Origin: Candidatus Thorarchaeota archaeon | GTDB taxonomy: Archaea; Asgardarchaeota; Thorarchaeia; Thorarchaeales; Thorarchaeaceae | Reading direction: 5' to 3' | Length of the DNA stretch: 31,821 nt | Assembly: GCA_016840855.1 (NCBI GenBank) | Contig: JAEORO010000023.1 | Span: forward strand, 1 to 31,821 | Shown here: positions 1 to 31,821 of the stretch, one piece after another | How the letters are laid out: every line of letters begins with the position of its first letter | Position numbering within the stretch: position 1 is the first letter of the stretch | Notes under the pieces: generated by a model | What the model saw: only the letters and a program-made list of their open reading frames with translations | Told to the model about the DNA's origin: nothing | Database searches by the model: none | Program-made: the position numbers and the translations under genes

Positions 1-2
1 GA

Positions 3-119
3 GCCAAGTTAAAAAATGTCTGGTCTAGTCAAATTGCAGCAGAATCCCATAACCGACGGATTTCCTACGAAATTTTGGAGACAATATCGAATAATGCAGT
101 CTCTCATTTTTCGAAATAA
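3..119 (+). CDS. Possible 3' end of an upstream gene (partial, unknown product)
   Basis: Frame 3 is open from the window edge (AKLKNVWSSQIAAESHNRRISYEILETISNNAVSHFSK) to TAA at 117-119, followed by a T-rich tract. Confidence 0.35.
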   Translation, partial: AKLKNVWSSQIAAESHNRRISYEILETISNNAVSHFSK

Positions 120-294
120 TACTCAGAAGGTTTTTACTAGATTGTTTTTAATGTAGTATGTGAGTAATACATTCTATACGTCGGGACGCACTCGTATAAT
201 GAGAAAATTACAAACCGTTAAATACGAGGCTGGATAAATAAGATGGAAGTGTGCTCATTTGAGCAAGCCGCCGGATTACAAGTGGGGTGCATAG

Positions 295-846
295 TTGAAG
301 CTAGTAGACCTGGCCAAGGAGTCAGTCAGGGTTCTGAAAGAAAGTGGGGAGACAGGAATTAGGAGCGACGTCTTGGCTGAGAGATTAGACACTCCAAAAC
401 GACGAGTGTATGATGTTATCGCAGTTTTGAAAGCTCTGAACCAAGTTACCACAACTCGTAAGTTCGATGGGACCATTGTCAAGTGGATTGACAAAACAAA
501 GGATTTTATTCCTCGTGAAGCTCATTCAACATTGAAGATACAGCTCGAACAAGAAAGTAACCAACGGAAAGAACTCCAAGTACAAGTTGCGGAGCTAAAA
601 GAACAGGTTAGAATATCTAAAATTAAACTTCGTAGAGAAACTGCAGCAATTGAAACTTCAGACAAGACTGAATTTAACACGACTCAACTTCGCGTTCGTG
701 CTCTCTCAAGTAATGGAATTAAGAGTGTAAAGCATTCTGGTGTAGAAGTAAGAATTGAAACACATGAGGCTGGGATGGTCGTCGATCCGTCCGAGATTGA
801 AGTTGATGAGAAGAAAGCACTCATCACCAAACTTCAGCGTCTTTGA
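295..846 (+). CDS. E2F/DP-family winged-helix DNA-binding protein with coiled coil
   Basis: LAERLDTPKRRVYDVIAVLKALNQV...VKWID matches the E2F/DP recognition helix (RRxYD..NVL) and the following W-I/L motif. A heptad coiled coil follows. TTG start after SD GGGGTG. Confidence 0.8.
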   Translation: MKLVDLAKESVRVLKESGETGIRSDVLAERLDTPKRRVYDVIAVLKALNQVTTTRKFDGTIVKWIDKTKDFIPREAHSTLKIQLEQESNQRKELQVQVAELKEQVRISKIKLRRETAAIETSDKTEFNTTQLRVRALSSNGIKSVKHSGVEVRIETHEAGMVVDPSEIEVDEKKALITKLQRL

Positions 847-850
847 GTTT

Positions 851-1243
851 CTATTGTTCCTGTAATCTTATGATGACCAGACTGCCTCTTCGAACATGAA
901 CTAGCTTATCAAGCTGACTTTCGTCAGATATTATTCTCCCAATCACATTCACTTGACTGAATGTCCGTTTGTCGCCCAAATATATGTCTAAGGAATCACC
1001 TAGGGGTTGGTATGCGATATCTGCTTTCTTGACGTTATTAGTTGGTTTTGCATTTCCTTTGGATATACCCAGAGTGATTTTCATCTCTCCTTGCATGAGT
1101 GCAGTTCTGCCCTCGATGGGAAGTCTAGATTTTATTTCTTCAACAATGAGGGGTGCATATATTCTATTTATGATGCCTTTTAGAATGATATCCCCTTCAA
1201 AAACAAATTCCAACTGAATATCTGTGTCGCTCAGATCGACCAT
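851..1243 (-). CDS. Cyclophilin-like fold protein (DUF369/TM1367-like)
   Basis: 130 aa. The motifs APLIVEEIKSRLPIEG, DIAYQPLGDSLDIYLG and VNVIGRI are typical of the archaeal cyclophilin-like family. Confidence 0.7.
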   Translation of the reverse strand: MVDLSDTDIQLEFVFEGDIILKGIINRIYAPLIVEEIKSRLPIEGRTALMQGEMKITLGISKGNAKPTNNVKKADIAYQPLGDSLDIYLGDKRTFSQVNVIGRIISDESQLDKLVHVRRGSLVIIRLQEQ

Positions 1244-1326
1244 ATAGTTCCATTTACAAATCGTACTAAAATTTCCTGCGCTATGCTTAGCAGCAAAGGC
1301 TTAATTGGACAAGGACCCAGCAGGAC

Positions 1327-2469
1327 TTGGAGTGGATTGGGCTGGCCTCCACCAAACTCGATATTGCATTTGTAGTAGACACAACTGGTTCAATGAAGGA
1401 TGATATTACAGCTGTAAAGGACAGTCTTTTTGAGATTGTAAACCATATTACGAGTCGAACTGAAGGGTTGGAAATACGATTTGGTATTGTTTCCTATCGA
1501 GATCATCCTCCACAGGATCGAACATATGTAACACGTGTTTTTGATTTCAGTGAAAAAATAAGACGCGTGCACAAATTAATCTCTGAATTAAGACCCTCTG
1601 AAGGTGGCGACACCCCTGAAGCTGTTGCTGATGGTCTCTTTGATGCTCGTACAAAGCTCTCATGGGCAAGTGAAGCATACAAAGTCTTACTTCTAGTAGG
1701 TGATGCTCCACCTCATGGGAAACGATACAATAGCATAGGTGATGATTACTTCCCTGATGGATGCCCTATGGGATTTGATCCAATTGACGAAGTCAAGAAG
1801 CTGCGTTTAGATTTTGGGAGTACAGTGTTCATTTTTGTTTGCGGATGCAATCCCTTGGTTGAAGATTCATTTCGGAAAATCGCTACATCTGTTGAAGATG
1901 GGAAATATTATTCTCTTCTTGAAGCTCATGAGCTTCCTGAGGCAATTCTAAAAATACTCGAGGGTGTTAGTGATTTAATCGAGGCTGATCGAAAAGTTCT
2001 CTCATACTACGAGGCAAATGATGGGGCGTTTGATATGGGTGAGGCTGCCTCCGCATTGAACCTTGAGTTACGAGAGTTAAAGACCTCATTGTCACGTCTC
2101 CTTGAGCTTGGCCGAATAGCCCGTTGGCCTAAGGGACGACCATTATCGCCCTCACAAATGGGGTTGACTGTTGCCTTGGGAGAAGTTCCCAATAATATTG
2201 TTGCTGGAAAAGCATTCAATTTCAGTTTAAGAGTTAAGAATCCAAGTTCAACAGTTGTTGGGATTCGAGTGATTGCTTCTTTAGTGACTTCAGATGGTGT
2301 TTCTGAGATAACAAATGAACATCATGACATTAGCCCAAAATCAGATAGAAAGTTGGAGCTGAAATTCGTTCCGATGACCGAAACTAAAGGGAAAGCCAGT
2401 CTAAGAGTTGAAGTTTTCTATGGGTCTCGTTCAGTTGCTACTGAAATCTACACCACCCGTGTCTATTAA
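1327..2469 (+). CDS. vWA domain protein with winged helix and C-terminal Ig-like domain
   Basis: MIDAS variant DTTGS, plus YRDHPPQD, GGDTPEAV and GDAPPHG. An HTH-like segment (MGEAASALNLELRELKTSLSRLLELGRI) and a beta-rich C-terminus follow. The real start may be CTG at 1342. Confidence 0.85.
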   Translation: MEWIGLASTKLDIAFVVDTTGSMKDDITAVKDSLFEIVNHITSRTEGLEIRFGIVSYRDHPPQDRTYVTRVFDFSEKIRRVHKLISELRPSEGGDTPEAVADGLFDARTKLSWASEAYKVLLLVGDAPPHGKRYNSIGDDYFPDGCPMGFDPIDEVKKLRLDFGSTVFIFVCGCNPLVEDSFRKIATSVEDGKYYSLLEAHELPEAILKILEGVSDLIEADRKVLSYYEANDGAFDMGEAASALNLELRELKTSLSRLLELGRIARWPKGRPLSPSQMGLTVALGEVPNNIVAGKAFNFSLRVKNPSSTVVGIRVIASLVTSDGVSEITNEHHDISPKSDRKLELKFVPMTETKGKASLRVEVFYGSRSVATEIYTTRVY

Positions 2470-2482
2470 GGGAGGCTCTTTA

Positions 2483-3628
2483 TTGATCTTACGAGCAAGA
2501 CAGGGGCGACATCAACAAGGCATCTGTTTTGTTTCATCTGATATAATTGGTCAAGCCATTGAAGCATGTAAACTCACTTCAGAATCTTCTTCACTCTACG
2601 CGGATGTCAAGATTTCAGAAAAAGTTCCTGAAGGAATCATCGTCTTGGATACACGTATCTTCGAAATGCTAAACTGCGAAAATGGTGAAGAGATAGATCT
2701 TCATGTCCTAAATATCAAGCTCCCTTATTGTACTGAAATTCATCTTGATGTAATATCCAATAGAGAACTTGAGAATCATACTATCGCTCAAGCAATCTCC
2801 AAGCATATAGATGATTTTAAAGACCATTTTGAAGGGCTAATCCTTAGACAAGGACAGGAATTCTCTCTTACAGAACTAGGAGTGACATTTGTCGTCAGAT
2901 ATTTGGGTCCATCTGAACCGACAACAAATTCTGCGCGAATCAAATGGAAAAATCTTCTCAAAATTCACCTTGGCACAACGAATTTTCAACCAAGCAATCT
3001 CTGTATCATATCAGAAGTTGCTGCTGCTACTCAAATTGCTGACATCAGAATGAGTGTCGATGATGCGGGGGAGAAATTCATAACGCGACATCAAGCGATC
3101 CTAAAAACCCTTGATGCAATTCATGTAAATCTTCCAGAAAACGGCTGCGATATGCAATTTACTGGACTTGCTTTTTCTGATGAAGTAGTTTCTTTCACAA
3201 CCTTCGATTCACAAACTGGTGAGGAAAGCGAAATCTCAACACTATTCTCATCTACTCTTCTTCGCGCATTTGGAAAATGGTTTGATGCTTTACTTGATAA
3301 ATTCTCGAATAGATCTTCAAATCCTGGAGCAGCTCTGAAGTATGGGCTTGACAAAGCTCAAGCATTGAGTGAGATAAATGGTCTGCCAACAATCATTATC
3401 TTTTTTTCATCTGGTGTGTATTCAGCAGGTCAAAATCCTGTGAAGGTAACACGAATCAATCTTGGTGATAAAAACGTCAAATTCCTTACCATCTCCGTTG
3501 GAAAAGATTCCGCAACAGACATTATGGAAGCAATAGCTAAAGAAGGAAAAGGGACAACAATTCATATGCATGATGGCGAGAAGATGAAGTTGATTGTGGA
3601 TACCATCAATAGAATGTTGGTAAATTAG
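2483..3628 (+). CDS. CDC48/p97 N-domain-like + degenerate vWA protein
   Basis: N-terminal double-psi-barrel-like pattern (QGICFVSSD...GIIVLDTRIFEMLNCENGEEIDL). C-terminal vWA fold (GLAFSDEV, NPGAALKYG, IIIFFSSG, MEAIAKEGKG) with no DxSxS. Start moved from 2408 to TTG 2483, which follows SD GGAGG at 2471-2475. Confidence 0.7.
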   Translation: MILRARQGRHQQGICFVSSDIIGQAIEACKLTSESSSLYADVKISEKVPEGIIVLDTRIFEMLNCENGEEIDLHVLNIKLPYCTEIHLDVISNRELENHTIAQAISKHIDDFKDHFEGLILRQGQEFSLTELGVTFVVRYLGPSEPTTNSARIKWKNLLKIHLGTTNFQPSNLCIISEVAAATQIADIRMSVDDAGEKFITRHQAILKTLDAIHVNLPENGCDMQFTGLAFSDEVVSFTTFDSQTGEESEISTLFSSTLLRAFGKWFDALLDKFSNRSSNPGAALKYGLDKAQALSEINGLPTIIIFFSSGVYSAGQNPVKVTRINLGDKNVKFLTISVGKDSATDIMEAIAKEGKGTTIHMHDGEKMKLIVDTINRMLVN

Positions 3629-3630
3629 AG

Positions 3631-4779
3631 GTGAACCCTTTGAGTACTGATATAGCCACACATCTTCAAGCACTTTATCATAGTAGTCAAATCTCTGGGT
3701 ACATACATTCACGGTTGCCTGAAGGGTCTCTAAAGACTGGATGGATTGAACAAGGTCTTGTATCTAAAGCCCTGAAAGGAAATGTACGGGATAAGAACAA
3801 CCAAGAGTCCCTTGTAATACCTTCTGATAGATTCACTAGACTGACAAGAGATCGAAATGAACAAAATGAACTCGCATTATTTATAATCGGTCCAAAAGGA
3901 CTCGAAGCAAGAAAGTTTGTTGCGATGGTCTTTGGAACACGTGGTCACCAATCTCTGATTGCTTTCCAAACTCGCAAAATGACTCTAGATGAAATTATCC
4001 AATTCATTCATCAACATGTAATTAGAGAGAAAGTAGCGAAATCATTTGATGAGCCTAATATAGACTATGTTGAACAACTTAGATTGGATGCTTCTGAGGG
4101 GATTGTGCATGAAATGATGGTTGTCACACTCCCGAAAAAAGACGAGAAAATTACTGATTGGGTGAAAGAGGCACTCCTGAGTCAATCTTCCGAAAATATC
4201 GAAATCCATCATGGTACATCTAATATAATTCCTAAATTTGCATTGTTGATAACTCGATGGCTCACAAGTTTGGAACTCTTCAAGAGATCATCAAACGTAC
4301 TCTCGAGTTTAGTTTTCATGGGTCATGAATCTATGGACACTTGTTTCTGGGATCAAACTCAAAGAATTGCTGCCTTTACAATTTTTAAAAACAACCAGCT
4401 TTATTGGTTGTCACGAAAATACCTCGAGGCTCTTTGGATCGTTCCTGGAGAAAGTATTGAAGCAAAATCTCCATCTCGAGAAGTCACAGTTGAAACGCGT
4501 TCTGTTTCTGTTAGCCCTGCAAAACAGTCGTCCATTGAAGGACATGAAAAATCCATCCCGGTTTCTACAACACAAACAGAGAAAATTCTAGCAAGTCTTT
4601 CCAAACGCATGGATTCACTTGAATCACAACTCAAATCATCTTTGCCAACTGGTGATGCGGTTGAAACCGACCGGGGTACATTAGATGTTTTACAATCTAA
4701 ATTATCTGAAAATATCGATCGAATTGAATCACTTTCAAAGAGGTTGATTGAGCTTGAGAAGAGGTTGAAAAAAATTTGA
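3631..4779 (+). CDS. Hypothetical protein: alpha/beta N-terminal region, S/T/P-rich linker, C-terminal coiled coil
   Basis: 382-aa ORF starting 2 nt after the previous stop. Heptads in LASLSKRMDSLESQL and LSENIDRIESLSKRLIELEKRLKKI. Likely start TTG 3640 after SD GAGGTG. Confidence 0.75.
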   Translation: MNPLSTDIATHLQALYHSSQISGYIHSRLPEGSLKTGWIEQGLVSKALKGNVRDKNNQESLVIPSDRFTRLTRDRNEQNELALFIIGPKGLEARKFVAMVFGTRGHQSLIAFQTRKMTLDEIIQFIHQHVIREKVAKSFDEPNIDYVEQLRLDASEGIVHEMMVVTLPKKDEKITDWVKEALLSQSSENIEIHHGTSNIIPKFALLITRWLTSLELFKRSSNVLSSLVFMGHESMDTCFWDQTQRIAAFTIFKNNQLYWLSRKYLEALWIVPGESIEAKSPSREVTVETRSVSVSPAKQSSIEGHEKSIPVSTTQTEKILASLSKRMDSLESQLKSSLPTGDAVETDRGTLDVLQSKLSENIDRIESLSKRLIELEKRLKKI

Positions 4780-4803
4780 ACTTTAATTGGACGTGTTATA
4801 TCT

Positions 4804-5070
4804 GTGAATGTTGATCAGAATCTGTCAGAGGAGCTTCGTTCACTAATTAAAAAAATTGAAGGTCTCGAAAAGATACGTCTCCAGGCATCCGAGCATAAGA
4901 GCCACTTGGATGAAGATACTGGTGGTCATTGGTCACCATCAGAAATTCTAAAGAGAATAAATGCAATACAGTCTCTTGTCGATCAATTAGAGATAGAGAT
5001 TGATAAACTGGAAATGAGAGTATCTGCAATTGAGCACATGGGATTTAGGCTCAGGACTGAACGTCAGTAG
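4804..5070 (+). CDS. Small two-helix coiled-coil protein
   Basis: 88 aa with heptads (LRSLIKKIEGLEKI; INAIQSLVDQLEIEIDKLEMRVSAIE). Co-oriented, last gene of the 1327-5070 run. Confidence 0.65.
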   Translation: MNVDQNLSEELRSLIKKIEGLEKIRLQASEHKSHLDEDTGGHWSPSEILKRINAIQSLVDQLEIEIDKLEMRVSAIEHMGFRLRTERQ

Positions 5071-7708
5071 TGCTTTGTGTTATATTGTCAATGAGATCAA
5101 GAAGATATCCAGAAAAGACTTGCAGTGAAAATGACTCCATTGGAACAACTCGAGACTTCAATCCTTTCAGCATTCTAAGACTACTTTTCAGGGTTCCACT
5201 TTTTCCTAGAGACAGAATATCAAGCCAATACCTCTCATGGTTTCCTATAGCCCTAAGAAATGAAAGATGTTCCTCATTATATGTTCCTATATCATTACTA
5301 AGAACAAGAGCTAAAGTAGACCTTTCTGTTCCAAAGTCTTCTAAATATTCAGCAATAGACCTGTATGCGCAAGCCATGTTCTCGTTACCATCAACCTCGT
5401 CAACCGCATCAATTATTGAATAAATTAATGAAATGAGAACCTCTTCAGATTGCAGATCCTCGAAGAACTCAACATACGGTTGAATTTCCTTTCCTCTCTG
5501 GATAGAAAACTTCTCTGGTGTTTCTCCAAAGGTCACAAGTGCCAGTCGCCCCTCTGTCTGATTGTGTCTTAGCAAATCTACAATAGAAAGTGCAGCCAAA
5601 GCGGCAATCTGTGATCTCGATACATTTCTTCGCAGTCCATTGAGAAACATCTCAACTTCTGGTATCTTGCTGCTCAGGGAACCAATTTGAGTTCGCACGG
5701 CATGTGGTGTTTTGAGTGATACATCTTTTGTTCTCATCTTAGCTGCTTTTGAGATACAGATAATTACATTGAACTCACGGAACGCTTGATTAGGTCTGAA
5801 GTGTATTCTCTCATTTGATATTCTACCAACCTGTCCAGAGACAAGTTGTGGTTCTGAATTCCTAAGACAAAGGTTAATCCCTTTTTCTTCGCTTCCAACA
5901 CTCAATTGAGTATCTAGCCCAACAAGAACTCCATCAATTGAAGAACGAATCTCATTCTCATGCAGATGAAGATAAGATGAAAGTTCAGCATTGTCTCTAT
6001 TTTGAGGTGATTCATATGAAAACACAGCTTTTGAAATGTCCACAATTTCATCCTCATATTTTACGAGATTCACTATAGAGGAATTACGAAAACCAAAAAG
6101 TGATGCATCTGCTTCTGAAACAACAATAGAACGTTCTCCGCACCTTGGATGCTGTCTGGCTTCACCAGCCGCCCATCTCCCAGTACTCGAGTCCAATGCA
6201 AGAACATAATCTCCAGCTGCTACTTCTAGAGCAGTCATGTCATTATCACACATGAAAAATACACCAGGTTCAGACTTTGCAATTTCAATGCCAAAATGTA
6301 GAGCTGAGAGAATCTCTCTTGGATTATCTACCTGGAGGCATGAAAGCAGGGCTTGGTCATATCTAATCAAATGTGCTGGAGATCCATAGATTGGTCCTTC
6401 CAACTTAGCGTTTGCACGAACGAGTGTATCTAACAAGATACCATCTCGAGTCACAAGACTATCAGAAAATGCTTGTTTCCATCCAGATACCATTATCGAG
6501 CCATTTTTCTCTAGTAAGACTGCGATACTGGTTGCTTTTGGTTTTGATACATCTTTCAGTGTCAGAACTGCACTATCGAAATGAATCTTACCTCCGTCAT
6601 TGCCAACCATGTAGTCGATGGAAACTATTCCAAGTTTTTTTCTTGCCTCCAAAAGTTGGAGAATTCTAGCAAGTTCATTCATAGCTGCTTTTCCAAGACT
6701 CTCTTCCGCCATTACTGATGCATTATTATCCTCGTACGCAAAGTACAACGGTCTTGGTGGTAGAATCGATAGCATGTTGCCTCCTAATACTCTTTGAATT
6801 TCGACCGTTTCTGCCGCCAAATTCCTACTCAGGAGGTAGCTAAATACCTCTGAAACACTATCTCCAAATTGTGTTTCAGGGTACGCTGATGCGAACATGA
6901 GTCTTTTTGACCAATTCATATCGCTCTGACTTTTTCGCATATAGCGTATAATGGTTGACAATGATGATATTGTGGCTCCGGATGTCAGTACCTTACTACC
7001 TGGAACATCTAGAAGGCGTGTAATTTCCTTACCCCAACCTTTGTGGTTTTTAACACTTAAAATCAAGTTTGGTGTTTTAAGACCTGCTTGCTTAAGAAGG
7101 ACTAACCATTCAATGAGTGGATCCAGTTCAGATGGTGGCCCTATTTCAACAAAAACTGGTTTTCCTGTTTTGAGGTAATTTAAGAGATCTTTTCGATTAG
7201 GGCCCTTCAATATCTGTTGGAGGTTTTGAGTTCTTAATACACATCCCCATCCCTCCTCTGTTCGTTGGTCAGCACGCATATCTTGTAGGTGAAGTAATCT
7301 CGGACTATATGGTGGAACTGTCGACCATCGATGGATTGATTCTGCATTTGCTTTTTGTTGCAATGTTGGTAGTAGTGCATCACCAAGACTAATGAGAGGC
7401 TTCACAACAAGATAATCTATTATCCAACTCGTTTGCGAGGTTGCTGTCGGGCCATGATAGAATTCACCAAGCAACTTAGGTCTTCTTAAGTAGTCATAGA
7501 CCCGTCTAGGTAAATACTTGAAAGCCCCTGGATATTGAGATGAGAAATCATAAAGCTGGCTTTCAACCATACTATAATACGAAAATGCTCTGTCTGGATC
7601 AAATGCACGAATGTTTTTTCCAGCTCGAACTATACCAAGATGAAGTGAGCTGTCAACGACCATAAAGCGATGAATCTCATTTGCTTCGATGTCCTCAACA
7701 ACTATCAT
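5051..7708 (-). CDS. Fusion of inactive amidohydrolase-like domain, CDC48 N-domain and degenerate vWA
   Basis: Residues ~1-460 align by eye with the 7829 protein (VVDSSLHLG vs IVDAHHHMG; IQRVLGGNMLS vs IQRVLAGNMLS). Residues ~470-885 align with the 9401 protein (FNVIICISKAAKMRTKDV vs FNAVLCIDTSGSMKTTDV). Confidence 0.8.
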   Translation of the reverse strand: MIVVEDIEANEIHRFMVVDSSLHLGIVRAGKNIRAFDPDRAFSYYSMVESQLYDFSSQYPGAFKYLPRRVYDYLRRPKLLGEFYHGPTATSQTSWIIDYLVVKPLISLGDALLPTLQQKANAESIHRWSTVPPYSPRLLHLQDMRADQRTEEGWGCVLRTQNLQQILKGPNRKDLLNYLKTGKPVFVEIGPPSELDPLIEWLVLLKQAGLKTPNLILSVKNHKGWGKEITRLLDVPGSKVLTSGATISSLSTIIRYMRKSQSDMNWSKRLMFASAYPETQFGDSVSEVFSYLLSRNLAAETVEIQRVLGGNMLSILPPRPLYFAYEDNNASVMAEESLGKAAMNELARILQLLEARKKLGIVSIDYMVGNDGGKIHFDSAVLTLKDVSKPKATSIAVLLEKNGSIMVSGWKQAFSDSLVTRDGILLDTLVRANAKLEGPIYGSPAHLIRYDQALLSCLQVDNPREILSALHFGIEIAKSEPGVFFMCDNDMTALEVAAGDYVLALDSSTGRWAAGEARQHPRCGERSIVVSEADASLFGFRNSSIVNLVKYEDEIVDISKAVFSYESPQNRDNAELSSYLHLHENEIRSSIDGVLVGLDTQLSVGSEEKGINLCLRNSEPQLVSGQVGRISNERIHFRPNQAFREFNVIICISKAAKMRTKDVSLKTPHAVRTQIGSLSSKIPEVEMFLNGLRRNVSRSQIAALAALSIVDLLRHNQTEGRLALVTFGETPEKFSIQRGKEIQPYVEFFEDLQSEEVLISLIYSIIDAVDEVDGNENMACAYRSIAEYLEDFGTERSTLALVLSNDIGTYNEEHLSFLRAIGNHERYWLDILSLGKSGTLKSSLRMLKGLKSRVVPMESFSLQVFSGYLLDLIDNITQSTTDVQS

Positions 7709-7828
7709 TCCTTGGGTCTCCAGTCTTACCTATCAAACTGTCCACAGAAGTCGATATATGCATAGTGCCTATTTCTATCAAGCTATAATATAGGGATGAA
7801 GCAATGATTTATCACTTATACATAAGTA
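7709..7828. promoter_or_regulatory. Divergent promoter region
   Basis: 120-bp AT-rich gap between head-to-head genes, with TATA-like stretches (tatatg, ctataata, tttatc, ttatac). Confidence 0.4.
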
Positions 7829-9364
7829 ATGTCAATTGGAGGTCTTGAATTACCTATGCTCGTAGTTCGAGCTACTGAAGATCAACCAACTCATGGCATA
7901 AAGAAAGGTGAAGAGTTCCGTTTCTATATCGTGGATGCTCATCATCATATGGGCCGTGAGAAAGGACATCAGAATTCGCCCGCAGGGGCGTATGATTTCT
8001 ATGCACAGCTGTGGTTTGAAATCCAAAAGAAAACTGAACTCCTAATTGAAGATGATGCTCTTCTATTTGAACCAGTGAGTGTTGAAGCACCTGATTTACC
8101 AAATAGATTATTCCAAGGCAAGGATAATTGGACACGATTAAATCATGGTTGGCTAGTTGACCGAACAATTGTTTTCCCGTATACTGATGATTATTCAGCT
8201 CCGACTTCCAAGGGAGATCCTTCTTTCAAGGTGTCGAATGATAAAATCGCTTCTTGGACAAGCAGAGCACCTCATTCATCAAGGTTGATTGGATTTGCTC
8301 GTGTCAATCCTTTAGATGAATCTAACAAAGGTAATCCTATTGCAGTAAACGAACTTGAACGAGCAATATTGGCTTTAGGACTCCGAGGGCTCAAACTCCA
8401 TCCTCTCGCCCAGCTTTTTATTGATTCTATTGAAAAAAATGAACCACGAGAAGTTGTAAAACGAGCAGGAGAACTTGGCGTACCTGTTATTTTTGATACT
8501 CGAAATATACGAACAGTTGTAAGAATCAAACGACTCGTTGATTCGATGCGCAATGACCCAGATTGCGGGAGTGCCATGAGAGGACTTAGAGTCATCCTAG
8601 CACATTGTGGAATGGCTCCAGGTGACTCTCGGCTTTATGAAGCTTTGAAAGACCCAGTGATTTTTGCAGAAACATCTACACTCCATGACCTTGATGTTCC
8701 CGTCCTTTTCAATCAGGCAAGTGAGAGACTAGACGCTTCTAATCTAGAGTGGTCAACAAAGATACTATTTGGTACCGATTATAGCTTTCTCTCAGTTCAA
8801 GCAATAGATATTATTCTCTACATGCTATCCCGAGATTTTCCTGGTTCACTAGCTGATATCCAGAGAGTTCTAGCAGGTAACATGCTTTCGCTCGTTCATA
8901 TTCCCTTTAGGACTTCTACAGGATCTTCTGGTTCTCCAATTGAGTTTGTTTGCCAAGACAAATCGTTCGCTATACAACGTGAGATCGAAGACTCACTTAT
9001 TAAACTCATATCCAAGGGAACATGGGACTTGAATTCTCTCGATTTCATGATTCCACCAATTGGAACTTGGCCAGAACCGACTTCAAGAGAGAAGGGAGCG
9101 TTCAATGGGGTTGAAATGGACTCCTATGTACTTACACTGAAGTCAAAAGAAAACACCAAAGAACTCCATCTATGGATTCGACGCCGCCCTGATAGTTATC
9201 TTAGCTATTCTGTTCTAGCAACTCAAGGGATGACTCGCCTGGAAACGATAGAGAATGCATCTCAGAAAATTAGTCAAGTATTATTAAGGTCAATTTCTGA
9301 CCACTCACAAATGATACATTCCTCAGAGGAATTCAAGTTACATTTGTTAAAGCTTCTTACCTGA
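7829..9364 (+). CDS. Metal-dependent amidohydrolase (Amidohydro_2-type TIM barrel) with extra C-terminal domain
   Basis: Metal-ligand motifs DAHHH, GLKLHP, ILAHCG and LFGTD are intact. About 150 aa of C-terminal extension. Confidence 0.85.
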   Translation: MSIGGLELPMLVVRATEDQPTHGIKKGEEFRFYIVDAHHHMGREKGHQNSPAGAYDFYAQLWFEIQKKTELLIEDDALLFEPVSVEAPDLPNRLFQGKDNWTRLNHGWLVDRTIVFPYTDDYSAPTSKGDPSFKVSNDKIASWTSRAPHSSRLIGFARVNPLDESNKGNPIAVNELERAILALGLRGLKLHPLAQLFIDSIEKNEPREVVKRAGELGVPVIFDTRNIRTVVRIKRLVDSMRNDPDCGSAMRGLRVILAHCGMAPGDSRLYEALKDPVIFAETSTLHDLDVPVLFNQASERLDASNLEWSTKILFGTDYSFLSVQAIDIILYMLSRDFPGSLADIQRVLAGNMLSLVHIPFRTSTGSSGSPIEFVCQDKSFAIQREIEDSLIKLISKGTWDLNSLDFMIPPIGTWPEPTSREKGAFNGVEMDSYVLTLKSKENTKELHLWIRRRPDSYLSYSVLATQGMTRLETIENASQKISQVLLRSISDHSQMIHSSEEFKLHLLKLLT

Positions 9365-9400
9365 CACTGACTTACAATTCTTTATAACTTCAAAATCGGA

Positions 9401-10723
9401 GTGCTTCTCAAAGGACAAGAGGAGGCAAAAGTCATCACCAAGAAACTAACCTTGGAGATAATTGACGGCGGCGACCTTAGAGGTTTTGCTAATGTTCATC
9501 CAAAAATTGCTAAAAAACTAGATGCTGATATTGGATCCATTTTAATATTCGAAGATCCACAGAGTGGCTTTTGGGGTGCAGCTGAGATTAGAATGAGTAA
9601 TGATGCTGCAGAGAACTGTATCATCGTTGACACACTTGTCTTAGAGGCATCACTATTAATGGAAGGCGACCAAGTAGATGTTACACTCTACGACGATGAT
9701 ATGCACGCACTTGAATATGTTGAATTCGGTCTTAAACCATTAACTGAAGATGCGAACACTGAGGATCTTGTTACCAGAGCCGCTGAAAGAGTGAAAGCAT
9801 TGGAAAACATCATTGGCGGCCGACTTGTCTATCCTGGTATGTCCTTCAATTGGCCTGACCTTGATGTGAAAGTCGAGATAATCAATACAAAACCTGAACT
9901 CGCTGGAAAAAGTTTTGCCAAGCTAGCATTTGAGGCACTTCGTGAACGTACTGGTTACCAATTCAAGACTGTTGGTATTGCATCTCCATTTAATGCTGTG
10001 CTTTGTATTGATACAAGTGGTTCAATGAAAACTACTGATGTTCCAGTACAAGATATTGCTCATGCTCGGGAAGGTTTGAAGGACCTTGCTGGTGATAGTC
10101 CAGAGGTTCAGGCTTTTCTTAATAGATTTGAGGAAGGGAAGAATGTCAGCCGAGCCGAAGCTGCTGCTATGGCGGTTCTCCTCTATCTTGCGGAGAAGGT
10201 CGGCCGTGGTTATGGAGAGAAAGTTGGTGTGATTACATTTGAGAAAGAAGTCAGTGAAATGACCTTCCTTAACTCAGACACGGGAGAAGTGCAACCATTT
10301 GTTGAATGTACAGGTCGAGAAAAAGCTCTTGGTCTGCAGATTATCAGCACTCATGTTGTGGATAAGGTAGAAGAAGGCGGAACCCTCACTGATATGGGTA
10401 CAGCTTTGAGTAAGGCTCATGAAATCATGGTGGAATTTAATGACCCTGACAAACCAACAATGCTCATCATGTTAACTGATGGGATGACAACATCCGGCCC
10501 TCCACCACTCAAAGTACTCAAAGAACGTTTTACTGATCGCAGTAAACTTGTGATTTATTCAATTGGCCTAGGTGAACGTAGCGAAATAGATGAGGAACTA
10601 ATGCTAGCAATAGCCCAATATGGTAATGGAAGTTATAGACATGTAGACAATATGCGAGATTTGCTAGAATGGTATGGCAAACTGGCTGGAGAATTTGCTG
10701 TTGTAATACGTGGGTCTGAGTGA
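9401..10723 (+). CDS. CDC48/p97/VAT N-domain + vWA (intact MIDAS) protein
   Basis: RGFANVHPKIAKKLDADIGS...IIVDTLVLEASLLMEGDQVDV and LENIIGGRLVYPG...IINTKP resemble CDC48_N and CDC48_2. vWA has DTSGS, TDMGTAL and LTDG. Confidence 0.85.
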   Translation: MLLKGQEEAKVITKKLTLEIIDGGDLRGFANVHPKIAKKLDADIGSILIFEDPQSGFWGAAEIRMSNDAAENCIIVDTLVLEASLLMEGDQVDVTLYDDDMHALEYVEFGLKPLTEDANTEDLVTRAAERVKALENIIGGRLVYPGMSFNWPDLDVKVEIINTKPELAGKSFAKLAFEALRERTGYQFKTVGIASPFNAVLCIDTSGSMKTTDVPVQDIAHAREGLKDLAGDSPEVQAFLNRFEEGKNVSRAEAAAMAVLLYLAEKVGRGYGEKVGVITFEKEVSEMTFLNSDTGEVQPFVECTGREKALGLQIISTHVVDKVEEGGTLTDMGTALSKAHEIMVEFNDPDKPTMLIMLTDGMTTSGPPPLKVLKERFTDRSKLVIYSIGLGERSEIDEELMLAIAQYGNGSYRHVDNMRDLLEWYGKLAGEFAVVIRGSE

Positions 10724-10728
10724 TTGGC

Positions 10729-11877
10729 CTAGTCTCGAGGTTCGAGAGCTTGAGTTAGCCCTTTCAATGTTTCAAGATCCATCTCTTGAATTTGCTCTTC
10801 AGGTATCCCTTCCAGCATAACCTCAGGGATGCTAATCAAAAGTTCAGCCTTCTCTAATCCATACTTATTGATGAAGACTTCCAATCTTGGATCTTGCATT
10901 TCATCTACTTCTTCTTCAACCTCAACTTCTTCAGGTTCGCTTTCTGCAGTAGACGCAAGGAGCGCCTCAAGTTCGTCCACGCTAAGAGTAGCAAGGGTTT
11001 CATCACCCACTTCTTTTCTTACTTCTGTAGGAAGTTTAGCAATTAACTCATCCTGTGCAGTTTCCTTCTTCTTTTTACGAACTTTCTTTACCTTACGTAC
11101 TTTGACAGCTTTCTTTTTCACTGGCGTTTCTGAAGGTATCGCGACTTTGAGTTTTTGTACAAGTTCCCTAGCTGAAGATGGTGTCAATCGTCTAAGGTCC
11201 TCAGGTGGTAGAGTTTCTCTAAGTTCATCAGGCAATTCGCTAAGAATTTCTTCTACTTCTTCAGAAACCCCACTTATTTTTGGTGTATCAATGCTTGCAG
11301 CCGCTTCTTCAGAAAGAAGGATTGGTGCGCTTTCTAGTTCCTCAGCAAGTGAGGTTATATCAATCTCAACATCAAATTCCTGACTGCGCCAGTTTATATA
11401 ACGATCAATAGCAGATGGTTTCATCTTTATGCTCATTAAGAATCTGTTAATATCTTCCTCAGCCATTTCTGGAAAATCATCAATGAATTTCTGAACATTA
11501 TCCTCACTAATACGAGCCCATACAGGTCCATTCAATAGCTTGGAGAGTCCTGCAGCGCAATGAGACCTAACCCACGTGTTACTGTCTTTGAGACCTTGAA
11601 TCATGTTGGGGATAGTTCTAGGTTGGTGGTAGAACGCCAGTGCCTGAGCTGCAGCTATTCGTACATCCGGCACATCATCCGAGAGAGCCTTTACTACATC
11701 AGTAACAACCAAGGGGTCTGCCAAATCGATAGCAGCGATAAGCGCTCTTTCCCTGACTATATCTGATGGGTCTGAAAAAGCCTTAATCAAGGCGCTACGC
11801 TCAGCTTTGTTTTCCCTAGCAAGCCGCCCAACTTCGTCTGTATCGAATTCCAACAAAAGACTCCGTGTCTTTGCCAA
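10729..11877 (-). CDS. HEAT (PBS-lyase-type) repeat protein with three C-terminal helical repeats
   Basis: Repeats FSDPSDIVRERA, LSDDVPDVRIAAAQAL and LKDSNTWVRSHCAAGL. TTG start after GGAGG. Lys-rich and Glu-rich linkers. Confidence 0.8.
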   Translation of the reverse strand: MAKTRSLLLEFDTDEVGRLARENKAERSALIKAFSDPSDIVRERALIAAIDLADPLVVTDVVKALSDDVPDVRIAAAQALAFYHQPRTIPNMIQGLKDSNTWVRSHCAAGLSKLLNGPVWARISEDNVQKFIDDFPEMAEEDINRFLMSIKMKPSAIDRYINWRSQEFDVEIDITSLAEELESAPILLSEEAAASIDTPKISGVSEEVEEILSELPDELRETLPPEDLRRLTPSSARELVQKLKVAIPSETPVKKKAVKVRKVKKVRKKKKETAQDELIAKLPTEVRKEVGDETLATLSVDELEALLASTAESEPEEVEVEEEVDEMQDPRLEVFINKYGLEKAELLISIPEVMLEGIPEEQIQEMDLETLKGLTQALEPRD

Positions 11878-12076
11878 GAGTACTCCTCCGTGACGTGCTC
11901 GGTATCGTCAACTTTTTACTATATCTATCTGAAGCTTTCTATCTTAATAGCATTAGTTGGGCGAATACTGCCGCCCACTTATATCAGTTAGCACTACATA
12001 TAGAAGTAGTTCTGATGGATTACCAACCGCAGTAAATTTAGGTTGGTAAAAATCTCGACTGAATGAGGCGCCAAAG

Positions 12077-12835
12077 ATGACTAATGATCAGCATTTGCAA
12101 TGGCTTAGATTAATTCTCTTCATGACTGCAATATTACTTATCTTTCTATCAGCTCCGTTTGTAAATATCTTCGTCTTTCTCTTTATGTACATCCTTACTT
12201 GGGCGTTTGTGAAATGGGAGGGTGGTGACTCCATAGTAGAATTAGGACTTGACTTTGACAATCGGTTTTTTCCACACATTACCATAGGTGCAATCGCAGC
12301 AGCGATTTCTGCAATTTTGGTTGCAACCATTGCATTCTTCTTTGGTGGTCAACTTCGCCCTTTTAATGAGATAACTAGTGATTTGATATTTGCTGTTATT
12401 ACAAATGCAGTGCTGTTTTCGTTTTTTGAGGAATTAACACAACGTGGTTATATTTTGACAAGGATGGAGAACTTATTCGGACGTGGATTAGCTATCTTTC
12501 TTAGCTCATTGTACTTTTCGCTTCTTCACTTCAGCTGGTGGGAGCCTGCTGGTTTTAACATAGCATTAATCACCATATTTTCAATTAATATGCTCCTCGG
12601 CGGAGTTGTATTGTCTCTTAGCTACTACTGGTCTGGTCGAAGATTATGGACACCGATTTCGTTTCATTTTATGTGGAATGTACTTGCCTATATTATGTTT
12701 CCATCTTTTCCCCAAGTATCTGTGGTTCAGCCTGAAATCTTTCAAATTGAATGGGGCATAACTACAATCATAGGGTTTCTGGTGGGTCTTTCAATTCTGT
12801 GGACCTTCCTTACTTCAGAGAAAAACAGGGGATGA
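12077..12835 (+). CDS. CPBP family (CAAX/Abi) intramembrane glutamic protease
   Basis: EELTQRGY (EExxxR), FSLLH and HFMWN motifs with multiple TM helices. Confidence 0.9.
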   Translation: MTNDQHLQWLRLILFMTAILLIFLSAPFVNIFVFLFMYILTWAFVKWEGGDSIVELGLDFDNRFFPHITIGAIAAAISAILVATIAFFFGGQLRPFNEITSDLIFAVITNAVLFSFFEELTQRGYILTRMENLFGRGLAIFLSSLYFSLLHFSWWEPAGFNIALITIFSINMLLGGVVLSLSYYWSGRRLWTPISFHFMWNVLAYIMFPSFPQVSVVQPEIFQIEWGITTIIGFLVGLSILWTFLTSEKNRG

Positions 12836-12861
12836 AGGGCACGGAGATTTCCGTCCCCTTC
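12834..12861. terminator. Hairpin between convergent genes
   Basis: GAAGGGCACGGA-gatt-TCCGTCCCCTTC, a 12-bp stem with one mismatch. Confidence 0.55.
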
Positions 12862-12875
12862 CAAAATTATACACT

Positions 12876-13568
12876 CTATTGATCCAAACTGGGAATATCA
12901 TCCGGTCTTCGCACATACATAGTGATACCAGTTATGTGATCGATGACAACTCTTTCACCAGTTTTTATTGGTGGACCTAATGTTCTTGCCCACCAAATCT
13001 CAGCACCAGTTTTTACCTTCCCCTTGGGGTCCAGGTCTGTGACAGCATGAATGTCTGCGTACTTGAATTGAGAATATGTTGGCCATTTATCATAGTCTCT
13101 AAGAAATGCAAAATAGAGAAGCATCAAACTGAAGACGGTACCTGCCATGATGTAGACTGTAAGCTGACGTGTTTCATCGATGAGAACAGACAGGAAAATC
13201 GCTACACCATAAAGTGGGAATAACTTCAATGAAACCTTAGCATCAATAAAACCGCCCTCAACAAAGCTACTTCCACCTGTGAACATGGTAAACATGAGAT
13301 ACAAAACGCCAAAGATTATCAGAAGCATCCAATCATCAAATGAAAAGTCCGAAATCCAAACCTGAAAGACAAAAAGAATGATTACAAGTGGTACAGTCAC
13401 TTGTGCCATAGCCTTGCCAGTTGCAGGTTCTAAAGTGATTACCAAAAGAGTGAGAAGCACTCCTAATATCATCAAACCATAGAATGGATTGATGAGTAGG
13501 AGAGGCATGACCATGCTCAGCGCTGAGAACATGATCATGACTACAACGATCTTTATCCAAGCATCCAT
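12876..13568 (-). CDS. NfeD-family membrane protein (TM helices + C-terminal OB fold)
   Basis: C-terminal AVTDLDPKGKVKTGAEIWWARTLGPPIKTGERVVIDHITGITMYV. Lies directly downstream of an SPFH gene. Confidence 0.85.
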   Translation of the reverse strand: MDAWIKIVVVMIMFSALSMVMPLLLINPFYGLMILGVLLTLLVITLEPATGKAMAQVTVPLVIILFVFQVWISDFSFDDWMLLIIFGVLYLMFTMFTGGSSFVEGGFIDAKVSLKLFPLYGVAIFLSVLIDETRQLTVYIMAGTVFSLMLLYFAFLRDYDKWPTYSQFKYADIHAVTDLDPKGKVKTGAEIWWARTLGPPIKTGERVVIDHITGITMYVRRPDDIPSLDQ

Positions 13569-13599
13569 TTTTCATCCTCCTACTCACAGGTCAAAGAAA

Positions 13600-14457
13600 C
13601 TACTCGTCAGTTCCTTTGTCCTTCGGTACTCTTAGTCCTCCAGTCCCCGCTGATAGGGCAACAGATGTCCCCGCAGCCATTCCCACTTCTGGGAGGTTTG
13701 TTGGGACCATGATGATTAAGTTAGCATTCTTAGAGATTTCCTGCATGATGTTCCATTGACGAAGCATGAAACCTACGCTTGACTCTTCATAGATTCGAGC
13801 TGCTTTCAACATATTCTCAGACGCCTCAAGCTCAGCTGTGGCTAAAGTAATTCTGGCTCGGCGCTCTCTTTCAGCCTGAGCTTCTCGACTCATTGCATCC
13901 TGAAGGGCTGATGGAATTACGACGTCACGAATCTCAACGCTAGTGACCTTCACACCCCAATGCTCTGTCTTCTCATCAATAAGCTCTTGGAGATGGCCCG
14001 CAATCTGGTCTCTTTCAGAGAGGAGTTGGTCAAGGGTAACCTTTCCTGTCGTTTCTCTTAGAGTTGTTTGTGCTGCAAGCTCTACCGCAACAGTATATCT
14101 TTCAACACTGAGGATTGCTTTCTCAACATCGATGACACGGAAGTACATTACAGCATCAACGACTACTGGTACATTATCTTTTGTTAGTGATCTCTCTGTC
14201 TTGAATGCGTAGGTAAGAAGCCTGAGTGAAACTTTCATAGCTACTCTATCAAGAATGGGCGTGACCCAGATTACTCCTGGTCCTCGTATGTGTTTGAATT
14301 TTCCAAGTCTGAGTATAGCAACGCGCTCCCACTCTTTCAAGACCTTAATTCCACTTGCGACGAACATTAGTATGAAGAATATGAGCACGATGACTAACAT
14401 CATTACCAAATATGAATCAAATATGAACTGCAATTCTTGTTTGCTCCTTCCTTCCAC
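13600..14457 (-). CDS. SPFH/band-7 stomatin-like (slipin) protein
   Basis: EWERVAILRLGK, GPG, LTKDNVPVVVDAVMYFRV, WGVKVTSVEIRDV and AQAERERRA. Start may be TTG at 14433. Confidence 0.95.
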   Translation of the reverse strand: MEGRSKQELQFIFDSYLVMMLVIVLIFFILMFVASGIKVLKEWERVAILRLGKFKHIRGPGVIWVTPILDRVAMKVSLRLLTYAFKTERSLTKDNVPVVVDAVMYFRVIDVEKAILSVERYTVAVELAAQTTLRETTGKVTLDQLLSERDQIAGHLQELIDEKTEHWGVKVTSVEIRDVVIPSALQDAMSREAQAERERRARITLATAELEASENMLKAARIYEESSVGFMLRQWNIMQEISKNANLIIMVPTNLPEVGMAAGTSVALSAGTGGLRVPKDKGTDE

Positions 14458-14567
14458 CTACATGATTGTAGACGAATGGTCGAAAAGAGTCCGAAGACCC
14501 TGTTCCTGTAAGACAATTTGTGTGAACTCTTAAGAAGCTTCGTCTCCGTGTATTGAAGAAGGAAGGT

Positions 14568-14596
14568 GTCGGAGGAATTCCCGTTTTTCCTCCGAC
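14568..14596 (-). terminator. GC-rich hairpin downstream of the ECF S-component gene
   Basis: GTCGGAGGAA-9 nt-TTCCTCCGAC, a perfect 10-bp stem followed on the minus strand by a pyrimidine tract. Confidence 0.6.
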
Positions 14597-14634
14597 GAAT
14601 TGAGCTCTAAGCTCCTTCGACTTTTTCGTGCGAG

Positions 14635-15423
14635 CTAGATTTCCTCCTCACTAAGTTCAAGCAACTCATAATGTCCTACACGCGATAATGGCAGACCGAA
14701 ATCTGCTCGTGCGAGCACTTCGGCCAATGCGATTAAGACAAGTGCGACAACTACGGAACCAAGTAGACGTTCGATAGGTATCAGCGGGATACCTAAAGCA
14801 AACCCTGCAGCTAAAGCTTCAGGAGGTGCCCCAAGCAGACTGAAATAATACGCTCCAATCGTTCCACCAACTACATTGTCTAATGTGACCGCTACTATGC
14901 TCAGCAACCATAAAGACACAATACCCGTTACTCTATTGAAATTCTTATCTAGCATCAATGGTTCTATCAATTTCTTCGAAAGTCCTGGCATGAAGAAGGC
15001 TATTGAAAGAATGAAGACAACAAAGTGGAACATAATGAAATATGGGATATAAACTCCGATTGGACTAAAGAGAAACAAGTCCATTGCCAGAATATAGAAT
15101 ATCGGAACTAACAGTCGCCATTTTGTTCTCATAACACCAGCTGCAAAAGCACCAGCTGCGGTAGCAATCGCAGTAAATGGTCCTATTAGCGCAATCGAAG
15201 GGTTGATGAACAATGCAATGATGGATCCAATAAAGACTGCAATGACACCAAAGAATGGACCAAGTAAGAATCCCACGATTGGAGCTGAGATGAGACCAAA
15301 TGTAATTTCACCAGTTCCTGCGACAGCTATTGAGTATGGGATTAATGTGATCACAAGATGAACAGCAGCAAATATCCCAGTTAATGCCCATGGATATGTC
15401 TTGGAATGTGTTAGGTTTGACAT
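14635..15423 (-). CDS. ECF transporter S-component (substrate unknown)
   Basis: ALTGIFAAVHLVITLIP...APIVGFLLGPFFGVIAVFIG pattern and IPIERL near the C-terminus, with multiple TM helices. Confidence 0.75.
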   Translation of the reverse strand: MSNLTHSKTYPWALTGIFAAVHLVITLIPYSIAVAGTGEITFGLISAPIVGFLLGPFFGVIAVFIGSIIALFINPSIALIGPFTAIATAAGAFAAGVMRTKWRLLVPIFYILAMDLFLFSPIGVYIPYFIMFHFVVFILSIAFFMPGLSKKLIEPLMLDKNFNRVTGIVSLWLLSIVAVTLDNVVGGTIGAYYFSLLGAPPEALAAGFALGIPLIPIERLLGSVVVALVLIALAEVLARADFGLPLSRVGHYELLELSEEEI

Positions 15424-15448
15424 TACTGATATACCACATATTATTTAT

Positions 15449-15491
15449 TCAGTGTAGTTCAGTAAACTACATAGGTACGATTGTACACTGA
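15449..15491. promoter_or_regulatory. Candidate operator: nested inverted repeats in a divergent promoter
   Basis: TGTAGTT-N5-AACTACA at 15453-15471, and TCAGTGTA...TACACTGA at 15449-15456 and 15484-15491. Confidence 0.5.
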
Positions 15492-15518
15492 TTCTACAAA
15501 ATAAACCGATATTTATGG

Positions 15519-16859
15519 GTGTTGGAAATGATGCACACAAGCGATCTGAAACCACTATGGCCATATCTCCTTTTTCTACCTGCAGAAATTGAAAAACGTG
15601 ATGAGTTCATTCGATCTGTGCTTGCATCTCGATTGGCTCGAAGTGTGTTAACTAGTTTTGATGAAACAGGTCGGGTACTACAGCGAAATCTGATAGAAAC
15701 TCTTTCTCATTCAAACAAAAGTATCTTGGCGTACCTGAAAACTCTTGGTCACTATGGTCTAATTACAACAGGAACTACAGTTCATCATGGAAAACGTGTT
15801 GTTTACCACGAATTAACAAAGAATGGATGGGGCTTAGCGAGATTCTTTTTTGAAGGATTACCATCCGACGTTGAACAACTGACAGCTTTCCTACTTGAAG
15901 ATTACTTGATTCGCCTAGCAACGCTATATCGTGATGAAGGCATGTCAGAGTCTGCTCTCTTTGATATTTTCGCACGCACAAGGGCAAAAGCGATTCTTGA
16001 TGGATCCAAGAAATATACCAATCCTGATTTCGTTCTTTTTGGTGCTTCAGCGTTCTACACACTGATTAATTGTGGAGCAATGCCTAGTGTAGGAGGAATG
16101 TCAAGTTGCAGTTCTCCTGTTAGACGTTCTGGAGGTCCAACAGTCGAACTAGCCATTTCGCTAGCAAATCAGGGCTTTGAAACAGTGCTTGTTTCATCAG
16201 TGGGTAATGATATTGATGGTTGGAATATTATAACTAATCTGATTCAAGGAAATATCGATGTCCACCATATCATCGTTGATGATCAGAAACATACCAACCA
16301 GACCATCGTAGTTAACGACACTAAGGGTTCTCGAGAGTTCGTTGGCGTGGGTCCATTAACCTCCCTTTCCATAACATCCCCTCAACAAGTACCTTGGCAT
16401 ATTATTGAAAATTCGAAGTCAGTGTATATCGGTGAAGTGTTTGTTGAAGTCGCATCATCAATAGCTGCAAATGCTAAAGCACAAAATATCCCTGTATTCT
16501 ATAGGTGCTCAGTGCCATTTTGGGAGTTGGGCTTTGAAAGACTAAAACCCATTCTTTCTCAAGTTGATATTCTACTAATATCTAACCAGGCTTGGAGATA
16601 TCTTAAGAAATCACACAAACCTGATCCTATTAAGAAGATACAGAGTTCAACAGATGCAGAAATTATCATCAGAGAATCAACAAACAAATATCGTATTGTT
16701 GAACATGAAAAAGATCATCAAATAGAGGGCAGCAGCAATACTAGTGAACTTACTGAATGGTTTGTCACTGGACTTATGCAGGAGATATCCAACGGGTCCA
16801 ATGTTTTTCAAGCGGTACAAAATGCTCTCAAGTTCGAGAAAGACCAGTTAGCTACTTGA
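15519..16859 (+). CDS. Winged-helix + PfkB/ribokinase-fold protein, probably a transcriptional regulator
   Basis: N-terminal wHTH (HSNKSILAYLKTLGHYGLI...VYHELTKNG). PfkB signature 1 is present (GGPTVELAISLANQG...VGNDIDG), but the C-terminal GAGD is absent. Confidence 0.75.
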   Translation: MLEMMHTSDLKPLWPYLLFLPAEIEKRDEFIRSVLASRLARSVLTSFDETGRVLQRNLIETLSHSNKSILAYLKTLGHYGLITTGTTVHHGKRVVYHELTKNGWGLARFFFEGLPSDVEQLTAFLLEDYLIRLATLYRDEGMSESALFDIFARTRAKAILDGSKKYTNPDFVLFGASAFYTLINCGAMPSVGGMSSCSSPVRRSGGPTVELAISLANQGFETVLVSSVGNDIDGWNIITNLIQGNIDVHHIIVDDQKHTNQTIVVNDTKGSREFVGVGPLTSLSITSPQQVPWHIIENSKSVYIGEVFVEVASSIAANAKAQNIPVFYRCSVPFWELGFERLKPILSQVDILLISNQAWRYLKKSHKPDPIKKIQSSTDAEIIIRESTNKYRIVEHEKDHQIEGSSNTSELTEWFVTGLMQEISNGSNVFQAVQNALKFEKDQLAT

Positions 16860-17774
16860 TGAAGCCACAATCCAGAAGAAGAGTCCACCCAGAATCCAAA
16901 CAAAGAGACCTGCACCCAAGATTATGCCAAGAGTTGCTCCCATCCCAGATGAACCTAGATTCACATGCATATTTGTGAAGCTCTTGAACCCACCAACGTA
17001 TTTCGTTTCATAATTGCAGTGAAACTCTTTGTCTGTCACAGCTCCACAGATCTCGCAAACGAATCTATTCTGAAGGGCAGCTCCAAATAGGCTGTCAAGA
17101 TTACATCCAATAAATGCGGTCAAGACTGAGAGTGGCACGAGGACTATCAGTTGTTCTTTGGTTGTTACAGCTGGTACAAAACCCGGTGCCAATATGGCAA
17201 AGAGGAGCGCTAAAACACCAATGAAGAGTCCTGCAAACAATGCAACACCTTCACCAAGAAGTGAGATCGCTCCAATTGTTCCACGTGGCACTTTCCTTCT
17301 CAGGTTTGTAATAAGTCGTGGCTTACTTTTACTAAATACGCCAATTTCGCTTGCCAATGTATCCGCACTAGTAGTAGCAACTGCTCCGATATATCCTCCA
17401 AACATTAGGAATGGCCATCCAGCAGCTGCAAGCTCTGGAAGCAAACCTGTTACATATATGCCTACTGAGAACATCATCGGAATGATGCCACTTCCAAATA
17501 CATTCTTCCAAGATCTTTTTCCTTTACCTTCCTGGGCGAGATTTTGTTTTGCTTTTTCTTTATACTTCATCTTGGTAGCTAAGCCTGCGCTCATGAAGAA
17601 AAATAGGATAATAACGAAAGATACAACGCCTCCAGTGTACCAGATAGTGAACCCAACAACGAATGCACTAATTAAGCCTGATATATCTACAAAATGAAGT
17701 TTGTATGCCAAAGCTCCAAAAAAGGTCATAACCAATAATCCGGAAACAGCCGGATGAGTCAGCATATCGAGCAT
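16848..17774 (-). CDS. DUF92/TMEM19 family membrane protein
   Basis: GKRSWKNVFGSG, ADTLASEIG, PRLIT, VPRGTIGAISLLG and DSLFGAALQ, plus a CxxC...HC motif. Confidence 0.92.
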   Translation of the reverse strand: MLDMLTHPAVSGLLVMTFFGALAYKLHFVDISGLISAFVVGFTIWYTGGVVSFVIILFFFMSAGLATKMKYKEKAKQNLAQEGKGKRSWKNVFGSGIIPMMFSVGIYVTGLLPELAAAGWPFLMFGGYIGAVATTSADTLASEIGVFSKSKPRLITNLRRKVPRGTIGAISLLGEGVALFAGLFIGVLALLFAILAPGFVPAVTTKEQLIVLVPLSVLTAFIGCNLDSLFGAALQNRFVCEICGAVTDKEFHCNYETKYVGGFKSFTNMHVNLGSSGMGATLGIILGAGLFVWILGGLFFWIVASSSS

Positions 17775-18122
17775 TCACATCACATCCAATGAGCATCAGG
17801 TATTTCTCTTATTAGCCAAATCAATCGAAGTCGTTGTTGAATGTTCTATGAGTATATATCATATCCTACTATTCGGGTCTAATTACCAATCTGCGGCACA
17901 AAGTTCGCATTTATAGCTTTGCCTTGTGGATTGCTGTTTTCTCGGGTTTTTTAGACAATATAACGATTTTCCTATGAATGTCGGCATTTGTCGAATCATA
18001 TTTTCACGAAGTATTAATCGGCAAAGGTCGTAAATCCTGCATCCTTTTGAATAAGCTCCCATAAGCCTTATTTTGGTCTTTCAAGACATATGAGTATTTT
18101 ATATTCATATAACACTTATTGA

Positions 18123-21100
18123 TCAATACACTGTAAATTGCTTTTTTACCAGCTCCACAGCCCTAGATGGTAGGGGTCGACCTGATTGCAAGACCATTGC
18201 ATCGAGATAGTATCCTGTAACAACATCAATTGGTGGTGTGACCCAGTTGACCCTGACTACATTTGTTTTTGAGCTGGAGTCAGGCAATGCAACCTCGAAT
18301 TCCTTGATTATATTCCTTTTCGACATTATTCTAATATTCAATGACAAATCTTCTATTTCTATACGCGCACTTTCAACACTCGCAATAATCTCAACAGAAG
18401 ACAGTCTTGCTACTAATCCAGGAATCTCATCCCCTGTTTCATTCCTGATGGAAAATCCAATCTTGAATACTGGATTCTCAATTGCCTTGATTTTGAATCT
18501 CTGTTTTGCCTCATATGATTTAGTTCCGCATCTGAGTGTTGCTCGCATGTGTGCAGTACTCATTTCAGCGCTAAGTGGAATTCTCACAGGAACAGGAAAC
18601 AGTCTTTCTTTCCCTAATTCAAGATCTAGTTCTTGATTTAGTAGTTCTCTATTTCCTCCAATTGATTCTAATTCAACAGTAAGTAGACACTTCATCTTCT
18701 TTTCAACACTACTACGTATCTTGACAGTCGGTTGAATTAATTGATCAGGTTCTGTGTAATTTGGGAGACCTATGAACTCAATTTGAGCGATGTCCATTTG
18801 AGGTCCTCCCATTAAATCAATCTCCACTGATCTTTTGTCAACTTCAATACCTGCAAAATTCAATGAAGCTACTAGGGTGACGGTACGATGATCAACATTC
18901 ACTCGGGGTGCTGGGATCGTTATTGGACCAAATGCCAATGAAAGGTTCCTGCTCTGTTTGACTGATTGAGTTAATACATGATGCTCATCTCCATCTGGAA
19001 AGATGAGAGCGATATTGAGAACTGCTGGTTCTCCCAATTCCGTATTCCTCCTGATTCTCAACCAGCCTGTCAATTTCCCACCGATATGTGTTCTCTGAGG
19101 AACTCTCAGAGAATCGATGTTTACTCTAGCTGCAACTTGCTCTATTCTAAATCTGTCTGACTCGCCCGATGCAATGGTCTTCCCTTTCTCTTTCAACGAT
19201 GCTCTGATTATACCCGCTCTATCAGCGGGACTTTCAAAAGACATCACCGGTATTTTCCATAGAAAACTTACAGCTCCTGCTGTGAATTCTTCATTCAGAA
19301 ACTCTTCAATTAGATACGTTCGTCCAGAGTCACTCCCAAATTCTAATAGCAGTCGAGTATCTTCTCCAGTTCTCCGTCCAAGATTGCTAACAAGTATATC
19401 CCCAGAAATGGTTTCTCCAATAGTGTACTCACTCTTCAGCTCAGTGTTTAAGATGACCTGAGGTCCTCTTTTGACGAAACCAACATAGAATGGTTTTGAA
19501 ACAGTTTCTGCAATCTCAACTCCACTCTCATTGAAGAGACTGATTTGTAATATACATCTCTCAACACCATCAGAGGCGTCAAATGGGATTAGAATAGGCT
19601 GAAATTTGGTGTTGTCAAATCTGGTAATGTCACCACTTTCTACTAACAATGAATCCTGTGAGGTAACAAGGACTCTCTCCATGCCTGGTGCGATGACACT
19701 AACATGGCACTGAACTACTGTTTGTGATGGATAGTTTGTTTCTATCTGCCCATCAAATAGAACAGGCGTTTTCCCATCAGCAAACTGTGTTGTTGTCCTT
19801 GGTTTGATTGATGTTCTCATCCAATACATGTTGATTGTACTTGTCAGATTCAAAAGTCTTCCAACAAAACCAACTTCTGCAATGATGTTATAGGCAGTGA
19901 TATTTTTTTTAGTTTTGAATAGAACATCAGAAACACGAATCTCTCCGTTTTCTATGCTTGGTATCGTTAGAACATTTCTTTCAATAACATTTCTTTCAGA
20001 GTCCTCTATTGAGTAGGAGATTGAAATATCCTCAAGCAGTCTGCCTGTTGTGTTTTTTACTAAGAAATTAAATTGTACGTCTTGACCTGCAAAGACTCTA
20101 TCAGCATCGATGATAATCTCAGGTTCGAGACCTTTCCACCAGCATAACCAAGTTGGAAGGTGAGGCGTTCCCTCAAATGGGTCGTATAGCCAGTTTGTAC
20201 TGCACTCTCTAGTCACTTCTGAAAGTTTTTTCATTAGCACTACCATGTTATTATCTGACTTTGCATAGACTTCTAATTGAAAGTCAGCACTTGTTGTCCG
20301 AGCCTCAACAAATTCACTCCCAAAAACAGAAACTAATAGTGCTTGGATGAATGGGTTCTCAACTATATGGAGCTCTTCAAGTTCATCTTTAATTAGATAG
20401 AGCATGGAAATAATGGCATCACCCAAGTATCTGTTTTTCTTTGCTTCATTGATTTGTCCATCATCTGTAATTTGTTGATTGTATATCTTGGTATAGGAAG
20501 ACCCCTTGATGTCCTCTGCTGATCGAAATGGACCCCATAGTCCTGCTGATAATGCGGACTCTCTATTGGCTGCTAAGGTTTTAGGTCCCACATCTGGGAT
20601 TGTTTCACCTTTTTCGATCATCTTTTTTGCTTTGAGAGCCAATGCTTGAAGAAGCAAAGCGAGACCGATACGTCGTGGTATTGACAATTGAGTGTCGAAT
20701 ACTCGAATTTCGATAGTACCAAAATCAGTGAAAGGATACATATCTACCATACGAGCATAGCTTCGGTTTACATGGCGGGCAAAGGATTCTTTATCTGACC
20801 CACGTAGATATGGAATCAGCTCAAACTCATTTGTTGGACCCATCTGTGTAGTATTTCTAAACAATCTGATGGACCTTTTACATCGCGGCGCTCGTACTCG
20901 TCCATCATCAGATATCGAAATCTCATCACTTGGTTTTTTATTTTCAAATGGCGAGTTGACTGATAGAGCAATGAGATGTGGAAGGAAATTCCTTATCATG
21001 TTGTAGACTGCAATCTTTGTCTTCTCATCAATATTTGAACCTAGGATATGATGATGTTCTCCGAAAGAAAGATTTCTCACATATTCTTGAGTTGGGTTTA

Positions 21101-21566
21101 GTCCAGTGGATACCAGAATCGCCTTCGAATCACTTGGGAGGGATTCCTGCGATATCGCAATTAGTGTCTGAATCCACCAAGCAAGTTCCTCAAGTGTCGT
21201 ACAAGGTGGTGTAGCAATTTCAAGAATCCATGTTAAACTAGTTACATTGGGGTCATGCCCTAAAAGCGTGTATTCTTTTGTTTGCCCGTTTGGGTCTTCA
21301 TATGACACAACAATTCTTGATCCTCTCTCTCCTTCTTCCGTTTGAGCTGATTGTTTGTATTTTCTCTTTACTGATGATACTGTTGAAATGCGAATTCTCT
21401 TTTCTAATAATCCCTTGGCGTTAGATACGATTCCATCAAAGATTTGGAGAATGTCTTCTCCGCGTATCCATGTTCCATCTTTTCTTATGACTTGGAGTTC
21501 TACTTCTATTCCATGAGGGAAAGGAATCATCATCTCCGAGTTATCAACAGTCGTGCCCATTTTCAC
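18123..21566 (-). CDS. GCS2/YbdK-type carboxylate-amine (glutamate-cysteine ligase-like) ligase fused to ~670 aa of Ig-like domains
   Basis: GIEVELQV, LEIAT, GEHHH, ALSVNSPF and TIEIRVFD motifs in residues ~1-480. The rest is repeated beta-sandwich-like sequence. No signal peptide or TM. Likely start ATG 21560. Confidence 0.85.
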   Translation of the reverse strand: MKMGTTVDNSEMMIPFPHGIEVELQVIRKDGTWIRGEDILQIFDGIVSNAKGLLEKRIRISTVSSVKRKYKQSAQTEEGERGSRIVVSYEDPNGQTKEYTLLGHDPNVTSLTWILEIATPPCTTLEELAWWIQTLIAISQESLPSDSKAILVSTGLNPTQEYVRNLSFGEHHHILGSNIDEKTKIAVYNMIRNFLPHLIALSVNSPFENKKPSDEISISDDGRVRAPRCKRSIRLFRNTTQMGPTNEFELIPYLRGSDKESFARHVNRSYARMVDMYPFTDFGTIEIRVFDTQLSIPRRIGLALLLQALALKAKKMIEKGETIPDVGPKTLAANRESALSAGLWGPFRSAEDIKGSSYTKIYNQQITDDGQINEAKKNRYLGDAIISMLYLIKDELEELHIVENPFIQALLVSVFGSEFVEARTTSADFQLEVYAKSDNNMVVLMKKLSEVTRECSTNWLYDPFEGTPHLPTWLCWWKGLEPEIIIDADRVFAGQDVQFNFLVKNTTGRLLEDISISYSIEDSERNVIERNVLTIPSIENGEIRVSDVLFKTKKNITAYNIIAEVGFVGRLLNLTSTINMYWMRTSIKPRTTTQFADGKTPVLFDGQIETNYPSQTVVQCHVSVIAPGMERVLVTSQDSLLVESGDITRFDNTKFQPILIPFDASDGVERCILQISLFNESGVEIAETVSKPFYVGFVKRGPQVILNTELKSEYTIGETISGDILVSNLGRRTGEDTRLLLEFGSDSGRTYLIEEFLNEEFTAGAVSFLWKIPVMSFESPADRAGIIRASLKEKGKTIASGESDRFRIEQVAARVNIDSLRVPQRTHIGGKLTGWLRIRRNTELGEPAVLNIALIFPDGDEHHVLTQSVKQSRNLSLAFGPITIPAPRVNVDHRTVTLVASLNFAGIEVDKRSVEIDLMGGPQMDIAQIEFIGLPNYTEPDQLIQPTVKIRSSVEKKMKCLLTVELESIGGNRELLNQELDLELGKERLFPVPVRIPLSAEMSTAHMRATLRCGTKSYEAKQRFKIKAIENPVFKIGFSIRNETGDEIPGLVARLSSVEIIASVESARIEIEDLSLNIRIMSKRNIIKEFEVALPDSSSKTNVVRVNWVTPPIDVVTGYYLDAMVLQSGRPLPSRAVELVKKQFTVY

Positions 21567-21570
21567 TCAC

Positions 21571-22239
21571 CTAAAACGAAGCAATGGTGTTAAGTATCTC
21601 AATTACTCTAGCACCGTTCTCGGCTATCTGGCGAGAGAGTGTTAACTCGACTATCATTATATCGCGTCTTTTATCAAATGATTTTACGATTTCATAAGAT
21701 AACAGACCACCACCAAATTCACCATTATCTCTGATTATTTTAAAGCCAATTTTTTCTAAATCTGCATCCAATTTAGATAGACGAATGTGGTTGCCTGTAG
21801 CATACCTAGTTCCCCTAATGACTACCAACTCTTTCTCAAGCGGAGCAGGAAGCTCTGCCCATCTCAAATTGATAATATATTCCAAGCTTCGTTTCTTATC
21901 TTCAGCATGCAGCATGTTCAATATGCTTTCAACTGTTATCGAGGTTTCACTACGGTCTCCGGATTTGATTAAAGATGGAATATCTCGACCTCGACCCTTC
22001 TCTGTGAGTATTTTTTCTAGTGGGTCTCCCTGTATCAGTGCTGTAGGGACACAAACAATACCTTTTGATACGCCTTGAATATACTCTCCACTTGTAGCAA
22101 AATCACTCACTTTTAATTTGCTTTCAATGGGCTTCAGTGCTTTATTTAAATTTGAAATTGTTGTTAGTAGATCTTGTAAGACACTTTCTGTACGCTCAAG
22201 TTCCTTGAGGAGACTTCTATGGTTATTGGATCTACTCAT
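21571..22239 (-). CDS. Coiled coil + degenerate N-formylglutamate amidohydrolase-like domain
   Basis: GFKIIRDNGEFGGGLLSYEI...IMIVELTLSRQI resembles the FGase C-terminal N.PF.GG.IT...QIEI.R motif. The Zn-ligand positions appear substituted. Confidence 0.5.
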   Translation of the reverse strand: MSRSNNHRSLLKELERTESVLQDLLTTISNLNKALKPIESKLKVSDFATSGEYIQGVSKGIVCVPTALIQGDPLEKILTEKGRGRDIPSLIKSGDRSETSITVESILNMLHAEDKKRSLEYIINLRWAELPAPLEKELVVIRGTRYATGNHIRLSKLDADLEKIGFKIIRDNGEFGGGLLSYEIVKSFDKRRDIMIVELTLSRQIAENGARVIEILNTIASF

Positions 22240-22321
22240 GTGTTGGAACCACTCTTTGGTAATTCACCAATAGCAGAGAATGCGATTGAATCGTTATTAT
22301 ATTTATTAGTTCAACAGAACC

Positions 22322-22810
22322 TTACTGCTCAGCAATAAGCTCAAGCAGTTCAGAAATTTTTTCTCGAAGCTCCTTCAAACGATACCATGTAGACTCACGT
22401 CCTCTCTGTTCTAGTAGCTTCTGAATTAGAATATTATAATCCATCCCCGCCAAGTCTCCTAGAAGAATCATTGCTTTTTCTGATGTGAAATGCGATGCGT
22501 TGACCCTACCATCTTTGAATCTTTTTATAAGAGGGAGGAGTGCGGTTTCCGCAGAATCAACTTTAATCAATGCTTGTCTAAAGTGATCTTTTGGATCTTT
22601 GATTGCATATCCTCCAATGAGTGGCGTCATTCCCACTCCAACTGACCCTTTGAAAACTTCATCCAAATTATCTTGTGCATCTTTAAAATGTTCATCTGCG
22701 CTAACTAAACATTTCCTGATAGCTCGGAGAATTCTTGGTCTATCTTCGCTCTCTGTCAAGACCTCACCTCTAGCCTTAGTGATATGCAAATAATCCGGGC
22801 GGTCACCCAT
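22322..22810 (-). CDS. Hypothetical all-helical protein
   Basis: 162-aa ATG ORF, 27 nt downstream of oppF and co-oriented, with amphipathic helices. Confidence 0.7.
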   Translation of the reverse strand: MGDRPDYLHITKARGEVLTESEDRPRILRAIRKCLVSADEHFKDAQDNLDEVFKGSVGVGMTPLIGGYAIKDPKDHFRQALIKVDSAETALLPLIKRFKDGRVNASHFTSEKAMILLGDLAGMDYNILIQKLLEQRGRESTWYRLKELREKISELLELIAEQ

Positions 22811-22837
22811 AGCCCCCGTGATTCATAATCATTACAC

Positions 22838-23899
22838 TCACAGCTGTGCTTCAGGTAGTTCTCCTGCAAAGTGACATGCTACAAAATGATTGTTTCCCAT
22901 GTCACGATCTTCAGGCACCTCTCTCACACAAATCTCCTGTGCGTATGGACATCGTGGATGAAAACGACATCCTGATGGGACATTAATGGGGCTAGGAGGT
23001 TCTCCCTTAAGTGATTCTACTCTTCTTTTCACGGTTGGGTCTCCGGATGGAACAGCTGAAATAAGTGCTCGAGTATAGGGATGCAATGGTCCGAATGCTA
23101 CATCATGAGCAGGACCTATCTCCATTATTTTACCTAAGTACATAATGCCAATCCGATCTGCAATATAAGTGGCAACTGCAAGATCATGTGTGATGAACAA
23201 GTAGGTAAGACTAAGCTCTTCTCTCAATGTGAGGAGCAAGTTCAGAATTTCTGCTCTGATTGAAACATCTAGCATCGATACTGGTTCATCAGCTACCATG
23301 AACTCAGGGTGAAGAATCAGAGCTCTAGCAACTGAAATTCTTTGACGTTGTCCACCTGAGAGTTCATGTGGAAATCTGTCAATATAATCTGCTGCTGGTG
23401 TTAGAGCAACACTTTCCAGTGCTTCAAGGACTCTCTCTCGCCTCTGACTCGGAGTAAGAGGAATCTTATGAACAAGCAGCGGCTCTTCAACAATACTGAA
23501 AATACTCTGTTTAGGATTCAGAGATTCATATGGGTCTTGGAATGTGATCTGCATTCTTTTCCGCAGTTCTTTAATCTCATTACGGTCCAAAGTGGATAGG
23601 TTCTGGCCTGCATAAACGATGTCACCATCAGTGGGAACTTCGAGATGAAGCACACACCTACCTGTTGTAGTTTTGCCACACCCACTTTCACCTGCAAGCA
23701 CAAGGACCTCGCCTTTAACGATGTCGAATGTCACCCCATCTACAGCTTTCACAAACAATTCCTGTTTGTATAATAGGGAGGAGAGAAAACCCGTATTCAC
23801 AGGGAACCACTTGCGCATATTCTTCACAGAAATTAAAGTTTCACCATCTTTAATGTCTACGGAACCTTGTAGAACTCTTGATTTGTCAACTGTCATCAT
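22838..23899 (-). CDS. oppF: Oligopeptide/dipeptide ABC transporter ATP-binding subunit
   Basis: GESGCGKT, LSGGQRQR, ADEP, HPYT and the C-terminal GCRFHPRCP...C...VACH. Confidence 0.95.
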   Translation of the reverse strand: MMTVDKSRVLQGSVDIKDGETLISVKNMRKWFPVNTGFLSSLLYKQELFVKAVDGVTFDIVKGEVLVLAGESGCGKTTTGRCVLHLEVPTDGDIVYAGQNLSTLDRNEIKELRKRMQITFQDPYESLNPKQSIFSIVEEPLLVHKIPLTPSQRRERVLEALESVALTPAADYIDRFPHELSGGQRQRISVARALILHPEFMVADEPVSMLDVSIRAEILNLLLTLREELSLTYLFITHDLAVATYIADRIGIMYLGKIMEIGPAHDVAFGPLHPYTRALISAVPSGDPTVKRRVESLKGEPPSPINVPSGCRFHPRCPYAQEICVREVPEDRDMGNNHFVACHFAGELPEAQL

Positions 23900-23902
23900 T
23901 GA

Positions 23903-24907
23903 TCACTCCAAATCTATCTCCATCTCTCCTTTGAGTTGGTCCGCAAAGTGACATGCCACAAACCTATCAGGCTCAATCTCCTCAAATGGTGGATCCTCCT
24001 TTGAACAGATATCCTGTGCATATGGACATCGTGGATGGAAGCGACACCCTGATGGAGGTTCAATAAGATCGGGCGGTGAACCAGGAATTGAGGTGAGTTT
24101 CTTTTTCTCCGCCTTTATCATACTTGGAATAGCTCCCACCAGACCGGTAGCATAAGGATGAACCGGTTCTTTGAATACTGATACTACATCAGCAAGCTCT
24201 GCAATTTTTCCTGCATACATGATTGCTGTTTTGTCACAGGTTTCAGCTATAACACTCAAGTCATGTGTTATGAGAATGAGTGACAGACCAAGATCTTTCT
24301 GCAACTTTTGCATGAGCTTTAGAATTTGAGCTTGAATCGTAACATCTAGGGCTGTGGTAGGCTCATCTGCAATTACTAAATCCGGGTTGCATGCAAGTGC
24401 CATGGCAATCATGGCTCTTTGACGCATTCCACCTGAGAACTCATGGGGGTAGTTGTGAATGCGGCTAGGATCAAGACCTACCATTTCAAAAAGTTTAGCA
24501 CAACGGTCGAGAGCTTCTTCCTCAGTCACGTTTTCGTGCATCAGAATTGCTTCAGCAATCTGCTCTCCTATCTCAAAAACTGGATTTAATGCATTCATAG
24601 CACCTTGGAAAACAATAGCTACATTCTTCCAGCGAATATCCCGCATCTCTTTGGCAGTCTTCCGAATTAAGTCATCACCCTTGAAGAACACATTTCCGCC
24701 AAGTATGTTTGCAGCAGGTGGAAGAAGCTGCATTATCGAGTAGGCAAGACTGCTTTTCCCGCAGCCTGACTCGCCTGCAAGTCCTATCGATTCTCCTGGT
24801 TCAAGTGTGAGAGACACATCATCGACTGCTTTCACCAAACCTTTCTGAGTCTTATAATACATTCTCAGATTCCGAATATCTAGCAGGGGCATGTTTGTAC
24901 ACTCCAT
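23903..24907 (-). CDS. oppD: Oligopeptide/dipeptide ABC transporter ATP-binding subunit
   Basis: GESGCGKS, FSGGMRQR, DEPTTALDVTIQAQIL, HPY and GCRFHPRCP. Likely start ATG 24892. Confidence 0.95.
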   Translation of the reverse strand: MECTNMPLLDIRNLRMYYKTQKGLVKAVDDVSLTLEPGESIGLAGESGCGKSSLAYSIMQLLPPAANILGGNVFFKGDDLIRKTAKEMRDIRWKNVAIVFQGAMNALNPVFEIGEQIAEAILMHENVTEEEALDRCAKLFEMVGLDPSRIHNYPHEFSGGMRQRAMIAMALACNPDLVIADEPTTALDVTIQAQILKLMQKLQKDLGLSLILITHDLSVIAETCDKTAIMYAGKIAELADVVSVFKEPVHPYATGLVGAIPSMIKAEKKKLTSIPGSPPDLIEPPSGCRFHPRCPYAQDICSKEDPPFEEIEPDRFVACHFADQLKGEMEIDLE

Positions 24908-25110
24908 CGAGCCTTCGATGGCTCTGGGCGTGGAATCACCTCACCCTATTGGGCTATCGAAGCCAGTTGGTTGGCTTAAATATGTTGCTTTCAAAGACAT
25001 ATATCAGTTGGATAAAGCAATGTGGTTTAATCACAATTGTGAATTTTCTATAGAGACTAAATTCACCTGATTGGAAAAAGTAAAAGGCAATACATTTCAA
25101 ATCAGGTCTG

Positions 25111-25446
25111 TTGATTACAATGCCTGCAATACGATCATTTCCAAGAACAAGAACTGAACCGCGAAAACGAATTTTACTAATTCCCGTTGTACTAATTGTA
25201 CTTGGATATTTGATGCTTGTTGGTTGGTGGATTTTTGGTTTGCTACCTCTCCAGTTTCTTGGTGCAATTCTTGCTCTAACAGGTGTAATGTCTATTTTCC
25301 TAGTTGGAATGGTCTTTGGAGATCTTTGGGCAGCACACAGACGGACTAAACAGATAATCAAATCTCGTGAGGAAAAGGGGCTTCCCAGTGAACGTGATGA
25401 AGACATTATCGAGGATCCATTTGAAGAAACCCTTGACGGGGACTAA
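25111..25446 (+). CDS. Small two-TM membrane protein with acidic tail
   Basis: Basic N-terminus, two hydrophobic stretches and a charged C-terminus (EDIIEDPFEETLDGD). Confidence 0.7.
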   Translation: MITMPAIRSFPRTRTEPRKRILLIPVVLIVLGYLMLVGWWIFGLLPLQFLGAILALTGVMSIFLVGMVFGDLWAAHRRTKQIIKSREEKGLPSERDEDIIEDPFEETLDGD

Positions 25447-25586
25447 ATATTAAATCTACATACCCGAACTATTTGTGCTACCCGAACCAATTGCTTTTTT
25501 AGGGCAACTTAGAGGTTTTTCGAGTATCAGACAGAGTATGAGTATGTCCCTTCAATGTTCGAGAAACTGTATTTTCTTGGAATTGA

Positions 25587-27191
25587 ATGAATTACTCAAA
25601 GATTGGAGGATTAGATTTGTCCCAGACACAAAAAGGCTGGAGAGATAGCAATTGGTACCATGGTCTATCCAATTTTATGCGAGAGTACCGTAAACATAGG
25701 ATTGGAATCATTGGACTAATTATTATGTTCATTTTCTTTGGTATGGCAATATTCGCACCATATTTGGGAACCTCGGATCCAAATCCGTTGAAAACGATTG
25801 CTCCCACATACTTGGCACCGTCGTGGATGAGTGTTTTTGATCCTCAAGGTGTTGTTACTGACAGCTACTTGTCAAGGTCCGACTTGAACACTGAACCTCG
25901 TATTCGTGTTAACGGCACAAGTGGTGAGTTTAGTGCCACATACCATCAAACAACCGGAGATGATGATGCAAGTTATGTTAATTTGACATGGCAACATGAG
26001 GCGGGGACGCAATTAGAATACAATGGTCCCGATCCTGCAGGAATCTATCCGGACTACAGTGATTTTATCTACTTTGAACAAGCATTTGAATGGCCATGGA
26101 ATGGTATGCCAAGTGGGATGAACATGACAGTTTCATTTGGCACAACACGAACCGGTGATTTCGCACCAGGTGCAAAGCCAGGGAATAATCTAATGTTCCT
26201 ACTTTATGTCTGGATTGTTGACTCCTCAGATGAGTGGAACATGGTCTATGAATCCCGAGATTTCACATATTCAGAACTTATACAGGAACGCAGAATCCCA
26301 ATATCATTCATCGACATCAAAAAGACCTTCGAAGGTATGATTCTTGTCAATGGCACGCAACCGGATAGAAACGACACCGTAAAAGTCCGTGTCGGAATGG
26401 CTCCATTTCGAAACTTTGAGAGCTATGGTGGTATCATTCCTTGGGAAAACTACACTGGTAGTGTAACCTTCACAGTGACAGGTGTTCAGCTTATTGCTTA
26501 CGGAGGCTACTTTGGGGCACTTGGAACTACATTCTGGGGTGCAGATGCATATTCGCAGCTCATCTATGGAAGCCGAGTTTCGTTGGTAATAGGGATTCTA
26601 GCTACGGGACTATCAACGATTGTAGGTGTGATAGTAGGACTTGTTGCGGGATATTTTGGAGGAAAGGTGGACGAAGTTCTAATGCGCTTTGTTGATTTCC
26701 TTCTGGTAATACCGGGATTGCCGCTAATGATGGTGTTGGCGATTTTCCTCGGAGAATCGACACAAAATATCATCATTGTGATAGCTATATTGGGTTGGAC
26801 TGGAACTGCTCGACTTATACGATCGCAGGTTCTTGCTGAAAAGAATAAAGCCTACGTGGAATCAGCAAGAGCGATAGGTGCTACTGACACCTATATCATG
26901 TTCAGGCATATCCTTCCAAATGTGACACCGATTCTGTTTGCAAATATCACTCTTGGTGTAGTCGGTGCAATCCTTGCAGAAGCTGGATTATCATTCCTTG
27001 GTCTGACCAATATTGAAGAACCAAGTTGGGGTAGGATGTTAGCAGATGCTCAACAGGGATTGGCTTTCACCAGAGGCGCATGGTGGGTTGTCCTGTTCCC
27101 CGGCTTGATGATAACGCTTCTCTCTCTCTCCTTCACTTTTGTTGGTCACACACTGGATCAGGTTTTGAACCCACGATTACGTGAGAGATAG
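25587..27191 (+). CDS. oppC: Oligopeptide ABC transporter permease with large extracellular insertion
   Basis: LGTTFWGADAYSQLIYGSRVSL, YVESARAIGA (EAA loop), HILPN and AEAGLSFLGL. Likely start TTG 25617 after GGAGGA. Confidence 0.93.
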   Translation: MNYSKIGGLDLSQTQKGWRDSNWYHGLSNFMREYRKHRIGIIGLIIMFIFFGMAIFAPYLGTSDPNPLKTIAPTYLAPSWMSVFDPQGVVTDSYLSRSDLNTEPRIRVNGTSGEFSATYHQTTGDDDASYVNLTWQHEAGTQLEYNGPDPAGIYPDYSDFIYFEQAFEWPWNGMPSGMNMTVSFGTTRTGDFAPGAKPGNNLMFLLYVWIVDSSDEWNMVYESRDFTYSELIQERRIPISFIDIKKTFEGMILVNGTQPDRNDTVKVRVGMAPFRNFESYGGIIPWENYTGSVTFTVTGVQLIAYGGYFGALGTTFWGADAYSQLIYGSRVSLVIGILATGLSTIVGVIVGLVAGYFGGKVDEVLMRFVDFLLVIPGLPLMMVLAIFLGESTQNIIIVIAILGWTGTARLIRSQVLAEKNKAYVESARAIGATDTYIMFRHILPNVTPILFANITLGVVGAILAEAGLSFLGLTNIEEPSWGRMLADAQQGLAFTRGAWWVVLFPGLMITLLSLSFTFVGHTLDQVLNPRLRER

Positions 27192-27205
27192 TGAATTTGA
27201 TACGT

Positions 27206-27235
27206 ATGGAGATGGCGGTTTGCCCGCCTCTCCAT
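27206..27235 (+). terminator. Hairpin + pyrimidine tract after oppC
   Basis: ATGGAGA-t-GGCGG-tttgc-CCGCC-TCTCCAT followed by cctctttctcaattt. Confidence 0.6.
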
Positions 27236-27341
27236 CCTCTTTCTCAATTTCATCTTGTTGCCAGCCTTGAACACTACTTTTATAAGCCTCTGACCTACTC
27301 GCAAGACACCTCAGTACTTAGTATCACTATGTACTAAAACA

Positions 27342-28418
27342 ATGGAGTGTCAAGAAATGGGACTTCGTGAGTATGTGATTAGACGTAGCATCTACATGTT
27401 TCTCTTAATAGTAGCAGTGGTATGCTTTAACTTCTTCCTCTTCAGACTCCCGACCTTTTTGTTTGGGGCTAATCCCATCAGTCTCATGCTCAGCGATGAG
27501 CTCCGTCGTAACCTAACACAGGACTTACTGGAACAGATGTATGCCAACTTTGGACTTGTAATGAATCCTGACATCTTTGACTGGATCTACATGTTCTGGC
27601 GTTACCTTGTCAGTATGTTCACTGGGAATTTTGGAGTTTCATTTCTGACCCAAAGACCAGTTATGGATTCAATCGTTGAACGACTCCCCAACACATTGCT
27701 ATTGATGGGTACCTCCTCAATGGTTGCTATCTTACTTGGTATCTGGACTGGTGTAAAGGTAGCTTCAGATCCAGGATCAAGAAAAGATATTGGAGCTGTC
27801 ACTGTCGCCTTATTCATCTATGCCTTGCCGGTCTTTTGGTTAGGAATGGTACTTCTGATGTTCTTTGGCTATATTCTTCCCCAATGGACTCAGGCAACCT
27901 TTGGCGTGACTATTGGGTTCCCACAGTTTGGGACAATCAGTTATGAGGTCTGGGAAGTTGCTAGATCAAGTCCATTTGGAGCTTTAATGGTTGCTGGGGA
28001 TGTGCTTCACCACCTCTTCTTGCCTATGCTCACTCTGGGCGTTGGTGGTTATGGTGGCTATTTCCTATACATGCGTAACAATCTCATAGATGTTATGACA
28101 GAGGATTACATACTAACAGCACGGGCAAAAGGTCTGGACGAGAATCAAGTATTATACAAGCATGGTATGAAAAATGCAATGCTACCAATGGTGACTGTTA
28201 TCGCATTGACCTTTGGATTCCTGATAAATGGAGCGACACTAACAGAAACGGTCTTCACTTGGAGAGGATTAGGTCGTTTCATCTTCGAGAGTCTTGTAGC
28301 TTTAGATTATCCTGTGGTTCAAGCAATCTTCATGATTATTGCAATCACTGCAATCCTGGCGAATTTTGTTGCCGACCTGCTTTATGGAGTACTTGACCCT
28401 CGAATCAAATATGGATAA
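27342..28418 (+). CDS. oppB: Oligopeptide ABC transporter permease
   Basis: GNFGVSF, RLPNTLLL, EDYILTARAKGL, TETVFTWRGLG and DLLYGVLDPRI. Likely start ATG 27357. Confidence 0.95.
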   Translation: MECQEMGLREYVIRRSIYMFLLIVAVVCFNFFLFRLPTFLFGANPISLMLSDELRRNLTQDLLEQMYANFGLVMNPDIFDWIYMFWRYLVSMFTGNFGVSFLTQRPVMDSIVERLPNTLLLMGTSSMVAILLGIWTGVKVASDPGSRKDIGAVTVALFIYALPVFWLGMVLLMFFGYILPQWTQATFGVTIGFPQFGTISYEVWEVARSSPFGALMVAGDVLHHLFLPMLTLGVGGYGGYFLYMRNNLIDVMTEDYILTARAKGLDENQVLYKHGMKNAMLPMVTVIALTFGFLINGATLTETVFTWRGLGRFIFESLVALDYPVVQAIFMIIAITAILANFVADLLYGVLDPRIKYG

Positions 28419-28431
28419 AATTATTTTACAC

Positions 28432-28450
28432 AGGGGGCGCTATGCTCCCT
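28432..28450 (+). terminator. Hairpin + pyrimidine tract after oppB
   Basis: AGGGGGC-gctat-GCTCCCT (one G-U pair) followed by cttctatttctttct. Confidence 0.5.
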
Positions 28451-28599
28451 CTTCTATTTCTTTCTCAATCACAAAATATACTTCTCATCATGATGTGTTG
28501 CTGTACACAACGGTTACGACATACACAACCCTTTTATTACCCTCTCACTGATGAACTGCATCCGATTTCGACTCGGAATGGAAAGGAGATAGAGAGAAC

Positions 28600-30468
28600 A
28601 TGAATATTGATCGCAAAAAGCGTCTTCTCGGTATCACCTTTGTCGCAGCTTTTCTCTTTATGGCGCTCTCGCCTGCACTTGGTGTTGCGCAAATAACAGC
28701 ACCAAAGGGCCTTAATGTAGGTCCTAGTGTTGACAAAGTTGTGTTCAGGGTGGTAGTTGGGAATGACCAGCTGGTTCTCGCGCTCCAAGGTGGTGTAGTT
28801 GACCTACACGACGGCTTCTTTAATCCAGATACCTATGCCGTCTTGGACGCAGATCCGAATCTAAACATAGTTGATGACGTACTCCGTAATGGGTATGGTC
28901 ACATCAAAATAAACACTGCCAAGGCTCCAATGAACTGGACAGCCTTCCGTCGGGCTTTCGCTTTTGCCTATGACAAGGCACGAGTCCAGACTGACATTTT
29001 CCTAGGTTTATCGCAACTCCATGACTCACTAGTTGTGGCCACAAACGACCTCTTCTGTATTGAAGATCAGCTTGAATGGCACTACTACAATCCTGAGGTT
29101 GCAATGGGAAATCAATTATTGGACGATGCAGGGTTCGACATTGATCCCATATCGGGATTCCGTAATGATCCGAATGGTAATCCAATTCACATCGAAGTGG
29201 CATACTCTCCATCCTCACCTGCAATTGCAGGAGGTTCAGCTCAAGTCGGTGTTGATGCTCTCAGGGCAATGCACATTGACGCAGACACAAACCAGGAAGA
29301 CTTCAACACATATATCTCAAACCTGGATCAGCATGGAGATTACGACATGATCTTCTTCGCCACTACCTTCTATGGCAAAGATCTTGACTGGATGGTATAT
29401 GAGTTCGGTTCAGAGTGGGCTGATGTACCTTATCAGAATCCAACAAACTTCAGGAACGAAACTGTAGATATCGCTCTACAAGCTATCTTGGATTCAGTCA
29501 CATATGAGGACGCCTATGATGCTTGTGCTGAAGTCCAGAGATTACTCCATTATGAGGTACCAACTCTCATCATCTATGAGAACATGTACCTACAAGCATA
29601 TAGAAACGATCAGTTCACAGGTATTGTACCTGATGCAGGTAGATACGTCCACGGTAAATGGACCTTAAACAAGATCCACAAGTTGGATGGTACCTATGGT
29701 GGTACAGTATCAGTGGCACTTGGCCAAGAACCAGACAGCTTTAACATCTTCACTACAAACTCAGGTTACTCAGCTGAAGTTCTGAACACCATTTGGTCTT
29801 CACTTTATGACTTCGGTCCTGACCTGAATCCATACCCTGTCTTGGCTGAGAGTTATCTCGAGGAAACCCACGCTGATAATACAGATGTTCCTATTGGACA
29901 TCACAGATTCACAATTGACATCATTCAGAACGCAACATGGAGTGATGGTACTCATCTAACTGCTGAAGATGTAGCATTCACATTCACCTATCTGTTCGAG
30001 AGTGGTGCACTTGGTAATCCTGGTGGTGTTGACCTCGGTAATCTAGTTGCTGCATATGCTCCTTCAACATACCGTGTTGTCGTTGAGTATGGTGTTGAGA
30101 GCTACTGGAACTTTGGAACATGGGCATACAAGACAATCATTCCAAAGCACATCTTTGAGCCTGGTGCTGGCATCGGCTACGAAGGTTGGAATACTTGGAA
30201 CCCAGAGTTCAATCCAGCTGACCCCAACGTGAATCTCGGTCCTTACGTGTTTACTGACATGGAAGCTGGTGAGTTCTACGAGGTTACACACAATCCATTG
30301 TGGGCATACTATCCTCAGGATCGAATAGAACCCACAGGACCCACAACTCCCACAACTCCTACTGACGGTGGAGGCGGAATTGACTACACACTTGCAATTG
30401 TTGCAGGTGCAGTTGGTGCCGCTGTTGTGATTCTTGTTGGTGGTTTCGTACTACTGAGACAGAAGTAG
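28600..30468 (+). CDS. oppA: Family-5 (OppA/DppA) substrate-binding protein, circularly permuted, with C-terminal TM anchor
   Basis: Signal peptide, then FRRAFAFAYD, WSDGTHLTAEDVAFTF and LGPY. Ends in a PT-rich linker, a TM helix and RQK. Confidence 0.9.
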   Translation: MNIDRKKRLLGITFVAAFLFMALSPALGVAQITAPKGLNVGPSVDKVVFRVVVGNDQLVLALQGGVVDLHDGFFNPDTYAVLDADPNLNIVDDVLRNGYGHIKINTAKAPMNWTAFRRAFAFAYDKARVQTDIFLGLSQLHDSLVVATNDLFCIEDQLEWHYYNPEVAMGNQLLDDAGFDIDPISGFRNDPNGNPIHIEVAYSPSSPAIAGGSAQVGVDALRAMHIDADTNQEDFNTYISNLDQHGDYDMIFFATTFYGKDLDWMVYEFGSEWADVPYQNPTNFRNETVDIALQAILDSVTYEDAYDACAEVQRLLHYEVPTLIIYENMYLQAYRNDQFTGIVPDAGRYVHGKWTLNKIHKLDGTYGGTVSVALGQEPDSFNIFTTNSGYSAEVLNTIWSSLYDFGPDLNPYPVLAESYLEETHADNTDVPIGHHRFTIDIIQNATWSDGTHLTAEDVAFTFTYLFESGALGNPGGVDLGNLVAAYAPSTYRVVVEYGVESYWNFGTWAYKTIIPKHIFEPGAGIGYEGWNTWNPEFNPADPNVNLGPYVFTDMEAGEFYEVTHNPLWAYYPQDRIEPTGPTTPTTPTDGGGGIDYTLAIVAGAVGAAVVILVGGFVLLRQK

Positions 30469-30478
30469 TTTACATTAA

Positions 30479-30497
30479 AGGGGACATTCTGTCCCCT
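30479..30497 (+). terminator. Hairpin + T tract after oppA
   Basis: AGGGGACA-ttc-TGTCCCCT, a perfect 8-bp stem, followed by cctctcttatttttc. Confidence 0.7.
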
Positions 30498-30619
30498 CCT
30501 CTCTTATTTTTCATTGATAGTCAGTTAGACATGAACATGTCCTATTAGAAGAGTACAAATTGCGTGAAAGAGAGTCCCTTTAATGTAAAATTAATGTCAA
30601 ACTGTGAAGGGATTTCTAC

Positions 30620-31492
30620 ATGAAGCTTGACAGACAAAGATTTGAAGTGATTCTAATCTCAATTATCCCGCTTATCATTGGTGCTGGATTAGCCTTGCTT
30701 ATTATTACTTCAGGAGGGCTTGGAGACATTCTTGCTCGGAACTCGCAAGTTTTCTCACTCACTGATATTACAATTCAAGCTATTGTATCAACAGGCCTTG
30801 GGACACTCGTCGTAGTCGCTCTCTTCTATACAATTCAAAGACAAGGGCCAAAAGCAAAACGAACAATTATCGCGTTTATTGTATCTCCCGTTCTAACTGT
30901 CTCTTTCTATATTATTGGCCAGTCATTACTTCTGATTATCATTAAAGGAGCTACGCAATCCATCTGGCCTAGTATCTTTTCGGTAGCTACATTAGGAGTG
31001 CTTCTTATGTCATTCTCTTTTATTATGATGGACTCTGTCCCTTCATATCTTAGAAATTTCTTTGTAGCATTTTATGGAAGTGTTTTCGGGACTTTTCTTG
31101 GAATTATTTTTCTCACAGTGAGTATGTTCGTTCTTGTGATTTCAGTTGTTGTTGAAGATTATTTTCTCACTAGGTTTTCTCCGGCTGCTGAATCTGCTAT
31201 TTTAATCGACACACCTGGAGCAGATCCCTTCGATTACACTAGAATTCAATCTAAAGCTTCAGCTGTCGGCGTGGGGGACTATATTGCTTTTTCCTTAATA
31301 TCCGCGCATTCTTTACTTTTCTTCCCTCTTCATGTCTGGGCAATGTCCATATTGTTAGCGATTGTGGGAATTATTATCAACATAACAGTGATTGCTCGTG
31401 AAAATGAAATTCTACCTGGGATACCTCTTCCAGCACTGTTAGCTCTATTTCCTTGGGTAGTTCATTTAATATCTCTACCTTTACTTGCTTGA
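30620..31492 (+). CDS. Presenilin/signal-peptide-peptidase-like GxGD intramembrane aspartyl protease
   Basis: About 9 TM helices. First Asp in VVEDYF (YD-equivalent), then VGVGDY (GxGD), and a PAL-equivalent LPGIPLP near the C-terminus. Confidence 0.7.
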   Translation: MKLDRQRFEVILISIIPLIIGAGLALLIITSGGLGDILARNSQVFSLTDITIQAIVSTGLGTLVVVALFYTIQRQGPKAKRTIIAFIVSPVLTVSFYIIGQSLLLIIIKGATQSIWPSIFSVATLGVLLMSFSFIMMDSVPSYLRNFFVAFYGSVFGTFLGIIFLTVSMFVLVISVVVEDYFLTRFSPAAESAILIDTPGADPFDYTRIQSKASAVGVGDYIAFSLISAHSLLFFPLHVWAMSILLAIVGIIINITVIARENEILPGIPLPALLALFPWVVHLISLPLLA

Positions 31493-31557
31493 AACCTCTT
31501 CTGCGTGAAGCAAAAGGAACATATTGTAATGATAGGCGTTCTCGGTTGTGAATTGAA

Positions 31558-31821
31558 ATGATCTCGAGTGATCGCTCCCAGAATGTTATTGTTTCGTTTG
31601 TCATCATAGCTGCATTAGTAAGCTCAGTATTTCTTGTCAGCAATGCACAATATTATAGTGGTAGCTATATTCTGGCCGGTAGGATGGAAGTAATCATTGT
31701 AAATACTGTTGTGAGTAATGTTGACCCAACAAATGAATCGATTTTTCCCGGACTATCATTCACCTTCAATTTTCGCACTGATTCTCCAACTGAAGGTAAT
31801 GTAAAGTTGACATACATTGGA
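31558..31821 (+). CDS. Membrane-anchored protein, 5' part only (runs off the window)
   Basis: ATG 31558 is open to the edge: MISSDRSQNVIVSFVIIAALVSSVFLVSNAQYYSG...LSFTFNFRTDSPTEGNVKLTYIG, an N-terminal TM followed by beta-rich sequence. Confidence 0.65.
   Translation, partial: MISSDRSQNVIVSFVIIAALVSSVFLVSNAQYYSGSYILAGRMEVIIVNTVVSNVDPTNESIFPGLSFTFNFRTDSPTEGNVKLTYIG

Follow-up and report, generated by a model that had tools for sequence, protein, structure and literature searches.

A predicted self-pairing E2F/DP-type protein of Thorarchaeota and a conserved E2F-type box before thyA as its best candidate target

This study focused on a short gene near one end of a Thorarchaeota contig, the product of which had been described, from the DNA letters and their translations, as an archaeal relative of the transcription factors E2F and DP. 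The question raised by this locus is whether such a protein can be a true member of the E2F/DP family and, if so, with what it pairs, which DNA word it reads, and which genes it would control. The G1/S gene program of eukaryotes is driven by E2F-DP, and the origin of that program matters. The window analyzed was a whole contig of 31,821 nt (contig C99 in our numbering) from a 3.36 Mb assembly of a Candidatus Thorarchaeota archaeon, comprising 259 contigs, 92% complete and with 6% contamination. The reading favored here, and one that we regard as rather likely, is that the gene specifies a self-pairing, sequence-specific regulator of the E2F/DP family, with a box before the thymidylate synthase gene, thyA, as its best candidate target.

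The features on which the argument draws are collected in Table 1. An in-frame TAG at 292-294 lies directly 5' of the TTG with which the gene begins, while the gene as published for an identical sequence begins at an inner TTG, at position 373, and gives a protein of 157 aa without helices 1 and 2 of the E2F_TDP domain. Because the N-terminal helices are conserved among relatives and the Pfam match begins at residue 6, sequence comparisons show TTG 295, rather than 373, to be the true start. We infer that the TATA-like box is the promoter element of this gene.

Table 1. Positions, in the window, of the E2F/DP-like gene, its upstream signals, the parts of its product, and the adjoining gene.
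Feature	Position (nt)	Strand	Remarks
TATA-like box TTAAATAC	218..225	+	about 70 nt 5' of the start; conserved columns in an alignment of 29 upstream regions
Ribosome-binding-like word GGGGTG	284..289	+	6-11 nt 5' of TTG; at least 90% conserved, n = 29 aligned relatives
E2F/DP-like gene	295..846	+	183 aa, TTG start, stop included
E2F_TDP winged-helix DNA-binding domain	310..486	+	residues 6-64, Pfam
RRVYD motif (R36-D40), start of recognition helix	400..414	+	R36, R37, Y39 and D40 invariant; aligned to E2F4/E2F8/DP-2
Long helix, predicted parallel in-register coiled coil	514..639	+	residues 74-115, models
Four-stranded beta region, part of predicted dimer interface	685..792	+	residues 131-166; conserved in distant members
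C-terminal helix	808..840	+	residues 172-182, model
Convergent cyclophilin-like gene (Pfam PF04126)	851..1243	-	E 3.3e-12; conserved neighbor

The 5' leader of the gene (250-294) is itself strongly conserved among relatives, in the form GGAAGTGTGCTC..GAGC..GCCGCCGG..GGGGTGCA. Within it are a small hairpin, with a stem sequence that varies from lineage to lineage, and a stretch, CCGCC, that might base-pair with the ribosome-binding GGGGTG; RNAalifold returned four pairs (CGCC with GGTG) at -1.5 kcal/mol without real covariation, which is a weak signal. Many relatives also carry a repeated word, TTCGGAAAATCG, CGATTTTTCG or TCGATAAATCG, 20-120 nt 5' of the TATA box of the E2F-like gene. Loci with this word upstream of the gene include L015, L028 and L039, and in the window it has diverged. 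In this genome TCGATAAATCG has four intergenic copies and none within genes, and the repeated word is found at C63:1013, C63:1247, C177:1512, C177:2131, and C176:12201. A check for self-regulation found no E2F-type word in positions 1-294 of the window, and none upstream of the gene in 45 relatives.

Sequence profiles place the N-terminal part of the protein, hereafter the head, in the E2F/DP family. The Pfam family E2F_TDP (PF02319) was matched at 33.6 bits against a gathering cut-off of 25.7 (E 3.3e-8), with residues 6-64 aligned to profile positions 8-63 of 65 (56 of the 65 positions), and a six-frame scan of the genome gave a match at 35 bits. The remaining four Pfam families listed for the protein had E values of at least 0.052 and fell under their own cut-offs; no winged-helix family besides E2F_TDP was matched in Pfam at E ≤ 10, and a search of NCBIfam gave no meaningful match. 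When the single sequence was compared by phmmer with all PDB sequences, the sole match was E2F8 (4yo2_A, E 0.014). A profile built from 20 diverse family members, all of which match E2F_TDP themselves (best 2.5e-10), recovered E2F8 at 3e-12, E2F4 at 1.6e-7 and DP-2 at 0.006 from the PDB, and all other rows of that search (E ≤ 10) were coiled coils with E values of at least 0.029. Among solved structures, the relative that scores best with the head thus comes from E2F7/E2F8 (PDB 4yo2). These differ in plan from the present protein, since E2F8 carries two heads per chain and needs no partner, whereas the archaeal chain has a single head and a tail predicted to dimerize.

The residues that are invariant in the alignment of the 20 members are G21, R36, R37, Y39, D40, and W64. 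The original prediction had pointed to an N-terminal RRxYD DNA-contact motif and a terminal tryptophan, and these are present as R36-R37-V38-Y39-D40 and W64; the motif aligns with RRIYD of E2F4 and E2F8, and with RRVYD...W of DP-2. It had further taken RRVYD as the DP-type spelling. DP-2 is indeed spelled in this way, but the spelling is not diagnostic, the third residue of the motif being V in 13 of the 20 members and I in 7. The motif as a sign of the DP side was dropped, as both residues occur and the E2F chains outscore DP-2. The constancy of this base-contact motif is an argument that particular DNA sequences are read, and taken together the profile data support the view that the head is a true E2F/DP-type winged helix and not a generic one. 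The original prediction was to be given up if the best profile matches turned out to be generic archaeal winged-helix families such as TrmB, with no specific affinity for E2F_TDP; the profile searches gave the opposite outcome.

Structural comparison is less discriminating at this point. A full-length model, built with a 20-row alignment (pLDDT 85.9 for the whole model), shows a winged helix with helices at residues 3-17, 24-31 and 35-47 and strands at 51-56 and 59-64. E2F4 (1cf7_A) can be superposed on the modeled head with a Z score of 9.5 and an rmsd of 1.5 Å over 62 residues (24% identity), but the structures that matched the head best were Z-alpha domains and numerous winged helices of unrelated proteins (Z 10-11.3, 9-21% identity), so that a comparison of predicted folds cannot single out E2F among winged helices. 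Fold searches with the whole model returned generic winged helices only and were set aside. The high rank of the Z-alpha domains could be taken to indicate a factor that associates with DNA or chromatin but has no specificity for promoters, concerned, for example, with nucleoid organization or Z-DNA binding. We regard this as very improbable, because those matches are at the level of the fold only, the sequence profiles single out E2F/DP, and the invariance of RRxYD speaks for a protein that reads particular bases.

Beyond the head, the model continues with the long helix (residues 74-115) and then with four strands, at 131-136, 142-147, 152-156 and 161-166, which bears out the coiled coil and beta-rich region that had been predicted to follow the winged helix. 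A separate model of residues 68-183 (pLDDT 88.1) agrees with the full model, and the layout of the tail is common to distant members at 25-35% identity. The protein had also been proposed to act as a homodimer, and the dimer predictions are in keeping with this: ipSAE values were 0.51, 0.51 and 0.50 in three runs, against 0.00 for the best control, with at least 95% of contacts agreeing between the runs and a partner pLDDT of at least 79. The mark used for calling a dimer is one that 20 of 30 solved homodimers attain, against 1 of 23 proteins with single-chain structures; the prediction used the alignment made in this analysis, and may lean on solved E2F-DP complexes. In the modeled dimer the helices meet in register (80:80, 84:84, 91:91, 94:94, 98:98, 101:101, and 105:105), residues 123-166 contribute to the interface with strands crossing between the copies (e.g., 134 with 152), and the heads touch each other via helix 1 and helix 3. 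A homodimer also fits the single E2F-like copy per genome. On these models, the E2F-like protein probably pairs with itself. Its further description as a relative that predates the E2F/DP duplication, and so as a eukaryotic signature protein, is kept here as a conjecture about its origin.

The order of parts is that of eukaryotic E2F1-6 and DP1/2, in which an RRxYD winged helix with its wing tryptophan is followed by a coiled coil and beta strands, and as in E2F/DP the tail would be the means of dimerization, although here this is a prediction. The protein differs from the E2F-DP heterodimer in that the predicted dimer is formed by one gene product. Whether the beta region is a marked box, as the order of the domains had been taken to suggest, is another matter, and the comparisons did not bear it out. 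Neither E2F_CC-MB (PF16421) nor DP (PF08781) was matched by this protein at E ≤ 10, both were absent from the best 25 of the 142 Pfam families matched by the 20 members, and no chain of 2aze or 5tuu appeared in the family-profile search of the PDB at E ≤ 10. In a Foldseek search with the tail, E2F1 (2aze_B) was placed first of 350,542 chains, but with an E value of 2.1 and a TM score of 0.23-0.26; E2F4 (5tuu_B) was at rank 24 (E = 6.2) and DP1 (2aze_A) at rank 34, and across the marked-box chains of E2F and DP the E values were 2.1-7.4 and the TM scores 0.2-0.26. Superposition of the tail by VIA gave Z 4.2 and rmsd 11.0 Å over 80 residues for the E2F1 chain, and Z 4.1 and rmsd 9.2 Å over 84 residues for the E2F4 chain, while a wide VIA search found coiled coils only (Z ≤ 5.5) and the look-alikes of the tail in the ESM Atlas included no usable match. 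The first rank of 2aze_B is suggestive of kinship between the modeled tail and the marked box, at scores that are not significant. Unlike E2F1-6 and DP, then, this protein has a tail without a detectable sequence match or a significant fold match. A region for transactivation or for binding of pocket proteins (Rb) is absent, as the chain ends 17 residues past its last strand. Eukaryotic E2F and DP proteins are roughly 300-450 aa long, and the 183 aa of the archaeal protein leave no room for the transactivation or pocket-protein-binding region of a typical E2F.

The gene had been placed just upstream of a cluster of vWA genes. It is close to that cluster, but one gene away, the convergent cyclophilin-like gene lying between the two, 4 nt past the E2F-like stop codon. 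This arrangement is strongly kept. The cyclophilin-like gene adjoins in 44 of 47 Thorarchaeota loci and the remaining three end at a contig edge, so that all 44 loci with downstream DNA retain it, and the first vWA gene comes next in 41 of the 42 loci for which DNA is available. In 30 loci taken from the scan of the phylum the cyclophilin-like gene was adjacent in 22, comprising 13 of 13 in the window's own family and 9 of 17 in other Asgard families, where the E2F-like protein is 27-36% identical to the one described here; outside the own family it was adjacent in f16, f6, f19 and f3, and not in f9, f10, f14, f17 and f28. The vWA-domain genes themselves occupy 1327-4779 and 9401-10723, and the first also carries an Ig-like domain of the transglutaminase-C type. 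Farther along the contig, the word TGAGGCGCCAAA is found at 12064-12075, 5 nt 5' of an Rce1-like (CAAX protease family) gene starting at 12077 and 190 nt from the start side of a divergent HEAT-repeat gene.

So constant a neighborhood, and its persistence in 9 of 17 other-family loci, would suit a local, ligand-responsive regulator of the TrmB/BusR kind, with a small sensor domain, that acts on the cyclophilin-like gene and the vWA cluster, with the E2F likeness confined to the head. The general plan of TrmB and BusR, a winged helix, a long dimerizing helix and a C-terminal domain, is also that of this protein; BusR chains were the top whole-chain rows in Foldseek (E 2.3e-3, TM 0.26), and TrmB (Pfam PF01978) was touched weakly by 15 of the 20 members (best 5.2e-6), always beside E2F_TDP. 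We nevertheless hold this explanation to be quite unlikely. TrmB was not among the Pfam matches of this protein at E ≤ 10, the winged-helix matches of the family profile in the PDB were E2F8, E2F4 and DP-2 only, and no TrmB or BusR chain was found in that search at E ≤ 10. The VIA and Foldseek searches found no ligand-binding fold for the tail, and the sugar-binding domain of TrmB is far larger than this tail. Being convergent, the cyclophilin-like gene is not co-transcribed with the E2F-like gene, and the 83 nt of promoter DNA that separate the cyclophilin-like gene from the vWA genes (1244-1326), and in which TATA-like boxes are conserved, hold no conserved GC-core word across 29 loci.

The distribution of the family was also surveyed. 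This genome has one copy of the gene. Among 400 genomes of the phylum, 139 had an E2F_TDP match at E ≤ 0.001 and 136 of these exceeded the cut-off, while none of 14 control genomes had a match at E ≤ 0.001. In the window's own family 75 of 85 genomes were matched, with exactly one match each. The domain was absent from several families of the phylum (0/31, 0/22, and 0/14), and in the largest, f22, only weak matches were found, in 3 of 135 genomes. In a protein collection clustered at 90% identity, 199 of 325 candidates were relatives at E ≤ 0.001, and among the matches listed 119 of 120 relatives bore a precomputed PF02319 annotation; the near relatives are named by their sources as proteins of Thorarchaeota MAGs. 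The representatives at 50% identity were 35 proteins, all of 257 aa or less, and no longer protein with the family alignment was seen at E ≤ 0.001 among 8000 scored candidates, which is weak evidence.

The original prediction implied that the gene was new, and it is not: both the family and the identical sequence are already catalogued. In the supplementary material of Eme et al. (2023, Nature 618:992, PMC10307638), Table S3 gives 151 Asgard candidates under 'E2F/DP PF02319'; residues 28-183 of the present ORF are reproduced exactly in one row, and the string RRVYDVIAVL occurs in 20 of the 151 rows. Compared with that set the protein is of the same family and nothing in it is different in kind, the published call being merely shorter (157 aa). 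Table S4 of the same work has an 'E2F/DP homolog' cluster (arCOG02749), in which the per-lineage copy numbers, as read here, run high in Thor and low in Loki, and this fits the frequencies found in our own scan (75/85 in the own family against 3/135 in f22). The main text contains no occurrence of E2F, and a 2024 review (PMC7617429) mentions E2F homologues in some Asgard genomes. Searches of the literature on E2F in Asgard archaea, in Thorarchaeota and among archaeal winged helices turned up no binding site, partner or target.

A candidate target came from the DNA upstream of thyA. The gene is present in 63 of the 85 own-family genomes, and of the 30 best loci examined 29 had usable upstream DNA. 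Within 220 nt 5' of thyA, an E2F-type box, ATTTGGCGCG, conforming strictly to TTTSSCGC, was present in 21 of these 29 loci; the strict form was seen in 15 of the 16 loci of the window's genus, and in 6 of 11 genera. A looser word, TTSGCGC, was found in 26 of the 29, and in 24 of those 26 it read GCGCG. The background frequency of TTTSSCGC is 0.032 per 220 nt, measured over 1.10 Mb of own-family loci, and gives a binomial P of about 1e-25 by loci and 4e-7 with genera counted once, although relatives are not independent. The consensus of the box is R-TTTGGCGCG-R-W-W, the box sequence in the thyA promoter being ATTTGGCGCGG with a GCGC core, and no consistent open frame runs over it. Conservation of the thyA box is robust in this family of genomes. 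In this genome's own assembly, which is 92% complete, neither thyA nor thyX was found.

We infer that the E2F-like protein is the reader of this box. The eukaryotic E2F consensus is TTTSSCGC, which the thyA box equals, thymidylate synthase is a classic eukaryotic target of E2F, and the RRxYD residues do not vary within the protein family. An explanation that keeps the box but separates it from the protein must be considered a real, though lesser, possibility: the TTTGGCGCG box could be read by another factor or be a promoter element, the E2F-like protein then having other targets. The box is limited to the own family, since among other Asgard families that have the E2F-like gene the strict form was found in 1 of 12 loci and the looser form in 0 of 12, and Thorarchaeota encode many winged-helix proteins that might serve as its reader. 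In f22, taken as a family lacking the E2F-like gene, it was found in 0 of 20 thyA upstream regions, a result of small weight because these genomes are very AT-rich; co-occurrence of box and gene therefore speaks neither for nor against the link. The identity of the box with the eukaryotic consensus, the constancy of the base-contacting residues and the nature of the gene behind it are the points that weigh against such a separation.

Other E2F-type words in this genome are less well kept. Intergenic copies of TTTSSCGC lie 55 nt before ndk, 63 nt before pyrI, 113 nt before pyrG, and 127 nt before pyrH, where the word falls partly within the end of an upstream gene. Within the genus the word is retained in 10 of 30 loci for pyrG, in 9 of 27 for pyrH and, at this position, in 2 of 27 for pyrI; before ndk it is strict in 6 of 29 loci, and the core CCGCGA recurs. 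Before MCM, GGCGCCAAAA lies about 35 nt 5' of the TATA box; this holds for 22 of 23 loci of the genus, and in another genus all five loci have TTTGGCGC ahead of the MCM TATA box. Coding constraint may be the cause of this conservation, because the word also specifies the final W-R of Gins23, the gene upstream. The 300 nt preceding four cdc6 genes (two of them on duplicate contigs) and three ftsZ genes contained no TTTSSCGC. As a separate observation on MCM, in several relatives (G389, G334, G337, G332, G317, G331, and G319) it is contained in open frames 1214-2403 aa long, and its match is split in two around residues 347-427, which looks like the insertion of inteins.

Over the genome as a whole, 40 copies of TTTSSCGC are intergenic and 168 lie inside genes, an intergenic density only 1.3 times the genic one; for TTTGGCGC the counts are 17 and 38, respectively, with a density ratio of 2.5. 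The 9-mer GGCGCCAAA was observed 10 times against 2.09 expected, at about rank 44 among over-represented words, and the genes beside its sites are mixed (HdrA-like, PhzF-like, TatD, and unknowns). Two perfect TTTGGCGCCAAA palindromes had to be discarded as candidates, since they are one locus assembled twice, once where C44 ends and again where C200 starts. Near-identical stretches assembled twice (C44:25100-25338 with C200:1-400, and C8 with C132) sit at contig ends and at cdc6 loci and inflate some motif counts; they fit the 6% contamination of the assembly, or a mixture of strains. The most over-represented intergenic word is a different palindrome, GAACACGTGTTC, probably the site of another regulator, and AACACGTGT was observed 18 times against 1.6 expected. 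Upstream of one cdc6 gene (C8:400-660, and C132) lies TCCACTGGAAC, which we take to resemble an origin-recognition-box word, and the region C8:400-660 is probably a replication origin.

These words bear on a broader version of the favored reading, in which a self-pairing, one-gene ancestor of E2F controlled DNA-precursor genes, and perhaps replication genes, in Asgard archaea, through boxes before thyA and possibly before MCM, ndk and pyrG, and in which the tail is a precursor of the marked box. This we consider unlikely at present. If it were true, the circuit that leads from E2F to S-phase genes would predate eukaryotes.

The narrower proposal, of a self-pairing regulator with the thyA box as its best candidate target, can be stated as a mechanism. 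Two copies of the protein would join via a parallel, in-register coiled coil (about residues 74-115) and the four-stranded region, an arrangement that would bring two identical heads next to each other in the manner of E2F and DP on DNA. The dimer would read the GC-core, E2F-type word TTTSSCGC, for which the best candidate site is the R-TTTGGCGCG-R-W-W box before thyA in genomes of the own family. With the thyA box as its site, the protein would therefore regulate the supply of DNA precursors. If the self-pairing protein does bind the thyA box, a core transcription circuit of the cell cycle would be older than the nucleus.
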